Origin: a virus
IMG/VR virus record: IMGVR_UViG_3300045988_135688
Strand: one strand, 5' to 3'
Length of the DNA: 64,000 bases
Part shown: piece by piece, positions 1-64,000 of the stretch
Position numbering within the stretch: the first letter of the stretch is position 1
Layout: each line of letters begins with the position of its first letter
Position numbers and translations under genes: made by a program
Notes under the pieces: model-generated
Database searches by the model: none
What the model was told of the DNA's origin: nothing
What the model saw: the letters and a program-made list of their open reading frames with translations, nothing else

Positions 1-3000
1 TATCGTGTACGCATTAAACGTATTGTCAAGGTCTGAATCGGAGAAGGTTGTGCCGAGATTGGAAAAACCATATACGTTTTTCACAAGTCCGTCACCACCG
101 CTTCCTCCGCTTCCTCCAGGCGATACGCCTAAAGCGGAAATCCATCCTCTGGTATAGAAGCCTATTTCCGTACTTCCATCTATATGCTCAAATGTTACTG
201 CCTTGTTTACGGAATCATATATAATCTTTATATCGCCAACCTGCAACGCCTGTGTTTTTACCGTTCCGCTTATGTTGGCATCTACAGCATAAATATTCTC
301 CCATCTCTTCGATTCAAGACCAAGTGTGGATGCGTTGTTCACGCTAGGAACTACATTTGCCGTAGACAACTGACCAGTAAATATCTTGCTTGCAGTAACT
401 GTCTGTTCCGTATCAAGCGTTACAAATTTATTGTCAGGAATATGGGATATGTGAATTTTCTTTGTCGGATCATCCTTTCCCAACTCCTGCCACAATTTGT
501 CCGTATTCATCCCGCCTTCCTTGGCTAGCTTCCATATCTCGTTGATGGTATATGCGTTGAATGTATTGCTAAGGTTGGAATCGTCAAACGTCTTACCTAA
601 ATCGGCAAATCCGTACACGGCCTTAATCAGTCCGCCTTCTCCACCTCCCGGTTCTCCGCTACCACTCTGTGCGCCCAACGCTGATATCCATTGGTTTGTA
701 TAGAACGCTGACTTGCATCGTAACGCTTGGTTTACTTCATCCCATTCAAACCATCCGTTGAACTTCTGAAACGATGCAATAAGGTCATTAAGTAGCTGTT
801 CAGAGAAAATATTTGTTCCGCTTCCCGTACCACTTCCACCTAATGTTACATTTGTCGTATTCTGTGTTGAAGCGGTCTGATTCTCCTGTGCCAGCCGTTC
901 ATAGAAAGACAGTATCTTTCTTCTTGCAATGGTGCATGAATATGACGGAAACATATTCTCCTTAGAATATTTAATTTCCAAAGACTGTATCTGCAACTGC
1001 ATATCCACTATCTGACCGTTATCAGAGAAATCGAACACGCCTATTCCATCATCCCTTACCTTTAGCATATTTCCTTCTATGAAGTCAATGAAAAGATTAG
1101 GATGCTCTGCGACAAATCCGCTAGATATGTCAAGTGAAACGGTTCGGTTCTCATGGTCATATCTTGACAGGTAGTCAAGAGCCGCCTTTTCAAGCGTGTT
1201 CTCAGCCATTGTCACATACGATTCGGGCATGACAATATTCAGAATGACAAACTCCGTTCCTGCTGCAATTGAAGGAGATTTACCATCCGTATAAAGCGGA
1301 AGTTTGGCATTGTCGCTATCCGTTCTGTAGCATGATATTTTATATCGTGCCCCCTTATTAAACATGGCAACATCCTCTTCCGTTTCCCCCGTATCACCGT
1401 TCACCTCACCGTAAAGAGGAATAATACCGTTTTTGTTTATCTTAAATTCCGTTCCCGTATAAGTTCCTGTACGCATACTGAACACTGCATCCGTCACAGA
1501 AGCGTATTTGTAATAGAACCTATCCTGTGAACCGTCCCGATTACCGAAATGTATGTTGCAGGTCATTTCCTCACTAAATCCGATCTTACAGCTTCCGACA
1601 GGAACATCAGAATCAAACGTGAACTCAACACGTATGGTGACTGTCGTATTCTGACCTTTTTCTATATATCCTACAAGAGCGGTCTTGTCGTAAGGTATTT
1701 CAAGCATACCAGTAGCACCTTCCTCTCCGATAACAACCTCTTTCAAAGGAGAAGCCTGACCCAATACACGGTTCGTAACCATACGTAGATTAATCTTCAC
1801 CTTTTTCCCTACAGCATCACTTCCTATAGGTAATATACTGAAAAGCATCTTTCCGGAGAATGTGGCAGTAACCTTTACAGGCTGGTCATAATATGCCCTT
1901 GTACCATATATATCAAAACTCTCAAAATCCCTGTACTTGTCAAACATAGCATGGGGCTTGTACTGTGGCTGCACGTTGTCATTTATCTTGTCGGATGAAT
2001 CACCGTCCTCATATACCTTGTACCCTAGGTTGAATCCGGGAGAGGTCATATAAATGAAGAAACTGTCACTATCATCACTCTTTATCGGAGTAGAACCGAT
2101 AATCTTGTCTATCCGTGTAGATGTGCTAGCACCCTCACCTGCCACCTTACCCGATTGAGGATCGGGTTCTCCGTCCGCCTTGTATGTATCCCATTCGGGA
2201 AGTCCTGACGGGTACAAATCTCCAAGTTTTTTCCCTCTGATGGAAGGATATATCCCACTGAACGTGTTTGATATGGTTTTTCCTCTCACGCCATAGTTTT
2301 TCAATCCATATTCACTGTCAATGAAATATCTTATGTTCCCGTCAGAATCATTCGGAAGAAGGATGTACGGGCAATAGCGTGATTCATCGGCAGGCTTAGC
2401 GTCCTTCTTGTATTCAGGCGGAACGTTCCTGCTTCCACCTTGTGGTATGATTCGGGTTATGACAGGTGTACTTGTATCTACGGAAGAGGAAACTTTTACA
2501 GCACCCCCACCGTCACCCTGCTTGAATGTCCAGTTTACGGACGGTCTTGTCTTGTCCGTAATGGTTATTATCCCACCGTTCGCTGTCGTTGAGAAGTAAT
2601 AATTGAGATAAAACTTGTCATAGAAGTTCTTCAATGCTTCAAACAGGTTGGTGCCATCGGTTATGTCAATCATATCCTCTGTCAGTTCGCCTTCTGCATC
2701 CACATTAAGCGTCCATGTACCAATGCCTGTATATCCCACACCCAATGACGCATTGTAAGACTGTATATTCGCTTCTATACGTGCTGCAAGCTGTTTTGCA
2801 TCACCCCAAAACTGGAACAGACCGCCATGTGTGTATCTTATCTTGTTTATCTCACCGCCTGTTCCGCTTACTATGTCAAGGAATGCCACATTCTGCAACA
2901 ATACTTCCTTACCGTAAAACAGAAGAGAGTATTTGTATTTTCCTGCTTCATTAAGATTATCTCCCGATGGGGCTTGGTACAGGATGAATGTATTACCGTT

Positions 3001-3174
3001 ATATACGACTGTATCGTATTCCGATTCGCTCTTTGAGTTGTATGCCTTGAACTCTATCGGAACAACGGAAACGACTTCACAAGTCAATTTTCTCACTTCC
3101 TGCAAAGACGGGCTGTATGAAAAATCAGCACTCTCCGCAATAACCCTATTTCCTCTTTTAATCTGTAAAATCAT
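1..3174 (-). CDS. Tail fibre / distal tail structural protein, 3' end beyond left window edge (at least 1058 codons)
   Basis: Absent from the ORF track because no stop lies inside the window. Hand translation of the minus strand from ATG ~3174 (MILQIKRGNRVIAESADFSY...) stays open to nt 1; frame rechecked at 720 (RCKSAFYTNQWISALGAQSG) and at 60 (NLGTTFSDSDLDNTFNAYTI). Directly follows the tape measure and distal-tail-position genes. Only short antisense ORFs on the + strand. Confidence 0.7.
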   Translation of the reverse strand, partial: MILQIKRGNRVIAESADFSYSPSLQEVRKLTCEVVSVVPIEFKAYNSKSESEYDTVVYNGNTFILYQAPSGDNLNEAGKYKYSLLFYGKEVLLQNVAFLDIVSGTGGEINKIRYTHGGLFQFWGDAKQLAARIEANIQSYNASLGVGYTGIGTWTLNVDAEGELTEDMIDITDGTNLFEALKNFYDKFYLNYYFSTTANGGIITITDKTRPSVNWTFKQGDGGGAVKVSSSVDTSTPVITRIIPQGGSRNVPPEYKKDAKPADESRYCPYILLPNDSDGNIRYFIDSEYGLKNYGVRGKTISNTFSGIYPSIRGKKLGDLYPSGLPEWDTYKADGEPDPQSGKVAGEGASTSTRIDKIIGSTPIKSDDSDSFFIYMTSPGFNLGYKVYEDGDSSDKINDNVQPQYKPHAMFDKYRDFESFDIYGTRAYYDQPVKVTATFSGKMLFSILPIGSDAVGKKVKINLRMVTNRVLGQASPLKEVVIGEEGATGMLEIPYDKTALVGYIEKGQNTTVTIRVEFTFDSDVPVGSCKIGFSEEMTCNIHFGNRDGSQDRFYYKYASVTDAVFSMRTGTYTGTEFKINKNGIIPLYGEVNGDTGETEEDVAMFNKGARYKISCYRTDSDNAKLPLYTDGKSPSIAAGTEFVILNIVMPESYVTMAENTLEKAALDYLSRYDHENRTVSLDISSGFVAEHPNLFIDFIEGNMLKVRDDGIGVFDFSDNGQIVDMQLQIQSLEIKYSKENMFPSYSCTIARRKILSFYERLAQENQTASTQNTTNVTLGGSGTGSGTNIFSEQLLNDLIASFQKFNGWFEWDEVNQALRCKSAFYTNQWISALGAQSGSGEPGGGEGGLIKAVYGFADLGKTFDDSNLSNTFNAYTINEIWKLAKEGGMNTDKLWQELGKDDPTKKIHISHIPDNKFVTLDTEQTVTASKIFTGQLSTANVVPSVNNASTLGLESKRWENIYAVDANISGTVKTQALQVGDIKIIYDSVNKAVTFEHIDGSTEIGFYTRGWISALGVSPGGSGGSGGDGLVKNVYGFSNLGTTFSDSDLDNTFNAYTI

Positions 3175-3180
3175 TGGTCT

Positions 3181-3678
3181 TTAAAGCGTTGGTTGGTCAA
3201 TACTGAAATTTAACGAAAATGTATAGGCGGACACAAGTCGGTCTGGGTTCTGTAAGTCCTGAACGTCCTGATAACTCAACTTTGCACCTGTTTCAAAACC
3301 CGTGCATCTTATCACCTGCTTTGCCGATTCTCCCCATATATCATTCCATATAGAGAAAGAGGATGAACCGTATGGCGTACCGGGAGTGGCAGGTATCACA
3401 TTGGTTATATATGAATAGAACGAACGGATATTAGTCTTTACCGTTTCCACATCTCCCAAAGCGGCAAATGTTATGCTTCCTTCCGTTGGCTGGTAAACAG
3501 GCGTGACAGGTTCGTACACCTTCTGACCGTTCTTGTCATACCATTTTTCGGCATAGGCTTCCTTTCTTGTCGGCAAATCCCATAATCCCTTGCTTTCAAG
3601 TATATACAGCCTGTATGTGGCATACAAATCCTTTGCCGTATCGCTTCCTTTCTTTATAAAATATTTAGATATAGCCAT
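3181..3678 (-). CDS. Hypothetical tail protein in distal-tail (Dit) position
   Basis: 165-aa ORF, first gene after the tape measure, ends 6 nt before the tail-fibre start. Function inferred from gene order only. Confidence 0.45.
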   Translation of the reverse strand: MAISKYFIKKGSDTAKDLYATYRLYILESKGLWDLPTRKEAYAEKWYDKNGQKVYEPVTPVYQPTEGSITFAALGDVETVKTNIRSFYSYITNVIPATPGTPYGSSSFSIWNDIWGESAKQVIRCTGFETGAKLSYQDVQDLQNPDRLVSAYTFSLNFSIDQPTL

Positions 3679-3753
3679 TCGTGTACATTGTTTATTAGTG
3701 CAAAAATAACAAAAATAGTCTTATAAACCATCTAACTTTAAATAATAATTTTA

Positions 3754-3761
3754 TATATTTG
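3754..3761 (+). promoter_or_regulatory. Bacteroidota-type -7 promoter box TAtaTTTG upstream of tRNA
   Basis: TATATTTG about 10 nt upstream of the tRNA 5' end; matches the TAnnTTTG consensus known for Bacteroides sigma-ABfr promoters. Confidence 0.5.
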
Positions 3762-3771
3762 CATCACAATC

Positions 3772-3843
3772 GGTGCTTTGGATGAGTGGTTTAGTCAACG
3801 GTCTGCAAAACCGACAACAGCGGTTCGATTCCGCTAAGCACCT
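3772..3843 (+). tRNA. tRNA-Cys (anticodon GCA)
   Basis: 72-nt cloverleaf: acceptor GGTGCTT/AAGCACC, T arm AGCGG-TTCGATT-CCGCT, anticodon loop CTGCAAA, 13:22 mismatch and U73 discriminator as expected for tRNA-Cys, 4-nt variable loop, no encoded CCA. Confidence 0.85.
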
Positions 3844-3880
3844 CAAGTGATTGGATTTTTTTTGTTCATGATTAATTTCA

Positions 3881-3914
3881 AACGCCCTGCCAACTGTGAA
3901 GCTAGCAGGGCGTT
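3881..3914. terminator. Stem-loop between tRNA and tape-measure stop (possible bidirectional terminator)
   Basis: AACGCCCTGC-N14-GCAGGGCGTT, 10-bp perfect stem. Flanking T/A tracts are weak. Confidence 0.45.
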
Positions 3915-3921
3915 TATATTA

Positions 3922-6900
3922 TCAGTCAATTATAACCTTTATCGCATTTCCGCCTGACCTTGGGGCAATGGAAACGACACTTAGGAGTGCTTTCTTTATC
4001 GCCATAGTTGCGGCAAGCTGCTGGGTGAGAACCTCCAACTGTGACTGCTGTATGGCTGTCATGTTCGTTCCTCCCGTTCCTGCCGAACCACCGTTTAACG
4101 ATACCAACTGACGGAGAAGATCGCTTTGGACAACCATTTCGTATCTCATCCCGTTAAGATAACCCAATGCCTGGTTGAATGTATTCTCGTCAACTCCTGC
4201 AATGGCATTGGACAGACCTTCCGCATTTTCCTCTGTTTCGGTAAGCATTCCGCCTAGTGCATTGTTTATCTCATTGACTACACCTCCAGCTTCCGCAAAG
4301 GCTGATTCCAATGAACCCATTACATTTCCTAGTATTATAAGTTCATCCTTGTCTATCTTGTTGTCTGCAAACATACCACCTTTACCGTCTGCTCCAAATA
4401 ATGTAGTCTGTACCTGTTGCATTGCCTTTTCTATGTACTGTTGCTGTACCCAGCTTTTGACAACATCTCTCATAACGTCCGCTACGGTATTCTTGTACGC
4501 CTTAGCTGCATCTTCCCCTTTCAGCCATGCTTCGACAAGAGCGTCACCTATCTGGCTAGCCCAATCTTTCAAGTCAATGCTATACAATTCGCTGGCAAGC
4601 GTTTCCGTATAATATCTTATCTCATACTCCAATTCTTTTATGGTCTGTTTGTAACCTTCTACCTTTTCCCTGTCGGATTTTTTCTTGTCCTCTTCGGCAG
4701 CTAGAATTTCTTTTTGAATTTGCAACTGCTGTTTTAGGTTTGATACCTGTTGGGATGTCACCTCATCAAGTCTTTCCGGGTCTATAATGTGCTCAAATTC
4801 CTTTTCAAGCATATTATAGATATTGGTAAGTTTCTTTGATTCAAATTCAAGATTCTCTATATGTTTTTGAAGCCTTTTATCATGCTGCCTGTTAAACGTA
4901 GCGATAACATCAAGCGGCATGGATATAGCCGAGCCTATCGCACCTGCAAAATCACCGCTTTTGAATGAATCCCATGATTTCTTCACTCCTTCATTCATAA
5001 CGCCCATAGCTTCCGAGAACTGGTTCATCTCGCGCATGAAACCACTGTCAGTATCCTTACCCATAGAATCCATAAGGTTGGACACGGATGCGATTATCTG
5101 CTGCATGGCTTTTATGGCATTGTATATGTTGGTTATGATAAAGTCAATAAGATTCACCGTCTGCAAAGCGTTCTGTGCGGCAGCCATCATTCCTTTACCA
5201 GTATTGACAGCTTCCTGTCCGCTCTTATATCTTGATTCGGCTTCCGACTTGGCACTCAACGCAGCGTTGGCAGCTTCTTCATCACCATTCTTCATCGCGT
5301 CCTCGTATGCCTTGGAAGCATTTTCGATGTCAGCCATAGCCTGTTGCATATCATTCATGCCTGCCATCATCTTTGACTTTCCTGCATCATAACGCTTGTT
5401 ATACAGACCTTCAATACCTTCTTTCATGTACGTCTGCAAGTCAGACTGGTTATTCTTCATCATCTTCTCTATCTGCTTGTCCACACGTTCAAGTTCTTTC
5501 ATGTATTCCTTTGCACTGATAGCACCAGACCTGAACGCACTGTTGAGCATTTCCCTTACTTTGTCGGCAACGGTATTTGCAGCTTCCATAGACATCGCTT
5601 CAACAGCACCGAAGAAGTTCTGATAGTCTGTGGTCAGCTTGAACAAGTCCATCTCTTCGCTTTTCTGCAATGCGGAAGATAAGGATGTGTTGCCCATACC
5701 CTTTGCTCCTTCAATCTTTTTACGGTACTTCTCTCTGATGATATCAACCTGAGTATAGTAGTCACCGTATTCTGCAAGGTCATTAGCATACTGCTTTGCC
5801 ATCTCACCGAAATAGCCTTTCCATGCGTCAATCATTCCTTGGATAACCTCTTTCTGATCTTCTCCGATATTCTTATTCCCCTTAATTGCTTCCTGTATCT
5901 GATTTATATACTGGTTCATTGAGGTGAATGAAGATGTATCGGGCACAACAGAAACGCCAAGGTCAAGATTCATTCCTGCCAATGCGGATTGCAGATTGTT
6001 ATATATGCCTGCTGCAAAACTTTCAGCCATAGTAGATGTGTCACCACTGAACTGAACGGCAAGGTCTAAGGCAAGTTCGGAATCACCTGTTATTCCAAGT
6101 ATGTCACTGTAAAAGTCATACTTGTTCTTGTATCTGTCAAACTCATCCGTAATCCTCTTCATCACCTTCTTGGCTGCATCAACATAAATTTCAGAGGACA
6201 ATTCGGCTGCTTTTCTTGCATTTTTAACAGCATCCTGTGGAACACGTGTTTCCAATTCCTTTGCAGCCTTGTTATAATTGTCAACAATAGCCTGTTTGTC
6301 ATATACAATATCCACGCCAAGTTTTAACGCCTGTGAACCGTATATGGCTTCAATCTGCTTTTTAGCTTCTTCCTTGCCTATGTTAATGCTCAAATCCTTG
6401 AACTTGGAATAGGCGGATTCAAGCAATGACAACCTGTTTTTCCAAAGGTCAGCAAGAGGATCTCTTTTTTTTCCTTCCTTCTTCTGCTTTTCCAGTTCAA
6501 GGTTGAATTGTTTTGCTGTTCCCGTAGCCTTTGACATCGCTTCGTTGGCAGCGTTAATCTCATATACCGTCTGTTGTACTTGCTCGGCTTCATAAGGGCT
6601 TACAATTCCTGTAATTTGATACTCATCTCCAAGTTTCTTGACCTTTCCTTGGCTAACATACATATCAATGGTGCGCTGTAAATTTTCTATTGAACTTTTG
6701 GCGTCTTTATATTCCTGTTTTACCGATTTAAAGTAATCCTCCATAGATTTCACATCGGCAGCCTTTATAGCAATAGTCCATTTATGTCCTGTAATCTCGT
6801 CAAGTGATTTCTTCCATCCAGTCAAACCTTCCTGTGCTTCTTTATCGTCAAGTTCTATTTTAACAGCATATTTTTTGTCAATAAATTCATTAAACAATTT

Positions 6901-9900
6901 TTTAGCATTCTCCCCAAGTTCGCTAGTTGTGGAAAAATTTTCAGACTGAATCCTTATAAAGTCCTTTTGAGCCTCATTTAATTTATTTGGATCAATGCCG
7001 ACAAATACTTTTTTCAATTCTTTGTCAAGACTGTTTGCAAAAACATTAAATGATTTTTCAAGTTCTTTAGTTTCGCCCATTATACCTACTTTCAGTTTGT
7101 CATATTCCTTCAACAATTCCTCACTATCAAAATGGGTCTTGTTCTTGAATATTTCAAATGTTCTCGCATCCCCTGACGTTTCAGCCAAAGAACGTATCTT
7201 CTCGACAATAGTAGCTGCCGAAGCCCCTTTGTTTATCAGTTCGGTAAGTTCATTTCTCCATTCCTTAGTACCCTTACCCATGTTTATAATTTCCTTGGAT
7301 GCCTGTACTATCTGCCCACGAAACTCTTCTATATCCTTACTTGCTGAAGTGAGTTTTACAGACGATTTCTCATAATCTTTAAGCAAATCAGAGAATGAGT
7401 CACCAAACACGCCTGTAGATGTTGCCTTGTCCGCCTTGAACAATATATCCGCATTTTCGGCAGCACGTTTATAAACTTGCTCTAGTTCCGATGCTGACTT
7501 TTGCAAATATTCCACACGTGATTTCTGATCATCTATCTTCTTGCTGTTCTGTATTATATACTGCCCCATATTGCCATATTTAGACAATATTCCAGTCAGT
7601 GTTTCCTCATACGACTGCAACTGTTTCGTATCAAGCTGTTCAAGGTTTTCCGGGGTGAGTTTATCAAAGTTTATTTTGTCAAGGTCTTTTTGCAAGTCAC
7701 TGTATGATTCGCGGAAAGACTTTGCACTGTCCTTTATCTTCTGATTAAACTCTTCCGAACGTGCAGACATCACATGAAACGCTTCCGCCACAAGTCCTGC
7801 AACGGTAAGTATCGTCATGAGCGGATTAGCCTTTATCGTAAGCCACAATGTTTTCAATGAATTTGTCAAACCGAATGTTGCCAGTTTGAATCTGTTCATC
7901 AACATTGTCGTTTTTGTCATAGACAACATTCTTGCAGCTTCCGCACCTGTCAGTTTAAGTTCGGTGACAAGAAGATGCCGTTCAGCCTGTGTCAGCATAT
8001 TCGTGGCAAGAATACGTTTTGCCATCTCTGCTGACATCTTTCCCGAATTAACGGCAGCAACTATCTCTACGGCAGACAGTTTTGACGCTGTCGCTATCTT
8101 CCACCTCTCGGCAGTAGTGAGCGTTCTGTACATTGCAGCCTGTTTAAGCAACTGGGCTTCCCGTAATTTCTCAGCCTTAATAGCATTAGTTGTTGCGACA
8201 ACTTCTTTTCCTAGCATGGCTGTTCTAGCCAACTGCAATCCTTTCAATGCGGCATATCCTACAGCAACGCCCTCTATTGCTTTAGAGAAGTATCTCCAGT
8301 TGTTCATCGCATCGGTTATGCTTCCAACGATACCTTTCAGAACGGAATCATTCGCCTCGCCTATGTCATTCATCATAATCTTGTATGAATCGGCAAGGTT
8401 ACTTACCATACCTTTCAAAGATGCGGCTTGTATTTCCTGCATCTTGTAGAACATACCACCATCTTCCGTCATTGTGGTAAACATCTCCCGAATATACTCG
8501 AAAGGAATCTGACGTGTTGATATGGCGTTGAACACATCATCAGTAGTTTGAGCCACACCTCTTACTTCTTCCAGTTTCTTTCTCAATGCGTCCAATGCAG
8601 GAATACCGGCTTCTGTCAATTGACGTAATTCCTGTCCTCTTAACACACCTGCGCTTCTTATCTGGCCATAGGCAAGAATGATACGTCCCATATCAACGCC
8701 AAGACCTGCGGAAACGTCCGCAAGGCTTTTCATGGTACCATACAATTCGTTGACAGGTATCTGGAATGCGGCAAGCTGTTTGGTATATCCAACCAAATCA
8801 CTGAACTGGAAAGGAGATATTACAGCAAGACCCTTAATCTGACTGAATATCTGGTCAGCCCGTCTTGCATCCTGTATGATGGCACGTAAAGATACCTGTT
8901 GTAACTCGAACTCTCCACGAATGGCAACAAGTTCCTGAAACATATCTCTGAAAAAGTAGAACCCGGCATAAGTCTTTATCGTATTGACAAACTCACGCAT
9001 CATTCTGCTCTGCTTTGTCAGTTCCTCGGAAAACTCTTTTGAACTTGCAGCATTTTTCTGATTGGTCTGCTGCATCTTTGTTCCATAGGATGTGGCTTCA
9101 TTTACAAACTTGTTGTGTTCCTGTATCTTCCTGTTGAGAAGAGTAAGGGTACGGTTATAGTTTGCATCAGTCGTATTAAGTGCATTACGCCTGTTTGTCA
9201 ATTCAGAAATAAGATTGTTAGCCTGATTGATAGATGTAGGATTGATATTAAGCAATTCATTCGTTGATGTTTTTCTTAAAGATGATTGCAACTTCTCCAA
9301 TCTGCCTTGCAATTTCTGAATAAGAGCGTCAGCCTTTGTTATCTGATTGCTGTTCAAAGGAATATCAACCTTAAATTTATTCAATAATTCAAGTCTTTTT
9401 TGTATGGCAGCAATTTTCTTGTTCAAGTCCTCAGCACTTCCCTCCGGCATACCAAGGGCAAGTCCAGACTGACCAGAAAGGTATTGTAGATACTTCTGAT
9501 TGGTCTGCTGCATCTTTTTATTCGCCTGTTCCTGCTTTGATGCTTGCTTTTCCATCTCCTTTGTCCGTGCAATCTCCATCTCGTATTGCTGGCGTAGAAG
9601 ATTAAGTTCTCTTTCATCGGAAATGGACAATTTAGGCGCACTGTTAGCAGTAAGGGAATATGCGGTTTTCAATCTGTTCAATTCAGCGACAAGATCGTCT
9701 ATCGCTTTCTTCTGACTTTCAAGATTGGCTTTTCTTGTAGCCATCCCCTTATCCCCACCTGCATTGCCTAAGTTACGGTAAGTCTTTTCCAGCCTGTCAT
9801 ACTCCCTTGTCGCTTCGACAATCTTGTTTGACAATTCTTCCATCTGAACAAGTATATCCATTTTCTTGTTCGACTTTCCTTTCCCTACATTGGATGCGTT

Positions 9901-10101
9901 TTCATTAGCTTTATTTATCTTTTCTACAACCTCGCTAAGTTCTGCGTTCATTTTGCCTATATCAGTCAACATAGGCTTAAAGGACATCTCCTGGTTAAAG
10001 GTGTCCTGTAGTTTCTTTTGTATATCCTTTATCTGTTTGTCAAGACCTGAATCATCTAGACCGATCTTAAACTTTAATGCTCCTAAATCAATATCAGCCA
10101 T
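3922..10101 (-). CDS. Tail tape measure protein (2059 aa)
   Basis: Very long ORF with coiled-coil composition (K/E/Q/A/L rich) and central hydrophobic segments (e.g. TILTVAGLVAEAF). Lies between tail genes; size and position are typical of a tape measure. Confidence 0.9.
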   Translation of the reverse strand: MADIDLGALKFKIGLDDSGLDKQIKDIQKKLQDTFNQEMSFKPMLTDIGKMNAELSEVVEKINKANENASNVGKGKSNKKMDILVQMEELSNKIVEATREYDRLEKTYRNLGNAGGDKGMATRKANLESQKKAIDDLVAELNRLKTAYSLTANSAPKLSISDERELNLLRQQYEMEIARTKEMEKQASKQEQANKKMQQTNQKYLQYLSGQSGLALGMPEGSAEDLNKKIAAIQKRLELLNKFKVDIPLNSNQITKADALIQKLQGRLEKLQSSLRKTSTNELLNINPTSINQANNLISELTNRRNALNTTDANYNRTLTLLNRKIQEHNKFVNEATSYGTKMQQTNQKNAASSKEFSEELTKQSRMMREFVNTIKTYAGFYFFRDMFQELVAIRGEFELQQVSLRAIIQDARRADQIFSQIKGLAVISPFQFSDLVGYTKQLAAFQIPVNELYGTMKSLADVSAGLGVDMGRIILAYGQIRSAGVLRGQELRQLTEAGIPALDALRKKLEEVRGVAQTTDDVFNAISTRQIPFEYIREMFTTMTEDGGMFYKMQEIQAASLKGMVSNLADSYKIMMNDIGEANDSVLKGIVGSITDAMNNWRYFSKAIEGVAVGYAALKGLQLARTAMLGKEVVATTNAIKAEKLREAQLLKQAAMYRTLTTAERWKIATASKLSAVEIVAAVNSGKMSAEMAKRILATNMLTQAERHLLVTELKLTGAEAARMLSMTKTTMLMNRFKLATFGLTNSLKTLWLTIKANPLMTILTVAGLVAEAFHVMSARSEEFNQKIKDSAKSFRESYSDLQKDLDKINFDKLTPENLEQLDTKQLQSYEETLTGILSKYGNMGQYIIQNSKKIDDQKSRVEYLQKSASELEQVYKRAAENADILFKADKATSTGVFGDSFSDLLKDYEKSSVKLTSASKDIEEFRGQIVQASKEIINMGKGTKEWRNELTELINKGASAATIVEKIRSLAETSGDARTFEIFKNKTHFDSEELLKEYDKLKVGIMGETKELEKSFNVFANSLDKELKKVFVGIDPNKLNEAQKDFIRIQSENFSTTSELGENAKKLFNEFIDKKYAVKIELDDKEAQEGLTGWKKSLDEITGHKWTIAIKAADVKSMEDYFKSVKQEYKDAKSSIENLQRTIDMYVSQGKVKKLGDEYQITGIVSPYEAEQVQQTVYEINAANEAMSKATGTAKQFNLELEKQKKEGKKRDPLADLWKNRLSLLESAYSKFKDLSINIGKEEAKKQIEAIYGSQALKLGVDIVYDKQAIVDNYNKAAKELETRVPQDAVKNARKAAELSSEIYVDAAKKVMKRITDEFDRYKNKYDFYSDILGITGDSELALDLAVQFSGDTSTMAESFAAGIYNNLQSALAGMNLDLGVSVVPDTSSFTSMNQYINQIQEAIKGNKNIGEDQKEVIQGMIDAWKGYFGEMAKQYANDLAEYGDYYTQVDIIREKYRKKIEGAKGMGNTSLSSALQKSEEMDLFKLTTDYQNFFGAVEAMSMEAANTVADKVREMLNSAFRSGAISAKEYMKELERVDKQIEKMMKNNQSDLQTYMKEGIEGLYNKRYDAGKSKMMAGMNDMQQAMADIENASKAYEDAMKNGDEEAANAALSAKSEAESRYKSGQEAVNTGKGMMAAAQNALQTVNLIDFIITNIYNAIKAMQQIIASVSNLMDSMGKDTDSGFMREMNQFSEAMGVMNEGVKKSWDSFKSGDFAGAIGSAISMPLDVIATFNRQHDKRLQKHIENLEFESKKLTNIYNMLEKEFEHIIDPERLDEVTSQQVSNLKQQLQIQKEILAAEEDKKKSDREKVEGYKQTIKELEYEIRYYTETLASELYSIDLKDWASQIGDALVEAWLKGEDAAKAYKNTVADVMRDVVKSWVQQQYIEKAMQQVQTTLFGADGKGGMFADNKIDKDELIILGNVMGSLESAFAEAGGVVNEINNALGGMLTETEENAEGLSNAIAGVDENTFNQALGYLNGMRYEMVVQSDLLRQLVSLNGGSAGTGGTNMTAIQQSQLEVLTQQLAATMAIKKALLSVVSIAPRSGGNAIKVIID

Positions 10102-10122
10102 ACTAATAAACTTTAATTATGG

Positions 10123-10130
10123 CAAAAATA
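10123..10130 (-). promoter_or_regulatory. -7 box TAttTTTG upstream of tape measure
   Basis: + strand caaaaata = minus-strand TATTTTTG, about 22 nt upstream of the ATG at 10101. Confidence 0.4.
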
Positions 10131-10223
10131 ACAAAAAATAAGCATAATTATATGATTGATAACAAGTAAAAATATATTAGCATTTTTTAACATATTAAAA
10201 ATAGTAAATAAAGCCAATTATAC

Positions 10224-10231
10224 TATCTTTG
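10224..10231 (+). promoter_or_regulatory. -7 box TAtcTTTG for plus-strand insert genes
   Basis: TATCTTTG 22 nt upstream of the ATG at 10253. Confidence 0.5.
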
Positions 10232-10252
10232 CATTGACTAATTTTTATAACT

Positions 10253-10594
10253 ATGGCTGTAGAAGAAAACAAAGTAACACTCGTTGGCGTAAATTCAGCC
10301 AGCGTAACATTCAGCAATGAAGCTAATGTGGGAAAACAATACAAGGTGAACGCGAATGTAAATGTATCAAACGGTAAAACAATTGATTCATTTGATGGCG
10401 GAGAGGTGAAATCGCTTGAATCAGAGAACCAACTCGCCACATTCTATTTCAATCAGAACGGTGGTATAGCAATCAACTACAATGACCACCCTGAACTGGA
10501 TACCCAAATCGCTATCATTACTATCATCAACTCTTTCGTAACCGATGTGACAAAATATATCAATACGAAAGGAATCTCATCAGTTTCAATTTAA
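10253..10594 (+). CDS. Hypothetical protein (113 aa)
   Basis: ORF track; own promoter box. First gene of a plus-strand insert inside the minus-strand tail operon. No recognisable motif. Confidence 0.6.
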   Translation: MAVEENKVTLVGVNSASVTFSNEANVGKQYKVNANVNVSNGKTIDSFDGGEVKSLESENQLATFYFNQNGGIAINYNDHPELDTQIAIITIINSFVTDVTKYINTKGISSVSI

Positions 10595-10608
10595 AACAGC
10601 AATAAAAA

Positions 10609-11145
10609 ATGACAAACCAAGAAATGTTTTTAAAGAGATTAACTCTCTTGAATATTCCTCTATCGCTAGAAGGAAAGGAACTTCCATCAGATTTGAAAGC
10701 AAAGATTATGCTTATGCGTGTATCTTACGACAAAGCTGCAAAAGCATTCGATGATGATATGCAACAGGTTCTTAAAGAAATAAAGAAGGAAGGATATGAC
10801 GAGCGCGCACAGAAAATCAATCGCATGAAAGAGATTGACGGTAAGGAAGATGCAACAAAAGAGGAAAAGAAAGAAGCGGATGAAATCAGAAAGACAGAAG
10901 AAGATTTCAACAAGGAAACAGAAGAACTGAACAAGGCATACTCCGAAGCATACCAAGAGAAAATGAAAGAGGAATGTGATATGAAGCCTAGATACTTCGC
11001 CTTTGAAGGATTCACTAAAATAATTGAACTCATTGGTACTGACGGTGCAATCAAGGTGAAATGGAACTCTCCCGAAGCATTGGAAATACCAAAGGAGGAA
11101 TTCATCTCGCTTATCGCAACAAACTTGGTAGATAACCTCGAATAA
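10609..11145 (+). CDS. Hypothetical Lys/Glu-rich coiled-coil protein (178 aa)
   Basis: ORF track; 14 nt after the previous ORF. Antisense ORFs in the same span look like low-complexity shadows. Confidence 0.6.
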   Translation: MTNQEMFLKRLTLLNIPLSLEGKELPSDLKAKIMLMRVSYDKAAKAFDDDMQQVLKEIKKEGYDERAQKINRMKEIDGKEDATKEEKKEADEIRKTEEDFNKETEELNKAYSEAYQEKMKEECDMKPRYFAFEGFTKIIELIGTDGAIKVKWNSPEALEIPKEEFISLIATNLVDNLE

Positions 11146-11173
11146 TATATAAGATATTAAAGTTTACTGTATA

Positions 11174-11392
11174 TTTTATATATGCTTCATTTGGAGTCAG
11201 GTTATTAGCCTAAGCACTTTGAGTGCTACGTTGGATGAGAATGATATATAGTTACCTACGGATGTTTACCCAAGTCTGTAGCTCTAAGTTAAGTGGTTAA
11301 AAGGAGTAGCGTATTCGGTGAAACGGTGCTGCTTATGAAAACCTCATCCAACATTGGCGATGGGTATTTAACGGGAGTAATCCCGACTTATG
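11174..11392 (+). ncRNA. Orphan IscB-type omega-RNA (HEARO-like) paralogue: ~20-nt candidate guide plus ~200-nt scaffold, no adjacent iscB
   Basis: ORF-free gap. Colinear blocks shared with the iscB leader (32131-32340 minus strand): AGTCAG start, GAGAAT..ATATAGTTACC, GAAAACCTC, CGATGnGnATTTAACGG, AATCC(C)GACTTAT. The 10-bp helix 11230-11239/11343-11352 is kept by compensatory substitutions relative to the iscB copy. GTAA tetraloop hairpin at 11372-11385. Confidence 0.6.
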
Positions 11393-11545
11393 TTGAATAA
11401 ACATTAATTTAAAAGACAATGGAAGCAACAAGAAAGATGTTTCTTATAAGAAATTGAAATATATTTCATATGGGTTGATTGATGTGACGAATAAATGAAT
11501 TTCAGATTTATAATATGATTTAATGTTTTTAACAATAAAACGCAC

Positions 11546-12022
11546 ATGAATAAGCCGTTTTCTATATTGCTATTTTTTTTGTTACTGTCGTGTTCTTGTT
11601 CACGCAAGCTACTTCCATCTTCGACAAATACAACCATAGTAGACCACAACACGACAGTAACGGAAAGAGTAGTATGGCAATCAAAAATAATAACTCTTCC
11701 AACAGAACACATACAACATACAACATTTGAAGATAGTTCACACTTGGAAACATCATTAGCCGTATCAGACGCTAAAATAATGTCGGATGGCAGGCTTTTT
11801 CATAGTTTGAAAAACAAGAAAGACTTTCTACAAGACAGCATCCCATCCTTGGAAAAAGAAACGGTAGTGACGAAAGATTCGATAATAACCGTGGAGAAAA
11901 TTGTAGAAGTAAAGGTAGAAAAGGAATTGTCTAAATGGCAAAAAATACTAATCAATCTTGGATACATAGGTATCGGTTTCATATTGTTTTCAGGTTACAA
12001 AATAGCCCGAAAGTTCGTGTAA
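11546..12022 (+). CDS. Lipoprotein with C-terminal transmembrane anchor (unimolecular-spanin-like topology)
   Basis: N-terminus MNKPFSILLFFLLLSCSC (signal peptide plus lipobox Cys). C-terminal hydrophobic helix ILINLGYIGIGFILFSGY followed by KIARKFV. Confidence 0.6.
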   Translation: MNKPFSILLFFLLLSCSCSRKLLPSSTNTTIVDHNTTVTERVVWQSKIITLPTEHIQHTTFEDSSHLETSLAVSDAKIMSDGRLFHSLKNKKDFLQDSIPSLEKETVVTKDSIITVEKIVEVKVEKELSKWQKILINLGYIGIGFILFSGYKIARKFV

Positions 12023-12056
12023 CTTTCGGGCTTATTTTATTGGGGATTGATAAAAT

Positions 12057-13136
12057 TTATGGAGCGTAATCTTCAACCATATTATAGGTGGTATTTACCC
12101 TTGTGGCTCTTGCTGCAATATAATAATCATAAGAAAAATCTCTACTAACATTAAAGGAATACATAGATGATCTATATGTTCCTTTTGCCGGAACCTGTGC
12201 AGTAAGTCCTGTAAGTAATGAACCAGCATTTTCTCCAGCTTCTGGAACTGTTCTTGTCCTCATTAACACAAGAACTATACCACGTATAGTAACAGATGAC
12301 CCACTATTATTTGTTATAATGAAGTTGTATGTAATTTGGTTATTAGAAGAGTTCCATGTACCAAATGCTTCTATTACGTATAGAGATCCAGCTGCATGAA
12401 TAGTCATTGTTTTTGGTGTTACTGGAATAGGTATGTATATTCCTTGTTTTAATTCATCATCTACTCCTATTTTATTAGATGACAAGAAAAAAGCTACTTT
12501 CCATTTACCTACATAACTACCTATATTTAATAACCTTATAGATACTGAATCAGTAAACATACTTTCAGATGTTACTAAAATGTATCTAGTATTTTGTAAA
12601 AGTCCTACCCCTGCATACATTTCAGAAAATGGAGTTCCTTGATAGCTTAAATAGGATAGCAAAATGTTATCATCAGTATTTGTTGTCTGTTCAAGTTGTA
12701 TTTCTAGATTATTAGATGTGTCCAAATATACATCTGATGGAACGTCATCTCCAAAAGGAACTATAGCATTATGATTATATCCGTTGAAATCCAATATCCG
12801 ATAAGGTGCTGAATCTCCACCAGTAGGAGCATTATATCCCCAGTCTACACCATCAAAAAGGTCTTTTAGAAATCCGCTATTAAGCGTTCCTGGTGACATG
12901 TATCCCACTACACTTAGACCACATAAACCATCATTAGCTTTCCAATAATCAGAACGATAATCTAAGTATGGTTGCCTCACAGGTTTATATTTACTCCATT
13001 TATTTATTTTCCCATGCGTATTTGCACACGCATATCCCAAATCATAACCATCACTAGTAGGACCGATACCTAGAGTAGGATATACATCACTATCCAATCC
13101 GACAGGTGCGGTGATTTTACCGTTAGAGTGACCCAT
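12057..13136 (-). CDS. Cassette A large protein (359 aa); N-terminus paralogous to 29614-30624, C-terminus unrelated; putative receptor-binding / tail accessory protein
   Basis: MGHSNGKITAPVGLDSDVYPTLGIGPTSDGYDLGYAC aligns with MGHSNGKITAPINLGGDVYPTLGIGATSNGYDLGYAC of cassette B. The first 32 nt are identical in both copies. Function inferred from location in the tail operon. Confidence 0.7.
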   Translation of the reverse strand: MGHSNGKITAPVGLDSDVYPTLGIGPTSDGYDLGYACANTHGKINKWSKYKPVRQPYLDYRSDYWKANDGLCGLSVVGYMSPGTLNSGFLKDLFDGVDWGYNAPTGGDSAPYRILDFNGYNHNAIVPFGDDVPSDVYLDTSNNLEIQLEQTTNTDDNILLSYLSYQGTPFSEMYAGVGLLQNTRYILVTSESMFTDSVSIRLLNIGSYVGKWKVAFFLSSNKIGVDDELKQGIYIPIPVTPKTMTIHAAGSLYVIEAFGTWNSSNNQITYNFIITNNSGSSVTIRGIVLVLMRTRTVPEAGENAGSLLTGLTAQVPAKGTYRSSMYSFNVSRDFSYDYYIAARATRVNTTYNMVEDYAP

Positions 13137-13280
13137 AGACTACACCTCCACAAATTTATTGCAGACGATATTGCCGCCCATTGTCAAACTACCCGTCACA
13201 CGTACATCACCATCAATAATGACAGCTTGTGACAAATCAAACTCTTCTGGTACCTCACTACCATCTAAGGCTATTATCTC

Positions 13281-13356
13281 ATAAAGCCCCTCTGTCGGGC
13301 TAAAGCCCCTCTGTCGGGCTAAAGCCCCTCTGTCGGGCTAAAGCCCCTCTGTGCTC
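13281..13356. repeat. 19-nt tandem repeat x4 (minus strand unit GACAGAGGGGCTTTAGCCC)
   Basis: aaagcccctctgt recurs at 13283, 13302, 13321 and 13340 (period 19). Each junction forms GGGC-TTTA-GCCC. Confidence 0.9.
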
Positions 13357-13389
13357 CCTCGCTTCGCTTCGGTCGCACACCAAATTTCC
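13349..13389. other. 41-nt GC-rich box, identical to 30825-30865
   Basis: ctgtgctccctcgcttcgcttcggtcgcacaccaaatttcc is identical in both cassettes while the flanks have diverged. Contains TGTGC/GCACA closing arms and a GCGAAGC motif. Confidence 0.85.
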
Positions 13390-13402
13390 AGTAATAAACA
13401 AA

Positions 13403-13807
13403 CTAATCTTCATAATTATTATTTTTTAAATATTTTGTAACACTATTCATTACGCATTCTACACACCATCCTAAAAGATATGCAAAATGCTCGTCTTGTC
13501 CATTTTTATAACCCATAGAAATATCGCAATAGTCAAACACATCACAAACATAATGAGTTGATTCGTGAGCTACAGTATTTATTTTTAGACCATCATTTGA
13601 TAGCCAAATAAGTACACCTAAATTATTTGTACTTTTCTCTCTTACATTGATAGTCAAGCCATAACAGCGTTCAATTTCATCTTTAGATATATCTATCGGG
13701 TCATGATTGTGGTTGGTAAATTTTCTATTGATTTTTTTCCATTGGTCATTCCCCACTGCAACATACAGTTTAAGGGGATATATTTTAGGATCATATTTTG
13801 TTATCAT
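13403..13807 (-). CDS. Small putative zinc metallopeptidase (HExxH)
   Basis: 134-aa ORF with VAHESTHYV (HExxH). Its stop overlaps the start of small ORF A. Confidence 0.6.
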   Translation of the reverse strand: MITKYDPKIYPLKLYVAVGNDQWKKINRKFTNHNHDPIDISKDEIERCYGLTINVREKSTNNLGVLIWLSNDGLKINTVAHESTHYVCDVFDYCDISMGYKNGQDEHFAYLLGWCVECVMNSVTKYLKNNNYED

Positions 13808-14049
13808 CGCAAAACGTCTTTTAATAATATATCAGGATGTTCTTCTTTAGGTTTATACTCTTTGAATCTATATATAAAGCCACTTGCATCTTTATTAGCT
13901 TCCTTATATAAATCTTCTGTAAGAGAAGCCTTGTACAACTTCATTTTCTCTTCAAAATGATAATCAAGTTTAGGCTGGTCCATTATTACTGCCTGTATAT
14001 AACTCCATGAATATTTCCATAGCAAAGCCCAGTCCTTGATTATCATCAA
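13804..14049 (-). CDS. Hypothetical protein (81 aa)
   Basis: ORF track; ATGA-type overlap with the downstream gene; same strand as the operon. Confidence 0.55.
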   Translation of the reverse strand: MMIIKDWALLWKYSWSYIQAVIMDQPKLDYHFEEKMKLYKASLTEDLYKEANKDASGFIYRFKEYKPKEEHPDILLKDVLR

Positions 14050-14063
14050 TCCTCCGAATAGCC

Positions 14064-14603
14064 TTAAATCTCCTCTGAATTGGGGGAAATCTTTTTGGAT
14101 AGATCCTCGTGAGCCGATTTTGCATCGAGAGATAATTTCATGGCATCCTTCTTGCTTAATGTCGCTGTCGTATCTATCAAGAACGCTAAACGGATTGTAT
14201 TTGTAAAAAAATCACTTACATTAGCCCCCTCCACGATGGCTTCTATCAACGGAGTTAGTTCCTTATGGTCATAGTGCCTGCTTAACCACCAAGCGTATAT
14301 ACGCCTTGCAAAAGGAATTATCTCAAAAAACCAATAGTTATTCAATACTCCTGCCGCTGCAACTTTGTACGGAATAGATGCGTCATTTTTCATAATTGCA
14401 ATCATTTCCTTTTTCGCTGTATCTGGGTTGATAATGTCACGTATCAACAGCTTGTCTACAATATAATCGTATGCGCCTAGTCTAAGACCACGCACCTTGA
14501 ATTTCTTATTGCCAACCATAACCTCTTTGTATTTATGAGTGGCAAACTTCTGCATCTTTATCTGATCATCTAAGTCAGGTTGCTTCCAGTTGAATATTCC
14601 CAT
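14064..14603 (-). CDS. Hypothetical protein (179 aa), tail-chaperone position
   Basis: ORF track; follows 14606-15118 with a 2-nt gap. No motif recognised. Confidence 0.6.
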   Translation of the reverse strand: MGIFNWKQPDLDDQIKMQKFATHKYKEVMVGNKKFKVRGLRLGAYDYIVDKLLIRDIINPDTAKKEMIAIMKNDASIPYKVAAAGVLNNYWFFEIIPFARRIYAWWLSRHYDHKELTPLIEAIVEGANVSDFFTNTIRLAFLIDTTATLSKKDAMKLSLDAKSAHEDLSKKISPNSEEI

Positions 14604-14605
14604 TT

Positions 14606-15118
14606 TTAAACTAACTTGAACGGTTTAATCATTAATTTTCCTTTCACATCTACCTTTGATATGTTCTTTGGAGTATTTGTATAAACGAATACCCTTGTAT
14701 ATTTAGACGATACAATATCAAGTTTGGCATCGTCAATCAAAGAAACATGAACTATGCTGTTATCAAGCGCAACAAGACTTACACGGCTGTTATCCTTGAC
14801 ATACATTTCTCCTATACCGAAATCGTTGAATGTGACAACACAATCACACGAACCATTAAAAATAGACCATTTAGGATTGCTTATGAACAGGTTTGTATCA
14901 TCAACGAAGATATTAAACTTCTCCCTAACTCCTGCAAATTCCTTTTTGATTATTTCATTTGACGGGTATCTGTTAAGCAGGCAGAAGTCAATACCTCTGA
15001 TATATTTCTCGCATAATTCATATTTATCAGGTTCTCCCCATTCATTTGTCCATTCATTACACAGCCCAAGATTTATAGCTTGCGACTTCAATTTTTCAGA
15101 TAATTCCTTATCGTTCAT
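14606..15118 (-). CDS. Hypothetical protein (170 aa from MNDKELSEKL)
   Basis: ORF track 14606-15187. The upstream 23 codons are A/T-rich leader overlapping the terminator, so I prefer the ATG at 15118. Confidence 0.6.
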   Translation of the reverse strand: MNDKELSEKLKSQAINLGLCNEWTNEWGEPDKYELCEKYIRGIDFCLLNRYPSNEIIKKEFAGVREKFNIFVDDTNLFISNPKWSIFNGSCDCVVTFNDFGIGEMYVKDNSRVSLVALDNSIVHVSLIDDAKLDIVSSKYTRVFVYTNTPKNISKVDVKGKLMIKPFKLV

Positions 15119-15175
15119 TATGTTTCTTTTTATTGCAAAAATACAATAAAAGTTAATTCGAATAAAAAAGAAACA

Positions 15176-15212
15176 GTTAAAAAACAATAAAAGCCGGACA
15201 AAACGCCCGGCT
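15176..15212 (-). terminator. Intrinsic terminator after major tail gene
   Basis: Minus strand AGCCGG-GCGTTTTGT-CCGGCT followed by TTTTATTGTTTTTT. Confidence 0.7.
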
Positions 15213-15234
15213 AATAATTCATCACTCGTCTACA

Positions 15235-15843
15235 TCAACCGAGACTCGAATTGTCAAGTTCGAGAACCATCATGGTTTTCAAATACTGAGTGTTAACTTC
15301 CAATGCTGTCACAGTAACGGAGAATCCAAGGTATCCTGCGTTACTTGGAGCACCTGTGAAGCTGACAGCCCATGATGCCTTCGGGAAGAAGATCATACGA
15401 TCACCAGTACCGTTGATAATACCGATAGGACGTACAAACTGCTTGAATGCACTTGCACCAAATGCTTTCAATTTTTGAGTAGCACCTTTTCCGAAAGCGT
15501 CTTGTGTGTCAGTCAGAGAATCCAAATTCAATTCAGGAGTTGTATCACCAGTAGTAAAGAATGCAAATGCAGCCTTAGAGGTAGACATACCTGTAAAGGT
15601 AAATGCCATAGTACCTGGTGTGATATTTTGGAATACGGTAGCACCCTGTTCGTTCTTTGTTTCAGAAGTATCAGCGTCAGTACCAGAAGATTCCGTAGTA
15701 CCAGACTCAATATTTGGAAGAATCTTCGGATTCTTAAAACTTGAATATTGAGTACTATCGGTGATTTCAATCGCATCAAATGTCAAAGCAGCCGACTGCC
15801 CGTTCAAGTAAGCAGGGCTAGTGTCTAAATTTACTCGTGCCAT
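15235..15843 (-). CDS. Putative major tail protein (202 aa from MARVNLD)
   Basis: ORF track 15235-15957. Start moved to 15843 to avoid overlap with the upstream gene. Position after the head-tail genes and the strong terminator right after it suggest an abundant structural protein. Confidence 0.55.
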   Translation of the reverse strand: MARVNLDTSPAYLNGQSAALTFDAIEITDSTQYSSFKNPKILPNIESGTTESSGTDADTSETKNEQGATVFQNITPGTMAFTFTGMSTSKAAFAFFTTGDTTPELNLDSLTDTQDAFGKGATQKLKAFGASAFKQFVRPIGIINGTGDRMIFFPKASWAVSFTGAPSNAGYLGFSVTVTALEVNTQYLKTMMVLELDNSSLG

Positions 15844-15934
15844 TCTATTTTCTGTATTTAAAAAGTTATTGTTAATTGTTGAAAACGTATCTACCGATGC
15901 GCCTCCACTGTTTTTTCTCACGTTTCTCATGCAG

Positions 15935-16348
15935 CTAATCCTTTGAAATATCAACATTCAACAGGACGGACATATAATAGAACCCAACCCCGTCAAACAT
16001 TGGTGGTAAAACATTAAATATCTCGAAATGAAGCTGCACAGTCTTTTGCGGGAACAGTTCTACCATTTTCTCACTCAACGCATCCATGACAGACGGATAT
16101 ACGTTCCCGGGCAATGCCCTTACAAACAGAGTAACCGTAGCCATCGTTTCGCCTTTCCCGAAGTGACCGTAGGGGCCGCTCTCGGTATTGCTGACAATTC
16201 TTGTATTGTTGTTTACGACAATAAAACTAGTTACCTTATCATCAACACTTGCAGGACGCTGCACCTTATATACATCGTCAGCAATCTTCTTGTCCAATAC
16301 AATATTGTACAAGGTGGTATTTATTGTTGAAGGATTAAAGTAGCCCAT
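15935..16348 (-). CDS. Hypothetical head-tail joining / tail completion-position protein
   Basis: 137-aa ORF immediately upstream of the major tail gene; call from gene order only. Confidence 0.5.
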   Translation of the reverse strand: MGYFNPSTINTTLYNIVLDKKIADDVYKVQRPASVDDKVTSFIVVNNNTRIVSNTESGPYGHFGKGETMATVTLFVRALPGNVYPSVMDALSEKMVELFPQKTVQLHFEIFNVLPPMFDGVGFYYMSVLLNVDISKD

Positions 16349-16352
16349 AACT

Positions 16353-16856
16353 TCACTTAAAATATTTGTTTAACATATTAGCTGCAATTTTCTTAAAAAC
16401 CACAGTATATTTACCCCCTTTTAAATCTGTCTTTGTCTTAATCCAAGAATCTGAAAGAACGTTCAACAGGTGATAGTTCTCAACATACTTGGCATAATAC
16501 ATGACAGCAGCGACAACCAGTTCATATTTTTCAGAACCATCGGATTTATAACTGTTGAAGAAATCTTCGGCAAGTTCACGCCCCCAATACTCGACATTGT
16601 TACGTTTCCTAGGCTCATTTGCAACTTTTGTTGCATTTGCCCACACAATCTTCTTTAGGACCCCATCTTTGTAAATGCCACATCCATAACTATCTTCAAG
16701 ATTGAAAGTCTGATTGGTAAATCCCTCCATGTCTTTTATATCATCCATGATATTCGTGGCGATATCTTCCATGAACTGCATGATAGAAGCATCCAAAGCA
16801 AGCTGGACATTACTACCAAACTCTTTCAATACTTTATCGTTGTTATTTGCCTGCAT
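16353..16856 (-). CDS. Hypothetical head-tail protein (HK97 gp10-like by position)
   Basis: 167-aa ORF in the connector region; weak resemblance only. Confidence 0.45.
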   Translation of the reverse strand: MQANNNDKVLKEFGSNVQLALDASIMQFMEDIATNIMDDIKDMEGFTNQTFNLEDSYGCGIYKDGVLKKIVWANATKVANEPRKRNNVEYWGRELAEDFFNSYKSDGSEKYELVVAAVMYYAKYVENYHLLNVLSDSWIKTKTDLKGGKYTVVFKKIAANMLNKYFK

Positions 16857-17217
16857 TTTTTGTACTTGTCTTTCTTGTTACTGGTTTACTCAGTTTATCA
16901 ATCTGCTTTTTTAATGAATCTCGATCATCTTTTGCGCATTTCAACTCGTTTTTGATTTTGTTCATCTCATTATAAAGCTCCTGTATCTTCTGATAAGCAT
17001 CATGAAGAGATTGCTGATAACTCAATATTTCTTCCTGTGCCTTTTTCAACTGATCACCCTGAATAGCAAACCCTTTTTCAAGATTGTCCAAGGTAGAAGA
17101 ATCAATTTCAGTTTCCATTTTTTCCTTCTTCTGCTTAAACAGTAATATTGAAGTTAGAAGGGTTATACCATTAGTACCCAACAAAGCAAGTATTATTTCC
17201 GTCCAATTGATTGTCAT
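16843..17217 (-). CDS. Membrane-anchored coiled-coil protein (124 aa)
   Basis: N-terminal TM helix (EIILALLGTNGITLLTSILLF), then a heptad-rich K/E/Q region. Confidence 0.55.
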   Translation of the reverse strand: MTINWTEIILALLGTNGITLLTSILLFKQKKEKMETEIDSSTLDNLEKGFAIQGDQLKKAQEEILSYQQSLHDAYQKIQELYNEMNKIKNELKCAKDDRDSLKKQIDKLSKPVTRKTSTKNAGK

Positions 17218-17223
17218 AGTATT

Positions 17224-17577
17224 CTAGTTTTCTATTTGGTTAAAGTATATTACCGTACCAAATTCCATATTGTTAAATGGAGGTTTCTTTATCTCACGCC
17301 AGCTATTGCTGTTGTCCGAAAACGGATGGTTGAAATTCTGCCAATCCAACAGACACCCGGAAGGTATGGTTACATCGTTATCTTCTAGGTAGGCAGCATA
17401 TTCGGACTTGTCAACATCATTCGTTTCCGAACCAGTATCCTTTTCCTGTATGTTTGCCCTTCCTTCGTATATCATCTCCCAATACGGGGTGGTCTGATAT
17501 TTATCCGAACTGTTCTTGTTCTGATAAATTCTCACCATATCAGGAAACATATCCTCACCTAAAATACTCTTTCCCAT
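17224..17577 (-). CDS. Hypothetical head-tail connector-region protein (117 aa)
   Basis: ORF track; operon context. Confidence 0.55.
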   Translation of the reverse strand: MGKSILGEDMFPDMVRIYQNKNSSDKYQTTPYWEMIYEGRANIQEKDTGSETNDVDKSEYAAYLEDNDVTIPSGCLLDWQNFNHPFSDNSNSWREIKKPPFNNMEFGTVIYFNQIEN

Positions 17578-17578
17578 A

Positions 17579-18175
17579 CTACCATCTTAATCTAGTTATT
17601 TCAACATCAGTTCCAACATCCAAATTCAAACCCCATTTGGCGTATAAATCCTTTGCGCGTTGCTCCAATCTTTTCTTGTCATTGATAGAAATAGTCTTGC
17701 TTGTGTCGGTAATTGACCAGTTCCCGGCTTTCTTCGTCTTTCCCTGTATCGTTGAAGGGGCAGTGCAAACAATGAGCAACAAGTCAGCATAAGCCAAATC
17801 CTTCTTCATCTCAGACGTTTCACGGCTGTCATCAGACAAACGAAATCCCCATTTCTGGGCAACACTGATATATGATGTGTTTTTCAACTCATAGTCAATC
17901 TGTGCTTTCAGATATTCACGCATAGACATATAGAAATATGCTTCTACCTTCATGTTACCCTTTGCTGTTATCTGAGGGGTAACTTGAATAGTGAACGGAT
18001 TATCCGAAACTTTCAGTCTATCTTCCGGCTTCAATGTTTCATTGTCGGCAATAAGCCAGCATCCGAACTCTACACTTTCTTCGGGAATAGCTTGGAGCGT
18101 GAGAGTATCTCCAATGAAATACTCCCCTGCGCCCTTTGCTGTGCCTTCGCCATTTATATCAATAATGACCTTCAT
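17579..18175 (-). CDS. Hypothetical protein with N-terminal Ig/InlB-B-repeat-like segment (198 aa)
   Basis: GDTLTLQAIPEESVEFGCWL resembles divergent InlB B-repeat domains. Lies directly downstream of the capsid gene. Confidence 0.5.
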   Translation of the reverse strand: MKVIIDINGEGTAKGAGEYFIGDTLTLQAIPEESVEFGCWLIADNETLKPEDRLKVSDNPFTIQVTPQITAKGNMKVEAYFYMSMREYLKAQIDYELKNTSYISVAQKWGFRLSDDSRETSEMKKDLAYADLLLIVCTAPSTIQGKTKKAGNWSITDTSKTISINDKKRLEQRAKDLYAKWGLNLDVGTDVEITRLRW

Positions 18176-18186
18176 GGTTCAACCTT

Positions 18187-19314
18187 TTACAATCCCGTAT
18201 TTGACTGTTCGTCAACCTTCATAATGATAAGGTTGTTCGGATTCTTCATCACAGGACATGCCCACAACTCACCTGAACTCTTCTCCGCATACGGTTCGGA
18301 AGAATACTGATGCAAGAACGCGATACGTCCGCCTTCCAAAGAAGAAATACGTACAGCCGGGTTGGTATCCTGCAAATACATTGACGGTGAGTTCTTGATA
18401 CGGAAGAACTGACCGCTCTGAACAAGAACAACGGTGTTCTTTTCAAAAGACGGTTTGGCTTCCTCAATCACACCAAGTTTGTTCCATTTTGATTTTTCAT
18501 CAACAGGAATAATCACAGGAATAGAGAACACCTTCATCAGCACATCAACAATCTCCTGATTGTTCATAGGATAGATTGTAGTAGATGCTGCGGCAGGAAC
18601 AAGACGAGCCTGTACTGCTGCTGTCACTTTCGGGTGCATCAGGAAGTTGTCATACAAATCCTTGGACATTTCAAAATGATCGTATGGTACACCGTCATTA
18701 TCGGCAATCTTGCACATTCTTTGAAGGTCTTTAATAGGATCTGCATTTTCGTTCGGTGTCCAGTCTGTATCGCTAAACCATTTCTGTTTTAACGCTTTCA
18801 ACTTATGTTTTGCAGGAACACGATAGTCGATCTGAACAGGAATTGAGTTAGTGCCACTGGCTGTATAGTTAAGCATACCTGTAGAAAGAGCCTGATAAGT
18901 CATACAGTTCAACTCGGTATGGAAGCCTTGGATACACGCTTCCATCTTTGTGAACCACTTCTCACGGATCTTGTCAAGCAATGCACCTTGCGGAATGTCA
19001 AGTTCATAGAACTCCTGAATATCGGTTTCCATAAACTGAATGGCGTGACCCATCTTCGGAATACGGCCCGAATACCATTCAAATCCCGTAGTGTCCATAA
19101 TAGGCTTTTCAGCCAAAGGAGCCAGCATTACAGGACGGGTAGCCTGTGTGTATTCGTCAACCATGACATTCCATGATTTACTCATCTGAGGAACATCCCA
19201 ATCTCCGTAGCTTCTCCAGTTTTCGTTATCAAATTTCTGATTGGCATAATCCATAAGTTCCTGCATCTCCCCAGAGAAATGCCAATCATAGAAACTAAAT
19301 GTCGATCTTTGCAT
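18187..19314 (-). CDS. Major capsid protein (lambda gpE-like size and position)
   Basis: 375-aa ORF after the scaffold and decoration-position genes; composition is typical of capsid proteins. Family assignment is unverified. Confidence 0.75.
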   Translation of the reverse strand: MQRSTFSFYDWHFSGEMQELMDYANQKFDNENWRSYGDWDVPQMSKSWNVMVDEYTQATRPVMLAPLAEKPIMDTTGFEWYSGRIPKMGHAIQFMETDIQEFYELDIPQGALLDKIREKWFTKMEACIQGFHTELNCMTYQALSTGMLNYTASGTNSIPVQIDYRVPAKHKLKALKQKWFSDTDWTPNENADPIKDLQRMCKIADNDGVPYDHFEMSKDLYDNFLMHPKVTAAVQARLVPAAASTTIYPMNNQEIVDVLMKVFSIPVIIPVDEKSKWNKLGVIEEAKPSFEKNTVVLVQSGQFFRIKNSPSMYLQDTNPAVRISSLEGGRIAFLHQYSSEPYAEKSSGELWACPVMKNPNNLIIMKVDEQSNTGL

Positions 19315-19331
19315 AAAACGAAAAAATTTAA

Positions 19332-19991
19332 TTAGTTATACAATGTGTAACGGAAAACGCAAGGATATGATTCATCATCCTTCATCGCCTTTTTGATTGC
19401 CGAAGCTACGGGCGGAATGCGTTTTTCCAAAATCTCACTTGTCACCATCCATGCACCGTTGAAAGGATAGAGAGTGGCACCGGGAATGGTGTCAACATCA
19501 TAAGGCAGGATAGCATTAGGAATAACCTTGAATTTTGCGCTAGCACCAACCTGTGTAACTTCAACCAAAATATCGGTCAATTCCAATTTACCTGCATCCC
19601 CGGACAATGTAAGGATGTCATATTCGTCATGAGACGAATCAATAGCGTTAATGGTAAAGCCAGTTGTAGTACCTGCGGCAGTAGTAGGTGCTTTACCGAC
19701 AACCATGCCAACCTTGGCAACTGTATTACCCATGATTTTTTCAACTTTTACCGTAGCACCAGAATCCGATTTCTCGTACATTCTGAATGAATAGTGAATG
19801 TCACCGCCATTCTGCTTTGAGGAATCACATTTAATCATGGTACCAGCCGGAAGTTTGTTCCCAACTGTAGGCATACGTTCTACTGGAACGTTACATCCTA
19901 CCAACAGTACGTGCAAAGACGTATCATTAGAAAAGATATGTCTTGCGCCACCAATCTTACTATAACTTGTTGCAAGAACTCCTGCTTTCAT
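19332..19991 (-). CDS. Putative head decoration / capsid accessory protein
   Basis: 219-aa ORF between the scaffold and major capsid genes (gpD position in lambda-like order). Confidence 0.4.
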   Translation of the reverse strand: MKAGVLATSYSKIGGARHIFSNDTSLHVLLVGCNVPVERMPTVGNKLPAGTMIKCDSSKQNGGDIHYSFRMYEKSDSGATVKVEKIMGNTVAKVGMVVGKAPTTAAGTTTGFTINAIDSSHDEYDILTLSGDAGKLELTDILVEVTQVGASAKFKVIPNAILPYDVDTIPGATLYPFNGAWMVTSEILEKRIPPVASAIKKAMKDDESYPCVFRYTLYN

Positions 19992-20002
19992 AATTAAAAA
20001 AA

Positions 20003-20770
20003 CTATTTGTTAATTTTACTGTAATATCGGCTGACAATGTTGTTTTCCTTGTTAGCCTTATCTTCTTCTCTCTTTCTATCTATGAATGACTTTACATCGC
20101 TAGAACCACCCTTGTCAGGGATGAAAGGATTAAAGCCATCCTTTGTGTATTTAGTACACGTTTCATTGTACTTTCCCTGTATTTTCAGAAGAATGCTTGT
20201 ATCTTCCTCTTCGGGCGAAATCTGAATGTTCTCAAAAATGATGTTGCGCAACAACTCGTTAGGCATACCCGCTTCCGGGCGTTTAATCAAATCAGACAGC
20301 TTCTTGCGCTTTTCAGTTACAATCTGCTTCTGCTTTTCCTCCTGCTCTTTAGCTTCAAACTCTTTCTTGAACTTTTCAAACTCTTCAAGTTTAGCCTTAA
20401 CATCATCGGGCAACTCAAACGGTTTCGGTTGCGGTGCTGGTGTCGGTGTAGGTTGTGGTTGCGGTGCTGGTGTCGGTTGTGGTGCAGGATGTGATTTTTC
20501 CCATTCCTTTTTCAAGTTGGATATTTCCTGTTCCTTGATTGTATCCCACTCTTTGCGCTTATCAGACGCAAACGCTCTTACCTGACCTGCCACTGTGTTC
20601 TTTAAATGATTTACAACACTTTCATTCCAGAACTTTTCCGCATTTTCCTGCGGTGCGAACGCTGAGAACTCATTGATTGTCTGTTCGATTGTACGATCTG
20701 TAATAACGGAGCTACTTTCTCCCAACGCATTCTTGATACCTTCAAAAATGACTTTTACATTTTCATCCAT
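20003..20770 (-). CDS. Putative scaffolding protein
   Basis: 255 aa, highly charged helical protein with a PAPQPTPAPQPQPTPTPAPQPKP linker. First gene of the morphogenesis operon. Confidence 0.65.
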   Translation of the reverse strand: MDENVKVIFEGIKNALGESSSVITDRTIEQTINEFSAFAPQENAEKFWNESVVNHLKNTVAGQVRAFASDKRKEWDTIKEQEISNLKKEWEKSHPAPQPTPAPQPQPTPTPAPQPKPFELPDDVKAKLEEFEKFKKEFEAKEQEEKQKQIVTEKRKKLSDLIKRPEAGMPNELLRNIIFENIQISPEEEDTSILLKIQGKYNETCTKYTKDGFNPFIPDKGGSSDVKSFIDRKREEDKANKENNIVSRYYSKINK

Positions 20771-20838
20771 ATACTATTTGTTTTTTATGTGATTCATGCA
20801 CAAGACCTTTGTGCATAGTAAGTACCTCTTACCGATGC

Positions 20839-20846
20839 AAATGTAG
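20839..20846 (-). promoter_or_regulatory. -7 box TAcaTTTG for morphogenesis operon
   Basis: + strand caaatgta = minus-strand TACATTTG, ~70 nt upstream of the ATG at 20770. Confidence 0.45.
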
Positions 20847-20888
20847 TTAAAATTTGTGTATAAGCAAAAAAAATATTTAAAAAAATAT

Positions 20889-20896
20889 TATATTTG
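20889..20896 (+). promoter_or_regulatory. -7 box TAtaTTTG for terL
   Basis: TATATTTG 18 nt upstream of the ATG at 20914. Confidence 0.5.
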
Positions 20897-20913
20897 CGAA
20901 TCATTATAATACA

Positions 20914-22629
20914 ATGGAAGAAATTGATTTAAAATACAGAGGATTAAAGACTAAGGATGTTGTCAAATCGTTAAAACGATATGGCAAAAGGGGAATTATA
21001 CCATATAAAAGCCTTGATTTCGTCCAAAAATATATAGAGGACAGAAGAAGCAAGGGGTACAAGGTAAATTTGCTTGCCCCACAGAAAGGTTCGCAGGAAG
21101 CATTTTTAAGGAACAAGGCAGGAATAAAAATACTGCACGGGAATCGTGGGGGAGGAAAATCCGTATGCCTTGGAATGGATATACTGAGTTCATGCAACCA
21201 CCCGTCATTCTCCGCGCTCGTTTTCCGTAAGGATAAGACATCCGCAGAAAAAGCGGACGGTATTCTTAAAGTGGTTTCAAAAATGGTTGAACCTTATGGA
21301 GAATATATAGACTCTAAACGTCTTTCAAGATTGGATGCAGGTGGAGAAATACGATACGATTATTTCGGAGATGCATGCATATCAGGAGAAAAGGGTATAA
21401 ATGATTTTAAAGATAGACAACAAGGAGGTAATGTTGTTAAAGTAGTTGTAGACGAATGCTCACAGGCTACAGAACCGATTGTAAACTATCTTCAAACAGT
21501 ATTGCGTTCCTCCTCTGGACTTAGGACAAGTTTCTCAGGAGCTTGTAATCCAAACCCGTATAGTGACTATTGGAGAGAATTGGTATCATGGTGGGTAGAT
21601 GATGATGGGATAGCTATACCAGAACGTTCAGGTAAAGTAAGATATTTTTTTCAATATGGAGACACAATACATGAAACAGCATGGGGTGACAGCCCACAGG
21701 AAGTATTTGCTCAAGCAAAAGATTATATTATCGCAAGATTCGGTAAAAATACCAAAATTGATGAAACAAACTGCAAAAGATACATCAAAAATATAACCTT
21801 TATAGCTTCCGGACTTGAGGATAACAAGATTCTCATGAGTTCCAATCCTGATTATCAGAAAAATCTTGGAGGTACAGCCCAGGAAGTATCCATAAATGCA
21901 TTGGGATCATGGAAACTGATAAAAGGAGGGAACGAATGGATAACGAGAGACGAGATGGAGGAAATGTTCTCATCGCAGCCCGTGTTTGACGATTACTTTG
22001 AATGTGCTACACTGGATATAGCATACGGTCTTGGTGACGTTTGTGTAATGGGGCACTTCATAGGACATCACTTACAAGACCTGGAATGGTCAAACACATT
22101 AAAGCCAAGGGATTTAAACCGATGGGTAAGAAACAATCTACGGAAATGGGGAATCGGTGAAAACAGACTGGCATTTGACGGTCTTGGAGCACCTACATTC
22201 CGTGACGCATTTCCCGAAAGCCTGGCAATACTTAGAGGTGTTCCGAAAAGACTAGACAAAAGCAAGGATGATCAACCTGTAAGATTCTATTTCGATCTTA
22301 GGGCACAGCTTGCCGATGAAATGGTAACACGTATAAAAGGAACAAACTTAGGATATTGCGGATTCAGCATAAACCCGGAACTTCTCGACAAACCGTATGT
22401 AAACAAAACAATACGGGAAGCGTTGATGGACCAGAGAAGAGCAATAAGACGTGACGTGGAAAGGGAAAACGGGAAACTAAGACTTCTGAAAAAGCAGGAA
22501 GCAAAAAAGATTGTAGGATGCTCACCCGACTTGATAGAAGGAACATTTTTATACAGGACATATTTTGATATATGCGATGTAATGATTGACATACCTAACG
22601 ATATAATGGATGAATTAAAATATTTATAG
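20914..22629 (+). CDS. terL: Terminase large subunit
   Basis: Walker A GNRGGGKS, Walker B VVVDECSQ, C-terminal nuclease-sized domain; 571 aa. Confidence 0.9.
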   Translation: MEEIDLKYRGLKTKDVVKSLKRYGKRGIIPYKSLDFVQKYIEDRRSKGYKVNLLAPQKGSQEAFLRNKAGIKILHGNRGGGKSVCLGMDILSSCNHPSFSALVFRKDKTSAEKADGILKVVSKMVEPYGEYIDSKRLSRLDAGGEIRYDYFGDACISGEKGINDFKDRQQGGNVVKVVVDECSQATEPIVNYLQTVLRSSSGLRTSFSGACNPNPYSDYWRELVSWWVDDDGIAIPERSGKVRYFFQYGDTIHETAWGDSPQEVFAQAKDYIIARFGKNTKIDETNCKRYIKNITFIASGLEDNKILMSSNPDYQKNLGGTAQEVSINALGSWKLIKGGNEWITRDEMEEMFSSQPVFDDYFECATLDIAYGLGDVCVMGHFIGHHLQDLEWSNTLKPRDLNRWVRNNLRKWGIGENRLAFDGLGAPTFRDAFPESLAILRGVPKRLDKSKDDQPVRFYFDLRAQLADEMVTRIKGTNLGYCGFSINPELLDKPYVNKTIREALMDQRRAIRRDVERENGKLRLLKKQEAKKIVGCSPDLIEGTFLYRTYFDICDVMIDIPNDIMDELKYL

Positions 22630-23890
22630 GCAATTAAATACTAATTTACACATATTTAACTAAATTAGTTATGTTATAATTTAATTTATAGTTATATTTG
22701 TGACATGAAACGAGCATATAAATATAGACTTAATCCTACTCCTGAGCAGATTGTTTTCTTCAACAAATCTTTCGGGTGTTGTAGGTTTGTGTATAACTAT
22801 ATGCTTGGTAAACGTATAGAAGCGTATCAGCGTGACAAGACGAAGATAGGATGGGTTGAACTGGCTAAGATGCTTACAGAACTTAAAAAGGAAGATGGGA
22901 AGGAATGGCTTTCGGAAGTATCAAACGAGTGTCTGCAACAATCCATAAGAAATATGGACAGCGCGTTCGTGAAGTTCTTCCGTGAAAAGGCAGGGTTCCC
23001 AAATTTCAAGGCGAAGCATTACAGCCGACAGTCATACAAGGCTATAAATTCGGTGTCTGTTGACCTTGACAACAACAAGGTAAGACTTCCAAAGATCGGA
23101 TGGGTTAAATTCTTTCCGAACAGAAAGTTTGACGGTAAGGTATGTTCTGTCACGGTAAGCAAGACACCAACAGGTAAATATTTCATTTCTGTCCTTGTTG
23201 ACGATGGAAAGGAAATACCTGTAAAGCCTGCTGTAAGATATGATACGTCTATCGGTATAGATGTCGGTATAAAGGATTTTGCAGTTTGTTCAAACGGTGA
23301 TGTGTATGCCAATCCCAAATATCTTGAGAAATCGGAAGCAAGGCTAAAGGTGTTGCAAAGAAGATTCTCAAAGACAAAGAAAGGCTCCAACCGAAGAGAA
23401 CGGGCAAGAAAAATATTGGCAAGACAGTATGAGAAGGTTTCCAACCAACGCAACAATTTCCTGCATCAAGTCACATCAAAGATTGTCCGTGAAAACCAAA
23501 CGATAATCATTGAGGATTTGAATGTAAAGGGTATGTTGAAAAACCACCGTCTTGCAAAATCCATATCATCCGTTTCATGGAGCGAGTTTTTCCGACAGCT
23601 TGAATACAAGTGTGAATGGTATGGACGCAACCTTATACGTATCGGACGTTTTGAAGCAAGTTCCAAGACGTGTATATGCGGATACGTTAATAGTGAATTG
23701 AAACTCAGTGACCGTGAATGGGTTTGCCCGAAATGCGGAAGGCACAATGATCGTGACATTCTCGCTTCGGTGAACATCAAACGGTTCGGACTAATATCAC
23801 CCTTGGTAGAAGGGGTTGAGGACGTGGAGTGGTCGGCAGTAGTCGGGGCAGTGAAGCGTCAATATGTATATGTATAATTACCTGTATATA
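22621..23890 (+). mobile_element. IS200/IS605-like non-autonomous element carrying tnpB only (no tnpA)
   Basis: The left 180 nt (22621-22800) recur at 60918-61086 with ~96% identity in the coding part. Inserted exactly between the terL stop and the portal start. Boundaries are approximate. Confidence 0.6.
22705..23877 (+). CDS. tnpB: TnpB RNA-guided endonuclease (IS605 OrfB family)
   Basis: N-terminus KRAYKYRLNPTPEQ. RuvC motifs IGIDVGIKD, IIIEDLNVKGM, NDRDILASVNI. Zinc finger CICG...CPKCG. Confidence 0.9.
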   Translation: MKRAYKYRLNPTPEQIVFFNKSFGCCRFVYNYMLGKRIEAYQRDKTKIGWVELAKMLTELKKEDGKEWLSEVSNECLQQSIRNMDSAFVKFFREKAGFPNFKAKHYSRQSYKAINSVSVDLDNNKVRLPKIGWVKFFPNRKFDGKVCSVTVSKTPTGKYFISVLVDDGKEIPVKPAVRYDTSIGIDVGIKDFAVCSNGDVYANPKYLEKSEARLKVLQRRFSKTKKGSNRRERARKILARQYEKVSNQRNNFLHQVTSKIVRENQTIIIEDLNVKGMLKNHRLAKSISSVSWSEFFRQLEYKCEWYGRNLIRIGRFEASSKTCICGYVNSELKLSDREWVCPKCGRHNDRDILASVNIKRFGLISPLVEGVEDVEWSAVVGAVKRQYVYV

Positions 23891-23911
23891 ATTACCTATT
23901 TATAATTACCT
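23868..23911 (+). repeat. Three direct copies of TATAATTACCT spanning tnpB stop to portal ATG
   Basis: gTATAATTACCTgtataTAATTACCTatttaTAATTACCTatg, read directly. Confidence 0.8.
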
Positions 23912-25444
23912 ATGGAAATTTTAAAATTAGACGTTTTATTACGAAAAGAACCTTTCAAAGTGGCACTTCCGTCAAGAGGTGACGATGGGAGAGGTGGAGG
24001 AACAAAGAAAAAGCCAAGACGCTCCACTTTGATATACAAATATCTGTCACAGGATGACTTTCTAGCACAATGGGATACATCAGGACACTATATACACAAC
24101 AGACCCGACTGGAAAGACAGTATACCGTCAGACGAGGATGCCACATCATCGGATGATGAAAGCGCGAATGTAGGTGCTCAGAAAAGAAAAAAGAAATTGG
24201 CATCAACTCCATACGTACTGCAAAGACGAGCATTTCCTCTTCAAAGGATGATACACAAGAAAAGGGTATCACACCTATGCACCAATCCTCTTAAATTCCA
24301 GATAAAGAAAAGCGCGTCAAACCAGCAGAACAGGGATAAGCTGACAACATACAAGGAATACTGGACTGATTCTCTCATGGAAACAGCCAAGTTTGAACTT
24401 ATAAGCGAAGCCGGAAAGGTAGGGGATGCTGCCATATATATATATAAGGATAAGGACGAGATAAAATACAGGTCTTTCAGCTACTCAAAAGGAGATATAC
24501 TGTATGAACATAAAAACAGAAGAGGGGAAAGAATAGCTTTCGCAAGGGAATATACAACCACATATATCTCGGCTGATGGAGAAGAGCATACAGACACACT
24601 TGTCGATGTATGGACTAAAGATGAGTTTTACACGCTTGATTCCAACGGAGATATAGCAACGGATATTGACGAAAACGGAAATATCATACAACTGCATCAA
24701 TTCCATAACCTGGGATTTATACCTGTAGTATATCTACGGCTTGAACTTCCATTTTGGGGGGCAGTACAGGACTTGATAGACGATTTCGAGTTCTTAATGT
24801 CAATGATAGGAGAATACAACACACGACAGGCATTCCAAATGCTACTTATCAAGACTAACGGAAGAATAAACATTCAAAGAAACGGATTGGGAGGAACTTC
24901 CATTTTACGTGTAGGAGCAGAAGATGATGCACAGTTCATGGGTAAGATGGACGCTTCAAACTCACTGTTCACCGAAATAGATAACATATACAACGGGATA
25001 CTTGACGGAAGCGGTGTTGTTCCGCCAATGCAATCATCATCAGGTGACAGACCTACTGGAACAACGGCAATGTATTACGAGCCGGAAATGGAATGGGCGA
25101 GAAGTGATGCACAAATGATGAATACAGCCATAAATGACATGGCCAATATATTCAAATACTATGTAGGAGTAATGGAAGGTGACGCAACAGGTTATAACGC
25201 TCTAAGAATAAACGCTACCATAGAGCCATACTCGTACATAGATTTCTCTGAATGGAACAACACAATCGTTCAGCTTGTAAACGCCCGAATAATATCATTG
25301 CAGACAGCAAGAGAGGAATGCGATTTCGCTGCAAATAATGAAGATGATAGAATGGACGAACAAGACAGAAGATTAAACGATATGGAAGCTAGGGTAGTAA
25401 TAGAAGAAAACAATGAAAACAACGAAAACAACGATAACAGCTAA
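23912..25444 (+). CDS. Portal protein
   Basis: 510 aa, the next structural gene after terL (ignoring the tnpB insertion). Acidic C-terminal tail; size typical of portals. Confidence 0.75.
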   Translation: MEILKLDVLLRKEPFKVALPSRGDDGRGGGTKKKPRRSTLIYKYLSQDDFLAQWDTSGHYIHNRPDWKDSIPSDEDATSSDDESANVGAQKRKKKLASTPYVLQRRAFPLQRMIHKKRVSHLCTNPLKFQIKKSASNQQNRDKLTTYKEYWTDSLMETAKFELISEAGKVGDAAIYIYKDKDEIKYRSFSYSKGDILYEHKNRRGERIAFAREYTTTYISADGEEHTDTLVDVWTKDEFYTLDSNGDIATDIDENGNIIQLHQFHNLGFIPVVYLRLELPFWGAVQDLIDDFEFLMSMIGEYNTRQAFQMLLIKTNGRINIQRNGLGGTSILRVGAEDDAQFMGKMDASNSLFTEIDNIYNGILDGSGVVPPMQSSSGDRPTGTTAMYYEPEMEWARSDAQMMNTAINDMANIFKYYVGVMEGDATGYNALRINATIEPYSYIDFSEWNNTIVQLVNARIISLQTAREECDFAANNEDDRMDEQDRRLNDMEARVVIEENNENNENNDNS

Positions 25445-25447
25445 ACT

Positions 25448-25723
25448 ATGGGAAAATTTACGAACTTACTAAGAAAAATAAGAAGGGCATTAGACTATAT
25501 ATGCCTTAACAATTTGAGAGTTGACGGAATGGAGCACCTCATTGCAGGAATACTTGTAGTAAGCATGGCGCAATGGTTTTTCTCCATATGGACAGCAATA
25601 GCACTAACCTTGTTCATTCTTGTGGGAAAAGAAATCGTCTACGATAAGTGGCTTAGACAAGGAGTGCCCGAATGGAGAGATGTATTCTGGGGAGCAGTAG
25701 GAATGGCGCTTGGATTAATTTAA
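25448..25723 (+). CDS. Small membrane protein (91 aa, 2-3 TM)
   Basis: Hydrophobic helices LIAGILVVSMAQWFFSIWTAIALTLFILV and VFWGAVGMALGLI. Confidence 0.55.
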   Translation: MGKFTNLLRKIRRALDYICLNNLRVDGMEHLIAGILVVSMAQWFFSIWTAIALTLFILVGKEIVYDKWLRQGVPEWRDVFWGAVGMALGLI

Positions 25724-25861
25724 AAAAAATCACACCACAAAGTTTTTATATATCAAAAATTATTATTTACTTTGTGGTGTCTAAACTTAATAGCGGCACG
25801 AGCCGCATACATCGGTTTTTTTTGTGCCCATATATAACGTGTATCTCATTACAAAAGATAT

Positions 25862-25939
25862 ACTGCACCGTGTCGGGATGTAGAAATACTCTCGGAGTTT
25901 TGCTATTAAGACTTAGACAACACGTAGTGCAGTTTTTTT
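25862..25939 (+). terminator. Long imperfect hairpin plus T7 run
   Basis: ACTGCAC-CGTGT ... ACACG-TA-GTGCAGT followed by TTTTTTT. Confidence 0.4.
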
Positions 25940-25958
25940 ATTGTCTAAAATAATAGCT

Positions 25959-26744
25959 ATGCTAGAATTAATCTTATCTAAAAAGAGTAGTGAAAGCGAA
26001 ATAAAATCGTATTTCAACGCAGTTCTTGAATTGTCAAAATCTGACAATGAGTTCCCAATCAATCTTGATGAAGTATGGATGCTTGTTTATGGCAGGAAAG
26101 AGGAAGCTGTAAGAGCACTAACTTCAAGTGAACAATTTATAGAAAATATTGATTATCAAGTTTTACGCAAAAATGCGGAAAACCAAAAAGGCGGAAGGCC
26201 TACAAATGAATACAAACTTACCGTTTCCTGTATGGAGTTTTTTATTGCTCGCAAAGTACGTCCAGTTTTTGAGGTTTATAGGCAAGTATTTCACAAAGTG
26301 GCAAAACATGAACTTTCCCGAAAGGAGCTTGCATTAATGGTAATACAAGCCGAAGAGGAAAAAGAACGGTTGGCTTTGGAGAATAAAAAGCAGCAGAAAC
26401 AAATAGAGAAACTACAGCCCAAAGCGAACTTCGCCGACAAAGCCTTTGCAATGGAAGGCAAGTGCGATATAGGACAGGCTGCCAAGATACTCGGCTTACC
26501 ATTCGGACGAAATACCTTGTTCAAGAAGCTTCGTGAAGCAGGAGTATTCTTTGCTAACAGGAATGAGCCAAAACAGAAGTATATTGATGCTGGGTATTTC
26601 GAGATGAAAGAAAAACCTATTCCAAGAGAGAATCACCCAGGTTTTGTTGTAATGGTTGTTCTATGTACACAGAAAGGTCTTGCATACATCAATCATCTTT
26701 TTGGAGGAAAACCGTCTGATGGAAAATTAGCGAGAATAGTATAA
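25959..26744 (+). CDS. Antirepressor-like protein with C-terminal KilAC/ANT domain
   Basis: The C-terminal segment DIGQAAKILGLPFGRNTLFKKLREAGVFFANRNEPKQKYIDAGYFEMK matches my memory of the KilAC (ANT) pattern. The ORF track start at 25941 is a TTG; first ATG is at 25959. Confidence 0.65.
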   Translation: MLELILSKKSSESEIKSYFNAVLELSKSDNEFPINLDEVWMLVYGRKEEAVRALTSSEQFIENIDYQVLRKNAENQKGGRPTNEYKLTVSCMEFFIARKVRPVFEVYRQVFHKVAKHELSRKELALMVIQAEEEKERLALENKKQQKQIEKLQPKANFADKAFAMEGKCDIGQAAKILGLPFGRNTLFKKLREAGVFFANRNEPKQKYIDAGYFEMKEKPIPRENHPGFVVMVVLCTQKGLAYINHLFGGKPSDGKLARIV

Positions 26745-26807
26745 AATCAAGGAGCGAAAAACATCGCTCCCATAACTCCTTCAACACATGGTTGATGAGA
26801 TAACACA

Positions 26808-27236
26808 CTATTTAATCGTAACCCAAACCTGTTTGCCACGCTTTATCGCATCGTCAATCAACTTGTTCAATTTGTCAGAAGTATAGCGTGATTCGGTAAG
26901 TCTGCCTTTTGATGTATTGTTACCTACAAGGATACATCCGGCAGAATCCTTTGCTGTATTCCCAGCGTGAAAAAGAATACCCTCAAAATGAGGAACATTC
27001 AACAGTCTTGGCATATTACGCCCGAATTTTGGGGACCAGTTGTATATAACCTGGTATCTTCCATAAGGAATAGCAGATTCAGCATAAACCTTCTTCTCGT
27101 TTCCATCAAACACTCCATTCTTATTCACGTCAACAACACGATCTTCAAGCGTATTACTGAAAAACTCACCATCAATATACAAACGCCCTATAGTATAATC
27201 AGGCTTACACCATTTTCTTTCTACCAATAGTTCCAT
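26808..27236 (-). CDS. DUF5675-like protein, candidate peptidoglycan hydrolase (YkuD-like HxGN...GCI motif)
   Basis: ILFHAGNTAKDSAGCILVGN motif. 142 aa, standalone gene. Lysin role is an inference. Confidence 0.45.
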   Translation of the reverse strand: MELLVERKWCKPDYTIGRLYIDGEFFSNTLEDRVVDVNKNGVFDGNEKKVYAESAIPYGRYQVIYNWSPKFGRNMPRLLNVPHFEGILFHAGNTAKDSAGCILVGNNTSKGRLTESRYTSDKLNKLIDDAIKRGKQVWVTIK

Positions 27237-27324
27237 AGTTAAAATGTATTTAGTTTTACAAAGCTACAAAATAAACACGTATATTTGCACACATAATAAA
27301 ACATTTTATAAAGCATATACAAAA

Positions 27325-27765
27325 ATGTATAAATCAAGACAAATAGCAGATTGGATAATACATAAGACACATGGCAATATAACACATTCAAAATTACAAA
27401 AATTGTTATATTATTGCCAAGCGTGGCATTATACAATTTTCAATGAGGTTTTATTTGATGAAAGAATTGAAGCATGGGCGCACGGCCCTGTTGTACCATC
27501 CCAATTCAGCAGATTTAATAACATAGATTTTTTCCAAAACATAAAAGTAAAAGATTGTGAGAACATTAAACTGAAAAGTAAAACAGAACAATTACTGAAT
27601 GAAGTTGTTGGAATATACAATAAATGTACTGATAGACACCTTGAATTATTGGTAAAAAGAGAAGTTCCTTGGAGAGAAACAAGAGGAAATATACCAGAGT
27701 TTAAGAAATGCCAAAAAGAAATAAAATTGGACCTAATGAAACAATATTATATAAATCTAAATTAA
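27325..27765 (+). CDS. Panacea/DUF4065 (SocA/GepA-like) domain protein 1
   Basis: HSKLQKLLYYCQAWHYTIFNEVLFDERIEAWAHGPVVP is the characteristic N-terminal Panacea pattern. ORF track 27244; first plausible ATG at 27325. Confidence 0.7.
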   Translation: MYKSRQIADWIIHKTHGNITHSKLQKLLYYCQAWHYTIFNEVLFDERIEAWAHGPVVPSQFSRFNNIDFFQNIKVKDCENIKLKSKTEQLLNEVVGIYNKCTDRHLELLVKREVPWRETRGNIPEFKKCQKEIKLDLMKQYYINLN

Positions 27766-27918
27766 AGTTGAAAACCCAATTTTTGTCGCATAAAACAGTT
27801 GTAAATACCAAATATTATATTTACCTTTGCATTATCATAAAGCATCCGTTAATGGATATAGCTTAAATAGTTAGAGTTCGCAAAAAAATAACTGCTTTTT
27901 TTAAATTTATTCATTTAG

Positions 27919-27954
27919 GCAAGAGAAAGGCTCAATCTGTTCTCTTGCTTTTTT
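27919..27954 (+). terminator. Intrinsic terminator
   Basis: GCAAGAGAA-N12-TTCTCTTGC followed by TTTTTT. Confidence 0.65.
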
Positions 27955-27970
27955 ATGTGCAAACGTAAAG

Positions 27971-28444
27971 TCATTGAATTAAATCTTTCTTATAAAACAA
28001 TCTAGTTGTTTCTTTTGAAATTTCCACATGACACTTATCTGCCTCTCTATAGCCAATTCTAGCTTCTTTCCAAGGTTTTTCGTTGCAAATTGACGCTTCC
28101 AATTCAAACATTGTCCAAGTATATAATTCCTCCAAAATACTAATAACAAAATCCTGTTGGTCTTGCGTCAACTTTTCAAATTCCTTATCTACATCTTTTT
28201 GGGTTTCATTTGAATAGGTCAATTCTTCATACAGCATATATTTATCATTAAGACTACCGTAAACCTTACGACTAATAGGGCCATGTACCCATGCCTCAAA
28301 AGAATCCTCAATTAATTCTTTATCAAAATATGCCAAATGATAAGCATCGCAGTAAAATAATAATTTCTGCAATTTCAAGTGTGACATTGGCCCATAATGT
28401 TTTAAAATATAATCTGATAAAATTATAGAATCTATAGTTCCCAT
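27971..28444 (-). CDS. Panacea/DUF4065 (SocA/GepA-like) domain protein 2
   Basis: HLKLQKLLFYCDAYHLAYFDKELIEDSFEAWVHGPISRKVY. Convergent with protein 1. Confidence 0.75.
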   Translation of the reverse strand: MGTIDSIILSDYILKHYGPMSHLKLQKLLFYCDAYHLAYFDKELIEDSFEAWVHGPISRKVYGSLNDKYMLYEELTYSNETQKDVDKEFEKLTQDQQDFVISILEELYTWTMFELEASICNEKPWKEARIGYREADKCHVEISKETTRLFYKKDLIQ

Positions 28445-28558
28445 ATTTTTAGGTATTACAAAACAATTAACATTATTTATCTATTTAAACATTGCAAATA
28501 TATCATATTTTCTGTTACTTTGCACTATGTAAATGAACCATTACGATGTTTTTAATTT

Positions 28559-28597
28559 GGCAGCAGGCAGATGTGAATCTTTACTGTTGCCTTTTTT
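28559..28597 (+). terminator. Intrinsic terminator with no upstream plus-strand gene
   Basis: GGCAGCAG-N17-CTGTTGCC followed by TTTTTTG. Confidence 0.5.
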
Positions 28598-28621
28598 GTT
28601 TAAAATACATACCTTTGCACT

Positions 28622-28837
28622 ATGGACAATGAAAGAGAAATATTATCGAAACTTGACGCTATCATACAGAACCAAAAGGTTTTGTATGAGAATCAAATTG
28701 TAATCTTTCAAACTTTAGCATCAATCGGACAAAAGGTTTACAGCCAAAGTGATTTCAAGAGTTTTATGATAAATATGGTAGCAAACGGAATAACAGAAAG
28801 AGTAGAAGCCAATGATCAACAAAGAAGAAATATCTAA
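28622..28837 (+). CDS. Hypothetical protein (71 aa), probably leaderless
   Basis: -7 box TACCTTTG ends 5 nt before the ATG. Confidence 0.5.
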   Translation: MDNEREILSKLDAIIQNQKVLYENQIVIFQTLASIGQKVYSQSDFKSFMINMVANGITERVEANDQQRRNI

Positions 28838-29624
28838 GATTGCAGACTATTACTTCCAAGCAAAAAGACTTGCAAACGGTATAAAATCGTCAACCAGAGA
28901 GCGTGCGGAGAAGTTCTCTAAAGACCTTCTAGCCATATTCCTTTTAGCAGGGGCTAAATCGTTCAAGTCAATATCAAAACTCCCGGATAGCCAAAAAGAA
29001 AAAGTGCTAGAACTGACCAAAAAGTTCCGTGAGGATATATATAACGACATATACCAATATGTACTGGAAAGCAATAAACTGTCACTAGAACTAAACGATG
29101 ATCTTGGATGGGAGTATATTTCAATGACGGACAACGGCATTAAGGAATACATGGAAAGGACATACGGTGGAGAAACGACAAAGCAGAGAATAAACACAAA
29201 TACAAACAGATTCCGCGCTGTTGTTGAAGTATATCTTGCCAATACATTACTGTCAATAAAAACGAACAATATAGAAAAAATAACGGATGAGGTTCAAAAG
29301 AAGATATGGAACAACATATCATCACCATATAACGTATCATTTATTCCGCCAAGCAAACAGAAACACTATGGGAGAGGATATGCTACAAACGGTATAAGCC
29401 AGTTGTATGTTATAGAACAACAGATGATTCTAGGAATTTTCAATGAAGCAAATTACAACTCATGGAAAAACATTCCAAATTTCAAGGGATGGAGGACAGC
29501 AGTAACGTCTAAAAATCCATGCCAGTTCTGCATTGACGAGCAATACAGAATACACACAGACAGACCTAAGCTGCCGTTCCATGCCCATTGCTTGTGTATA
29601 TTATATCCGGTGTTTAATACATAA
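28812..29624 (+). CDS. Head morphogenesis / minor capsid protein (SPP1 gp7 / Mu F-like)
   Basis: The C-terminal motif NPCQFCIDEQYRIHTDRPKLPFHAHCLCILYP resembles the conserved Cys/His end of the Mu F family. Confidence 0.65.
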   Translation: MINKEEISKIADYYFQAKRLANGIKSSTRERAEKFSKDLLAIFLLAGAKSFKSISKLPDSQKEKVLELTKKFREDIYNDIYQYVLESNKLSLELNDDLGWEYISMTDNGIKEYMERTYGGETTKQRINTNTNRFRAVVEVYLANTLLSIKTNNIEKITDEVQKKIWNNISSPYNVSFIPPSKQKHYGRGYATNGISQLYVIEQQMILGIFNEANYNSWKNIPNFKGWRTAVTSKNPCQFCIDEQYRIHTDRPKLPFHAHCLCILYPVFNT

Positions 29625-30624
29625 TAACTTGATAATCAACATACCATTGAGTAACATTACCATAAGATGGGGGATTACCAGCATCAACCACGTCATTACG
29701 GGTAAATGATTTAGGAATATTTGTGCACGAAGGCATCAATATATTACCTGACCATTGACCTGTATAAGATCCATCTTTCGCTCTCCATCTATATCTAGCG
29801 TATGGTCTGCCGGATGAAGCAACGTAATCACTAGAAGTGTTATTTGTAATGTTTAATCTGCATTTAGAAGAAGTAGACCCATTTGTCAACTGTCCGTAAA
29901 CAGAGAATCCAGAAGCGTTGGCTGTTGTATCTCCAAGTGTAATAGAAAGACTTTGAGTAACCACTATCGGCTTACGAATAAATCCGTCAGATGTAGTAGG
30001 GATTAAGCATAATACATTTCCACTGTAATCACAAAAATAACCCTTAATATAAATATATGTATCCCCCATAGATATGAGATTATTGCGATTAAGGGTAATT
30101 GAAATTTTTCCTGTACTATCAATACTACTTACAACGAAAACTCCAGAATCCACCAACTTCTTTAATTGATTATATACTTCCACCTTTATCTTCATATTAG
30201 ACCAAGTAAATCCCCCAAGTATTTTACCCCAATTATACCTAGAATCAGCCCAATATGGTGAAATTGTAAGTACAAACGTTGTCTTTGTAGCATCTACAGG
30301 ATTAGTTAGGATATCTTTATCTATTGTAAGAGGTTTAGCCCCATGATCGTATCCATCAAAATCAGTAAGCCTATACCATGTTTTAGGTCTATCATATACT
30401 AATTTCTTATTTACAGAATCATAAATTATACCAGGTAAACTAGCGTTGTCAAATGAAGGGCTAGACGCTTCTTTGGGTTTTATATAACTCCACATATTAA
30501 TTTTTTCGCTAAGACAAGCATACCCTAAATCATAGCCATTACTAGTAGCACCAATACCAAGGGTAGGATATACATCACCACCCAAATTAATGGGTGCGGT
30601 GATTTTACCGTTAGAGTGACCCAT
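29614..30624 (-). CDS. Cassette B large protein (336 aa from MGHSNG); paralogue of 12057-13136 at N-terminus only
   Basis: See cassette A. The ORF track starts at GTG 30630; the conserved ATG is at 30624. Confidence 0.7.
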   Translation of the reverse strand: MGHSNGKITAPINLGGDVYPTLGIGATSNGYDLGYACLSEKINMWSYIKPKEASSPSFDNASLPGIIYDSVNKKLVYDRPKTWYRLTDFDGYDHGAKPLTIDKDILTNPVDATKTTFVLTISPYWADSRYNWGKILGGFTWSNMKIKVEVYNQLKKLVDSGVFVVSSIDSTGKISITLNRNNLISMGDTYIYIKGYFCDYSGNVLCLIPTTSDGFIRKPIVVTQSLSITLGDTTANASGFSVYGQLTNGSTSSKCRLNITNNTSSDYVASSGRPYARYRWRAKDGSYTGQWSGNILMPSCTNIPKSFTRNDVVDAGNPPSYGNVTQWYVDYQVIMY

Positions 30625-30889
30625 AATCACCCCCTTCCTCTATAACGGTAAAAGAACCTTTACAAACAACAATGCCATTATAACTGATACTACGACAATG
30701 AATATCGCCATCAATTATAACAGCATCAGAAATGTCATAATCACTAGGAAGTTCCCCACCACATAGTGTTATAACTTCGACTGCCCCTGTGCAGCTAGAC
30801 TGCCCCTGTGCAGCTAGACTGCCCCTGTGCTCCCTCGCTTCGCTTCGGTCGCACACCAAATTTCCATTTACAAACAAATTAATTTTCAT
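30611..30889 (-). CDS. Cassette B small beta-helix-like protein (92 aa), intact, reads through a 19-nt tandem array
   Basis: ORF track. MKINLFVNGNLVCDRSEAREHRG... has the same N-terminus and 41-nt box as cassette A. Its start overlaps the iscB stop (ATGA). Confidence 0.65.
   Translation of the reverse strand: MKINLFVNGNLVCDRSEAREHRGSLAAQGQSSCTGAVEVITLCGGELPSDYDISDAVIIDGDIHCRSISYNGIVVCKGSFTVIEEGGDYGSL
30776..30832. repeat. 19-nt tandem repeat x3 (minus strand unit GCACAGGGGCAGTCTAGCT)
   Basis: gactgcccctgtgc at 30779, 30798 and 30817 (period 19). Forms a GCAG-TCTAG-CTGC hairpin. Confidence 0.9.
30825..30865. other. 41-nt GC-rich box, identical to 13349-13389
   Basis: Direct comparison of the two loci. 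Confidence 0.85.
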
Positions 30890-32130
30890 AAATTTACTTT
30901 CGTTCGCTTTTCAATTAATATACTTTTTCTTGTATCTATCAACCGCAAATGCTTACAATTGATAGAACCTTTGTTTACTTTTGTACCGTCAAGTTTCCGA
31001 ATATCAAAGTAACCACTATTTCTCCTACTAAAAATGTAATACAACTCTTTTTGGTATTCAACCAAGTCAAACAATCTAAATCCTTTCACTAAGAATGGTG
31101 CTTGATTGAGTTTCTTTCTGCCACCTTTCAAGAAATTAGCTTTGTGTATTTGTCTGTTTTGGCATCTTACCTTCTTCTGATAGAAATAATAACCTAAAGG
31201 TTTAGCCACAGGATTATCACTGATACACCTTGCATCAACATAATGCTCTTTAGGAAGATTGTTAGTGATACGGGTATTCTTCGTGATATAGCCAAAAGTC
31301 ATACTTACATTAGGATAGATATTCTTTAGCCTATCATAGAAACTCCATCGCATAATCCCCATAAAGGCAGCATTTCTAAATGACTTTCCACGCTTTACAT
31401 TTAATTCAAACTCACCTCTATGATATGCCTTATGGCAAGTTTCACAAAGGGTAATCAAGTTGTTTGGGCTATCACCTCCAGTCTTTCTGCTCTCTATGTG
31501 ATGCACATTCAAGACTTTATCTTTACTCTTACCCTTACAATGTTGGCAAATATGATTATCTCTAAATAACACATATTCACGCACATTGAAGAAATCAAGC
31601 TGTTCTCCTTGTTGGTATTCACTGCCAGATATACTTGGATTATTAATCTTTTGTATATCAAAAGCAGCCGTTTCAACTACGATATTAGTTATCGGTAGGA
31701 ACTTATGTATCTTCTCAACAATAGTCAAATGAGTTTGGATTTTGTTTTCAATAGATGGTGCTATCCAACCTTTACGCTTGGAAGATACCCTATTATTGAA
31801 ACGAGCCTTGCGATAACGAAGCCTACTCCTACGGGTTCTTCTTAATTCCCTACGAGTAGATAGCTTATCCACAATATCGTTTCTCAATTCCACATCTGCT
31901 GCATACAATTCCTTCTCACTTGTTGTTGCTGAAATGCCGATATGCTTGCTACCAGCATCTACACCCAAACTTACGGGCTGTGTATAATCTGTTGTGTCAT
32001 AATCCAATTGAATTGTGAACGGAATACGGCACACAACATGGGCTAGACTGTTTTTTAACAGCCTTCTCACCTTACCAAACCTTTCGGTTGGCATAAGTGC
32101 TTGTCCTTGTTTGTTAATTACGTAAACCAT
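30886..32130 (-). CDS. iscB: IscB RNA-guided nuclease (PLMP, split RuvC, bridge helix, HNH)
   Basis: VYVINKQGQALMPTERFGKVRRLL (PLMP). LGVDAGSKHIGISA (RuvC-I). Arg-rich RRELRRTRRSRLRYRKARFNNR. IVVETAAFD (RuvC-II). HNH CQHCKG...HHIESRKTGGDSPNNLITLCETCH. EHYVDARC (RuvC-III). Confidence 0.9.
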   Translation of the reverse strand: MVYVINKQGQALMPTERFGKVRRLLKNSLAHVVCRIPFTIQLDYDTTDYTQPVSLGVDAGSKHIGISATTSEKELYAADVELRNDIVDKLSTRRELRRTRRSRLRYRKARFNNRVSSKRKGWIAPSIENKIQTHLTIVEKIHKFLPITNIVVETAAFDIQKINNPSISGSEYQQGEQLDFFNVREYVLFRDNHICQHCKGKSKDKVLNVHHIESRKTGGDSPNNLITLCETCHKAYHRGEFELNVKRGKSFRNAAFMGIMRWSFYDRLKNIYPNVSMTFGYITKNTRITNNLPKEHYVDARCISDNPVAKPLGYYFYQKKVRCQNRQIHKANFLKGGRKKLNQAPFLVKGFRLFDLVEYQKELYYIFSRRNSGYFDIRKLDGTKVNKGSINCKHLRLIDTRKSILIEKRTKVNL

Positions 32131-32340
32131 TTTTACTATAAGTCGGATTTATCCGTTAAATGCTCATCGACAATGTTATAGAGAGGTTTTCCGTCAGTAA
32201 CACTATTCCTACCCCACAGAATTGTTTAATCACTGACCTTAGAGCAAGGGGCTTGAGCAAACACCCACTTGGTAACTATATATTCTCTCCTAACGCTTAG
32301 TCTAATCAACTTGGGCTTTTAGCCTAATGGGTAACTGACT
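30886..32340 (-). mobile_element. IscB-type OMEGA element (iscB plus omega-RNA scaffold, no tnpA)
   Basis: Span of the iscB ORF plus the scaffold homologous to 11195-11392. Ends are not defined. Confidence 0.55.
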
Positions 32341-32360
32341 TATGCTATAACCACTCCTAC
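32131..32360 (-). ncRNA. IscB omega-RNA (HEARO-like): ~210-nt scaffold plus ~20-nt candidate guide at 32341-32360
   Basis: 340-nt ORF-free leader directly upstream of iscB, where omega-RNAs are known to be encoded. Homologous to 11195-11392 with a covarying helix (32285-32294 / 32175-32185). Confidence 0.7.
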
Positions 32361-32449
32361 TAGTTTTTCTATGAAAATAATTTAAAATCCAAGCAACAGT
32401 CTATAAGACAAATGTTGTTTTAAAATCTTCGATGGTAGCAAAATTACCA

Positions 32450-32457
32450 CAAATATA
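32450..32457 (-). promoter_or_regulatory. -7 box TAtaTTTG upstream of omega-RNA/iscB
   Basis: + strand caaatata = minus-strand TATATTTG. Confidence 0.45.
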
Positions 32458-32471
32458 ATAAATATTGTGAA

Positions 32472-33164
32472 TTAATTGTTTATTAGCTCTAAATAAAGTA
32501 TAGAATTTACATCTTTCTCTATCTTTGACACAACACTTTCATCAAATTTATCCTCGTCAATGCTTTTTATGTAGTCAACCAAAGAATGAATCTTCCTGTT
32601 AGTGTAAATAATAGCAGAACGAACATCATCAATCATCACGCTGTTTGAAGCCTTATCCATCTCCTTGTCTGCAAAAGTTCTCTCATGTATAGTTCCATCT
32701 TCCTCAATTTTGTATGAAGGAATTTTGAAGAACTCACATACATCAAAACGGCTCATAAGACTAACTGCACTCATCATGCTTGTAATATCATCATCAGAGC
32801 AATCCAAGACGATATCCCTATAATCTTCACACACCAAACAACTTTTAAAAGAAAAATATGGAATATCATCTTCCGAATCAAAAGTCCATGTTTCTTTATA
32901 CTCGTTTGTCTTTATTTCAACAAACCTAGAATGATCATAGCCAACAGACTTATATTCATTGATAACATCAATCCATCCTGTAAGTTTAGACATTGTATCA
33001 TTAATATATTTTCCATACAAAACAACATCATAATACAATGCAGGTAAAGCATTATCACGGGAAGAGAAAGTTACAGGCTTAGAAATAGATTCCAAAACGG
33101 ATAACTTACCCAACACAAAATTAAATATATCAGCTAAAGGATATTCACTCTTTATTCGTTTCAT
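32472..33164 (-). CDS. Hypothetical protein (230 aa)
   Basis: ORF track; last gene of the minus-strand early module. No motif recognised. Confidence 0.6.
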   Translation of the reverse strand: MKRIKSEYPLADIFNFVLGKLSVLESISKPVTFSSRDNALPALYYDVVLYGKYINDTMSKLTGWIDVINEYKSVGYDHSRFVEIKTNEYKETWTFDSEDDIPYFSFKSCLVCEDYRDIVLDCSDDDITSMMSAVSLMSRFDVCEFFKIPSYKIEEDGTIHERTFADKEMDKASNSVMIDDVRSAIIYTNRKIHSLVDYIKSIDEDKFDESVVSKIEKDVNSILYLELINN

Positions 33165-33183
33165 TCTAAACTATAAATAAAAT

Positions 33184-33232
33184 CGGATGGAGGAAAACCC
33201 GAAATATGGCAAAAAAGATAAACCTCCATCCG
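33184..33232 (-). terminator. Stem-loop after SSB-like gene
   Basis: CGGATGGAGG-N29-CCTCCATCCG, followed on the minus strand by ATTTTATTTAT. Confidence 0.45.
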
Positions 33233-33296
33233 CAAACAAAAACAAGAATTTGATCAATACAGGCAAAAACCACACATTTCGGATAGCATTGCAATG

Positions 33297-33632
33297 CTAA
33301 AAGGGTAAATCATCCCGTCTTTCAGGCTGGACAGGTGCAGGTGATGGAGCTTGTGCTGGTTGCGGCATATCTATCTTAAAACACCCAACTTCATTGTAAT
33401 ATTTACCCTGGTATTCTCTTGCTCTGATTTCAAGATGGGCAGTAATAGTATCACCCTCTTTCAATTGAAGATCACACAGGGTGCCCATTACATAGAAATA
33501 CACCTCTTTGGAATACATGGAACCAATTTCCTCAACGAGATAATTTCTCTTCTGCCAAGGATTACCTGCCTTACTTGTACCAGCCTGTAACTGACCTACT
33601 TTCTTTACTTTACAATTTAATACTAAATCCAT
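33297..33632 (-). CDS. SSB-like OB-fold protein (DUF3127-like) with SSB-type acidic tip DDLPF
   Basis: 111 aa. Pro/Ala-rich linker PQPAQAPSPAPVQPE, then RRDDLPF at the C-terminus, the canonical SSB partner-binding tail. Confidence 0.65.
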   Translation of the reverse strand: MDLVLNCKVKKVGQLQAGTSKAGNPWQKRNYLVEEIGSMYSKEVYFYVMGTLCDLQLKEGDTITAHLEIRAREYQGKYYNEVGCFKIDMPQPAQAPSPAPVQPERRDDLPF

Positions 33633-33636
33633 TTTT

Positions 33637-33837
33637 TTATTTTTTATATTTCTCCTCTTTTATTTTGTCTAATTCTCTCATTGCAGACAGCCTTCTTTTG
33701 TGAGCGTCCACCCTTATCCAGAAAACCTTCCAGCTAACTTCCTTACCGTTAGTTGTGTTCTCTTTAAGTATCTTGCCACATTTAAAAATCTCGTTGACAA
33801 GATAATCATACCGTTCTTTATCATAGCAATATCTCAT
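33637..33837 (-). CDS. Hypothetical protein (66 aa)
   Basis: ORF track; operon context. Confidence 0.5.
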   Translation of the reverse strand: MRYCYDKERYDYLVNEIFKCGKILKENTTNGKEVSWKVFWIRVDAHKRRLSAMRELDKIKEEKYKK

Positions 33838-33896
33838 GCGACAAAAGTAATATTAAAAAATAAACTAATACAGAAAACGATATTAAAAATAGTTAA

Positions 33897-34493
33897 TCAA
33901 ATGGTTAATTCTTCCTCTTCCTCTTTCGACAATGCTTCCACGTCACCATCTTCACCTTTAGGAAAATACAGTTCGTCAAGATAATTGCTTGCTTCACTCT
34001 TTTCAGTAAAACTCTTTATAACACTTCCCCGTTTGCTAACGACACGGTAACTAATATTATCCTCTGCTACAACTTTGTAACAATTTAAATCATCCACATC
34101 TACAACATCGGGAGCATTATCATCAATACGCATCATGCTCAATATATGAGAATACTCGTTCACCTTCACCGTACAGGAAAAAACATTAGGAACTGGTTCT
34201 ATTATCAATCCGGCATTTATCAATGAATCAAAAACAGAACGCCTGGGCTTATATTTCAGTTGCCTCCTTATAAACTTCAACGTTATCATATTATCTCCCC
34301 TCTGTGCGGATAATACGCACAAACGTAATACCCGTAACGCATCAATACTACATAGAGGTGAAAGGTACTTGTACAACTGGACAGGAGTAAATTTATGGTA
34401 ATAATCAAATACTCCCTCTTCCTCTATTTCCCTTACACGCCTTTCCCTTTCCTTGTTCCTTACCGTCAAATTAGTGGTTTTCCTTACCGACAT
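33897..34493 (-). CDS. Hypothetical protein (198 aa)
   Basis: ORF track; operon context. Confidence 0.6.
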   Translation of the reverse strand: MSVRKTTNLTVRNKERERRVREIEEEGVFDYYHKFTPVQLYKYLSPLCSIDALRVLRLCVLSAQRGDNMITLKFIRRQLKYKPRRSVFDSLINAGLIIEPVPNVFSCTVKVNEYSHILSMMRIDDNAPDVVDVDDLNCYKVVAEDNISYRVVSKRGSVIKSFTEKSEASNYLDELYFPKGEDGDVEALSKEEEEELTI

Positions 34494-34496
34494 AGA

Positions 34497-35183
34497 CTAC
34501 CCTTTCCATGTATCGTTTTCCTTTATCCATTTACGTTCATCATCACTAAGATCACCTGTTGATTCACGATGATATACACACTTGTTGCATAACCCTGCCT
34601 TGGCACGTACACACTTGTCGCAATCGTATGGGAAAAACGCTATGGTGGTCTTGTCATAGAAATCCTCACTAGCATCATCGTCAGAAAGCCATCCTTTGAA
34701 CTTTGCAAGCATATCAAGCGCACCTTTCACATCCTTAAAATCAGCAGTGTCTATATCAGAACGCTTTAGGAAACTTTCTATAAGGCTTATCGCATCTTCA
34801 AATTCAAGGTTATCCTTGTTTATCAAAGTCTTTGTCTTTTCCTTATTCTCACCTTCCAATACACGCCTCATGGATGGTGTCACATAATCGGAAGCAAGCA
34901 TGGAAGATTTGGCATAATTGACAATCTGGGTTATCCTTGGAGAATTAACCCATTGCTTGGCTTTCATAAGCAAAGAACGCTCTGACATACCCTCGTCAAC
35001 AACGTGTGTAGCTCTGTAAAACAAGACAGGATTGGTATCTATGACATAAGCGGACGCAGCCCATAACTCCATCTCATTCGCATCATCAATATGCTTTGCT
35101 ATATCAATCTTCTTCTGTTTTTCATCGTCAATAAGAAGATTGTTACTAAGGGGAAGTTTACCCCATCCTTTATTCAAACCCAT
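34497..35183 (-). CDS. Hypothetical protein (228 aa) with C-terminal Cys cluster
   Basis: ORF track. CDKCVRAKAGLCNKCVYH suggests metal binding. Confidence 0.6.
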   Translation of the reverse strand: MGLNKGWGKLPLSNNLLIDDEKQKKIDIAKHIDDANEMELWAASAYVIDTNPVLFYRATHVVDEGMSERSLLMKAKQWVNSPRITQIVNYAKSSMLASDYVTPSMRRVLEGENKEKTKTLINKDNLEFEDAISLIESFLKRSDIDTADFKDVKGALDMLAKFKGWLSDDDASEDFYDKTTIAFFPYDCDKCVRAKAGLCNKCVYHRESTGDLSDDERKWIKENDTWKG

Positions 35184-35458
35184 TATCTTTCCTCCTTTAT
35201 CCTAGACTTTATCTCCCTTACCCTCTCGTCAAGCTCAGAAGAATATTTAAAAAGATTGTATATGCTACTCCTGTCAATACATAGGAAATCAGAAATTTCA
35301 GATATACTTAAACCCATGTCACGCATGACACAGCACACAAGCGCACGGTTCATCACAATATCATGCTTCCTGCTTTTCCTGTTAACATCAGTATCGGAGA
35401 GTCCGCTTGCCGCTAGAACTCTCCTAAAAACCAAAGCGTTATCAGCCTTTTTCCCCAT
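35183..35458 (-). CDS. Small HTH protein (DnaA domain IV-like)
   Basis: HDIVMNRALVCCVMRDMGLSISEISDFLCIDRSSIYN resembles the DnaA C-terminal HTH pattern. Confidence 0.5.
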   Translation of the reverse strand: MGKKADNALVFRRVLAASGLSDTDVNRKSRKHDIVMNRALVCCVMRDMGLSISEISDFLCIDRSSIYNLFKYSSELDERVREIKSRIKEER

Positions 35459-35942
35459 TTTTCACATTCTCCTTGTCCACTATTAATTGCATTATATCAG
35501 CGTAGCCAGCCAAGTCAACCATATTGTCACGCTTTTTATGGAATCCCTGTCTGCATAGTTTTACAGCTATCTGTACAGCAACACAGTCATAAGGAGATAA
35601 TTCCTTTCCCGTAATCAAAGAAGCCATCTTGGAAATGTTTTCAAAATTGGCTACAGCATCACCATAGTCAGACTGTCTGCTGTTGCTACGGATATCCTTT
35701 GCTTCATCAAGGATGCTTCTCTCTTTAACATGATCAACATAAGCAATACAATCCGAGAAAAGAATATATTCTTTACCTTGGTCATCCGCACAAAGAAACT
35801 TTTCACCATTCTCAAAACAGTATTTAACAGTGACAAATTTTCCGAACACATTTGACTTGCTTACAGAATCTTCACCGTGAAGTGAAATGTATTTATCACG
35901 GTTTATAATTTTCACCCTGCTGTTCAACGTAACTCCAATCAT
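35442..35942 (-). CDS. Hypothetical protein with DUF6378-like C-terminal domain
   Basis: The SRQSDYGDAVANFENISKMA...KKRDNMVDLAGYADI pattern is recalled from phage nucleotide-metabolism-associated domains; unverified. Confidence 0.5.
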   Translation of the reverse strand: MIGVTLNSRVKIINRDKYISLHGEDSVSKSNVFGKFVTVKYCFENGEKFLCADDQGKEYILFSDCIAYVDHVKERSILDEAKDIRSNSRQSDYGDAVANFENISKMASLITGKELSPYDCVAVQIAVKLCRQGFHKKRDNMVDLAGYADIMQLIVDKENVKNGEKG

Positions 35943-36106
35943 AACAAATCACCTACCTTTATGTTATCCGCATCCTTCTTATCAGAAAAGAAGATACGGT
36001 CATACTTAGTTTCACCAAACTCAACAAACATGGCTAAGATAAAATACTTGTTCAATACACTATCATAACCCTTGTCGTAAATCTTGTTTATCTTTTTTGT
36101 TTTCAT
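35939..36106 (-). CDS. Small hypothetical protein (55 aa)
   Basis: Below the ORF-track cutoff. MKTKKINKIYDKGYDSVLNKYFILAMFVEF... has ATGA overlaps with both neighbours. Confidence 0.5.
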   Translation of the reverse strand: MKTKKINKIYDKGYDSVLNKYFILAMFVEFGETKYDRIFFSDKKDADNIKVGDLL

Positions 36107-36483
36107 CGTTTTTCACATTTAATGTCCATACTGTCACCTCCCATCATCATCTTCAACGTACATGTATTGGACATCAGTTCAACAATCTCGTATCTTACGT
36201 ACTCATATCCATCAACATAACATGTAATGGTTTTACCAGAAATATCATAAGTACCGTAACCATTCCCAAAATAGCCCCTTCCTACATAAGTACCATCCTG
36301 ATTAAACTTAGCGTAAGTAGGTCTTATCATAGGATACCATCTACCATCCACTTTTACCTGAACAAGTTCCCATGTGCCGATAATAGCATCCTTGTATTCA
36401 TCATCCTTATCATTGGAACAACTACACAACCCCAATAACACTATTGAAGAAATAGCTAAAAATAATAAAAACGTCTTTCTCAT
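36103..36483 (-). CDS. Lipoprotein with lipocalin-like domain
   Basis: MRKTFLLFLAISSIVLLGLCSCSND (lipobox); the GTWELV motif is typical of the Bacteroidota lipocalin-like domain. Confidence 0.7.
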   Translation of the reverse strand: MRKTFLLFLAISSIVLLGLCSCSNDKDDEYKDAIIGTWELVQVKVDGRWYPMIRPTYAKFNQDGTYVGRGYFGNGYGTYDISGKTITCYVDGYEYVRYEIVELMSNTCTLKMMMGGDSMDIKCEKR

Positions 36484-36938
36484 TTCTCTGCATTATTTGT
36501 GGAACCAAAACCTCCATCACCCCTATCCGTTGAATCAAGGCTTTCAACCTCAACAAATTCAACCTCAATATAATTACTGAAAAGAAGCTGAGCAATTCGC
36601 TCCTTGGCAGCAATATAGAAAGGCTCTTTCTCAAAGCTCTTCACTATAACACCTATACAACCTGTATAGTCACAATCAATAACACCATCCAACACATCAG
36701 CGTCATGATACTTCCCGTCAACGCCAATAATACCTTTCAGGGAAAATCCACTCCGCGGCTTGATAATAGCCTTCATATTTGAAGGCATCTGAATGGCTAT
36801 ACCAAGTTTAATCAGATTACGACCTTTTCTTATCAACGTGTTGTCAGGAACATACAAATCATACCCGGCAGCACCATCAGTTTTTTTTTCGGGAAGAACT
36901 GCATCCCGTCTTAATTTTACGAATTTTACTTGATTCAT
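36480..36938 (-). CDS. dut: dUTP diphosphatase
   Basis: dUTPase motifs AAGYDLY, RSGFSLKG, GVIDCDYTG, RIAQL and the C-terminal RGDGGFGSTN. Confidence 0.9.
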   Translation of the reverse strand: MNQVKFVKLRRDAVLPEKKTDGAAGYDLYVPDNTLIRKGRNLIKLGIAIQMPSNMKAIIKPRSGFSLKGIIGVDGKYHDADVLDGVIDCDYTGCIGVIVKSFEKEPFYIAAKERIAQLLFSNYIEVEFVEVESLDSTDRGDGGFGSTNNAEK

Positions 36939-37402
36939 TTTTTTATTTTTCTCTTTAAATCATACATAGCGCATTCCCTGCTTCTATAAATCTTGCTTGC
37001 AGGATAAATCACATCACTTACAATAACAAAGCCGACAACAGGATCTGTAATTGGAACTACTTCACCATCAACAATGGTAAAATGATTCTCGGACAAAAGT
37101 CTTCTCATGGCAGCAATCTGTTCGAGAGTAGCCTTTGAGATATCATAGCCGTTTGAAAAGTTAAACTCTGAATTACATATAAGAGTATTCTTGTCCTCAT
37201 ACAAGAATATAGCTTTCAAACCACCATTATTGATAAAAACATAATCCTTGCCATTTCCTGTCCTGCTCTTAGCAAACAGGAAATCTCCTTTCTTGAAATC
37301 GTCAATCTTTACCAACTCGTAAGTACAATCATCAATCTTATTCAAGATATACCCATTAGGCAGTTTTATTACACTTGAATTAGTATTACCCATTTCTTTC
37401 AT
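36935..37402 (-). CDS. Hypothetical protein (155 aa)
   Basis: ORF track; ATGA overlap with dut. Confidence 0.6.
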   Translation of the reverse strand: MKEMGNTNSSVIKLPNGYILNKIDDCTYELVKIDDFKKGDFLFAKSRTGNGKDYVFINNGGLKAIFLYEDKNTLICNSEFNFSNGYDISKATLEQIAAMRRLLSENHFTIVDGEVVPITDPVVGFVIVSDVIYPASKIYRSRECAMYDLKRKIKK

Positions 37403-37601
37403 CCGTATTCAATCTGAATGCAGCCTCCCTAGCCTGATCCTTCGTTCTATACAACTCTATTTTTTCAAACATACGACCATCATCACAGTCATACGTACAC
37501 AAGGTGACAGCCCACATATTACCACGCGGAGAATAGAAATACCTGCCGTAATCCTTTCCCATCACCTTACCGTCAATTCTTATTTCTCCTTTGTTAGCCA
37601 T
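37386..37601 (-). CDS. Hypothetical protein (71 aa)
   Basis: ORF track; overlapping neighbours. Confidence 0.5.
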   Translation of the reverse strand: MANKGEIRIDGKVMGKDYGRYFYSPRGNMWAVTLCTYDCDDGRMFEKIELYRTKDQAREAAFRLNTDERNG

Positions 37602-38295
37602 GCTTATTCTTATAAATTTTCCTCATTTCATCTATTAAATTAGAAAAAGATTTTATATACCCCATATCTATAGCAAACGATAAAGATTTTTGCAAATCAT
37701 CCAATTCTTTTAATTGTTCCTGAGTAGCTGTATTTCTTATCATTGTTTCATGGACACCAAAAACAATATAATTCAATCCTTTTGCTATGATACGGTAATC
37801 CACATCATCAAACTTAGATGCCGAACGACATAAATCATTATATCTATCACCAGCTTCAATACGATTAATAATCAAATTATCTGTCAACCACATTATAACA
37901 GTAGCATATATTTCAGGGTTAAGTTCAAGAGCAATAAGAACCCAAATATAAGGATTACAGGAAACATGTCTATTGTTACGAGCACCAAGAGTCTTATAAA
38001 CACCATACTTCTTTAAAACCTTAACCAATGAACTTTTATTAACCTCATCAATAAAAGCAGTAAATCCTGTTTTTATAATTCCCTGTTTATTAAGGATATA
38101 ATATATACGCTCAGAAGACGAATTGTTAGATAATATATTTTCAATCCTCTTCTCATTCCATCCTTTTTCAATTCTAGCCCTAGTATATGCCTCCTGCAAA
38201 TCAGTTATAGATAAAAATTGATTTTTGGTATCTTGTCTAATAGTTACCCCAAATAATTTTCTGTCATTAGACACCATTGTAACGTTTGTTTTCAT
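37594..38295 (-). CDS. Putative KilA-N-like DNA-binding protein (233 aa)
   Basis: The N-terminal LFGVTIRQDTKNQFLSITDL ... NPYIWVLIALELNPEIYATVIMWL resembles the KilA-N core. Confidence 0.45.
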   Translation of the reverse strand: MKTNVTMVSNDRKLFGVTIRQDTKNQFLSITDLQEAYTRARIEKGWNEKRIENILSNNSSSERIYYILNKQGIIKTGFTAFIDEVNKSSLVKVLKKYGVYKTLGARNNRHVSCNPYIWVLIALELNPEIYATVIMWLTDNLIINRIEAGDRYNDLCRSASKFDDVDYRIIAKGLNYIVFGVHETMIRNTATQEQLKELDDLQKSLSFAIDMGYIKSFSNLIDEMRKIYKNKHG

Positions 38296-38364
38296 ATTAA
38301 TATAATTTAATTTAGTGCAAATATACTAAATAAAATTATATTATCAAATATTTCACTATGATTC

Positions 38365-38907
38365 TTATTTCCTCACCCCAAACTTTTTCCTAAACTCATC
38401 AGCAGAACACGCTATTCGCTGACCAAGATGGTCTACATACAAAACAGCATCTTTAATCATTCGGTCATTATCGGCAAGCATGTGGATAACACTGTCAACG
38501 ACACACTCTTTACCACTACCTAATTCAACATACTTATTACCCATGACAATACAGTCTTTTTCCTTCAAAGGAACAATACGTTCAATCTTGCTTTCACGAT
38601 ATTTTTTCAGCTTTTCAAAGAACTCACGGTGCATGACACGCTCATTCTCATCCATCACATAGTAAAATTCACAGCAAATATCATTAACATCATTTACTGT
38701 AGTGAGTTCAATAATGTTTTCAGTAGCATTCTGCAATGCGTCAAAGAAATTCACATCATGATCATCCAACACTTCTTCCATCATTCTGTCAATGGAAGCA
38801 ATAACCGCGTTCTTAAAATCAATATCGTCACAACGAAATCCCAAAGAGATATAATTACGCAAGGAAAGAAGGTTTTCCTTAAAATCAATTCCTAATTCAA
38901 TATCCAT
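38365..38907 (-). CDS. Hypothetical protein (180 aa)
   Basis: ORF track. Confidence 0.6.
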   Translation of the reverse strand: MDIELGIDFKENLLSLRNYISLGFRCDDIDFKNAVIASIDRMMEEVLDDHDVNFFDALQNATENIIELTTVNDVNDICCEFYYVMDENERVMHREFFEKLKKYRESKIERIVPLKEKDCIVMGNKYVELGSGKECVVDSVIHMLADNDRMIKDAVLYVDHLGQRIACSADEFRKKFGVRK

Positions 38908-39869
38908 TCTCTAAATTGTTTAATGTTAATACTCTTCAAATTATTAATAACAGCATCTCCGATATCATCGTTATGCTTCAATCCAAAAGACAGGCTAGGG
39001 AACTCCCACCATCTCGCCACACGTCCTTTGTCACCCCACAAAGATATAGCTTTATTATCAAAGTCGGGGAATAAAATAACATTTTTTGGCAATTTATTTC
39101 CAAGCTGGTTCATTCCGCCACAAGCTATCCATACAAAACCGTTACCGAAAGCCATAGAAGCTATTATGGCGGTTTTCTCCGATTCAACCATACAAGTTAT
39201 CGCATCGCTACAATACTCCCCTAAAAACGGCTTAAAATAGCCGCGATAGGTAAATCCTTCGCCCGTAGTAAACTTCCTGAAAGCATGGGTTTCCTTCTTC
39301 CTGTGCCCGTTCACCTCATATCTTATCCTGTTGTCATGGCACACGTTACCATCCTTGTCGGAATACCAGAACACAGCGGATTCCTTTCCAAGACATCCTA
39401 CCTTGTACCTTGAAAACACATCATTCACGGAATCAACACCGAAAACGCCTGAAAGGTACTCGTACAGGTTATTACCCTTCCAATGCCCGGCATCGCTAAG
39501 CCTGTCAACATACTTCATATCAACAAACCTTGATTCCTGCCTTCCCGAATCATACTCCCTCTCGTAGAAATCCTTCAAACTCATCCTGCAACCGTCAGGA
39601 CTTGACAGAATCCTAAAAGCATCAGAAGCACTGCTGCAACCGGGAAGATAAGACACGAGAAAATCAAATAGGTTGACAGAATCACCTCCCTGCTCGGTAA
39701 CGGTGATACTGCCCGACTTGTTCATATAGAAAACCAGCTTATCCTTCCTGCTATGGCTCTCCAGATTTATCCGGGCAGGCAATGTCCACCGCTTACCCCT
39801 ACGCCTTAAAGGAAGCCCAAGCACCGTGTCAAGATTGGCAAATATATACTCATAATCAATACTAGCCAT
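38892..39869 (-). CDS. Toprim-domain protein (primase-associated?)
   Basis: MVESEKTAIIASMAF...VILFPDFDNKAIS gives the Toprim E ... DxD signature. Confidence 0.55.
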   Translation of the reverse strand: MASIDYEYIFANLDTVLGLPLRRRGKRWTLPARINLESHSRKDKLVFYMNKSGSITVTEQGGDSVNLFDFLVSYLPGCSSASDAFRILSSPDGCRMSLKDFYEREYDSGRQESRFVDMKYVDRLSDAGHWKGNNLYEYLSGVFGVDSVNDVFSRYKVGCLGKESAVFWYSDKDGNVCHDNRIRYEVNGHRKKETHAFRKFTTGEGFTYRGYFKPFLGEYCSDAITCMVESEKTAIIASMAFGNGFVWIACGGMNQLGNKLPKNVILFPDFDNKAISLWGDKGRVARWWEFPSLSFGLKHNDDIGDAVINNLKSINIKQFREWILN

Positions 39870-39873
39870 GGCA

Positions 39874-40107
39874 TTACTTAAAATTACGCCATCCCTGTTT
39901 CAAATCCCTAAAGAAATCGCTAAACGTATAACGATAACCGTCAGGATATCCTAGAAAATCAGAAAGGCATGAAACATATCCTCCAGGCTTACGTCCACTC
40001 GTCCATCGGTACACCATTTCGGCAGGAACCATAAACACAAGAAGAACAAATAAAATGTCAACGTATATGAGAAACATGACAAAACGAACAAAGCACCTCA
40101 TAATCAT
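39874..40107 (-). CDS. Small membrane protein (77 aa)
   Basis: ORF track 39874-40161. The start at 40107 gives an ATGA overlap with the upstream stop. Hydrophobic FVMFLIYVDILFVLLVFMV. Confidence 0.45.
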   Translation of the reverse strand: MIMRCFVRFVMFLIYVDILFVLLVFMVPAEMVYRWTSGRKPGGYVSCLSDFLGYPDGYRYTFSDFFRDLKQGWRNFK

Positions 40108-40706
40108 TCCTCCACATCCCCTAAAAGAAGTTTCTTCGCATAACGCAACGCAAATTCCCAATTGTAATAAAACGTACCTAGCAAATCAAAGAACAGGCTA
40201 TACACGGCATCCTTGTCACCATCGGGAACGGAATACATGATATCATCCATCATACGGATATCATCACTGAATCTGGCATTCTTTGTAGTATAACGCCACA
40301 AACCGCCAACGGCAAGTATCTTGGCGTGTTCATAAACATGATAGTCAATGGAATATACATCACAAACGTAGTCATTAAACCAATCCTCATTGTTAAGCAC
40401 ACCACTAACAGGGCTTGCCGACAAAATCATATTAACAAACACACCAAAATGACAATACTGCTCTATCTTACCCGAATTATTGTCAAACTCAACCTTGAAA
40501 GCATCCTTGCCGCCCTCATTAATACTGCAAACCATGTCACTTACGTAAAGCGTCTTTAACCACTGGCTGAAATTATACCTTTTCAAACCAGTCCTGTTAC
40601 GGGCTTCATTTATCGCACACTGGGCATCAGACACACATACATACCAATCAGAAGTAACACGAATACTTCTATCAAATAAAACAATCTCTTTATTATCCAT
40701 ACACAA
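40104..40706 (-). CDS. Hypothetical protein (200 aa)
   Basis: ORF track. Confidence 0.6.
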   Translation of the reverse strand: MCMDNKEIVLFDRSIRVTSDWYVCVSDAQCAINEARNRTGLKRYNFSQWLKTLYVSDMVCSINEGGKDAFKVEFDNNSGKIEQYCHFGVFVNMILSASPVSGVLNNEDWFNDYVCDVYSIDYHVYEHAKILAVGGLWRYTTKNARFSDDIRMMDDIMYSVPDGDKDAVYSLFFDLLGTFYYNWEFALRYAKKLLLGDVEE

Positions 40707-40770
40707 TAAAATTTTTCAGCAAAAATACATATTAAAGTAATATGGCAAAAATAATAACAGTTAAACAATA

Positions 40771-41385
40771 TTAAACAGACAACCTATTATCTTTCCATTT
40801 TTTAGCTTTCAACAAACCAACACGGACAGCTTCATTGTTATTCCATTTAAAAATGTCACACATAAGAGATATATATTCATGGATCTTATCTCTATACAAC
40901 AACTGTTCTTCTGTTGCGTGTTGCCAATCTGTCGTTATACCACATTCTTCTTTTATCATAGTGCACAATAATGACATAGCTTTTGAGAACTGGCTTTTAT
41001 TGGAACAATTATTATACAGCGCACCAGTCATTTCTTTAAATGAATCACCGCTATCATTACGATATTCAAGAAGTTTGTCGAATAACCATTCATACACCTC
41101 AACTTTCAACTTTGGATTTATCGCCAACGCCAAATCCAAGAATAAAAAAGGATGAACCCATGTATGATGCCCTCTACCCCTTCCGCTAATAATAGCAGTA
41201 CCATATTTTTTTTCTAACTCCACAATAAACTCTCTTGTATTATTGCTTTGCCGCCATTCATGCCATGAAAACAAAGATTTACCATTTTTTAAAAGCCAAT
41301 TATTACCAGCTTTAATCAAATCCGTAGCAGAATACATTCCACTATCAGAAACAGTTATTTTTTGACCAAAAATAGATGTATCCAT
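40771..41385 (-). CDS. KilA-N domain protein
   Basis: MYSATDLIKA...GRGRGHHTWVHPFLFLDLALAINPKLKVEVYEWL is a typical KilA-N core. Confidence 0.75.
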   Translation of the reverse strand: MDTSIFGQKITVSDSGMYSATDLIKAGNNWLLKNGKSLFSWHEWRQSNNTREFIVELEKKYGTAIISGRGRGHHTWVHPFLFLDLALAINPKLKVEVYEWLFDKLLEYRNDSGDSFKEMTGALYNNCSNKSQFSKAMSLLCTMIKEECGITTDWQHATEEQLLYRDKIHEYISLMCDIFKWNNNEAVRVGLLKAKKWKDNRLSV

Positions 41386-41386
41386 A

Positions 41387-42004
41387 TCAATAAGTTTTAT
41401 ATAACTCGAAATTATTATTCATAATACATTTATAGACTATGCCAATAAACTTTCCAATATTAACCTTGTTGTCTATTCTAATGACCTTATACCCCTTGCC
41501 TATTAAAAAGTTGGTTCTATTGATTTCATCAATTGTATCATATCCAATATGCCTGTTTTCATCTATTTCAACTATAATGGATTTATTAATTAAAATATCA
41601 ACACAATATGGCTCTATAGGATACTGCCTTTCTATCGTAAAATTAATTCCAGATGATTCCATAAATGATTTCAATTCAAAGAAAAACTCACTTTCGTCTA
41701 TTTTTCTCAAAGATATATCAGAATCAGAAACTAATCCTTGGACAAAAAGCTCGTGTATAAAAAACTTTTTCTCGAACAAAGAAAGCCTATAAGACTTAGA
41801 TAACCATTCTTTAATACATTCTCCATTAACAAGGACACAACTTCCTCTTCCTTTTTTACTAGGACGAATTATGTTATCTTGATTAAGACTGTTTAATTCA
41901 GTATGTTTAAAAGAATTACTTCCTATAAACACATTAAAAACAGACGATTTAAACCATCCATCTTTAACACTTTCTACTTTTACATTATTAAATGTATATT
42001 CCAT
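41387..42004 (-). CDS. Endonuclease-fold protein (DUF559/Vsr-like PD-(D/E)xK C-terminus)
   Basis: YCVDILINKSIIVEIDENRHIGYD...GYKVIRID. Start moved to MEYTFNNVKV. Confidence 0.55.
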   Translation of the reverse strand: MEYTFNNVKVESVKDGWFKSSVFNVFIGSNSFKHTELNSLNQDNIIRPSKKGRGSCVLVNGECIKEWLSKSYRLSLFEKKFFIHELFVQGLVSDSDISLRKIDESEFFFELKSFMESSGINFTIERQYPIEPYCVDILINKSIIVEIDENRHIGYDTIDEINRTNFLIGKGYKVIRIDNKVNIGKFIGIVYKCIMNNNFELYKTY

Positions 42005-42087
42005 ATCTCCTTTTTTATGCAAAGATATGGAATATACATTAATAAACAAAACAAAAAGGGTATTTATTTATCATAAAACAAACCACC

Positions 42088-43554
42088 CTAAAACGGCAAA
42101 TCCTCCTTCATTATATCATCAGCCTGTTGGAGAAGATATTCGTCAGGATTATACTTCCGTCTTAGGACAACCTGAAACAGCCTGTTCCTGTTCTCATCCC
42201 ACGCGGAAGTGACGGAATAGCCTTCCTGGCGTATCATGTCAACCATCTTTCTCTTACTGTAAGGTCTAACGCCACAGTCATTGCAGTATGCTATGTATTT
42301 CACATACAGGTCACGGTCACGGATAGCCGATTCCTCAATATCTCCCGAAGAATCATACCCCGAATCGTAAAGATACGACAAGACACTGTTGGAATCACGT
42401 CTTGCATTCTCCGTAACGGATTCTATCGTGTAACTTCTCGTAAACTCACCCTTGTTCTTAACAAACCGTCTTGCACCCTCTATTATCCAGTTGATAATGG
42501 CTGCCGATTCCTTTGACAGCTTCAACGGAAGAGATCTGTCCTGTTCCGATTCCTTGAACACACGATAGAACGGGATAACAAGGGAGCGTCTGAAGTGACC
42601 ATAAGTCTGGTCCGAAACGGAAGGCATCTTGTTAAGGTTGGCCATGAAAGGCGGCATCATGTCGGCAAGGAAAGGCTCACCGAACGGAAGGCGCGCCATA
42701 GTAGGCTCACCAGATATGAACTTCTTATACTTTCCACCGCTCACGTCCTTCCCACCCATCTCTGAGGCGTAGTTGAGCAGCTTGCCGTTTATCATCGCTA
42801 TATTGTACTCGCAAGTAGACTTGTCACCCGACAGGTCAGCCATCTCCATATACGACACATTGTCTTTCCCCAGGGCATTGACAACAGCGTCAAAGAACAC
42901 CGACTTACCGTTACTACCACAACCGAGAAGGTAACACATCTTCTCCATCTTGATCTTCTTCCTGTCAACAAAGGCACACCCCACAAACTCCTGCAAGGCA
43001 TCCTGTGTGTCCTTCACCGGGATCACATCGTCTAGGAACTTCTCCCACAACGGGCTGCGCGCCAACGGGTCATAATTGATATTGATACGTATGCACGATT
43101 CTATCATAGGAGAGAAATCGAACGTTTCCATCGTTTCCGTGTCAAGGACACAATTGTCAAACGTGATGAAGTTACGCTTGGGATTGAATATCTCATGCGT
43201 CACGTTCTTTACGATGGTACGGTAGAACCGCTCGCTCGTATCGGTCATGTACAGTTCGCTAAGACCGTTTATGCGGCACAAATCCATACACAGGCGCATC
43301 AGATCCTCCTTCATCATGGGAACGAATATCTTACCGTCAAAAGCCATGATGGAACCGCTCCTGTGGCGTCTGAAATTGCATTCCCTGCACGCATCGGCTA
43401 TATCCATCTCGACCATAGCGGATATGGAACGCTTCCACTCGCCTTCATCCCTTGCTTTACGGAAGCCACGACCACCACCCTTGTCCGCCAGCTTGCCCAT
43501 AACGGAATCAAGGATGTATTCATAAGAAGCCTTTGCAGATTCAGCGACAGTCAT
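42088..43554 (-). CDS. Primase-helicase, P4/D5 family (SF3 NTPase)
   Basis: Walker A LLGCGSNGKSV, downstream Walker B/motif C region. 488 aa with the typical D5_N plus NTPase layout. Confidence 0.85.
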   Translation of the reverse strand: MTVAESAKASYEYILDSVMGKLADKGGGRGFRKARDEGEWKRSISAMVEMDIADACRECNFRRHRSGSIMAFDGKIFVPMMKEDLMRLCMDLCRINGLSELYMTDTSERFYRTIVKNVTHEIFNPKRNFITFDNCVLDTETMETFDFSPMIESCIRININYDPLARSPLWEKFLDDVIPVKDTQDALQEFVGCAFVDRKKIKMEKMCYLLGCGSNGKSVFFDAVVNALGKDNVSYMEMADLSGDKSTCEYNIAMINGKLLNYASEMGGKDVSGGKYKKFISGEPTMARLPFGEPFLADMMPPFMANLNKMPSVSDQTYGHFRRSLVIPFYRVFKESEQDRSLPLKLSKESAAIINWIIEGARRFVKNKGEFTRSYTIESVTENARRDSNSVLSYLYDSGYDSSGDIEESAIRDRDLYVKYIAYCNDCGVRPYSKRKMVDMIRQEGYSVTSAWDENRNRLFQVVLRRKYNPDEYLLQQADDIMKEDLPF

Positions 43555-44578
43555 TTTCCCCTCCTTTCTCTACCGATCCTACCGATTCTACCGATTTCTC
43601 CCGGTCCACAACCTTCCCGAACATTACAACAGGATACAGGTCATAATCGTCCGTTGATATGTCAGGGCGTGCGTCTATATCGTCAAGGGAAGAGTACACG
43701 TCCGCGATGTGCTCCAGTTTCCTGCACACGATGGAATCACGTCTTATCCCGTAATACTCTATAAGGTCAGCCATGTACTGTATGGTGATGTCCTTGAACC
43801 ACGTGAACGCATCATCACGTGTCTTTGCACCGTCACAGCAGGTATTGAACGTGTACCCGAAACGCCTCATCTTCACGAAGTAGCTGTTCCGCCACAACGA
43901 CACCGACTTGTCCATCTCGCTCCCTGCATTGCGTATGGCGGTGACGATGCTTCCCGGCATGAGCGCGCACCGTGAAACGCGAGCGGCGGAAGGCTTCCCG
44001 TTCGCCCCGGTTCCATCCACCATATCCACATCGGGCACGAACCTTAGATCATCCACGCTCCTTCCGCCAACAACGGACGTGTCATGGCGCATAAGGTAGT
44101 CTGCATCCACGATATGCCCGTACTGTCTTACCTGGTCCTCGCACCACGAAGCGAATCTGCGCAACGACCGTTTCCACTCGGAAGGAAGCACATACCCGCA
44201 CCTTGCACATATCTCCGCTATATGCTTCCTCTCCTTCTCCCATTTTCTCTTCATCTTCCTCTCGTACTCCAGCACCTCACCCTCCACGCTGACACCAGCG
44301 ACCTGTGCAGCCATAGACTTTGCAGTTAAAGGTACGGGCACACGCTTGATGAATGACGCTTCCGACACGAACACAGCCTTTGTTCCGTCCTCCAGAGGCT
44401 CGTCAAGTTTAAGACAGCAGTGACGATCCCTGAAGCTGACGAGCGTAACCCACCCGAACAGCCGTGTCTGAACCCTCATTCCCTTGTACCAACGTTCCCT
44501 GTCGGGCATTGCATCGGACAGGCATACGACACGCCTTGATTCGGGCAACCTAAGTTTAATCTCTATTTTTTCTTCCAT
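43541..44578 (-). CDS. Hypothetical protein (345 aa), first gene of minus-strand early operon, GC-rich
   Basis: ORF track. Overlaps the primase-helicase start by 14 nt. Confidence 0.6.
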   Translation of the reverse strand: MEEKIEIKLRLPESRRVVCLSDAMPDRERWYKGMRVQTRLFGWVTLVSFRDRHCCLKLDEPLEDGTKAVFVSEASFIKRVPVPLTAKSMAAQVAGVSVEGEVLEYERKMKRKWEKERKHIAEICARCGYVLPSEWKRSLRRFASWCEDQVRQYGHIVDADYLMRHDTSVVGGRSVDDLRFVPDVDMVDGTGANGKPSAARVSRCALMPGSIVTAIRNAGSEMDKSVSLWRNSYFVKMRRFGYTFNTCCDGAKTRDDAFTWFKDITIQYMADLIEYYGIRRDSIVCRKLEHIADVYSSLDDIDARPDISTDDYDLYPVVMFGKVVDREKSVESVGSVEKGGENDCR

Positions 44579-44927
44579 ATTTTACACACACATTTTACTT
44601 GATTTTACCTGCAAATATAGCGCAAAAAACAATACGAAAACTAGTAGTTAAATTAATTAACTACAAATGTTTATGTGATTAACAAATACGTGTCAAGGAA
44701 GATAGTTTATCTTTCTTTACACAAGATTTTTTACTTTCACGTCCACAGTATTATTTGAATAGGAAAAGTAAAAAATATTGATTGTTGTTATTTTTTACTT
44801 TTGTAATAATTTTTCTCATTTTAGTTAAAATGATTTAACTATAATTTTTTATCTACTTATTATTTTCTACGTTAAGAAATGTAAAATTGACTTAATTTAA
44901 CATAAAATAAAAAATCTCAACACCGAT

Positions 44928-45716
44928 AGTTGCATATGCAACTAATTGATTCGGGAAAATTCGTAAAAAACCTACGAAATTCGTTGTTTTTTCGTAGACT
45001 TCGTAAACTCTTCGTTTTTCAACACTTGTCAAAAAACTCGCAAAAATTAGTGATTAAATAGCTGAAAACAAGCTATTTAGTCTTGTCAAAAAAAATTGAA
45101 TCGTTAATCGTAAAAATTTCACTCTCTATTAATTTGTATATTAAATGTTAAAGGTAATATATTTATACAATATATACATACACGTACACCTTACATACTC
45201 TATTACAATACATATACATACACAATACATACACAACACATACACATACAGACACCAAAACTGCATACGTAATTTAGTATAGATACATATCAAAACGACG
45301 AAATCAACGAAGAATACTGTAAACCAATAACTTATACTGCAAAAAAAGACATAAAAAATGCAACCATACCTACGAAACACACCAAAAAACCTACGATTTT
45401 CGTAACTTTTTATGTAAAGATTTATCCGATTTTGTTGAAAACTACCGAAAATACACCACCAAACCGCAAAATCAGCCATCCGAGCAAAATTTGGGGAAAA
45501 AAATTTTTCAGAAAAAAATTTATCGGAAGCGACACACCCGCAGCGAAGCCTCTACAAAAGGGGGTATGGCGCTGATTTACAGGCAATTACTCACGTTTAT
45601 CTACCACGATTCTCAATGTTTGTAAATAAAAAAGAATTCTTTTCTACGAGAATCGAATTTCGAAATCTTTACAAATAAAATATCTTTACAAGTGACTTCT
45701 ACGAAGATTTCGTAAT
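44928..45716. promoter_or_regulatory. Array of TACGAA/TTCGTA palindromic sites plus other inverted repeats (operator or origin iterons)
   Basis: Clusters at 44959-45018, 45369-45406 and 45643-45716. 16-bp palindrome AGTTGCATATGCAACT at 44928-44943. AATAGCT-N7-AGCTATT at ~45057-45079. Confidence 0.55.
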
Positions 45717-46334
45717 TCCTTCATTATCAGACACTTACAAACAAATTTAACACAAATTAACATTGAAAAATCTTGAAATTAAACATAATATTAGCTTTGC
45801 ATGGTCTGATCTATTAATATTATGCAATATTAATTTAAAATATGTATATAAACTGTATTGTTTTTGCAAAAAACGGGCTTAATTTATAATGAATGTTAAT
45901 GAAATGTACAACCTAATCAAAAACGCTGTATGTTTGCAGTGTCGGAAGGACAAAGCGATACTTGACGTATTGAAACAGCTTGCCACGGTGAGAGCGTGGT
46001 ACAGATCCGCAAACCAGGGAATAAGCGGAATATAAATAGCGGTGTTGTTAGCCACGATGCAGAGGTACGGGTATTGCTTGATAATGGAGATAGTAACTTA
46101 GTGCGATATGCGATTAACATCCCTAATATAATATAATGTATGTGCGTATGTATCCTATACATAAGCCTTAATACTTGTCTGTTAGTCACGGTCGGTATAT
46201 ATAAGCCGTAAAAACATACGATACGCACATATTGTAATGTAGCTACCATCCTGCCCGGTGTGGTTGGTGTGGTTGGTAACGGTTACAAGCCCGTATGAAT
46301 ACAGAGTACAGTATAAACTTAATACATTATATAT

Positions 46335-47120
46335 ATGGAAGCAAAGAAAATCTCACAGAGAGCAGTTAAGAGTATGATTAACAGCAATGTAACATTACTG
46401 CATATCGGTAATTTTGAAACTGGAAAGCGTACTAACTTGAAACGCGCGGTTAGCGAATGTGTATATGATAGTCGGTTGTATTACAATACGGAATTGCAAT
46501 CGGATAGCGAAAAAATCGAATACCTATCGGTATACGACACGGATAGACTGTTTGAGGTTAAGTTATACGAAACGCATATTGCAGCGTTTAACGAATACAC
46601 TGAGTACCACATTGATTTTGACGATACAAGCAAGTATTACACATTGGTTATAAGTGGCATGCAGTTTTTGATCGTGTCGAATTTAGGGTGGTGTAATATC
46701 TACCAGGTGTTTGATAGCGTGGTGGAAGAACTGGATAAAGATCCTTTGTTTAAAGAAATTAAACAAAGCGGCGTAATAACAAAGGATCAGATACAGACAT
46801 TAAAAAAACGCTCAAACGACTTGCGGCGTAATGTTATTAATTACAATTGGATGGATCGTGTTGGGAACGGATACGGTATACCGTTGACGGAGGAACAAGG
46901 CGCTAAGGAACTAGACTGGATAAAGTCTTTTGTCGGAAAAAATATATATCGTTATAAAGATATAGAGATCATAAAAAATGCATCTCCATCTGATTTTGTT
47001 TTTAAAGGCTTCTATAATAACGGTATAGGGAATTGGTGTAATTACTTGCCAATATACGAAATAAACGGTATAGAATATGTACCAATGTCACAACCCTATA
47101 TAATTGGGAGATATGAGTAA
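46335..47120 (+). CDS. Hypothetical protein (261 aa)
   Basis: ORF track; first gene of the plus-strand block. Confidence 0.65.
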   Translation: MEAKKISQRAVKSMINSNVTLLHIGNFETGKRTNLKRAVSECVYDSRLYYNTELQSDSEKIEYLSVYDTDRLFEVKLYETHIAAFNEYTEYHIDFDDTSKYYTLVISGMQFLIVSNLGWCNIYQVFDSVVEELDKDPLFKEIKQSGVITKDQIQTLKKRSNDLRRNVINYNWMDRVGNGYGIPLTEEQGAKELDWIKSFVGKNIYRYKDIEIIKNASPSDFVFKGFYNNGIGNWCNYLPIYEINGIEYVPMSQPYIIGRYE

Positions 47121-47262
47121 AGAATATAAGTTAACAGTAGAGTTCCATAATGGAGCGCGTTATTGCTATTATGGCAAGACGAAAAAAGAAGCTATTGCCG
47201 AATTTAAGCGCAATTTCGGGAACTTTAAAGGATTTATTAAGAAAGAATGGGAAATAATATGA
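47113..47262 (+). CDS. Small hypothetical protein (49 aa)
   Basis: Hand-called: MSKEYKLTVEFHNGARYCYYGKTKKEAIAEFKRNFGNFKGFIKKEWEII. Overlaps both neighbours by a few nt. Confidence 0.4.
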   Translation: MSKEYKLTVEFHNGARYCYYGKTKKEAIAEFKRNFGNFKGFIKKEWEII

Positions 47263-47468
47263 TAGTTTATACAGTAGAAACGATTGGCGGGCAAATTACA
47301 AGCTACGAAGCGAACAAGGAAAATTTGCCCAAATTTTTAGAAAAGCCCGTTAAGGAAAGTTTTAAAAAGTACGGTTTTTGTATGTGGAAAACTCCAGAAT
47401 ACGAATGTATTATATATCCTACCTTACAGGCTGCACAACATGCTATACAATGGACAATTGAAAATTAA
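47259..47468 (+). CDS. Hypothetical protein (69 aa)
   Basis: ORF track 47247-47468. The ATG at 47259 gives an ATGA overlap with the previous ORF. Confidence 0.5.
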   Translation: MIVYTVETIGGQITSYEANKENLPKFLEKPVKESFKKYGFCMWKTPEYECIIYPTLQAAQHAIQWTIEN

Positions 47469-47486
47469 CGATTAAATATTACAATT

Positions 47487-47849
47487 ATGGAAAGATACGA
47501 TTATTTTGCAGCGGTTAAAGAAGACGTTTTAAATTATATCAATGACAACGGAATAGTAGTAACCACGGAAAACCGGGATGAAGTGGAACAGGAACTCAAC
47601 GATACACTGTTTACATGTGATAGCGTAACGGGAAACGCTTCAGGATCTTACACATTTAACGCGTGGAAGGCTGAAGAAAACCTGTGTCACAATTGGGACC
47701 TGTTAGGAGAAGCGTTAACAGAGTTCGGGTGCGATATGAATTATTTGGGACGCGGTGCAGAATCGTGCGATGTTACGATACGCTGTTATCTGTTAAATCA
47801 AGCAATTTCAGAAGTGTTGGACGAAATAGAAACAGAAGAAGAAGAATAA
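47487..47849 (+). CDS. Hypothetical acidic protein (120 aa)
   Basis: ORF track; acidic tail ETEEEE. Confidence 0.6.
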   Translation: MERYDYFAAVKEDVLNYINDNGIVVTTENRDEVEQELNDTLFTCDSVTGNASGSYTFNAWKAEENLCHNWDLLGEALTEFGCDMNYLGRGAESCDVTIRCYLLNQAISEVLDEIETEEEE

Positions 47850-47911
47850 AACGCGCATACAGGGGTAAATAAGCCCCCGTATCGAAAGATCTCCAGTAAA
47901 TTAAAGAAATT

Positions 47912-48058
47912 ATGAGAACGTTTTTTGCACAAGTTGAAACACGGTATCGGGCGATTAAAAATTGCCCGTTTACCCCCGCACATGTTGTCAAGGTTTTTGG
48001 CGGTTATATGTGTTTTGAGAGTGATAACGATTATAGAGTTTGGAAAAATCAAAAGTAA
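47912..48058 (+). CDS. Small hypothetical protein (48 aa)
   Basis: Hand-called: MRTFFAQVETRYRAIKNCPFTPAHVVKVFGGYMCFESDNDYRVWKNQK. Confidence 0.35.
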   Translation: MRTFFAQVETRYRAIKNCPFTPAHVVKVFGGYMCFESDNDYRVWKNQK

Positions 48059-48064
48059 ACAACT

Positions 48065-48157
48065 ATGATCGAAACATTAATATTATTAGGTTGCTTGTAC
48101 TTATCCATACGAGTAACCGACTACGTAGAAAAACAGAAACAAAGCAATAACAATTAA
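48065..48157 (+). CDS. Small membrane peptide (30 aa)
   Basis: Hand-called: MIETLILLGCLYLSIRVTDYVEKQKQSNNN. Confidence 0.3.
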   Translation: MIETLILLGCLYLSIRVTDYVEKQKQSNNN

Positions 48158-48169
48158 AAATATAACATT

Positions 48170-48472
48170 ATGGAAAGAAGAAACGACATACCCAATTTGC
48201 TTGCAATGTATATATGTAACACAAGTGAGATATATAATATAACATCATGGCTGCAAAACTGTGTAATCAAAAAAGCAAACAAGGGCATACAACCACAATT
48301 AGAATACCTTGCAAATTGCAGCACAATGAAAGGCATAATCAGAGAGGCCGCCAAACTGTTATACAAGTACGATGGGATAACACCCACCAGACAGGAAAAA
48401 CAGGAAGCGGCCCTGGAGCACGCTAAATATATACTTGAATGTGTGCAATACTCCATTCAGAAACACCAATAG
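48170..48472 (+). CDS. Hypothetical protein (100 aa)
   Basis: ORF track. Preferred over the fully overlapping antisense ORF 48154-48456 on composition and strand context. Confidence 0.55.
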   Translation: MERRNDIPNLLAMYICNTSEIYNITSWLQNCVIKKANKGIQPQLEYLANCSTMKGIIREAAKLLYKYDGITPTRQEKQEAALEHAKYILECVQYSIQKHQ

Positions 48473-48544
48473 AGGGCAAAATAAAGCCTTCTATTGAAAG
48501 ATCTCAATCAATACCGATATATTACCCATAAAACAAAAAATATT

Positions 48545-48874
48545 ATGATACTAGTAATACTAAAAAACAGCAAAACAGGTAGCCAATATATTTGCAAATC
48601 GGCTTCAAAAACAGTAAAGTATATAAGCTACCATTTCGTATGCAGGCACAAGGATCACCCGTTTTTTAAACAATTCTATCACGGTCCGAACGGAATACAA
48701 ACAGGATCAGAACGATACAAGGAAATAGAAGCCCTAGAAAAATCTATCTATAATACACCGATACACGAATTACTAGAGCTAACCATCACGGAAACACCCC
48801 TAGACGGACGTACACGATACGCAAAACAGTTACCCGTATATAATGTGGACGTATTGGCAGAACTCACCTATTAA
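48545..48874 (+). CDS. Hypothetical protein (109 aa)
   Basis: The ORF track start at 48494 is TTG; first ATG is at 48545. Confidence 0.55.
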   Translation: MILVILKNSKTGSQYICKSASKTVKYISYHFVCRHKDHPFFKQFYHGPNGIQTGSERYKEIEALEKSIYNTPIHELLELTITETPLDGRTRYAKQLPVYNVDVLAELTY

Positions 48875-48895
48875 TCAATCAAAAACAATATAATT

Positions 48896-49072
48896 ATGAT
48901 ACAGTTTTCTATTGATAGCTTCAGTAATGGTATATCAGGCCGCCCGTATAAATCAATCAATGAAGCTATACAAGACGGTGGCTACTCCGTTTGGTGCAAC
49001 GAAAAGATTAAAAAAGCATTCAGTTTTGGGAACGGCACGGAAAATGTACCTAGATACGCCCGAATTGATTAA
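48896..49072 (+). CDS. Small hypothetical protein (58 aa)
   Basis: Hand-called: MIQFSIDSFSNGISGRPYKSINEAIQDGGYSVWCNEKIKKAFSFGNGTENVPRYARID. More protein-like than the 5' part of ORF 48912-49259. Confidence 0.35.
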   Translation: MIQFSIDSFSNGISGRPYKSINEAIQDGGYSVWCNEKIKKAFSFGNGTENVPRYARID

Positions 49073-49259
49073 GTTTGTAAGAGAACACGCAAACGACTAC
49101 GATACGTTAAAACGAAAAGACGTACCTAGATGCCTAACTATTAAGTATAGTCGGAATGGACGTTATTTTTCCGTATATATTGAAAAATTTGGGGAAATAA
49201 GTTTTAAAGAAGTTTTGAATGTTTTCCCGTTACTTCCCAAATCATATTTGAACGAATAA
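49044..49259 (+). CDS. Hypothetical protein (71 aa from MYLDTPELIKF)
   Basis: 3' part of ORF track 48912-49259 (TTG start). The internal ATG at 49044 is preferred. Confidence 0.45.
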   Translation: MYLDTPELIKFVREHANDYDTLKRKDVPRCLTIKYSRNGRYFSVYIEKFGEISFKEVLNVFPLLPKSYLNE

Positions 49260-49501
49260 TGAAAGTGATTAGAGTGATTAGAGTTTTAAGGAGAATACTA
49301 ACTGATTCAGATATTATAGACCTGTATGGTTTATATTGTGAGTTTTACAAAAATATACAATAATATTAGATAACATTTTGCGTAACTTATTGGTTGCCGG
49401 GAACATTGTAACCGTACCGTTTGAACAAATGAGAGAGATACGCAAAGAACTGGGCTGATTTGTTAAGCCTGTCATTTAGGGAATTAAGATAAATAGGATT
49501 G

Positions 49502-49573
49502 CCCGGTATGGAGAACAACGAACAGAGCGATACTATTACCTGGAACTAATTAATAACTTAAAAACGAAAAGAT
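49502..49573 (+). repeat. 72-nt upstream element, copy 1 (hairpin plus A-rich leader)
   Basis: Same length and position relative to the ATG as 49803-49874. Stem CCCGGTA/TACCTGG. Confidence 0.7.
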
Positions 49574-49906
49574 ATGAATATTATTACAGATAAGGCGAAA
49601 ACTCCTGCAAAGCTACGTTATAGGGTGAGCGATAACAGCGGAACAATAAATAAGGAGTTCGGCAAAAATCAACAAGCGGCCTATGACTTTGCAAACGAGA
49701 TGAAAGAAACGGCACCATACGCGGATATTTTGCTTTTAAACATAGAGGGCAATGGCAAACGAATACGGTATTCATTGATCATGTATTTAAATAACCAACT
49801 ATCCCGGCGTGGAGAACAACAAGCGGATCGCCACCGCCGCCGGGAACTATTTATTAACTTAAAAATAAAAAGACATGGAAAGTACATTAAAGTTGTTAGC
49901 TACTGA
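49574..49906 (+). CDS. Hypothetical protein (110 aa; C-terminal third reads through repeat copy 2)
   Basis: ORF track. Confidence 0.5.
   Translation: MNIITDKAKTPAKLRYRVSDNSGTINKEFGKNQQAAYDFANEMKETAPYADILLLNIEGNGKRIRYSLIMYLNNQLSRRGEQQADRHRRRELFINLKIKRHGKYIKVVSY
49803..49874 (+). repeat. 72-nt upstream element, copy 2
   Basis: Stem CCCGGCG/CGCCGGG with compensatory changes versus copy 1. Confidence 0.7.
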
Positions 49907-50099
49907 CAGACAGGCGCAAATACTATTCAACAACTATTGCGTTAAACTGATGGAGTTCAAAGGGGATAAAGAAAGTTATCCAGAAATGAATATAAATAAT
50001 GAAATAATTTACCCGTGGCGTGTTACATTACGGCATAAAGAAGAATTAGGCAAACTTCGTGGGGTGTATTCATTTGAAAAACTTGTAAGTATCATTTGA
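49875..50099 (+). CDS. Hypothetical protein (74 aa)
   Basis: ORF track. Confidence 0.55.
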   Translation: MESTLKLLATDRQAQILFNNYCVKLMEFKGDKESYPEMNINNEIIYPWRVTLRHKEELGKLRGVYSFEKLVSII

Positions 50100-50115
50100 T
50101 TTAAAAATAATCATT

Positions 50116-50262
50116 ATGAAACGAATTGAAATTTTGGCTTTATTATCATTAAGTCTATCATCATGTAGTGAATACTTCGATAAACAACAAAGTAAGAATG
50201 AACTAAAGAAAAAGTATTCTTTCGCATTAAATTACTATGTTGAAAGATTGTCCGTTATTTGA
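50116..50262 (+). CDS. Small lipoprotein (48 aa)
   Basis: Hand-called: MKRIEILALLSLSLSSCSEYF... (signal peptide plus lipobox LSSC). Confidence 0.45.
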   Translation: MKRIEILALLSLSLSSCSEYFDKQQSKNELKKKYSFALNYYVERLSVI

Positions 50263-50337
50263 ATCATACAGAGATAGTATCAACAAGTACACAATACTTT
50301 CAAATGAACTTGATTACTAACTTAAAAACAAAAGAAT

Positions 50338-50610
50338 ATGGGAACGAGCAATCAGCTAAGTATTAAGCAAATTATTTGTTTTAACATTATAGCGGCTGAA
50401 AAAGTTGCCGGGAATATATGTCAAGGTCTTGCTGTTAAGCTAGGGAAAGCGTTTATATACGATAACCGTGATATTGATGTCAATGAAATCTCATACATTA
50501 GTCAACAATGTGAGATTGCGCTTCAAAATATATCCGAATTAGGTCTTACGGAAGCCAAGAACAATGAAATGAATAATATAATAGCTAAATATAATGGGAA
50601 CGAACAATAA
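50338..50610 (+). CDS. Hypothetical protein (90 aa)
   Basis: ORF track. Preceded by the same AACTTAAAAACAAAAGAAT leader as 49574 and 49875. Confidence 0.55.
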   Translation: MGTSNQLSIKQIICFNIIAAEKVAGNICQGLAVKLGKAFIYDNRDIDVNEISYISQQCEIALQNISELGLTEAKNNEMNNIIAKYNGNEQ

Positions 50611-50842
50611 ACAAGCTATCCTGGAAGGACGGAAATGGGATGTGATAGAGAGTGTTGACGGATATTTTTCCGGGGAAAAGAACGGAGTTATCATACAAGG
50701 AACGACAATGAGTGATCTGTATGAAAAATGTAAATCTTTTGATATAGCTTCGGTTATGGAGAAGATTAATACGGGTGACAATCTGAACGACTGGGAAAAA
50801 CGCTTAATAAAAGTTAATAAAAAGTTGTTGGCAAACCAATAA
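50594..50842 (+). CDS. Hypothetical protein (82 aa)
   Basis: ORF track. Confidence 0.55.
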   Translation: MGTNNKQAILEGRKWDVIESVDGYFSGEKNGVIIQGTTMSDLYEKCKSFDIASVMEKINTGDNLNDWEKRLIKVNKKLLANQ

Positions 50843-50858
50843 ACTATATCTTTGCCAT

Positions 50859-51044
50859 ATGAGAAAGAAATACGTGGCATATTATAAGGGATGTACAATA
50901 GAGGTCACAGGAGAAAAAGACTTCATGTACCAGATAATAAAAGGTGAACGGATGGTTCTCTTTGTAGATATGTTTTACAGGTCTACAACTGATGCGCTAA
51001 AGGGCGCAATGAGGTGGGTGGACAATAATGTTAGAAAGGAGTGA
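50859..51044 (+). CDS. Hypothetical protein (61 aa)
   Basis: ORF track. -7 box TATCTTTG ends 4 nt before the ATG. Confidence 0.5.
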   Translation: MRKKYVAYYKGCTIEVTGEKDFMYQIIKGERMVLFVDMFYRSTTDALKGAMRWVDNNVRKE

Positions 51045-51182
51045 ATTTATGCTTTTTGGAATTGTTTTTGCTATGATAATGAAAGCTATATGTGGAAATA
51101 TGTTGGACGATTGATGATTGTCATTGTATGGCTTATTGTGTTACAGATTTTGTCTGAATGTTAATTATGTGTGTATATTTAT

Positions 51183-51488
51183 ATGACTAAAGAAGAATTT
51201 AAATCAAAGAAAGAAATTATCAATTCAAAGATAAGAGAATTGAATAACGAAATGATAAAATTAAAGAAGGAGTACATTGAATCCAATGTGAAGTATCCTA
51301 TCGGAAGCAAGGTGTGTATTACTACTAATGAATCAAAACGATATGCCTATGTCAAGGATTATAGGATTGATTTTTTTGACAATATTGAACCATTGTTTAA
51401 CAAGGTGAAGAAAGATGGAACCGTGTCGGAGATGGGCTTATATGTTTGGTCTTGTGAATGCCCTACGATAGAACTAGTAAAGGAGTAA
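51183..51488 (+). CDS. Hypothetical protein (101 aa)
   Basis: The ORF track start at 51171 is GTG; ATG is at 51183. Confidence 0.55.
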   Translation: MTKEEFKSKKEIINSKIRELNNEMIKLKKEYIESNVKYPIGSKVCITTNESKRYAYVKDYRIDFFDNIEPLFNKVKKDGTVSEMGLYVWSCECPTIELVKE

Positions 51489-51493
51489 TTGTT

Positions 51494-51655
51494 ATGGCAA
51501 AGGTAATGAATTTAGGAGCACATTGTAGTGAATGTATTCACTATCAATGTATTTGTCCGTTTATGTATTGCATGGCTTTACAAAAGAGAATAACGGCTAG
51601 GAAAACTCCTAAGTATTGTAAACATTATAAAACGTATAAAATGAAACGGTCATGA
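51494..51655 (+). CDS. Small Cys-rich protein (53 aa)
   Basis: AAGGAG 8 nt upstream of the ATG. CSECIHYQCICPFMYC. Confidence 0.5.
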   Translation: MAKVMNLGAHCSECIHYQCICPFMYCMALQKRITARKTPKYCKHYKTYKMKRS

Positions 51656-51843
51656 ATAAGGTGGAAGTAGGAATCCTTGACGAGAACGATCTGTTTGAAC
51701 ACAGGGGTGTAATATATGAGGTCTTATACAAGACGGATTATTGTGTCCGTTGCCAATACCCAAACGACAAATATCGTTACAGGGATATGTGGAAATATCT
51801 CTATACCGAATTTAGTTTGTGGATAAAAGTGAACAAGATATGA
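51652..51843 (+). CDS. Hypothetical protein (63 aa)
   Basis: ORF track; ATGA overlap. Confidence 0.55.
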   Translation: MNKVEVGILDENDLFEHRGVIYEVLYKTDYCVRCQYPNDKYRYRDMWKYLYTEFSLWIKVNKI

Positions 51844-52001
51844 AAACATTGGTTTTTGATGTGATGCTTGACGGGCGATTTGTACATACGTTCAGATACC
51901 AATATTGCCCGTTGTTCCCGATAGACGAACAGGAACTAGAGAAGTTTGTTACCGACAGGCTTCCTACATTAAAAGGTAAAGATTTTAAAATAGTATTTTG
52001 A
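51840..52001 (+). CDS. Hypothetical protein (53 aa)
   Basis: ORF track 51819. The ATG at 51840 gives an ATGA overlap. Confidence 0.5.
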   Translation: MKTLVFDVMLDGRFVHTFRYQYCPLFPIDEQELEKFVTDRLPTLKGKDFKIVF

Positions 52002-52002
52002 T

Positions 52003-52398
52003 ATGAAACAGACAGTAGAAGAAGCAGCAAGAGAAAATATCCTGTTTAATCACAGGACAGTTGACAGAACTTTGTTTGGTAAAGATTTGGCAAAGTTTGG
52101 AGAGATGAATTTCGTTCAAGGTGCCGAATGGCAGTCAAAGCAATCTCCTTGGATAAGCGTTAATGAACGGTTGCCGGAAAATGAAGATATGGTATTTACA
52201 CTCTGTAAGGTGAAGCGCTCTAATAATTATTTTATATGTGTAAACAATTATATAGATGGAGAATGGGAAGCAAAAGCATTAGTGTATTATGATACGGTGT
52301 ATTATGATACGGTAGCTTGGATGCCCATCCCGTCTTTTGATGATATACTAGAAGCCAACAGAGATGTACTTGAACGGATTAAAGAGAAAGGAGATTAA
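52003..52398 (+). CDS. DUF551-like protein
   Basis: WISVNERLPENEDMVF ... WMPIPSFDD resembles the DUF551 pattern. Contains a 15-bp tandem duplication. Confidence 0.5.
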   Translation: MKQTVEEAARENILFNHRTVDRTLFGKDLAKFGEMNFVQGAEWQSKQSPWISVNERLPENEDMVFTLCKVKRSNNYFICVNNYIDGEWEAKALVYYDTVYYDTVAWMPIPSFDDILEANRDVLERIKEKGD

Positions 52399-52458
52399 TT
52401 ATGGGATTCAGTAGAGGAGCAAAGCCGGGTGCAGAAAACAGAAAAGGAGGAATAAATT

Positions 52459-52749
52459 ATGTGTAATTCAATAGAATGGGGCAGATGCGAAATATGTGGA
52501 AAAGAAACCCAGTTGGAACGTACTTATTTTTACTATCCAATTCATTGTGAATGTTGTGGCAATAAGGAAAATAGACATTTTGAAATGATAAGACATTGTA
52601 AAAAATGTCCTGCCCCTATGCCTAAAGAAATACATCCACTATGTAAGGCAATGGACGGTAAGACTTATCATGCGAGTGTTTCCAATATGCTTCCCATTGA
52701 TATTCATGGAGAGTTTATTATAAATGAGCGAATAATTAAGGAGGAATAA
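52459..52749 (+). CDS. Cys-rich zinc-ribbon-like protein (96 aa)
   Basis: CEICGK...CECCGN...CKKCP. AGGAGG 8 nt upstream. Confidence 0.6.
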   Translation: MCNSIEWGRCEICGKETQLERTYFYYPIHCECCGNKENRHFEMIRHCKKCPAPMPKEIHPLCKAMDGKTYHASVSNMLPIDIHGEFIINERIIKEE

Positions 52750-52751
52750 CT

Positions 52752-53138
52752 ATGGGATTTACAACACCGTGTTTCATACGCAAAAATACTGATAATATTA
52801 GAAATAGATTAAAAGAACTTGGCTATTATTGTAATACATATTTAGGTTGGCATAATCTATGTACTTGTATGTTTGGAATTATTTCGGTTTATTCATGGCG
52901 CGATGATGATATAAATGCTCTTAAAGAAATAGATGTCCTTGTTGATTGCGGAGCTAACGAGGAACTTTTCCTAGCTATCGCTGCATTAAGGGATGATACA
53001 GACAAGTACCAATGGTTTACCGATGGGGATTTATGGTTTAAATGTGGTGATGAAGTATGTAATGAAGGTAGAAAAATTCACAAGGCTACCGTAAACGAAC
53101 TGATTGAACACTTTAAAACAAAGGAGGAACAATTATGA
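52752..53138 (+). CDS. Hypothetical protein (128 aa)
   Basis: ORF track; AGGAGG upstream. Confidence 0.6.
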   Translation: MGFTTPCFIRKNTDNIRNRLKELGYYCNTYLGWHNLCTCMFGIISVYSWRDDDINALKEIDVLVDCGANEELFLAIAALRDDTDKYQWFTDGDLWFKCGDEVCNEGRKIHKATVNELIEHFKTKEEQL

Positions 53139-53299
53139 TTACAATAGCATGGTATAATGTAGTGGCAATTATAGTTTTAATACTTTGGTTGTTTTGGGCA
53201 TCTAATGGTAAGGACGGTGCTTTTGGTTTGGGTGCTGTTGTCAAACTTGTAGCAGGTATTATTTTTATATTATTTTGGGGTGGAATGTTTTGGTGGTAA
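53135..53299 (+). CDS. Small two-TM membrane protein (54 aa)
   Basis: Hand-called: MITIAWYNVVAIIVLILWLFWASNGKDGAFGLGAVVKLVAGIIFILFWGGMFWW. AGGAGG upstream, ATGA overlap. Confidence 0.45.
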   Translation: MITIAWYNVVAIIVLILWLFWASNGKDGAFGLGAVVKLVAGIIFILFWGGMFWW

Positions 53300-53318
53300 T
53301 ATAATAAATGATTAAACA

Positions 53319-53597
53319 ATGAAAGCAAGAATAAAATCAACTGGAGAAATTGTAGAGATTAAGGATTTATATGATGATGGTACTGCATTGGTGGGAAACA
53401 TGTATATCAAGGTGTCAGAACTTAATTTCTTTAGTGAAAACATTGATTGGGAACAACGTAGGTACGAATTGGCAAAAGACATTATTAAAATTGTTATAGC
53501 AAACGACTATGGTGTTAATTCTGATGTAGTCGCTAAATATTCGCTTAATTGCGCTGATGCACTAATTAAAAGATTAAAGGAGGTGAATAATGAATAG
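53319..53597 (+). CDS. Hypothetical protein (92 aa)
   Basis: ORF track. Confidence 0.6.
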   Translation: MKARIKSTGEIVEIKDLYDDGTALVGNMYIKVSELNFFSENIDWEQRRYELAKDIIKIVIANDYGVNSDVVAKYSLNCADALIKRLKEVNNE

Positions 53598-53805
53598 CAT
53601 ACAGACACAAACACTTTCCATTAACGGAGATGGAGGTGGTGAAGCGTATATTGACTTTTGTGATGGACAATTATGTGTTTCAGTTGTCATAGAAGATAAA
53701 CAGGCGGATTTTCACTTTGAGCCTGTTACTCTAGGAATGTTTGCCCATGCTTACAAGCTGCATTGTGAAGAATGTGAAGAATGTGAAAAGAAGAAAGGAG
53801 AATAG
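53590..53805 (+). CDS. Hypothetical protein (71 aa)
   Basis: ORF track; AGGAGG upstream. Confidence 0.55.
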   Translation: MNSIQTQTLSINGDGGGEAYIDFCDGQLCVSVVIEDKQADFHFEPVTLGMFAHAYKLHCEECEECEKKKGE

Positions 53806-53807
53806 TC

Positions 53808-54179
53808 ATGACCGAAGAATTTGTAACATTAGAAACAGCGAAACTGCTGAAAGAGAAAGGCTTTAATGAGTATTGCAAATATATCATTAACGATAAAGGC
53901 TTGATGATGGAAACCATATTTAGAACTAGTAAGGATTTACCTAAATTATTCTATTCTTGTCCAATACAATCCATCGCCCAGAAGTGGCTTCGTGAAACTA
54001 AGAACATTCATATATGTATATACAACTGTGCTTGTGGCTATGGATACGAAATATCTAAAGCTGACAATGGAACTCATATGGCTAGTTCTGTTTATAAAGG
54101 AACAAATGATGGAGAGGAATGGGATAGCTACGAAGAAGCACTTGAAGCTGGATTACAGGAAGCATTAAAATTGATATAA
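53808..54179 (+). CDS. Hypothetical protein (123 aa)
   Basis: ORF track; AAGGAG upstream. Confidence 0.6.
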   Translation: MTEEFVTLETAKLLKEKGFNEYCKYIINDKGLMMETIFRTSKDLPKLFYSCPIQSIAQKWLRETKNIHICIYNCACGYGYEISKADNGTHMASSVYKGTNDGEEWDSYEEALEAGLQEALKLI

Positions 54180-54181
54180 AT

Positions 54182-54829
54182 ATGAAAAAGATATCTTTCA
54201 ATGATAAATTTGGATTAACACAAGCGGTGTTGGACGGTCGTAAGACTATGACGAGAAGAATAATCAAATGTCCTAGAACTTTTAAAGGAGAATGGGTTGC
54301 TGGATTCAATATACACAGATGCCATTCTGATAAAAAGATTGTTGGCTATCCTTGTATGTATGATGCTGATGAAAGGGAATTTGATTCGGGAGAAATTATT
54401 CCACGCTACAAGGTTGGTGAAGTTGTTGCCATTGCGCAAAGCTATGAAACCATATTTCATGTGGGGAATTGCCCTAATGATTTCTTTGTAGATTCATCAA
54501 CAATTAACAAAAAGTATTGTGGGGCAGGATTTGAAAATAAGATGTTTGTCCGCGCTGACCTCATGATACATCATATCCGAATTACCGACATCAAGATTGA
54601 ACGTTTACAGGACATTAGCGATGAAGATTGCTTGAAAGAAGGGATATATGAAGATTCGGGTGATGATGAGTTTCCACCATCTATATTTTATGAATTTGAG
54701 GGAAACAAAGACGATGGATTTGATACACCCCGTGAAGCCTTTTCAGCCCTCATAGATAAAGTATCAGGCAAGGGCACATGGGAATCCAATCCTTATGTTT
54801 TCGTTTATGAATTTAAACTGATTGATTAA
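54182..54829 (+). CDS. ASCH-like (PUA-fold) domain protein
   Basis: AVLDGRKTMTRRI resembles the ASCH GRKT-T-R motif. Confidence 0.5.
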   Translation: MKKISFNDKFGLTQAVLDGRKTMTRRIIKCPRTFKGEWVAGFNIHRCHSDKKIVGYPCMYDADEREFDSGEIIPRYKVGEVVAIAQSYETIFHVGNCPNDFFVDSSTINKKYCGAGFENKMFVRADLMIHHIRITDIKIERLQDISDEDCLKEGIYEDSGDDEFPPSIFYEFEGNKDDGFDTPREAFSALIDKVSGKGTWESNPYVFVYEFKLID

Positions 54830-54847
54830 CAGATAGAGAGTAAATTT

Positions 54848-55441
54848 ATGAATAATATTAATTTGAACGAACTACGGGATATAGCTTATAAGACAGCTTG
54901 TGAGCATGGTTTCCACGATAAAGAATTGAGTGATGAACACTTCCTTTGTCTTATCGTTGGAGAGCTTATGGAAGCTGTGGAAGCGGATAGAAAGGGAAGA
55001 TTAGGAAAGAAATGTAAATCACGTTTTGAAATGGACTATAATCGCTATCCTACATTAGTGGAAGAAGAAAAGCGATTTAAGTGTTCCTTTGAAAAAAATG
55101 TAAAAGACACACTTCCAGACGAACTAAGCGATGCGGTTATACGCCTGCTTGACCTTGCAGGATTTCGAGGAATAAGCCTTGAATCTGCTAGTAATGATAT
55201 TAACTCCGAATATATGGATGATATTGCCTGTATGTACAGCAAATTGAGTTTCACGGAAGCGATATATTCCATATTTACCAAACCAATTGTAGATTACCAG
55301 TATCTTTCTACGATTGTAAATGAGATGATATTTTCAATCTTTGCACTAGCCAAACATCTTGGCATAGATTTGCTATGGCATATTGAGCAGAAGATGAGAT
55401 ACAATGAACTAAGACCTATGTTTCACGGAAAAAAATATTGA
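54848..55441 (+). CDS. MazG-like all-alpha NTP pyrophosphohydrolase
   Basis: LIVGELMEAVEADRKG and DELSDAVIRLLDLA match the MazG-type metal-binding helices. Confidence 0.55.
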   Translation: MNNINLNELRDIAYKTACEHGFHDKELSDEHFLCLIVGELMEAVEADRKGRLGKKCKSRFEMDYNRYPTLVEEEKRFKCSFEKNVKDTLPDELSDAVIRLLDLAGFRGISLESASNDINSEYMDDIACMYSKLSFTEAIYSIFTKPIVDYQYLSTIVNEMIFSIFALAKHLGIDLLWHIEQKMRYNELRPMFHGKKY

Positions 55442-55686
55442 TTATGAAAACAATATTATTTACAATTATATGTATTATCGCCCTATTATGGGTTGGAGAT
55501 CTAACAATTACATTTAAGCCGTTTTCCATCTCGTTACCCGGTTGGCATAAGGCTTTAGGTATCATCCTGTTTGTATTTGCAATGGCGGTGTATAACATTG
55601 GAGAATACGCTAAGGGATACAAGCATGGTTTCGATGATGGGGCAAAGGAATGTATTGAAGCGATTAAGGGAAATGGAAAGAAATGA
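55438..55686 (+). CDS. Small membrane protein (82 aa, 2 TM)
   Basis: ORF track; two hydrophobic helices. Confidence 0.55.
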   Translation: MIMKTILFTIICIIALLWVGDLTITFKPFSISLPGWHKALGIILFVFAMAVYNIGEYAKGYKHGFDDGAKECIEAIKGNGKK

Positions 55687-56125
55687 CATTAATTTCCCGT
55701 TACTCCGTATATTTAATGGAGTAACGGGGCGATATGAACTTCTTATTGACGATGTATCCATAGATGCTTATGGACGTGTAAGAGATAGCAGTGGTTGTGT
55801 TGTAGAATGGTTTACAGGCGTGTTTGACATGAACGGAATACCATTGTTTGAAAACGACATAATCATGCCTGTAAAGGACGGAATAAGCCAATACAGACGC
55901 ATATGGAGAACAGTAGGTGGATTTGTATTAAGCAGAAGAAATGATGTGAAAGGACTTTCAAGATTGGATATGCTTGGTGCGGACTATCTGGTAAACGAAC
56001 GTGTGCAGCAATACATATCTGATGGTTGCGTAAAGGTAGGTTCTGCAACAATTGATCTTAACCTGTTGAAAGGGAGAACGAAAGAAGAGATTATTAGGAA
56101 TTTGTCCAGGAGAGTAAATTTATGA
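55673..56125 (+). CDS. Hypothetical protein (150 aa), possibly YopX-like
   Basis: ORF track 55571; the ATG at 55673 is preferred. FDMNGIPLFENDII is reminiscent of YopX. Confidence 0.4.
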   Translation: MERNDINFPLLRIFNGVTGRYELLIDDVSIDAYGRVRDSSGCVVEWFTGVFDMNGIPLFENDIIMPVKDGISQYRRIWRTVGGFVLSRRNDVKGLSRLDMLGADYLVNERVQQYISDGCVKVGSATIDLNLLKGRTKEEIIRNLSRRVNL

Positions 56126-56643
56126 AAGACAAAATGCTAGAGGAAAGTTTGAACAATTTATACAGGACGTTTCTTATTTGGGTGATAAGATGTTATCCTA
56201 TATTGTTCTGTCTTGCAATACTTGTCCATCAGTGTGAGGTTATACACTCTGTTGGCACAGGTGATATTATTGAGTATTATGATGGTGACACATTGGAGTA
56301 CATTCAGTATGCCACTCCGTTTTCGGACAAGTACCTTACCATATTCTTTAACGCCAAACTGTTTAATGCAATATTGTTCTATGTATTGTCAAAGGTGTTT
56401 TTATTTTGTATATACCATAGAGTATTTGTCATTGAAATGTTTATATACGCAATACTGGATATTGTATTTAATAATGTGGTGTTTGAGGATGTGAGATGCA
56501 CTATGTTTTATTCGTATATATCAATAGGATTTGTAACTGTATGTTTCTTTATTGCATTGTATCTACATCAACGATTCGGAGATAGGAATATAAATAATCA
56601 TCAATCTATAACCGATGGTTTTAGAAACTGTTGTAGATTATAA
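56122..56643 (+). CDS. Multi-pass membrane protein (173 aa)
   Basis: ORF track; 4-5 hydrophobic helices; AGGAGAG upstream. Confidence 0.6.
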   Translation: MKDKMLEESLNNLYRTFLIWVIRCYPILFCLAILVHQCEVIHSVGTGDIIEYYDGDTLEYIQYATPFSDKYLTIFFNAKLFNAILFYVLSKVFLFCIYHRVFVIEMFIYAILDIVFNNVVFEDVRCTMFYSYISIGFVTVCFFIALYLHQRFGDRNINNHQSITDGFRNCCRL

Positions 56644-56772
56644 TTTCTGTTTTCCTGTGGGCTGTAATCCTCCCGTATTCTTCATGTTTATCTTGACCTT
56701 TACGGGAGATGCCTTTTTATTTGATGTTATTTTAGGGGATTTAACATTCACCCTAATCACTTTCTTTGCCAT
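56638..56772 (-). CDS. Small basic protein (44 aa), lone minus-strand gene in plus-strand block
   Basis: Hand-called: MAKKVIRVNVKSPKITSNKKASPVKVKINMKNTGGLQPTGKQKL. Minus-strand -7 box TATTTTTG at 56796-56803. Confidence 0.35.
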   Translation of the reverse strand: MAKKVIRVNVKSPKITSNKKASPVKVKINMKNTGGLQPTGKQKL

Positions 56773-56836
56773 ATATTACTCATTTTAATTGTTTTGCAAA
56801 AATAATGATTTTTTTTGGTATTATAAAAACTTTATG

Positions 56837-56984
56837 TATCTTTGCGGTGCGATAGTTTTTGGACTTTTTTGTTTTATAATGATAGCTGCTACCTAAAATA
56901 TAAGCAGAGGTTTCTTCATACATTTTTCATAAGTCTAATGTATAACTGTCGCAAGTTGAAGAGATCTCTGCTTCTTTTTTTTTA
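56837..56984 (+). promoter_or_regulatory. Promoter box, structured leader and terminator-like hairpin upstream of KilA-N gene
   Basis: TATCTTTG at 56837-56844. Hairpin GAAGAGA..TCTGCTTC plus a T10 run at 56958-56984. Three mutually complementary 9-mers. Confidence 0.45.
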
Positions 56985-56987
56985 TTT

Positions 56988-57737
56988 ATGCGACAGTTTA
57001 ATGAAGAAAACTTAAATGACACAGGTGTTGTTTTAAGTACGGCAAATCCCTCCGAAATGGGTAAGATATTTTCTTATAATGGAATAAATGTTAGGATGCG
57101 TAAGATGAATGGATATATCCTTGTATGTCTTACAGATTTTGCTAGGTTATTTCCTGATAAAAATCTATCCACTATTATAAATTCTAAGGAAATGACTGAT
57201 TATGTAAATCGTTTGAGCGAAATAAAAAATTTTATTTCGACTGATTTACTGCAAATTATAAAGGGAGGAAATGTATCACAGCAAGGAACATGGGCACATC
57301 AAAAAATAGCTCTTAGGGTTGCTCAAAAATTATCCACTGATTTTGCTATTTGGGTAGATGACAAGATCGAAGAGTTTCTTACCACGGGAAATACTTCTAT
57401 ATCATCAAGACTTCCAAACTTCAACAATCCTGCCGAAGCTGCTAGGGCTTGGGCTGATGAGTATGAAAGGAATCAAGCATTAACCTTAGAAAACAAGGAA
57501 GCAAAGCTACAACTAGAACTAAAGACGGAACAACTAGATGAATCCAAGGAATGGTATAGTATCAAAAGATGGTCAAAGGAAAACGGTGTAAACTGGAGAA
57601 AGGTTAGCTGGAGAAAGATGAAAGTAATATCTTACGAGCTAGGTTACGAAGTGAAAAAGATTTTTGATGCTAACTATGGACAGGTTAATATATACAATGT
57701 GAATGTATTTAAGGCATACTTTAACAAATGTGAATAA
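56988..57737 (+). CDS. KilA-N domain protein with C-terminal coiled-coil extension
   Basis: GTWAHQKIALRVAQKLSTDFAIWVDDKIEEFL is the KilA-N core. Confidence 0.75.
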   Translation: MRQFNEENLNDTGVVLSTANPSEMGKIFSYNGINVRMRKMNGYILVCLTDFARLFPDKNLSTIINSKEMTDYVNRLSEIKNFISTDLLQIIKGGNVSQQGTWAHQKIALRVAQKLSTDFAIWVDDKIEEFLTTGNTSISSRLPNFNNPAEAARAWADEYERNQALTLENKEAKLQLELKTEQLDESKEWYSIKRWSKENGVNWRKVSWRKMKVISYELGYEVKKIFDANYGQVNIYNVNVFKAYFNKCE

Positions 57738-57883
57738 ATAATATGTATTTTAAAATGTTTGATAGTATGTCATTTTATTGACTATATTTGCATCATGTTT
57801 GAGTGTAGAAGCAAGCATATCTATAATGAAAGTTTAGGGGGAAAGCGTTCCCCCGATTTTATTAACCATTAAAACAAAAGACC

Positions 57884-58087
57884 ATGATTCTACTAGAAAT
57901 TTTTCAAAACTGCTTTATTGTGGGGTATGACGGAAATAAAATACCCTTCGTAAAAGATGATTTCCTGTTTAGTGATATCGGGCAAAGATACATTTTGACC
58001 AACAAGGAAAACAGTGAACAGGTTAGTCTACCGAAGGAATCGACAATAATAATTAAACATAATATTTGCCATGAAGGTATTGATTAG
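57884..58087 (+). CDS. Hypothetical protein (67 aa)
   Basis: ORF track. Confidence 0.5.
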   Translation: MILLEIFQNCFIVGYDGNKIPFVKDDFLFSDIGQRYILTNKENSEQVSLPKESTIIIKHNICHEGID

Positions 58088-58571
58088 AAAGGATTCAAGC
58101 GACATAAGAAACAGACTTGAACGATTAGGGTACACCGCTTCCGAGAAATCGTTGGATGGATTTGGTGATGGCATCTTTGTAGACAAGTCAGATAATACTT
58201 TTCACGTAAAATCAGAGTGGGAAGTTATCCGTATGTTTCTTGAAACAGTAGATTGCGGAGATGATGAGAATATGTTTTTTGATTTTGTAGAAAACGACAT
58301 AACGTCAATAATGCCAATGATGCTAGGTAAGTATAAATCTTTAATAAAAATTTGTGACTTTCCCATCATTAATACATCTAGCATTAAAGATGTGTTATAC
58401 CGTGAAGATAGAGAACATAACATCATAGAAGTTATTGTTGTTTCAGTGTATGGGGTAAAGTTGAAAAACATAAAGGATGTAGACTTTTCAGACCCTAATG
58501 CGGATACAATAATAGAGTATATGAAATCGTTGCATAAACAACTAAAAGAATATATAAAGCATGAAATGTAA
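58071..58571 (+). CDS. Hypothetical protein (166 aa)
   Basis: ORF track. The N-terminus (IRKDSSDIRNRLERLGY) resembles that of 52752-53138 (IRKNTDNIRNRLKELGY). Confidence 0.6.
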   Translation: MKVLIRKDSSDIRNRLERLGYTASEKSLDGFGDGIFVDKSDNTFHVKSEWEVIRMFLETVDCGDDENMFFDFVENDITSIMPMMLGKYKSLIKICDFPIINTSSIKDVLYREDREHNIIEVIVVSVYGVKLKNIKDVDFSDPNADTIIEYMKSLHKQLKEYIKHEM

Positions 58572-58842
58572 TTTTACCCCCATGGACAAATTCTACCAGA
58601 TACTGGATTACTACGGTTTGTCTTACACGGAGATTAAGAAAAATCATATCCGTGTGTTTTATGAAAACAAGAAAATGTTTGATTATTATCCGCTTCGTAT
58701 GAAGCTGTTTGATTACCATGAATGGCATCAGCTTACTTATCCGTTCGTGAAGGGCAAGGAAGATGAATGGGAAATAGAACTTACCATGTTCATTAGCGGA
58801 GTGTTGGGAGATGAGATGTTTAAAAAGTTTAAAAACGATTGA
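58561..58842 (+). CDS. Hypothetical protein (93 aa)
   Basis: ORF track. Confidence 0.55.
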   Translation: MKCNFTPMDKFYQILDYYGLSYTEIKKNHIRVFYENKKMFDYYPLRMKLFDYHEWHQLTYPFVKGKEDEWEIELTMFISGVLGDEMFKKFKND

Positions 58843-58866
58843 TAAACTAAACAATTTCGGATTGCT

Positions 58867-59085
58867 ATGATAATAAAAGTAGACATACCTGAACCGTTCA
58901 TAGACGGTGACAATACGATGGTAAACATCACGTCTGATTCATTCTGTTATTCTAGCATTGATTCACGTTATGAAGGATTTCAGAGTTCCTACAAGGACGG
59001 GAATATGAATCAGAAGATACAAGGAAAACTAGAAATAATTGCGGACCAGTTTAAAGAACTTATAAAGATAATTAAAGATAATTGA
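58867..59085 (+). CDS. Hypothetical protein (72 aa)
   Basis: ORF track. Confidence 0.55.
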   Translation: MIIKVDIPEPFIDGDNTMVNITSDSFCYSSIDSRYEGFQSSYKDGNMNQKIQGKLEIIADQFKELIKIIKDN

Positions 59086-59087
59086 AG

Positions 59088-59585
59088 ATGGAAAGACATT
59101 TGTTAATACAGGAGTGTGAGAGAGAGGAAAAGATGAAAGAGTTACGCAAGCAGCAGAACGATCTTATCAAGAAAGGCCGTATGGTTGAGTGCTCTCGTGT
59201 AACAGCTAAGATAAAGGAGTTCCAGGAAGCATATATCAAGGCTTATCCTGACGGTAAATATGTAAGGGGCATGGATATTATCAAGAAGATGTCTGATGAT
59301 GAGAAAATGGATTGGATGATGTATGTCAACGCCATTGCTTTCTGTGCTGATATTATCCACTCATCTTCCATTGAGTTGAATGAAATGCTAAAGAAAACAC
59401 TCCCCGGATCTAGCCTTCAAATGTTTGAAACGCTTGAAAAGGTAGGTACTATGGCAAAGAATCAAATACTATGGATGGATAACAATGTTGACGAGAAATA
59501 CCAGGATGATTTTGCAAGATATGCCGATGAAATATCCGTGATGCTTTTATCATTTGTTAAAAATAAATTTTTGCCCAGGAAATGA
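59088..59585 (+). CDS. Hypothetical protein (165 aa)
   Basis: The ORF track start at 59082 is TTG; first ATG is at 59088. Confidence 0.6.
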   Translation: MERHLLIQECEREEKMKELRKQQNDLIKKGRMVECSRVTAKIKEFQEAYIKAYPDGKYVRGMDIIKKMSDDEKMDWMMYVNAIAFCADIIHSSSIELNEMLKKTLPGSSLQMFETLEKVGTMAKNQILWMDNNVDEKYQDDFARYADEISVMLLSFVKNKFLPRK

Positions 59586-59782
59586 CACGAGAAGAGATAC
59601 ATAAGAATGTGCTGGAAATAAGAAATTATTATTTCAGTATTCAGAATAAGATTGATAACGGATGTAATGTTTCAGAATTGGATATAAATTCTAAAACGCA
59701 TAACCAGATGATTGACGATACAATAAAATCAGCCCTTGAAGATCATAAAATGATTCTTGCTTTGGAAAAATACAAGTTATGA
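59582..59782 (+). CDS. Hypothetical protein (66 aa)
   Basis: ORF track; ATGA overlap. Confidence 0.55.
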   Translation: MTREEIHKNVLEIRNYYFSIQNKIDNGCNVSELDINSKTHNQMIDDTIKSALEDHKMILALEKYKL

Positions 59783-60231
59783 AAAAGAAAGATATAGACG
59801 AAGGATATATTGTAGGTGACTTTTATATTATTAAAAGCCCTATCAAAGAGGGATGGCTTCACATAGTGAATATAAAAACATCTTGGCAGATAAAGGTGAT
59901 GATGGGAGCGAATACGGCAAAGTTTCTAAGCCTTCCCCAACAGGAGATATTTGACAGGATTAACGGAATATACATTCAATCCATGATGTCTTTATACGAT
60001 TCAGATTATGCCTTGAAAATAGCTAAAGATGCTGTGTCTTATATGTCTGAAAAGGCAGGAAAGATGGAAAAGTTGGAAAAGGTGGGGAATACTGAAAATG
60101 AAGATATTGAAAAGGTGAAGAAAGATGAGTTTATGATGAAGATAGCCACATCTTCCGATGAAGAAATTATGGACATGATCATAAATGGGGAAATAAAGTA
60201 CGAATATTTCAAGCAAGAACAGGAGGATTAA
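59779..60231 (+). CDS. Hypothetical protein (150 aa)
   Basis: ORF track; ATGA overlap. Confidence 0.6.
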   Translation: MKKKDIDEGYIVGDFYIIKSPIKEGWLHIVNIKTSWQIKVMMGANTAKFLSLPQQEIFDRINGIYIQSMMSLYDSDYALKIAKDAVSYMSEKAGKMEKLEKVGNTENEDIEKVKKDEFMMKIATSSDEEIMDMIINGEIKYEYFKQEQED

Positions 60232-60234
60232 ATC

Positions 60235-60333
60235 ATGCAAGACTATATTTCAGACTGGTTCATCCCGATGGATTTTGGTAATGATATGCCTGACGAAGAG
60301 CCAAGTGGTGAGGATAATTTCAATTTTGATTAA
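60235..60333 (+). CDS. Small acidic peptide (32 aa)
   Basis: Hand-called: MQDYISDWFIPMDFGNDMPDEEPSGEDNFNFD. Confidence 0.3.
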   Translation: MQDYISDWFIPMDFGNDMPDEEPSGEDNFNFD

Positions 60334-60357
60334 ATTAATTTGTTAATAATAATAGAC

Positions 60358-60906
60358 ATGAAAACATTTTTTGAGTGTAAAATTCGCTACGAAAAAGTAG
60401 CAGAAAATGGGATGAGTAAGAAAGTAAGTGAGCAATACCTGGTTGATGCGCTTAGCTTTACTGAGGCGGAAGCACGTATTATATCGGAAATGACACCGTT
60501 TATCAGTGGCGAGTTCACTGTTTCGGACATTAAACGCTCCAACTACAGCGAACTGTTTCCCTCTGAGGAAGATGCAGCCGATCGCTGGTTTAAATGCAAG
60601 CTGTATTACATCACGCTGGACGAAAAGAGCGGAGCGGAAAAAAAGACATCATGCTATATGCTTGTTCAGGCAGCCGATTTGAGAGATGCTGTAAAGAAAC
60701 TGGACGAAGGAATGAAAGGTACAATGGCAGACTATGTGATTTCATCCATAGCCGAAACCGCCATTATGGATGTATATCCGTATGAAGTGGAAAATGATTC
60801 CTGTTTATCGGAATACCCAAGTGGACACAAGACGGAAGCTGTCATAGGCGGAAAGAGCGTCATTGTAGACAAAACGGGAAATTCAACTGTAGTTTTACCT
60901 AGCTAA
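60358..60906 (+). CDS. DUF4494-like protein
   Basis: MKTFFECKIRYEKVAENGMSKKVSEQYLVDALSFTEAEARI matches my recollection of the Bacteroidota/phage DUF4494 N-terminus. Confidence 0.55.
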   Translation: MKTFFECKIRYEKVAENGMSKKVSEQYLVDALSFTEAEARIISEMTPFISGEFTVSDIKRSNYSELFPSEEDAADRWFKCKLYYITLDEKSGAEKKTSCYMLVQAADLRDAVKKLDEGMKGTMADYVISSIAETAIMDVYPYEVENDSCLSEYPSGHKTEAVIGGKSVIVDKTGNSTVVLPS

Positions 60907-60917
60907 ATTTAATATGG

Positions 60918-61137
60918 TATTTATAGTCAATTAAACACCATTTAACAAAATTAGTTATGTTGTAATTTGATTTATAGTTATATTTGCAATATGAAACGAG
61001 CATATAAATATAGACTTAATCCTATGCCTAAGCAGATTGTTTTCTTCAACAAATCTTTCGGGTGTTGTAGGTTTGTATATAACTATGGCATTAGAACGAA
61101 TTTACACTATTATATAGAAGTACATAATACTGGCTAA
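60918..61137 (+). pseudogene. Left end plus first 32 codons of a tnpB-1-type element, truncated (48-codon remnant ORF)
   Basis: 60918-61086 aligns with 22621-22800 (shared tatttatag, -7 box, ATG; 4 mismatches in 96 coding nt). Homology stops at tataactat. The remnant reads MKRAYKYRLNPMPKQIVFFNKSFGCCRFVYNY, then unrelated sequence and a stop. Confidence 0.8.
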
Positions 61138-61138
61138 T

Positions 61139-62353
61139 ATGCAATTAGTTTATAAATTTGACATCAACCATTCCGACAGGCTTTGCGCTATCTGCCGTGT
61201 TACGAACAACCTGTACAACCAGGCGTTGTATATTGTCCGTAACGAGTTGAAGGATAACGACAGGTGGCTGTTCTATCCCGACTTGGACAGGATAATGAAA
61301 AATGTCACCAACCTTGAAGGTACGATAAATTACAGGCTTGTGAAATCACACGTAGCCCAACAGACATTGCGCGTGCTTGACAAGGCAATGAAGGGATATG
61401 TCAAGGCTGTAAAGGATTGGTCTAAGAATCCGGGGAAGTATAACGGTAAGCCCGAACTGCCATGCTATCACAAACGTGGAGGGATGAGCAATGCGATATA
61501 TACCAACCAGTCGTGCAAGATACATGACGGGTATATAATCCTTGACCGTGACTTGAAAATACCCGTTCCTCAATGGGAGAAATACAAGGACAGAATCGAA
61601 CGGTTCAAACAGGTTAGGATAATTCCAAAGCGTACATACATGACCGTGGAGGTTGTATATGATTGTGACTGTTCGGATAATGTCGGTACTGGTATGGCTT
61701 CGATAGACTTGGGTGTGAACAACCTTGCCACGCTGGTGTGCGGATGTAATGCGCTATTGTTTTCCGGCAAGGTTATCAAGTCATATAACAGATGGTTTAA
61801 CAAAAAATTATCCATGCTGCAATCCATAAAGGACAGGCAGGGTATAGAGAAACTGACAAACAGAATGAGAAAGATGTATGATAAACGTGAACGGTTTATG
61901 AATGATGCGATGCACAAGACAAGCAGGCGTATCGTTGATTATCTTGTATCACACCATATAGGCACTCTTGCTGTAGGCTACAACAAAGGATGGAAGCAAT
62001 CCGTCAATATGGGCGGAGTAAACAATCAGAAGTTTACATTCATCCCTTTTGCGAGGTTGAGAAGCTGCCTTAGATACAAGTGCGAGCTTGCAGGTATCAG
62101 CTATATCGAACATGAGGAAAGCTACACGAGCAAATGTGACGCTCTGTCTATGGAGGATATATGCAAGCATGAGAGTTATCTCGGCAAGCGTGTCAAGCGA
62201 GGACTGTTCAAGTCGGCAGTTGGAAAGGTTATCAATGCTGATGTCAACGGTGCGCTTAATATCGGTAGAAAAGTATTCGGTGATTCATTTATGATAACTG
62301 ATAGTGGGCGTTGGTATCGCCCCGAACGAATTAACGTTTTAAAATGTGTGTAA
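61139..62353 (+). CDS. tnpB: Divergent TnpB-family RNA-guided endonuclease (degenerate zinc finger)
   Basis: RuvC-like motifs ASIDLGVNNLATL, IEHEESYTSKCD, NADVNGALNIGRK. 404 aa, no tnpA. Confidence 0.8.
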   Translation: MQLVYKFDINHSDRLCAICRVTNNLYNQALYIVRNELKDNDRWLFYPDLDRIMKNVTNLEGTINYRLVKSHVAQQTLRVLDKAMKGYVKAVKDWSKNPGKYNGKPELPCYHKRGGMSNAIYTNQSCKIHDGYIILDRDLKIPVPQWEKYKDRIERFKQVRIIPKRTYMTVEVVYDCDCSDNVGTGMASIDLGVNNLATLVCGCNALLFSGKVIKSYNRWFNKKLSMLQSIKDRQGIEKLTNRMRKMYDKRERFMNDAMHKTSRRIVDYLVSHHIGTLAVGYNKGWKQSVNMGGVNNQKFTFIPFARLRSCLRYKCELAGISYIEHEESYTSKCDALSMEDICKHESYLGKRVKRGLFKSAVGKVINADVNGALNIGRKVFGDSFMITDSGRWYRPERINVLKCV

Positions 62354-62370
62354 AAATTAACATTAATGCC

Positions 62371-62898
62371 ATGTCAAACGAACAACAAAACAAAGTTCTC
62401 CATCATTGGAGAACTGGAAGTCAATCTGATTATGTGGGAGTAGAAATACTCCCTAACGGTCAGTCCATTATTGCTACAATATCCCATATCGTATGGGATG
62501 AGAATGCAAAGGTACAAGGTAGTAAGAAACCATCATGGATTGCTTACTTTAAAGAAACAAACCTTGTTCCTAAACCTATGCTATTGAACAGTACGAACCG
62601 CAAACGTCTTACTAAGCTGGCTCAAACTGATTATCCTGAAACCATCCGTGATTTTCGTGTCATATTATGCAAGGAACTGACACGTGACCCAAGCGATGGA
62701 GGAAAGGTCTACGGATTGCGTATAGGGCGTGATGTTCCGCCACCACCACAGAAAGAGAAGATGACAGTGAACTCTGATAAATTCAATGCTGCATTGGAAG
62801 CATTGAAAAGTGGGAAATGCGACATTGGATACATCACGGCAAGCTATGATGTGGACGCTGAAGCTATGAAATTGTTTAACGAATCAGTTAAAAAATAA
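62371..62898 (+). CDS. Hypothetical protein (175 aa), upstream partner of exonuclease
   Basis: ORF track 62344; ATG at 62371 (MSNEQQNK). ATGA-type overlap with the next gene. Confidence 0.55.
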   Translation: MSNEQQNKVLHHWRTGSQSDYVGVEILPNGQSIIATISHIVWDENAKVQGSKKPSWIAYFKETNLVPKPMLLNSTNRKRLTKLAQTDYPETIRDFRVILCKELTRDPSDGGKVYGLRIGRDVPPPPQKEKMTVNSDKFNAALEALKSGKCDIGYITASYDVDAEAMKLFNESVKK

Positions 62899-63698
62899 TG
62901 GAAGCGGAAGAAAAAGAAAAATTATGGCTTATGAAGAGGTGTGGTAAAATCACCTCTTCCGCCATTGGAAAACTTATGGTTTCCGGGAGAAGGGAAATGA
63001 CACCTTCCGAACTAGATATTGCAAAAAAACAGGGTGTAAAGAGAAAGACAGTTGATGTTCCTTTTGGGGATACAGCTATTTCTTATCTTTATCAGGTTGC
63101 AAGGGAAAGAAGGTTAAACAAACCATGCCGACATATATCCACTTATGACATGGAGTGGGGGAAGGATCATGAAAAAGACGCTATCGAGTGTTTTAACCAT
63201 AACACGTTCTCCAGACTAATGTCCTGTGCGGATGATTTTGACGAAATTGTTTTTGTCGATAATATCTATGATGGATATGGCGATTCTCCCGATGGGTATG
63301 GATTTGATGTCAATGGTAAATTATCTTATATAGCCGAAGTGAAATGCTTTACTTCTGAAAGTAAGATTGAATATTTGAGAGAAGCAACAAAAGAACAGGC
63401 TATAGAGGAATACTATTGGCAGCTAATGTCGCATTTTCTTTCCCATCCCGATGTAGATAAAATGTATTATATCGTATATGACGGTAAATCTGATGATGAT
63501 CCATTTGATTTACGCCCGGTTAATGACCCGTCAAGGCTTTTGTATTGGGAACTTGACAGAAGCGATTATAAAGATGATATAGACAGGATGGAGGATAAGT
63601 TACAAATGGCTCTATCTTATATTTCATTCAACGAACGTGATGCGAAAAAATACCCAATAAGTAAAATTAATGACTTCGTTGGTGTTTCAAATACGTAA
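62898..63698 (+). CDS. YqaJ-type viral recombinase exonuclease (PD-(D/E)xK)
   Basis: GDSPDGYG...LSYIAEVKCFTSE matches the D...E-x-K core of YqaJ/lambda-exo-like nucleases. Confidence 0.7.
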   Translation: MEAEEKEKLWLMKRCGKITSSAIGKLMVSGRREMTPSELDIAKKQGVKRKTVDVPFGDTAISYLYQVARERRLNKPCRHISTYDMEWGKDHEKDAIECFNHNTFSRLMSCADDFDEIVFVDNIYDGYGDSPDGYGFDVNGKLSYIAEVKCFTSESKIEYLREATKEQAIEEYYWQLMSHFLSHPDVDKMYYIVYDGKSDDDPFDLRPVNDPSRLLYWELDRSDYKDDIDRMEDKLQMALSYISFNERDAKKYPISKINDFVGVSNT

Positions 63699-63734
63699 CG
63701 GGTAATTGCGGAGTTACCACAAAAAGTTAATAAT

Positions 63735-63839
63735 ATGTCAACAAATATAACATTATCTAAAGAAAGTAGTGAAAACGAAATTAAGGCGTATTTCAATGAA
63801 ATATTAGGCATTAAGGACCAAATAGGCAGTATTATATAG
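63735..63839 (+). CDS. 34-codon ORF paralogous to N-terminus of antirepressor 25959-26744
   Basis: LSKESSENEIKAYFNEIL versus LSKKSSESEIKSYFNAVL. About 80% nt identity over ~46 nt. Confidence 0.35.
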   Translation: MSTNITLSKESSENEIKAYFNEILGIKDQIGSII

Positions 63840-63853
63840 TATTACATTATATT

Positions 63854-64000
63854 ATGGAACAGAAAATAAAGGCTTATAAAGCATTTGATAAGGATTTATC
63901 TTGTAGAGGGTTTAAGTATGAGGTAGGTAAGGAATATGAAGAAACAGGCGACATAAAGGTATGCGAGAAAGGTTTTCATGCATGTCCTTATCCTCTGGAT
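63854..64000 (+). CDS. Hypothetical protein, 5' part only (runs off right edge)
   Basis: Hand-called: MEQKIKAYKAFDKDLSCRGFKYEVGKEYEETGDIKVCEKGFHACPYPLD, open to the window end. Confidence 0.5.
   Translation, partial: MEQKIKAYKAFDKDLSCRGFKYEVGKEYEETGDIKVCEKGFHACPYPLD

What the first reader, a model, noticed from the sequence alone, without database searches (positions are those of the whole stretch)
11174..11392. Second, unlinked IscB-type omega-RNA scaffold with a different 5' guide segment, 20 kb from the only iscB gene
The 400-nt ORF-free gap between 11145 and 11546 aligns block by block with the minus-strand leader of iscB (32131-32340). Both start with AGTCAG. Both then carry GAGAAT(GA)ATATAGTTACC, GAAAACCTC, CGATG(A/G)G(C/T)ATTTAACGG and AATCC(C)GACTTAT, in the same order, over about 200 nt. 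A long-range 10-bp helix is preserved by compensatory changes: here GTTGGATGAG (11230-11239) pairs with CTCATCCAAC (11343-11352), while at iscB GTTAGGAGAG pairs with CTCTC-TATAAC, with at least three positions changed on both strands. The terminal hairpin is also kept (CGGGA-GTAA-TCCCG here, CGGA-TAAA-TCCG there). The ~20 nt immediately 5' of the scaffold are unrelated: ...TATATGCTTCATTTGG here versus ...GGAGTGGTTATAGCATA at iscB. Established knowledge: IscB is programmed by an omega-RNA whose 5' end is the guide. Inference: one phage-borne nuclease could be loaded with two guides from separate loci. That would be a minimal multi-guide OMEGA arrangement, possibly used against competing phages or host DNA rather than only for transposon homing. 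Both omega-RNA copies lie next to one of the two paralogous cassettes (A and B).
Basis: partly seen in the sequence, partly recalled or inferred. Interest (0 to 1): 0.9.

Follow-up and report, generated by a model that had tools for sequence, protein, structure and literature searches.

The report
Nuclease-less IscB guide-RNA element in a phage

Summary
Confirmed: 11132-11372(+) passes the Rfam HEARO/IscB omega-RNA gathering score (85.8 bits against 83). So does the leader of the only iscB gene (32339-32155(-), 92.1 bits). The helices are kept by compensatory changes.

Corrected: the RNA starts at 11132, not at about 11195. Its partner is ATAACCT at 11132-11138. The predicted guide is GCAACAAACTTGGTAG (11116-11131), the last codons of the upstream gene.

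About 80 near-identical phage relatives show that 11132-11545 is a 414-nt insertion. About a third carry it and the rest lack it. It sits exactly 5' of an ATGA start codon. Full omega-RNA+iscB elements of this phage family follow the same N|ATGA rule at 12 or more other sites. Guide plus ATGA therefore exists only in phages that lack the insertion.

Best reading: an iscB-less, non-autonomous OMEGA element. It probably borrows IscB in trans to cut empty alleles and be copied in (homing). Standalone omega RNAs, the N|ATGA target and PATE-like elements are all published, so this is a new member of a known kind. Interest is moderate.

The parts
11116..11131 (+). Predicted guide of omega RNA A (GCAACAAACTTGGTAG). 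It forms the last codons of ORF 10609-11145.
   Evidence: It lies immediately 5' of the element boundary defined by empty alleles and by the unrelated flank in L002. Carriers show four variants, each matched perfectly by empty alleles followed by ATGA. The 16-nt guide length is assumed from known IscB systems and was not measured here.
11132..11391 (+). Omega-RNA (HEARO) scaffold A, 260 nt, including the terminal hairpin at 11372-11385 and ACTTAT.
   Evidence: Rfam RF02033 scores 85.8 bits against a gathering score of 83. Covariation supports the fold. The minimum-free-energy fold has z -3.1 and recovers P1. Homology to the L002-type copy starts at ATAACCTC and ends at GACTTAT.
11132..11138 (+). 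P1 stem, 5' strand (ATAACCT).
   Evidence: It pairs with 11199-11205 in the covariance-model alignment and in RNAfold. It is conserved in L002. Relative to B-type ATCAAC/GTTGAT it carries two compensatory changes, by my reading.
11139..11198 (+). AT-rich insertion in the P1 loop.
   Evidence: It is absent from B-type scaffolds and only loosely conserved in L002.
11199..11205 (+). P1 stem, 3' strand (AGGTTAT), followed by the TAG linker and the pseudoknot strand GCCTA (11208-11212, which pairs with 11353-11357).
   Evidence: The pseudoknot pair at columns 81/237 covaries: AU 12, CG 2, UA 2.
11392..11545 (+). 154-nt tail of the insertion. Its origin and role are unknown.
   Evidence: It is present only in carriers of element A. 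It shows no significant similarity to iscB or to anything else in the window.
11546..11549 (+). ATGA: the target-adjacent motif and the start codon of the lipoprotein-like ORF 11546-12022.
   Evidence: The empty allele reads ...CTTGGTAG|ATGAATAAG. iscB elements follow the same N|ATGA rule. The rule is published for ISC transposons (PMC4810608).
32340..32355 (-). Predicted guide of omega RNA B (AGTGGTTATAGCATAA).
   Evidence: It lies immediately 5' of P1 (GTCAGTTA). It matches, with 1-2 mismatches, a terminator palindrome followed by ATGA in relatives.
32138..32339 (-). Omega-RNA scaffold B, the cis partner of iscB.
   Evidence: Rfam scores 92.1 bits. It is 92.7% identical to the orphan copy in Parabacteroides phage PF672P2.
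30886..32130 (-). iscB, 414 aa, the only copy in the window.
   Evidence: Pfam RRXRR 2.4e-63 and HNH 2.2e-10. It matches OgeuIscB chains at E 5e-51. tblastn against the window finds a single hit.
30886..30889 (-). ATGA: the target-adjacent motif of element B. It supplies the iscB stop codon (TTA-TGA) and the start codon of the 92-aa leader ORF of cassette B.
13412..13431 (-). Vacant 'site 2' (..AATAATAATT|ATGA), in front of the leader ORF of cassette A. In relatives it holds a 1466-nt omega-RNA+iscB element.

Best explanation
Window 11132-11545 is a 414-nt non-autonomous OMEGA/ISC element. It consists of an IscB omega-RNA scaffold (11132-11391) and a 154-nt tail, and it has no iscB. It is inserted exactly 5' of the ATGA start codon of the next gene. 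It lies inside a + strand transcription unit, so read-through would give an RNA whose 5' part is the upstream flank (guide about 11116-11131, GCAACAAACTTGGTAG).

Inferred mechanism: the IscB made from 30886-32130, or from a co-infecting phage, binds this RNA in trans. It then cuts DNA that carries guide + ATGA. That combination exists only in related phages that lack the insertion. Repair from the carrier genome copies the element in. This is homing, and it also damages competitor genomes.

Shown: family membership, fold, exact boundaries, the N|ATGA rule, presence/absence polymorphism, near-zero diversity on diverse flanks, and cognate empty targets.

Inferred, not shown: transcription and 5' end, binding by this IscB, cleavage, and homing.
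For: Family and fold:
- Passes the Rfam gathering score.
- Fifteen pairs change on both sides, against 3.3 in shuffles.
- The unpaired motifs (ATATATAGTTACC, GCTCTAAG, TTAAA, AACATTG.CGATG) are identical to those of the iscB-linked scaffolds.

Boundaries:
- The empty allele reads ..GGTAG|ATGAATAAG. Its stop/start overlap is restored.
- An independent copy in other phages shares only ATAACCTC...GACTTAT, with unrelated flanks.

Same insertion rule as the autonomous elements:
- There are 12 or more distinct iscB insertion sites.
- Each has the form [variable flank]|[G/A]T[C/T]AAC..iscB..AAATTT|ATGA.
- Empty sites were recovered for several of them.

Population data:
- The element is 99.86% identical across 20 carriers, while the adjacent 100-300 nt are 96.5-97% identical.
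- Some carriers' flanks are 100% identical to empty alleles.
- Carriers show four guide variants. Each has matching empty targets in the population: 27, 15, 12 and 3.

Nuclease and co-occurrence:
- IscB looks catalytically intact.
- All four carrier contigs longer than 90 kb also hold iscB.

Literature:
- Standalone omega RNAs work in trans (PMC10691335).
- The N|ATGA target is published (PMC4810608).
- Omega-RNA-bearing PATEs are published (PMC10055086).
Against: - There is no expression, binding or cleavage evidence.
- The score is only 2.8 bits above the gathering threshold. The inner hairpin (about 11285-11325) has several non-pairs against the model.
- P1 carries an unusual 60-nt insertion.
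- The 154-nt tail is unexplained and unlike the 3' end of iscB elements.
- Carriers show four guide haplotypes that differ in the TAM-proximal 9 nt. Ordinary recombination must therefore also move the element.
- Orphan scaffolds persist in phages where no iscB was found (PF672P2; L002-type).
- L167 and L174 have lost the P1 5' strand, so decay does occur.
- The occupied site reads guide + ATAA, and ATAA flanks some iscB copies. Self-cleavage cannot be excluded.
- The co-occurrence lists were truncated.
Confidence: 0.55

Rival explanations
1. Inert relic. An omega-RNA+iscB element once sat here, iscB was lost, and the scaffold is neutral DNA on its way to decay. It is carried along by ordinary phage recombination.
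For: - The score is barely above the gathering threshold, with mismatches in one hairpin.
- P1 carries a large insertion.
- Truncated versions exist (L167/L174; a 91-nt B-type fragment in L026).
- Orphans occur in phages where no iscB was found.
- PF672P2 shows that orphans can arise by simple internal deletion of iscB.
Against: - Helices are kept by compensatory change, and the single-stranded motifs are identical to those of functional-looking copies.
- The element is 99.86% identical on flanks that are 3-4% diverged and interleaved with empty haplotypes. This indicates a recent spread, not an old relic.
- The junction still obeys N|ATGA exactly.
Confidence: 0.25
2. PATE-type element moved by a Y1 (TnpA) transposase supplied in trans. 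The omega RNA serves, if at all, only for retention after excision (restorative homing), not for spread between phages.
For: - N|ATGA insertion without target duplication is the ISC/IS605 signature (PMC4810608).
- iscB elements occupy 12 or more sites, which needs some retargeting step.
- Omega-RNA-bearing PATEs are described (PMC10055086).
Against: - The 414-nt element was found at one site only.
- Its 3' end is unlike that of the iscB elements, so one transposase could hardly recognise both.
- No significant subterminal hairpins were found.
- This omega-RNA subtype was not found in bacterial species-representative genomes, apart from the phage itself binned in a Bacteroides MAG.
Confidence: 0.12
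3. A dedicated second guide, TATATGCTTCATTTGG (11181-11196), is loaded into the phage's IscB to attack host or competitor DNA.
For: The scaffold is real and unlinked to iscB.
Against: - That segment lies inside the P1 loop, between the two P1 strands.
- It is part of the mobile element itself and is identical in all carriers. It is therefore not a flank-derived guide.
- The true boundary is at 11132.
Confidence: 0.03

Closest known systems
Standalone (effector-less) omega RNAs of OMEGA systems (Altae-Tran et al. 2021, as summarised in PMC10691335)
   Same: A mobilised omega-RNA scaffold without an adjacent effector or transposase, in the same genome as an effector-containing locus of the same type, with its own flank-derived guide.
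   Different: Here it sits in a phage genome rather than a bacterial one, and it carries a 154-nt tail and a 60-nt P1 insertion. Population data show it to be an insertion polymorphism whose cognate targets are the empty alleles. Trans activity was not tested here.
ISC (IscB) transposons with the N|ATGA target site (Kapitonov, Makarova & Koonin 2016, PMC4810608)
   Same: A 5' terminus of the GTCA/ATCA type, insertion immediately 5' of ATGA, no target-site duplication, and no transposase gene.
   Different: Element A has no iscB and starts ATAACC. In these phage copies the ATGA is a start codon, and for the iscB copies it also completes the iscB stop codon. No subterminal hairpins were demonstrated.
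PATE-like, protein-less IS200/IS605 derivatives that encode omega RNAs (Meers et al. 2023, PMC10055086)
   Same: A short non-coding derivative that keeps the guide-RNA end of the element and would need a nuclease in trans.
   Different: Those are defined by left and right ends shared with TnpA-mobilised elements in one bacterial genome. Here the nuclease-distal end is not shared with the iscB elements, and no TnpA is known.
Homing of endonuclease-less or free-standing mobile elements in phages (HEG-less introns, T4 Seg/Mob) and 'transposon non-restorative homing' (PMC13565253)
   Same: An insertion that interrupts its own target, presence/absence polymorphism among co-infecting relatives, and near-identical element copies on diverged flanks.
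   Different: Recognition would be RNA-guided and re-specified by the flank. Homing itself was not shown here.
CRISPR arrays / omega-RNA arrays (multi-guide loci)
   Same: One effector and more than one guide.
   Different: There is no array, no repeats and no acquisition machinery. The two guides are by-products of two separate insertions.

Membership tests
HEARO / IscB omega RNA (Rfam RF02033) | Covariance-model score at or above the curated gathering score | tested here: met
   85.8 bits against 83, E 6.7e-16, full model 1-211.
HEARO / IscB omega RNA (Rfam RF02033) | Conserved helices and pseudoknot supported by covariation | tested here: met
   95.8% of cells paired. Fifteen pairs change on both sides, against 3.3 in shuffles. 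Slid controls give 1-4.
HEARO / IscB omega RNA (Rfam RF02033) | Lies immediately upstream of, and co-oriented with, an iscB ORF | tested here: not met
   The next ORF is a 158-aa lipoprotein-like gene. There is no iscB remnant in the tail. This feature is met for locus B. Orphan copies are accepted members of the RNA family.
HEARO / IscB omega RNA (Rfam RF02033) | 5' guide that programmes IscB cleavage next to a TAM | not testable with these tools
   The guide position is inferred from the element boundary. There are no RNA ends and no biochemistry.
ISC / IS200-IS605 non-autonomous element (standalone omega RNA, PATE-like) | Precise insertion at a short specific target (N|ATGA) without target-site duplication | tested here: met
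   Occupied GGTAG|ATAACC...CGCAC|ATGA against empty GGTAG|ATGA. The same holds for iscB copies. The rule is published in PMC4810608.
ISC / IS200-IS605 non-autonomous element (standalone omega RNA, PATE-like) | Presence/absence polymorphism at orthologous loci | tested here: met
   26 of 80 relatives are occupied and the rest are empty.
ISC / IS200-IS605 non-autonomous element (standalone omega RNA, PATE-like) | Subterminal imperfect hairpins at both ends, shared with a TnpA-mobilised partner | tested here: inconclusive
   DNA folds of the ends are not better than shuffles (z -0.5 to -1.9). The 3' ends of A and of the iscB elements are unrelated. No tnpA was looked for systematically.
ISC / IS200-IS605 non-autonomous element (standalone omega RNA, PATE-like) | A compatible effector encoded elsewhere in the same genome | tested here: met
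   iscB at 30886-32130 has a scaffold of the same subfamily (about 73% identity, identical single-stranded motifs). Functional compatibility was not tested.
Homing genetic element | The nuclease target is the uninterrupted (empty) allele and is destroyed by the insertion | tested here: met
   Guide + ATGA is found in 58 empty alleles, including a perfect match to every guide variant seen in carriers. In the window the guide is followed by ATAA.
Homing genetic element | Super-Mendelian transmission that depends on the nuclease | not testable with these tools
   There is only an indirect signature: the element is 99.86% identical on flanks that are 96.5-97% identical and shared with empty alleles.
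CRISPR-like multi-guide array | Repeat-spacer organisation | tested here: not met
   No such repeats occur near either locus.

The most novel reading that the evidence does not exclude
Orphan omega-RNA elements may be nuclease-free 'hitch-hiker' gene drives of phage populations. They carry only the guide-RNA half of an OMEGA system and rely on IscB from another element in the same or a co-infecting phage. They would convert, or kill, relatives that lack the insertion. This would give standalone omega RNAs, whose role is stated to be unknown (PMC10691335), a defined biological function. It would also make IscB a weapon in phage-phage competition. The cultured Parabacteroides phage PF672P2, which has an orphan and no detected iscB, would be a test system.
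Probability: 0.35. Interest if true: 0.65.

Novelty: new member of a known kind. Interest (0 to 1): 0.4.

Why it matters
Standalone omega RNAs are known to work in trans, but their biological role is described as unknown. Here a natural and very abundant gut-phage population shows three things:
- One such element is a clean presence/absence polymorphism.
- Its copies are nearly identical on diverged backgrounds.
- Its predicted targets are exactly the empty alleles of co-circulating relatives.

That makes the idea that they are non-autonomous homing elements directly testable, by in vitro cleavage and by phage crosses. It also gives a natural TAM (ATGA) and guide set for a compact 414-aa IscB. 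It is not a new kind of system.

Tried and rejected
- Megablast of both loci against isolate phage genomes. Only a 165-nt hit to PF672P2 was found, so there is no cultured relative of this phage.
- Looking for iscB remnants in the 154-nt tail. tblastn and Smith-Waterman against shuffles gave z 1.2, -0.2 and -0.8. The tail's origin remains unknown.
- Looking for an autonomous parent, that is, an A-type scaffold followed by iscB. All 37 viral contigs that hold an A-specific 23-mer are orphans, in three contexts.
- The L167/L174 context at first looked like a second insertion site. It is a rearrangement that removed the P1 5' strand.
- Co-occurrence of element A with iscB. Only '4 of 4 carriers longer than 90 kb have iscB, against at least 7 of 20 empty contigs of 85 kb or more' can be said, and the negatives are unreliable.
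- Subterminal hairpins for a Y1 transposase. Nothing was significant.
- Sigma-70 promoter scan. The result was at chance level, and Bacteroidota promoters are not covered by the tool.
- The bacterial genome scan found only the same phage, binned in a Bacteroides MAG.
- Altae-Tran 2021 and Weinberg 2009 are not held in the paper library. I cite them through PMC10691335 and PMC13565253.

Full report
**1. What is in the window**

The window is part of an uncultured phage. It has a 2059-aa tape-measure-like ORF, dense small ORFs and one tRNA-Cys. An almost identical 51-kb contig is binned in a Bacteroides MAG.

A scan of the whole window with Rfam at gathering thresholds gives three hits:
- the tRNA;
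- HEARO at 32339-32155(-), 92.1 bits;
- HEARO at 11132-11372(+), 85.8 bits, E 6.7e-16, against a gathering score of 83.

The minus-strand copy sits directly 5' of a 414-aa ORF (30886-32130). That ORF has the Pfam RRXRR and HNH domains. It matches the solved OgeuIscB chains at E about 5e-51. The conserved motifs GVDAGSKHIG, VVETAAF, HNH and HYVDARC align with their OgeuIscB counterparts, and I recall from memory that these hold the RuvC and HNH catalytic residues. tblastn finds no second iscB or fragment in the window. The core observation, a second unlinked IscB-type omega-RNA scaffold, is therefore real and far beyond chance.

**2. Where the RNA really starts**

It pairs ATAACCT (11132-11138) with AGGTTAT (11199-11205) as stem P1.

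Three independent results agree:
- In all iscB-linked copies the 3' strand of P1 is followed directly by TAG + pseudoknot strand (GTTGAT-TAGACTAAG). In locus A, AGGTTAT is followed by TAGCCTAAG. So AGGTTAT is the 3' strand, and the 5' strand must lie upstream.
- RNAfold alone, without the model, closes the same P1 around a roughly 60-nt AT-rich insertion that forms its own hairpins (z -3.1).
- A second copy of this scaffold subtype occurs in unrelated human-gut phage contigs (MT838317.1 = L002, and 13 IMG/VR contigs of 84-155 kb). It is homologous from exactly ATAACCTC to GACTTAT, and the flanks on both sides are unrelated.

It is part of the conserved element, not flank.

The other structural claims hold:
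- The 10-bp helix is 11230-11239 with 11342-11351.
- The pseudoknot is GCCTA with TTGGC, against GACTA with TTGTC in locus B.
- The terminal hairpin is at 11372-11385.

On an alignment of 16 distinct scaffolds (two A-type and 14 B-type), 95.8% of cells pair. Fifteen of 50 pairs show changes on both sides, against 3.3 in shuffles and 1-4 when the 3' partners are slid. The single-stranded motifs are identical between the A and B types. That is the pattern expected if both bind the same kind of protein.

**3. It is an insertion with exact ends**

A search with the upstream ORF (10609-11145) returned 80 near-identical relatives from IMG/VR.
- In 26 of them the 260-nt scaffold is present at the same place, at 98-100% identity.
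- In the others both the scaffold and the next 154 nt are missing.
- Pairwise comparison with an empty relative (L041) shows collinearity up to 11133 and again from 11546.

At the junction the empty allele reads ...CAACAAACTTGGTAG|ATGAATAAGCC. Here the stop codon of the upstream ORF overlaps the ATG of the lipoprotein-like ORF. The window reads ...CTTGGTAG|ATAACCTC...(414 nt)...AAAACGCAC|ATGAATAAGCC. The element is therefore 11132-11545: a scaffold (11132-11391) plus a 154-nt tail. The tail has no detectable relation to iscB or to anything else held.

**4. The same rule governs the nuclease-carrying elements**

A search with IscB found 204 matches in viral contigs. The 80 kept include copies at 93-97% amino-acid identity in this phage family.
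- Their 5' flanks fall into at least a dozen unrelated classes.
- Every copy has the form [flank]|[G/A]T[C/T]AACTACCC...iscB...AAGTAAATTT|ATGA, with ATAA in two classes.
- Empty alleles were recovered for several classes. In each, the element is absent and the flank is followed directly by ATGA, the start codon of the next gene.
- The last Leu codon and the stop codon of iscB (TTA-TGA) are completed by that ATGA.

N|ATGA insertion without target duplication, and a GTCA-type 5' terminus, are exactly what Kapitonov et al. described for ISC transposons (PMC4810608). Element A obeys the rule. It behaves as a member of the same mobile family that lacks the nuclease gene.

The cultured Parabacteroides phage PF672P2 shows how such orphans can arise. 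Its HEARO scores 130 bits and is 92.7% identical to scaffold B. It is followed by only 28 nt and then by the ATGA of an annotated CDS, which is a clean internal deletion of iscB. tblastn with the window's IscB gave no hit at E <= 1e-5 in that phage.

**5. What the guide would target**

In IscB systems the guide is the RNA immediately 5' of the scaffold and the TAM lies 3' of the target. This is established knowledge, summarised in PMC10691335 and PMC10055086. For element A the guide is about 11116-11131, GCAACAAACTTGGTAG.
- In the window this sequence is followed by ATAA, the first bases of the element.
- In phages without the insertion it is followed by ATGA.
- Among 80 relatives plus the MAG copy, carriers show four variants of this 16-18-mer (11, 8, 2 and 1 copies). 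Each variant has perfectly matching empty alleles (27, 12, 15 and 3 copies).

The element is 99.86% identical across 20 carriers. The adjacent 100-300 nt are only 96.5-97% identical. Several carriers have flanks 100% identical over 300 nt to those of empty phages. A near-invariant insertion scattered over diverged, shared haplotypes indicates recent horizontal spread at one site. This is the signature expected of homing, although ordinary recombination combined with some advantage would give the same picture.

The locus lies in a + strand gene string (10253-12022) that ends at a strong bidirectional terminator at 12004-12032. Read-through transcription that includes the flank is therefore plausible, but it is unproven.

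**6. Relation to iscB and to the cassettes**

Element B (32340 to 30886 on the minus strand) abuts the leader ORF of paralogous cassette B. In at least 16 relatives an equivalent 1466-nt element sits at the homologous ATGA in front of cassette A. That site is vacant in the window (13416|13415). The cassette link is therefore real for the iscB element and reflects a duplicated target.

Element A is merely nearby. It is separated from cassette A by a convergent gene and a terminator.

The 5' flank of window element B is half of a terminator palindrome. Relatives have this palindrome intact, followed by ATGA on the other strand. The 3' flank of element B belongs to cassette B. So this copy, like L110, L087 and L088, has flanks from two different places, which suggests recombination between iscB copies.

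All four carrier contigs longer than 90 kb also have iscB, and so does the window. Among empty contigs of 85 kb or more, at least 7 of 20 do. The locus lists are capped, so this is suggestive only. The L002-type orphans occur on contigs that never appear in the iscB lists, and PF672P2 gave no iscB hit. A resident nuclease is therefore not a precondition for carrying an orphan.

**7. Comparison with what is known, and verdict**

Each main feature has a published precedent:
- Standalone, evidently mobilised omega RNAs in genomes that also hold effector loci are published. They have been shown to act in trans, and their biological role is called unknown (PMC10691335).
- Meers et al. note PATE-like elements that encode omega RNAs and need a nuclease in trans (PMC10055086).
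- A 2026 review proposes 'non-restorative homing' of OMEGA transposons into co-infecting phages or plasmids (PMC13565253).

The present locus is a new member of that known kind. It occurs in a phage and has unusually clean population evidence.

The 'minimal multi-guide system against hosts or competitors' reading is only partly supported. Two guides for one nuclease is plausible, but they are by-products of two insertions, and the predicted target is the empty allele of the element's own site. I rate the identification as an iscB-less mobile omega-RNA element at about 0.9, and the functional model of trans use and homing at about 0.55. Interest is moderate (0.4).

Noticed in passing
window 13282-13352 and 30780-30830 (minus-strand leader ORFs of the two paralogous cassettes, 12057-13136 and 29614-30630): Each leader ORF contains its own 19-nt tandem repeat: about 3.7 copies of TAAAGCCCCTCTGTCGGGC in A, and about 2.6 copies of CACAGGGGCAGTCTAGCTG on the minus strand in B. 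The exact-unit copy number varies from 0 to 6 among 80 relatives. A 19-nt period shifts the reading frame, so this looks like a slipped-strand on/off switch for the cassette.
   Followed up: partly
window 30886-30889(-), and all iscB loci L086-L139: The iscB ORF has no stop codon of its own. The element ends ...GTAAATTT, and the target's ATGA completes TTA-TGA. The same ATG is the start codon of the downstream gene, so the insertion is seamless for both genes.
   Followed up: yes
L110, L087, L088 and window 32340-32400 against 30860-30886: Several iscB copies have a 5' flank from one locus and a 3' flank from another. The 5' flank of the window's copy is half of a terminator palindrome that is intact in relatives. 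iscB copies seem to act as portable homology for deletions and rearrangements.
   Followed up: partly
window 13416-13431(-), and the empty alleles listed: Empty alleles of the iscB insertion site in front of cassette A differ in the 10 nt next to ATGA (..CAATAAAC..CAATATTT..TAATAATT). The guide of the resident elements matches only the first. This could be escape from cleavage or a scar of repair.
   Followed up: no
L001 3130-3389 (Parabacteroides phage PF672P2, OP172820.1 about 57570-57829): A cultured phage carries a very well-formed orphan omega RNA (130 bits). It is mis-annotated as a 'hypothetical protein' CDS on the other strand. It abuts the ATGA of CDS PF672P2_00078, and tblastn with the window's IscB found no iscB in that genome.
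   Followed up: partly
L167 and L174 (IMG/VR contigs ..135682 and ..148932): A variant of element A in which everything 5' of about window 11156 (guide, P1 5' strand) is replaced by sequence from another part of the phage genome. The right side is unchanged.
   Followed up: partly
window 27244-27765(+) and 27971-28444(-): Two divergently placed paralogous ORFs (173 and 157 aa) share an N-terminal motif (..KLQKLLYYCQAWH.. and ..KLQKLLFYCDAYH..), as seen in the ORF list. They were not examined.
   Followed up: no
window 3772-3844(+): [quoted passage not shown]
   Followed up: no

Follow-up and report, generated by a model that had tools for sequence, protein, structure and literature searches.

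Contingency loci have been described in phages as hypermutable poly-G tracts in the receptor-binding genes of Campylobacter phages (Sorensen et al. 2021, cited in PMC12823448) and as homopolymer tracts in T-even phages (PMC12633550). The locus reported here shares with them an intragenic repeat tract which changes in length much faster than point mutations arise and toggles the reading frame, OFF alleles that stay intact, and an association with surface or host-interaction genes. As far as assembled sequences can tell, its repeat unit is not divisible by three, the unit number (n) varies, the frame is toggled and the OFF alleles are intact. Unlike the known loci, however, the unit is 19 nt long and itself a putative hairpin, the tract, which has an invariant hairpin module of 26 nt beside it, belongs to a small leader ORF and not to a structural gene, and the ON state is reached at n = 2 only. 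Relatives that we call type C, with a poly-G of 6-10, come closer to the phage poly-G contingency loci.

The bypass of T4 gene 60 resembles the arrangement found here at n ≥ 3, with a take-off codon and UAG in a predicted hairpin, a matching in-frame landing codon and a stable predicted upstream hairpin, but there is no homology, the gap here would span one or more 19-nt lengths of repeat sequence, and no nascent-peptide signal is known. In the transcriptional slippage of Roseiflexus IS630 (PMC5009743), a short homopolymer likewise follows directly on a stable hairpin at a site that calls for a change of frame, whereas here it is the genomic DNA that varies, and types A and B have a G4 run. 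The d(GCGAAGC) or GCGNAGC DNA mini-hairpin is formed by two G-C pairs and a sheared G.A pair (PMC13037366); GCGAAGC sits at the tip of the fold predicted for our module and GCGGAGC occurs as a natural variant, but in contrast to the isolated mini-hairpin the motif is part of a larger predicted three-tier hairpin in a coding region, and the commonest variant, GCAAAGC, is off the consensus. Finally, phage module linkers and tail-fibre-like N-terminal anchors have a counterpart here in a 32-nt box and in the ~125 N-terminal residues of the large protein, both shared by proteins with unrelated C-termini, with the difference that the 32-mer is conserved at the protein level only.

Cassette organisation and shared boxes

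The window, that is the whole 64-kb stretch of viral DNA analysed, carries two cassettes, A and B, in which the stop of a small leader ORF abuts or overlaps the start of a large ORF (Table 1). The initial annotation had reported a 41-nt and a 32-nt box as identical between the cassettes, and exact matches were indeed found at all four positions, the identity running one base further at each box (42 and 33 nt). The number of such matches expected in shuffled sequence is zero, even with 3 mismatches allowed, and the box edges are sharp, since the next longest word common to both cassette regions is merely 16 nt. In the flanks, A and B are 79% identical in the 5′ codons and 60% in the small-ORF tail, while the large ORF gives 74% for nt 33-150 and 61%, about the level of unrelated sequence, for the rest. 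Both boxes lie inside coding sequence, and the 41-mer is GC-rich, as had been noted (59% as a whole and 65% in its right 26 nt, vs. 37% for the cassettes). What had been described as a variable core between the boxes starts with perfect 19-nt tandem repeats, which had not been treated as key.

Table 1. Features of cassettes A and B and of the adjoining IscB locus, with positions in the window.
Feature	Positions	Strand	Description
Small leader ORF A, OFF	13140..13413	-	Frame 0 = 37 codons, TAG at 13300-13302
41-nt box, cassette A	13349..13389	-	GNLVC codons 13375-13389 and hairpin module 13349-13374
19-nt array, cassette A	13282..13352	-	A-type unit AGGGGCTTTAGCCCGACAG; TRF 3.7 copies, 100% matches
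32-nt box, cassette A	13105..13136	-	First 32 nt of large ORF A (MGHSNGKITAP)
Large ORF A, 359 aa	12057..13136	-	Conserved N-terminal region, then two predicted beta-sandwich (Ig/FN3-like) domains
Small leader ORF B, ON, 92 aa	30611..30889	-	Stop 14 nt inside large ORF
41-nt box, cassette B	30825..30865	-	GNLVC codons 30851-30865 and hairpin module 30825-30850
19-nt array, cassette B	30779..30830	-	B-type unit GGGCAGTCTAGCTGCACAG; TRF 2.7 copies, 100% matches
32-nt box, cassette B	30593..30624	-	First 32 nt of large ORF B; overlaps end of small ORF B
Large ORF B, 336 aa from ATG at 30624	29614..30624	-	N-terminal region as in A, C-terminal part different
IscB (30886-32130) and HEARO/omega RNA (32155-32339)	30886..32339	-	Rfam RF02033, 92 bits; Pfam RRXRR and HNH

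The large proteins had been taken as unrelated beyond ~45 residues; a gapped alignment, with 44% identity, carries their similarity on to about residue 124, and a stretch of ~125 residues at the N-terminus recurs in many proteins with unrelated C-termini, mosaic combinations being common. The AF2 model of the protein from cassette A reached a pLDDT of 90, and a Foldseek search with the large-protein model returned only generic beta-sandwich folds and uncharacterised gut-phage proteins. No Pfam or PHROGs match was obtained for the large proteins, and a PDB sequence search gave nothing significant. The product is probably a virion surface or receptor-binding-type protein.

The 32-mer corresponds to the first 11 codons of the large gene, and its overlap with the final small-ORF codons seen in B-type cassettes is found in type C as well. 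In 79 related cassettes, which were collected without reference to this box, it occurs in 14 variants that differ nearly always at third codon positions (pS 0.20, pN 0.004). A cis-acting role had been proposed for it, to be abandoned if related phages showed ordinary drift, and ordinary synonymous drift is what the relatives show. Because synonymous sites change freely, its conservation is to be read from these sequences as that of a protein N-terminus and not of a cis element.

Constraint and predicted fold of the 41-nt box

The 41-mer is composite. Its left 15 nt code for the conserved GNLVC motif, and its right 26 nt, GACCGAAGCGAAGCGAGGGAGCACAG, are GA-rich, contain no T and are predicted to form a hairpin. 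It is to these 26 nt that the suggested constraint at the nucleotide level, above that on the protein, applies; the suggestion does not extend to the 32-mer. Among about 130 cassettes, the 26-mer shows not a single synonymous difference (pS 0, pN 0.023), whereas in the same set pS amounts to 0.33 in the eight codons immediately 5′ of it and to 0.05-0.33 in the codons neighbouring the box. Only four variants were found (G25A, A26G, G34A and A35T), each a nonsynonymous single-base change at a position predicted to be unpaired.

Folded as RNA, the box gives a three-tier hairpin (-12.7 kcal/mol, z -2.9); as DNA it folds barely better than its shuffles (z -1.1). The GCGAAGC motif pointed out by the initial annotation is present and sits at the tip of the predicted fold. 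The canonical form (103 of 132 boxes) and GCGGAGC (5 boxes), which is exactly what A26G yields, fit the GCGNAGC consensus, but GCAAAGC, with 22 of 132 the commonest variant, breaks it.

A 22-nt core of the box was found in 104 IMG/VR stretches, in all of them in the same gene context and followed by 0 to at least 6 units, and no copy of intermediate divergence turned up in 1.66 Mb of fetched loci. The identical 22-26-mer core tops hairpins with other closing stems in two unrelated GC-rich contigs, and the 26-mer also caps a hairpin in a Gemmatimonadota MAG. Rfam, at gathering thresholds over the window, has no family at the box and finds only two HEARO RNAs and one tRNA; at E ≤ 1 around the same motif in another locus (L180) it gave no match. 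Translation of the box in three frames via alternative starts (MRPK..., MEIW...) was considered as a source of the constraint and rejected, since conservation does not extend to the alternative ATG, and insert-free relatives have a strand homologous to the N-terminal GNLVC strand. The conservation would rather reflect a sequence-specific fold in which all positions matter, and a hairpin signal, as RNA or DNA, tied to control of the reading frame is the role that fits the box best.

Repeat arrays and the leader reading frame

The box directly adjoins the perfect 19-nt array, and as 19 cannot be divided evenly by three, each unit gained or lost shifts the frame of the leader. In cassette B there are 2 full units and a partial one, and the small ORF is in frame and intact; cassette A has 3 full units and a partial one, one unit over the in-frame number, and its leader is OFF. 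The C-terminal part of leader A (SPTEGLYEII...KFVEV, then stop) can be read in a different frame down to 13140, and at n = 2 the ORF would equal the 84-aa protein of relatives. Reassignment of the stop codon was rejected, since the only tRNA is a tRNA-Cys and the out-of-frame A allele has several stops.

The unit number, taken throughout from assemblies of mostly short-read metagenomes in which arrays longer than the assembler k-mer may be mis-sized and no fewer than 15 contigs break off at the array, is n = 0, 1, 2, 3, 4, 5, 6 and 7 in 10, 23, 29, 16, 12, 1, 4 and 2, respectively, of 97 distinct complete cassettes. The small ORF is in frame at n = 2 only (29/97) and stops after 25-37 codons in all other states; a TAG in one frame of the unit makes n = 2 the sole ON copy number. 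The ON share of 30% is no higher than a random frame would give, which speaks against a switch. Cassettes with 100% identical 378-nt flanks nevertheless differ in n, the sets observed being (2, 3, 6), (3, 5), (1, 3) and (4, 7), and n differs in 18 of 20 cassette pairs with at most 3 flank mismatches. By comparison of these assemblies, the array is thus hypervariable between otherwise identical genomes and toggles the frame.

The OFF alleles are maintained and not decaying: the downstream frame is open in 97/97 cassettes, and pN/pS in OFF alleles is 0.27-0.37, indicating purifying selection. In a possible link with the state of the leader, the large ORF is truncated in 9/56 OFF vs. 0/25 ON cassettes (hypergeometric one-sided p about 0.03, the samples being non-independent). 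At n = 0 and n = 1, the frame is restored by 1-2 nt indels in the G-run beside the box, which is G4 in types A and B. The unit is predicted to form a small 4-bp hairpin of low stability, with a compensatory change from GCAG/CTGC to GCAT/ATGC, and none of 11 unit variants disrupts the stem, two of them being G.T wobble variants.

Small ORF B has more than 100 homologues, all without a name or called hypothetical; the small protein has no Pfam or PHROGs match, and its AlphaFold model was unusable (pLDDT 38). As an independent parallel, type C relatives have, at the same codon position, a different hairpin (CTGCTG-CTCGG-CAGCAG, with a compensatory variant) followed by a poly-G of 6-10, and of these 10 are ON and 14 OFF. 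Relatives of type D are without an insert and have an intact ORF of 75 codons.

A proposed frameshift switch

The explanation that we consider probable is a contingency-type frameshift switch in a leader ORF that precedes a variable Ig-like-domain gene, with the box as its constant hairpin module. The frameshift switch itself is well supported, and for the box we infer a role within it. The cassette would be a two-gene unit whose leader ORF, of about 75-92 codons, ends where the large gene starts or a few codons further on, and the switch module, inserted after the GNLVC codons, would consist of the invariant 26-nt hairpin, the short G-run and the perfect 19-nt array. Replication slippage or unequal recombination would alter the number of units and the G-run would shift by 1-2 nt, so that the C-terminal two-thirds of the leader ORF would move in and out of frame, the full protein being produced at two units. 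Such switching is presumably fast and reversible within the phage population.

The geometry of the two ORFs suggests that a leader translated to its end may control the abutting large gene, which could operate through termination-reinitiation coupling or through relief of polarity, and the outcome would be bet-hedging across two or three alternative surface proteins. The box could combine the GCGAAGC mini-hairpin, candidate tandem G.A pairs and a 5-bp closing stem. Most likely, this fold promotes or anchors slippage at the neighbouring G-run and repeats, or serves as an RNA signal, and this is the least certain step of the scheme. A slippage-promoting hairpin would not obviously require conservation of every loop base, which is an observation against the slippage role.

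Alternative explanations

That the boxes are linkers or gene-conversion tracts for the exchange of modules, between A and B or between co-infecting phages, and owe their identity to repeated conversion alone, seems unlikely to us. Recombination has indeed shuffled sequence to either side of the box: all four combinations of 5′ haplotype and repeat type are present (7, 6, 22 and 61), as are all four for box variant by repeat type and for small-ORF type by large-ORF N-terminal class, two chimeric proteins (P0098 and P0102) join B-type units to an A-type tail, and genomes with A+B, A+A and B+B pairs of cassettes occur. To this extent the boundary suggested by the initial annotation stands, but its gene-conversion part, within genomes, is not supported. 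The paired boxes of one genome are the same in 24 and different in 10 of 34 cases, and about 22 same pairs are expected from the variant frequencies, so that nothing points to concerted evolution inside a genome. Conversion also leaves unexplained why the changes are only nonsynonymous and at unpaired positions, why the adjoining units have diverged and the box has not, and why the same 26-mer caps a hairpin in the Gemmatimonadota MAG, and the normal drift of the 32-mer goes against a linker.

It is improbable, too, that the 26-mer is bound specifically by a factor of the phage or the host (a nuclease, primase, polymerase or translational repressor, for instance), which would create the repeat instability or regulate the cassette. 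The loop bases are conserved as much as the stem bases, as is typical of sequence-specific recognition, mini-hairpins of the GCGAAGC/GCGGAGC type (the latter being the A26G form) are recognised in phage priming and in the promoters of the N4 virion RNA polymerase (reviewed in PMC13037366), and the same core is found at hairpin tips in unrelated bacteria. However, no candidate factor was identified, the IscB/omega-RNA guides have no match to the box, in phages the box is confined to one gene context, and type C relatives use a wholly different hairpin.

We regard as distinctly improbable a recoding signal, by which the box and the unit hairpins in the mRNA would let the ribosome or RNA polymerase correct the frame, either by translational bypass of the surplus units or by hairpin-stimulated transcriptional slippage on the G-run, so that OFF genotypes would still yield some full-length leader. 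In all arrays with n ≥ 3, frame 0 ends at a UAG in the predicted loop of the third unit's hairpin, and the P-site codon directly before it, which is GUC in B and CUU in A, turns up again in the correct frame one or several 19-nt steps further 3′. The YTAG loop is kept between A and B units although their stems differ, the box would provide a stable upstream RNA hairpin, OFF alleles retain an intact and constrained tail, and Roseiflexus IS630 has the same layout of a hairpin followed directly by a short homopolymer. Yet matched take-off and landing codons, with the stop after the first, are trivially expected of any tandem repeat, a forward hop cannot rescue the n = 0 and n = 1 alleles (33/97), and a one-base transcript deletion at the first G-run could rescue n = 0 only. 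The n = 0 and n = 1 lineages have instead fixed the 1-2 nt indels that restore the frame under standard decoding, which argues against bypass of the T4 gene 60 type; moreover, one array (L082) has lost the TAG, and type C gets the same effect from a plain poly-G tract.

A very improbable extension of this idea is that the array also acts as a programmed bypass cassette, in which ribosomes at n ≥ 3 would stall at the UAG, take off at the GUC or CUU and resume at the copy of this codon that the final, incomplete unit contains. The product would be the n = 2 leader protein, the efficiency would be set by the number of units skipped, and the invariant box hairpin would be the 5′ structure that drives forward sliding; if true, this would add to T4 gene 60 a second, independent bypass system found in nature, whose gap is tunable.

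Scarcely credible, and disfavoured here, is a box without special meaning, either a young insertion too recent to diverge or a chance identity in a conserved gene: cassettes have a nearly identical box or none at all, and no graded series links the two, as a young insertion would have it, but A and B have come to differ in the flanks and repeat units beside the box (60-79% identity), neighbouring codons have accumulated synonymous changes in the same cassettes, and the chance expectation is zero.

Genomic context and significance

An IscB gene lies directly upstream of small ORF B, its stop overlapping the ATG of that ORF. IscB and its omega RNA are context and stand outside the switch; the earlier statement that the omega-RNA guides do not match the box was borne out, with no match of 14 nt with up to 2 mismatches to the boxes or their surroundings when the 5′ flanks were scanned over the whole window. 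A 158-aa ORF after the second HEARO RNA was considered and is not an IscB fragment. BLAST against phage records gave HEARO matches only.

The phages that carry the proposed switch are represented by contigs of 45-110 kb from the human gut, binned with Bacteroides and Odoribacter MAGs. To our knowledge, phage contingency loci have been recognised only recently, and so far as homopolymer tracts alone. A widespread group of human-gut phages appears to place an elaborate switch in the leader ORFs of two or three paralogous Ig-like-domain genes. The switch would account for assembly breaks and for "frameshifted" genes in these genomes, and the 26-mer offers a compact, testable cis-element that tolerates almost no change. 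If the switch controls the large proteins, each phage population would be a mix of particles with different surface equipment, a simple means, if true, of meeting the phase-variable capsules of their Bacteroidales hosts.

Cassette anatomy and the two boxes

The initial annotation had singled out a 41-mer and a 32-mer as fully identical between the two cassettes of the phage, A and B; both were found exactly at the positions claimed, which confirms that the identity is real and that the boxes are as described. The identity extends over 42 and 33 nt, respectively, the next longest word common to both regions being 16 nt, and shuffled sequence gave no box match even with three mismatches allowed. 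Around the boxes the two cassettes have clearly diverged: identity is 79% over the 24 nt preceding the 41-mer, 60% within the small-ORF tail and 74% at nt 33-150 of the large ORF. The 41-mer is also more GC-rich than its surroundings, as had been noted, with 59% (65% in its right 26 nt) vs. 37% for the cassettes.

In each cassette, the small leader ORF begins with MKI(S/N)LF..GNLVC, and the 41-mer supplies the GNLVC codons in its left 15 nt. Its remaining 26 nt, on the right, lack T altogether (GACCGAAGCGAAGCGAGGGAGCACAG), so that a stop codon is impossible in any sense frame; in both cassettes they lead directly into a perfect 19-nt tandem array, which the remainder of the small ORF follows. 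Small ORF B is intact (92 aa) and stops 14 nt inside the large ORF. In cassette A, a TAG within array unit 3 ends frame 0 after 37 codons. The C-terminal part remains open in a different frame, and its stop lies 4 nt upstream of the large-ORF ATG; with one unit less, both parts would be fused into the 84-aa protein present in relatives. At 13282-13374 and 30779-30850 (minus strand), the GGG of the box and G-runs every 19 nt form four or more sense-strand G-tracts separated by hairpin-forming loops, a candidate long-loop G-quadruplex.

Features of the cassettes, their neighbourhood and related loci (L numbers are fetched relative loci)
Feature	Position or locus	Strand	Remarks
41-mer box	13349-13389 (cassette A); 30825-30865 (cassette B)	minus	exact copies
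32-mer box	13105-13136 (cassette A); 30593-30624 (cassette B)	minus	exact copies
Array unit, cassette A			AGGGGCTTTAGCCCGACAG; 3 full units + partial
Array unit, cassette B			GGGCAGTCTAGCTGCACAG; 2 full units + partial
Complete IscB gene + HEARO/omega RNA	30886-32339	minus	414 aa, RRXRR+HNH
Second HEARO-type RNA; next ORF	11132-11372; 11546-12022	plus	RNA 86 bits
Transposase gene	22705-23877	plus	phrog_506, E 1e-130
134-aa ORF directly upstream of cassette A	13403-13807	minus	phrog_1365 (unknown function)
Type C leader ORFs	L105, L108, L112, L123, L139, L184-L195 and others		
Box core in unrelated GC-rich contigs	L180 3704-3729; L182 1005-1030; L183 2994-3019	minus	exact

Conservation of the boxes

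The 32-mer is no more than the opening 32 nt of the large ORF (MGHSNGKITAP). We compared it in 79 related cassettes, which had been retrieved via the 41-mer core and thus form an unbiased set for it, and found 14 variants with up to 6 differences, nearly all at third codon positions (pS 0.20, pN 0.004). The 32-mer is ordinary: it drifts at synonymous sites among related phages, the outcome that the initial annotation had named as refuting its view of the boxes.

The 41-mer is another matter. An IMG/VR scan with its 22-nt core returned 104 stretches, all in the same gene context. A second scan did not depend on the box, because its query was a degenerate 32-mer pattern; the loci that it added comprised 26 cassettes with a 41-mer differing at exactly one base, one with the core deleted, and others where the box was absent altogether or the locus was cut off before its position. 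No 41-mers of intermediate divergence occurred among these loci, and no diverged copies were found in the 1.66 Mb of fetched loci. In a set of 97 distinct cassettes, pS was 0.33 and pN 0.04 for small-ORF codons 1-8 and pS was 0.05 for the GNLVC codons, against pS 0.000 and pN 0.023 in the right part of the box, which bears out the claim of nucleotide-level constraint above the protein level. The only variants in that right part (G25A, A26G, G34A and A35T) are all nonsynonymous and lie at unpaired positions of the predicted fold, a UGUGC/GCACA closing stem with a CC/GG tier and a GC-GAA-GC tip (-12.7 kcal/mol, z -2.9 as RNA; -4.5 kcal/mol, z -1.1 as DNA). One stem change, C15U, gives a G.U pair.

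The repeat array as a probable frame switch

A hypervariable frameshift switch, well supported by the sequence comparison, has the 41-mer as its constant hairpin end. Full unit numbers (n) of 0, 1, 2, 3, 4, 5, 6 and 7 occur in 10, 23, 29, 16, 12, 1, 4 and 2 of 97 cassettes, n=2 being the sole in-frame copy number; n varies among cassettes with identical 378-nt flanks and differs in 18 of 20 pairs with three or fewer flank mismatches. The downstream frame is open in 97/97 cassettes, and out-of-frame (OFF) alleles are under purifying selection there (pN/pS 0.27-0.37). In some n=0 or n=1 lineages, insertions of 1-2 nt in the G-run beside the box restore the frame. In the units a hairpin is retained, with a stem of 4 bp and the loop YTAG; the stem sequence differs between A and B but is self-complementary in each, and none of 11 unit variants disrupts it (in one B variant GCAG/CTGC has changed to GCAT/ATGC, which is compensatory, and two variants acquire G.T pairs).

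Copy numbers were taken from assemblies, where the sizing of long arrays may be wrong; arrays with n of 0, 1 or 2 are short enough to be sized reliably, and these classes already differ from one another. At least 15 IMG/VR contigs stop within the array or next to it (L004, L007, L010, L015, L031, L053, L060, L068, L071, L078, L082, L085, L086, L088, L095, L098 and others), so assemblers struggle there, and the breakage is put down to the box being present twice, to a sample with arrays of mixed length, or to both.

Parallels in relatives and recombination

Two further types, C and D, are found among more distant homologues of the small ORF. In type C the same codon position holds a different hairpin, CTGCTG-CTCGG-CAGCAG (CTGCTGCTCGGCAGCAG), of which CTGTTG...CAACAG is a compensatory variant, and then a poly-G of 6, 7, 8, 9 or 10. 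Of 24 such loci, 10 are in frame and 14 are not; a hairpin plus slippery tract thus recurs at the position after GNLxC. Type C is often co-resident with A/B cassettes, and several genomes hold A, B and C together. In type D the insert is absent and a 75-codon ORF is intact.

The box had also been proposed as a recombination or gene-conversion boundary. Exchange across it is real, since all four combinations are present for 5′ haplotype and unit type, for box variant and unit type, and for small-ORF type and large-ORF N-terminal class, and chimeric arrays occur. Local conversion, however, does not account for the identity: the two boxes are unequal in 10/34 genomes, and identical pairs (24/34) are about as frequent as chance predicts (about 22/34, our own calculation from population variant frequencies). 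Recent local gene conversion was accordingly rejected, and the identity in the window reflects population-wide conservation.

The box core outside the phage context

In 596 Gb of bacterial and archaeal genomes, the exact 26-mer occurred once outside the phage context (expected by chance about 0.001 or less, by our own estimate), in a Gemmatimonadota MAG, where it caps a hairpin of 90 nt (-67 kcal/mol, z -8.5). Two further GC-rich metagenome contigs contain the 22-mer, closed in one of them by CGCGGC/GCCGCG. In two of the three loci L180, L182 and L183 the core tips longer hairpins with different closing stems, and these contigs matched no Rfam family at the core. This suggests a self-contained, very stable hairpin cap, which would explain the near-total base fixation; alternatively, the core could be a binding site for something widespread. 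The exact role of the box is one that we infer.

Phage context

The phage is tailed: its genes include those for an HK97-type major head protein, a terminase and a tape-measure protein of 2059 aa. Human-gut viromes are one source of related contigs, MAGs binned as Bacteroides and Odoribacter the other, so a Bacteroidales host is likely.

The stop codon of IscB and the start codon (ATG) of small ORF B overlap. In about a dozen IMG/VR loci, with A- as well as B-type cassettes, the ATG is preceded by the same 6 nt (AAATTT), and in one of them, L175, the upstream sequence is IscB-like. The second HEARO-type RNA has no IscB gene behind it, and the next ORF (158 aa) is unrelated to IscB; both converge on cassette A across a strong bidirectional terminator (12004-12032). 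The stop of the 134-aa ORF, which has an HExxH-like motif (AHESTH), overlaps the start region of small ORF A. The transposase gene, which may be of TnpB/IS605 type, directly follows the terminase large subunit gene (20914-22629), and at 23869-23913 there is a tandem repeat with 3.2 copies of a 14-nt unit.

Comparison with known systems

The closest known kind of system is the contingency locus, of which the described phage examples are poly-G tracts in receptor-binding genes of Campylobacter phages (Sorensen 2021, as cited in PMC12823448) and homopolymer tracts in T-even phages (PMC12633550). Unlike in these homopolymer loci, the units here are 19 nt long and hairpin-forming, the switch is in a leader ORF and not in the structural gene, the flanking hairpin is invariant and a single copy number is permitted. 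With its GCGAAGC tip the box fits the mini-hairpin motif (PMC13037366), from which the commonest box variant departs. The placing of a hairpin immediately 5′ of a short homopolymer is reminiscent of stem-loop-stimulated transcriptional slippage (PMC5009743). At n of 3 or more, a codon, UAG and a hairpin with a matching codon downstream recall T4 gene 60 bypassing; however, matched codons arise automatically in repeats, and frame-restoring DNA indels favour normal decoding.

The large gene

The large proteins of A and B have about 125 N-terminal residues in common (44% identity) and diverge beyond, and in many homologues the common N-terminus is fused to unrelated C-termini. An AlphaFold model (pLDDT 90) predicts an N-terminal region followed by two beta-sandwich domains, with uncharacterised gut-phage proteins and generic Ig/FN3-like folds as best structural matches. 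In other phages the MGHSNGKITAP gene comes after a tail-fibre gene, the C-terminus of whose product, inspected by eye in translation, we take to resemble an S74-type intramolecular chaperone domain.

The large ORF is truncated in 9/56 OFF cassettes vs. 0/25 in-frame (ON) ones (one-sided hypergeometric p about 0.03, our own calculation on samples that are not independent). In four of the nine (L047, L064, L087 and L092), all with OFF leaders, it turns into unrelated AT-rich sequence after ...DSVNKK, at codon ~74, probably through insertion of a mobile element. The leader stop abuts or overlaps the large-gene start in all types. We infer a coupling of the leader to the large gene, and the truncation counts are suggestive of a leader state that matters only while the large gene is alive.

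Follow-up and report, generated by a model that had tools for sequence, protein, structure and literature searches.

A 19-nt tandem array as a likely copy-number switch within a small gene of a gut phage

The window analysed here is a stretch of viral DNA of 64,000 nt (IMG/VR record IMGVR_UViG_3300045988_135688), and its source is a gut phage with an AT-rich genome of about 90 kb. Also encoded in the window, besides the genes discussed below, are a tape-measure-like protein of 2059 aa, the large terminase subunit and a major head protein, the last being distantly related to the head proteins of Parabacteroides phages. Two cassettes, A and B, are found on the minus strand (Table 1), each made up of a small gene with a GC-rich leader and an array of 19-nt units, and of a large gene that begins where the small gene ends. 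The small gene of cassette A is preceded by a 134-aa ORF (13403-13807, minus strand). The G+C content is about 62% in the array and leader, as against about 35% in the flanks.

Table 1. Features of cassettes A and B and their immediate surroundings in the window.
Feature	Position	Strand	Remarks
GC-rich hairpin AGCCCGAAAGTT...AACTTTCGGGCT	12003..12033	.	Read from the sequence; terminator-like, between convergent genes, at the end of cassette A
359-aa protein A	12057..13136	-	Start 3 nt past the small-ORF stop
C-terminal domain of small ORF A (YEIIALDGSEVPEEFDLSQAVIIDGDVRVTGSLTMGGNIVCNKFVEV-stop; YEIIALDG...VEV-stop)	13140..13283	-	Out of frame here
Shine-Dalgarno-like GGAGGTG ahead of the 359-aa ORF start	13143..13149	-	Read from the sequence
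Partial unit GAGGGGCTTTA of array A	13282-13292	-	Directly after the third full unit
19-nt tandem array A, full units GAGGGGCTTTAGCCCGACA	13331-13349, 13312-13330, 13293-13311	-	Exact unit matches
Small ORF A, 5' part, OFF state	13300..13413	-	37 aa, ATG 13413
GC-rich leader, 42 nt, TGGAAATTTGGTGTGCGACCGAAGCGAAGCGAGGGAGCACAG	13349-13390 and 30825-30866	-	Identical base for base in both cassettes
336-aa protein B	29614..30624	-	338 aa from GTG 30630; paralogue of the 359-aa protein
Small ORF B, open, ON state	30611..30889	-	92 aa; ATG overlaps the IscB stop codon (ATGA)
Cassette B leader block and array	30779..30866	-	Leader 30825-30866
Neighbouring mobile element outside the switch, IscB (RRXRR and HNH) and HEARO/omega RNA	30886..32339	-	IscB 30886-32130; RNA 32155-32339

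Tandem Repeats Finder places an array of period 19 at 13282-13352 (minus strand), with 3.7 copies and 100% matches. Every GAGGGGCTTTAGCCCGACA unit contains a 4-bp palindromic stem, GGGC/GCCC, with a TAG that spans the loop and the 3' arm, and the units stand head to tail with no spacers between them. A CRISPR-like or other spacer-containing array was rejected, the units being without unique spacers. Exact matching found no copy of GAGGGGCTTTAGCCCGACA elsewhere in the 64-kb window (chance expectation 0) and none of GGGGCAGTCTAGCTGCACA, the unit of cassette B; a role of the units as dispersed binding sites was rejected for lack of further copies of either.

Small ORF A begins with MKISLFITGNLVC, continues through leader- and array-encoded residues and is terminated by the TAG of the third unit, so that the ORF is indeed broken by the 19-nt array when read from the ATG at 13413, as the original prediction had it. 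The C-terminal part consists of 47 further codons in another frame, which join the N-terminus at two full units. When the copy number was varied in silico, two full units plus the partial one proved the sole open count, giving 84 aa, and the frame was closed at 0, 1, 3, 4, 5 and 6 full units. The same 84-aa form was also found as a natural allele, which bears out the expectation that one unit fewer restores the frame. It is in the third unit alone that the TAG comes into frame, which leaves a single open state. The further claim that no count other than three units, the partial one included, is open is correct for canonical 19-nt units and fails for natural alleles in which the frame is regained at 0, 1 or 3 full units, through an extra G in a G-run, through 20-nt units or through a leader shifted into another frame (P0086 is one such form).

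Cassette B had been described as an intact paralogue with three units of its own, and this agrees with what we find: its array comprises two full GGGGCAGTCTAGCTGCACA units (30807-30825 and 30788-30806) and a partial unit, GGGGCAGTC (30779-30787), of a 19-mer different from that of cassette A, and an in-silico copy-number series follows the same open-count rule. The GGGGCAGTCTAGCTGCACA stem is GCAG/CTGC. Among related loci, almost every unit variant of either cassette type still has a TAG, and the stem is kept by compensatory change, being GGGC/GCCC in type A, GCAG/CTGC in type B and GCAT/ATGC in two further loci (L002 and L075). The leader core, GTGCGACCGAAGCGAAGCGAGGGAGCACA (13350-13378, minus strand), also folds as a hairpin; relatives show only single-base variants of the leader, which is nearly invariant even where it is read in another frame. 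Single-strand folding gave z = -4.3 for the RNA of cassette A and -1.3 for that of cassette B, which is modest support, and the case for a hairpin therefore rests on the compensatory changes in unit variants and not on folding energies. A GCGAAGC mini-hairpin within the leader was given little weight, since the G-to-A variant GCAAAGC is common.

A megablast search with the locus against 50,697 phage records gave no match, and relatives among these were reached only through protein-level searches. A 24-nt piece of the leader, used to scan viral contigs, yielded 102 loci; a scan independent of the leader, which relied on the conserved 5' end of the large gene, brought 28 more, and a metagenome scan a further 61. 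Removal of duplicates left 128 complete, non-redundant related loci from viral and metagenome contigs. Across these the number of full units ranges from 0 to 7 in both cassette types, where some counts of six or more may be short-read mis-assemblies. Type A loci are distributed as 5 with no full unit, 12 with one, 15 with two, 8 with three, 3 with four and 2 with seven; for type B the numbers are 7, 16, 21, 20, 10, 3, 4 and 2 for zero to seven units.

Very close relatives differ in the same way. One pair with three and two units (L020 and L041), and another with seven and four (L031 and L078), show no difference in the 1000 nt downstream or in about 300 nt upstream of the array. Two loci with three units (L049 and L040) are 100% identical over the downstream 1000 nt, and 99.7% identical upstream, to one with a single unit (L079). 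Among pairs at least 99.5% identical downstream, array length differs in 11 and is the same in 5. Copy number evidently mutates much faster than point substitutions accumulate. Contigs carrying both cassettes show all four ON/OFF combinations. The related genomes and metagenome contigs are thus variable in copy number and do not share one broken state, contrary to the possibility, raised together with the original prediction, that related phages carry the same broken ORF.

The most frequent count is the open one in both types, yet the distributions are smooth, with no sharp peak at two units, and open alleles make up 36 of the 128 loci (28%), where one third would be expected were the frame irrelevant. 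With an open fraction so near chance, selection for the ON state has to be argued from the compensated alleles and from the C-terminal frames of broken ones. The numbers by themselves are also what would be seen if the array were a neutral minisatellite in the spacer before the 359-aa gene, the small ORF being a decaying pseudogene or no gene at all, and searches of Pfam and PHROGs with the small ORF gave no significant match.

We nevertheless regard a dead gene as quite unlikely. In all 70 OFF alleles tested the C-terminal frame is full-length and free of stops, and its variable sites are biased to third codon positions; the simple pseudogene that had been put forward as an alternative is contradicted by these intact frames. 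Alleles compensated back into frame are a further point against decay. Both the 92-aa and the 84-aa open forms are represented many times in the protein database, which also contains open forms of 72, 77-80, 86, 93 and 99 aa. A profile search of 1.8 billion representative proteins returned homologues of 70-92 aa with the same architecture, some of them distant, and small-gene homologues always lie upstream of the same type of large gene, which is likewise at odds with a non-gene.

Because the frame is regained by several routes, the amino-acid sequence of the linker is free, and what is kept is the joining of the N-terminal strand to the C-terminal domain. The N-terminus of the small protein, NLFVNGNLVC, shares its motif with the C-terminal domain (VIIDGDIHC, SISCNGIVVC), an arrangement reminiscent of a short beta-solenoid. 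An AlphaFold2 model of the small protein, built from 15 sequences, had a pLDDT of 42 and was unusable, and a beta-solenoid was not confirmed by it.

Other unstable repeats occupy the same linker position elsewhere in the family. In a locus with two tandem cassettes (L103), one linker holds an (AG) dinucleotide run of about 13 units and the other a poly-G(9), and the small-gene linker of another locus (L104) is a poly-G(10). A protein-level search with the 359-aa protein reached cultured phages of Parabacteroides distasonis, in which a poly-G-bearing small ORF lies between two paralogous large genes. The run is G10 in PD691P4, where the small gene is open and annotated as a CDS; it is G11 in PD691P3 and PD691P6, where the gene is broken and unannotated, and G12 in PD482P1, where it is also broken. 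In the crAss-like phage cr106_1, a first cassette has G10 and is broken, being annotated as a 32-aa fragment, and the other has G7 and is open, with 78 aa. Four homologues (P0122, P0126, P0128 and P0129) have no obvious repeat at the protein level; a repeat in the linker is thus frequent in the small-gene family and not universal. Repeats of different types at one position of a family, with lengths that vary among isolates, are characteristic of a contingency locus, and they would not be expected from neutral decay.

The cultured phages also bear on the quality of the assemblies. In some 14 contigs an end falls within the array or leader, and arrays of 6-7 units come near to short-read and k-mer lengths, as would be seen if the extra unit in cassette A and the variation among contigs had arisen from short-read mis-assembly. 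That explanation is scarcely credible for the data as a whole: most of the variation comes from arrays of 0-4 units, which at 10-88 nt fit easily within a read, identical states turn up in independent assemblies (three units are found in 8 type A loci, for example), poly-G length differs among phages that were cultured and sequenced individually, and open and compensated forms are present as many independent copies in the protein database.

A different reading of the broken alleles is that those with three or more units are leaky and not off, the ribosome hopping over one 19-nt unit or shifting frame. The precedent is the bypass in T4 gene 60, in which a take-off codon is followed by UAG, a hairpin forms at the site and a matching landing codon lies downstream. 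Here the codon before the TAG of the third unit (CTT in A, GTC in B) is found again 19 nt further on, in the frame of the C-terminal domain, the stop follows directly on this would-be take-off codon, a hairpin lies at the site with the TAG across its loop and 3' arm, and the TAG is conserved in both cassette types as described above. The likeness to gene 60 is automatic, however, since a codon match one period apart arises in any tandem repeat, and alleles with no unit or one unit, which are common, are neither explained by bypass nor open to rescue by a hop. Relatives differ at the A_AAT_TTG heptamer that lies upstream in the window (as in GGTAATTTGG and GGAAACTTGG), the poly-G and (AG)n homologues have no such structure, and we know of no nascent-peptide signal at this locus. 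We therefore hold recoding to be highly improbable. Two specific forms of it were rejected: a -1 frameshift at A_AAT_TTG, on account of the unconserved heptamer and its unsuitable distance from the hairpin, and a programmed ribosomal frameshift of the kind known from tail chaperones (G/GT), where in addition the frame relation varies with copy number.

The cassettes are mosaic, with array type, small-gene C-terminus and large-gene type occurring in several combinations. The genes for the 336-aa and 359-aa paralogues are 85% identical over the first ~110 nt, and the C-terminal parts of the two proteins are different; the conserved 5' block and these first ~110 nt of the large gene appear to act as mosaic joints. 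Such exchange of parts raises the question of active rearrangement, in which leader and hairpin units would serve as a nuclease or recombinase site, copy number being changed or cassettes swapped by IscB with its omega RNA or by another phage enzyme. The identity of the 42-nt leader in both cassettes, its near invariance in relatives even in another frame, and the fact that an IscB element abuts the start codon of the small ORF at two genomic positions in different genomes would all suit such a process; IscB/HEARO abuts the other cassette position in six other contigs. Most loci with variable arrays, however, have no adjoining IscB, the sequence 5' of the omega RNA is unlike the leader or the units, ordinary slippage explains the poly-G and (AG)n homologues, which are without a leader, and no dedicated enzyme was identified. 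In our view active rearrangement is very unlikely. The narrower idea that leader or units are an IscB guide or target, or a transposon end, was rejected on comparable grounds: the 5' flanks of both HEARO RNAs in the comparison match neither, and most variable loci lack IscB.

The partner of the small gene is a large protein with a conserved N-terminal alpha/beta domain (about residues 1-130 in the 359-aa protein) and a variable C-terminal part. Neither the 359-aa nor the 338-aa protein gave a significant match to Pfam or PHROGs, and a sequence search of the PDB was empty. A model built from 45 homologues (pLDDT 91.5) has two beta-sandwich domains in the variable part, for which Foldseek returned generic beta-sandwich (Ig/FN3-like) matches in the PDB, with a TM of about 0.2, and uncharacterised phage proteins. 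Among the neighbouring genes Pfam did not identify tail tube or chaperone genes, and the gene order of the window thus gives no role for the 359-aa protein. In the PD691 phages and in cr106_1, the cassettes follow a tail-type protein of about 1800-2000 aa and several stand in tandem, a setting that fits a tail-tip or fibre role of the large protein; its conserved N-terminus, variable C-terminus and multiple paralogues suggest an interaction with the host.

In every case the stop of the small ORF lies a few bases at most from the large-gene start, or the two ORFs overlap, which would permit translational coupling. A GGAGG(T)-type motif also lies 5-11 nt upstream of the large-gene start in the window, the PD691 phages, L104 and cr106_1, and it is conserved at the nucleotide level though the encoded residues differ. 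Given this ribosome-binding-like motif, the large gene may initiate on its own, and with such an independent start the direct output of the switch may be the small protein itself.

Taken together, we consider it likely that the 19-nt array is a hypermutable copy-number switch, that is, a contingency locus, inside a real small gene. In small ORFs A and B alike, a tandem repeat whose unit is not a multiple of three lies within the coding region, a change in copy number toggles an otherwise intact frame, and the number of repeats is polymorphic among very close relatives. The ON/OFF reading proposed at the outset gains support from this copy polymorphism, from the intact frames of broken alleles and from the other repeats at the same linker.

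On this likely reading, the small gene would encode a protein of about 75-90 aa, in which a short N-terminal strand (MKINLFVNGNLVC) is followed by a C-terminal domain of similar xGxhhC repeats, and the nucleotide length of the linker, not its sequence, would set the frame of that domain. Two full units plus the partial one would join the halves (ON), and other canonical counts would stop translation after 25-37 aa (OFF). Whole units would most likely be gained and lost by slipped-strand mispairing or by unequal recombination during replication of the phage DNA, and the palindromic stem of the unit, with the adjacent leader hairpin, may aid slippage or recombination in unit register. Switching would presumably be reversible within a lineage, and the contig breaks at the arrays are at most suggestive of frequent switching in a clonal population. 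Were each cassette to flip independently, a population could hold up to four expression states. The output is probably the presence or absence of the small protein and, through this, whether the neighbouring Ig-like-domain protein is used on the virion.

In bacteria, phase variation through repeats of several nucleotides is well known, as in the CTCTT pentamers of the Neisseria opa genes and the tetranucleotide repeats of Haemophilus. The array resembles these in that a unit that is not a multiple of three lies in a coding region near its 5' end and sets the frame by its copy number; it differs in the 19-nt length of the unit, in its 0-7 copies, in the hairpin and stop carried by each unit, in the single open state and in being viral. 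Among phages, Sorensen and co-workers are said to have described, in 2021, hypermutable poly-G tracts in the receptor-binding protein genes of Campylobacter phages. There, as would be the case here, repeat length in a phage reportedly shifts the frame in or near a virion or host-interaction module, and populations are mixed; poly-G itself is present in relatives of the locus, namely the Parabacteroides phages, cr106_1, L103 and L104. The window has no homopolymer G tract of the Campylobacter type, poly-G being confined to the homologous genes of the other phages, and has instead a structured 19-nt unit with a built-in stop. Unlike in the Campylobacter phages, the repeat is in a small upstream gene and not in the large protein, there are two cassettes per genome, and the hosts are Bacteroidales. 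To our knowledge, homopolymer tracts in Campylobacter phages and T-even phages are the only elements for which heritable stochastic switching by a phage has been demonstrated.

In T2, T4 and other coliphages, reversible frameshifts occur at simple sequence repeats and have been proposed as bet-hedging; the loci, which are spread across many genes, consist of short homopolymers of at least 6 nt (Gomez, Barrick and Waters, 10.1101/2025.10.21.683753). Compared with these, the position here is a dedicated linker, conserved in a family and filled by different repeats including a 19-mer minisatellite. The locus thus appears to work like known phage contingency loci, in an unusual build: distinct here, as far as the sequences tell, are the structured, stop-bearing 19-nt unit, the small upstream gene, the two independent cassettes and a family linker in which repeats have been gained repeatedly. 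A search of the literature found no description of the locus or of the poly-G of the PD691 phages.

The host side offers a setting for such a switch, as gut Bacteroidales evade phages through phase-varying capsules. Tentatively, and with less confidence than we have in the switch itself, we suggest that the repeat-interrupted small gene could represent a phase-variation module that is general among Bacteroidales phages and has arisen by convergence, shared by siphovirus-like, cultured Parabacteroides and crAss-like phages. It would make a stochastic choice whether each of several alternative Ig-like-domain tail proteins is deployed, and so set host range or capsule-type tropism, the poly-G of other phages being replaced in this lineage by a purpose-built "counter" of hairpin-forming, stop-bearing 19-nt units beside the invariant GC-rich leader, with one open state. 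If this is true, the phage module would be the counterpart of the phase-variable capsules of the hosts.

The conserved two-gene module is shared by crAss-like phages, cultured Parabacteroides phages and abundant gut phages that are uncultured, and the hairpin-containing, stop-bearing 19-nt unit represents an unusual design for a frame switch. Bet-hedging on the side of the gut phage is directly testable, since PD691P4, with an open small gene, and PD691P3, PD691P6 and PD482P1, with broken ones, are already in culture. For annotation, it is relevant that assemblies tend to break at the arrays and that broken small genes are missed or annotated as fragments.

The array type, the C-terminus of the small gene and the type of the large gene are found in several combinations among the related loci, making the cassette a mosaic. 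A B-type array precedes a 359-type large gene in L036, L098 and L017, an A-type array precedes a 338-type large gene in L066, L022 and L097, and the homologous small protein P0098 is itself a hybrid, with an A-type C-terminus behind B-type units. The leader, which is invariant, and the large gene's conserved 5' end both resemble recombination joints. Just upstream of the large gene, the nucleotides of a Shine-Dalgarno-like GGAGG(T) are conserved in very distant homologues, in which the overlapping residues of the small ORF are not alike; this conservation is notable because Bacteroidales and their phages seldom rely on such motifs.

Many of the related contigs, from both viral and metagenome sources, end or start within the array or the leader (L004, L007, L014, L030, L052, L059, L067, L070, L080, L093, L096, L101, L146, L166 and L176). 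Such breaks could reflect a within-sample mixture of copy numbers, or could simply come from a repeat that is common to both cassettes.

Features in the window and in related loci
Feature	Record	Position	Strand	Remark
HEARO/omega RNA, second match	window	11132-11372	+	85.8 bits, above gathering score
GGAGG(T) motif	window	13143-13149
GGAGG(T) motif	L105	~3862-3869
GGAGG(T) motif	L104	~461-468
GGAGG(T) motif	L138	~3833-3838
134-aa protein upstream of cassette A	window	13403-13807	-	phrog_1365, unknown function
GGT-rich imperfect repeat	window	20421-20495		period 18 (in-frame length); inside 255-aa ORF 20003-20770
TnpB-like transposase ORF	window	22705-23877	+	phrog_506
TnpB-like transposase ORF	window	61139-62353	+	phrog_506
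IscB gene (RRXRR + HNH) with HEARO/omega RNA	window	30886-32339	-
Poly-G small gene	OP172816.1 (L105)	3677-3870
Poly-G small gene	OP172818.1 (L107)	~2692-2888
Poly-G small gene	MT774378.1 (L138)	2265-2500

In public annotations the poly-G form of the small gene is missed or shortened where the tract shifts it out of frame: it is without annotation in the Parabacteroides phages PD691P3 and PD691P6, and in the crAss-like phage cr106_1 it appears as a 32-aa CDS (gp_13217).

In the window, the ATG of small ORF B is the exact end point of an IscB element, with an ATGA overlap. Six other contigs (L017, L069, L077, L082, L092 and L099) have the same element (protein ~94-95% identical) at the other cassette position, with the 134-aa gene on one side and the small ORF on the other. 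The right end of the element is thus found repeatedly against the start of a small ORF. On the left, the flanking sequences are not alike (...AACAATAAACAT| vs ...TTATAGCATAA|).

The phage genome holds several guests of the IS200/IS605 type. The second HEARO/omega RNA has no IscB ORF behind it; its neighbours are a 178-aa ORF, whose end it overlaps, and, after it, a gene for a 158-aa putative lipoprotein. It has the appearance of an orphan guide RNA or of what is left of an element. Each of the two TnpB-like ORFs is preceded and overlapped by one copy of a 147-nt repeat (22654-22800 and 60940-61086; 93% identical).

In cassette A, the stop codon of the 134-aa gene and the small ORF overlap by 11 nt. 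An HExxH motif (AHESTHY) in the 134-aa sequence suggests a small metallopeptidase-like protein. The 255-aa ORF adjoins the head genes, and its GGT-rich repeat is probably a Gly-rich coding repeat.
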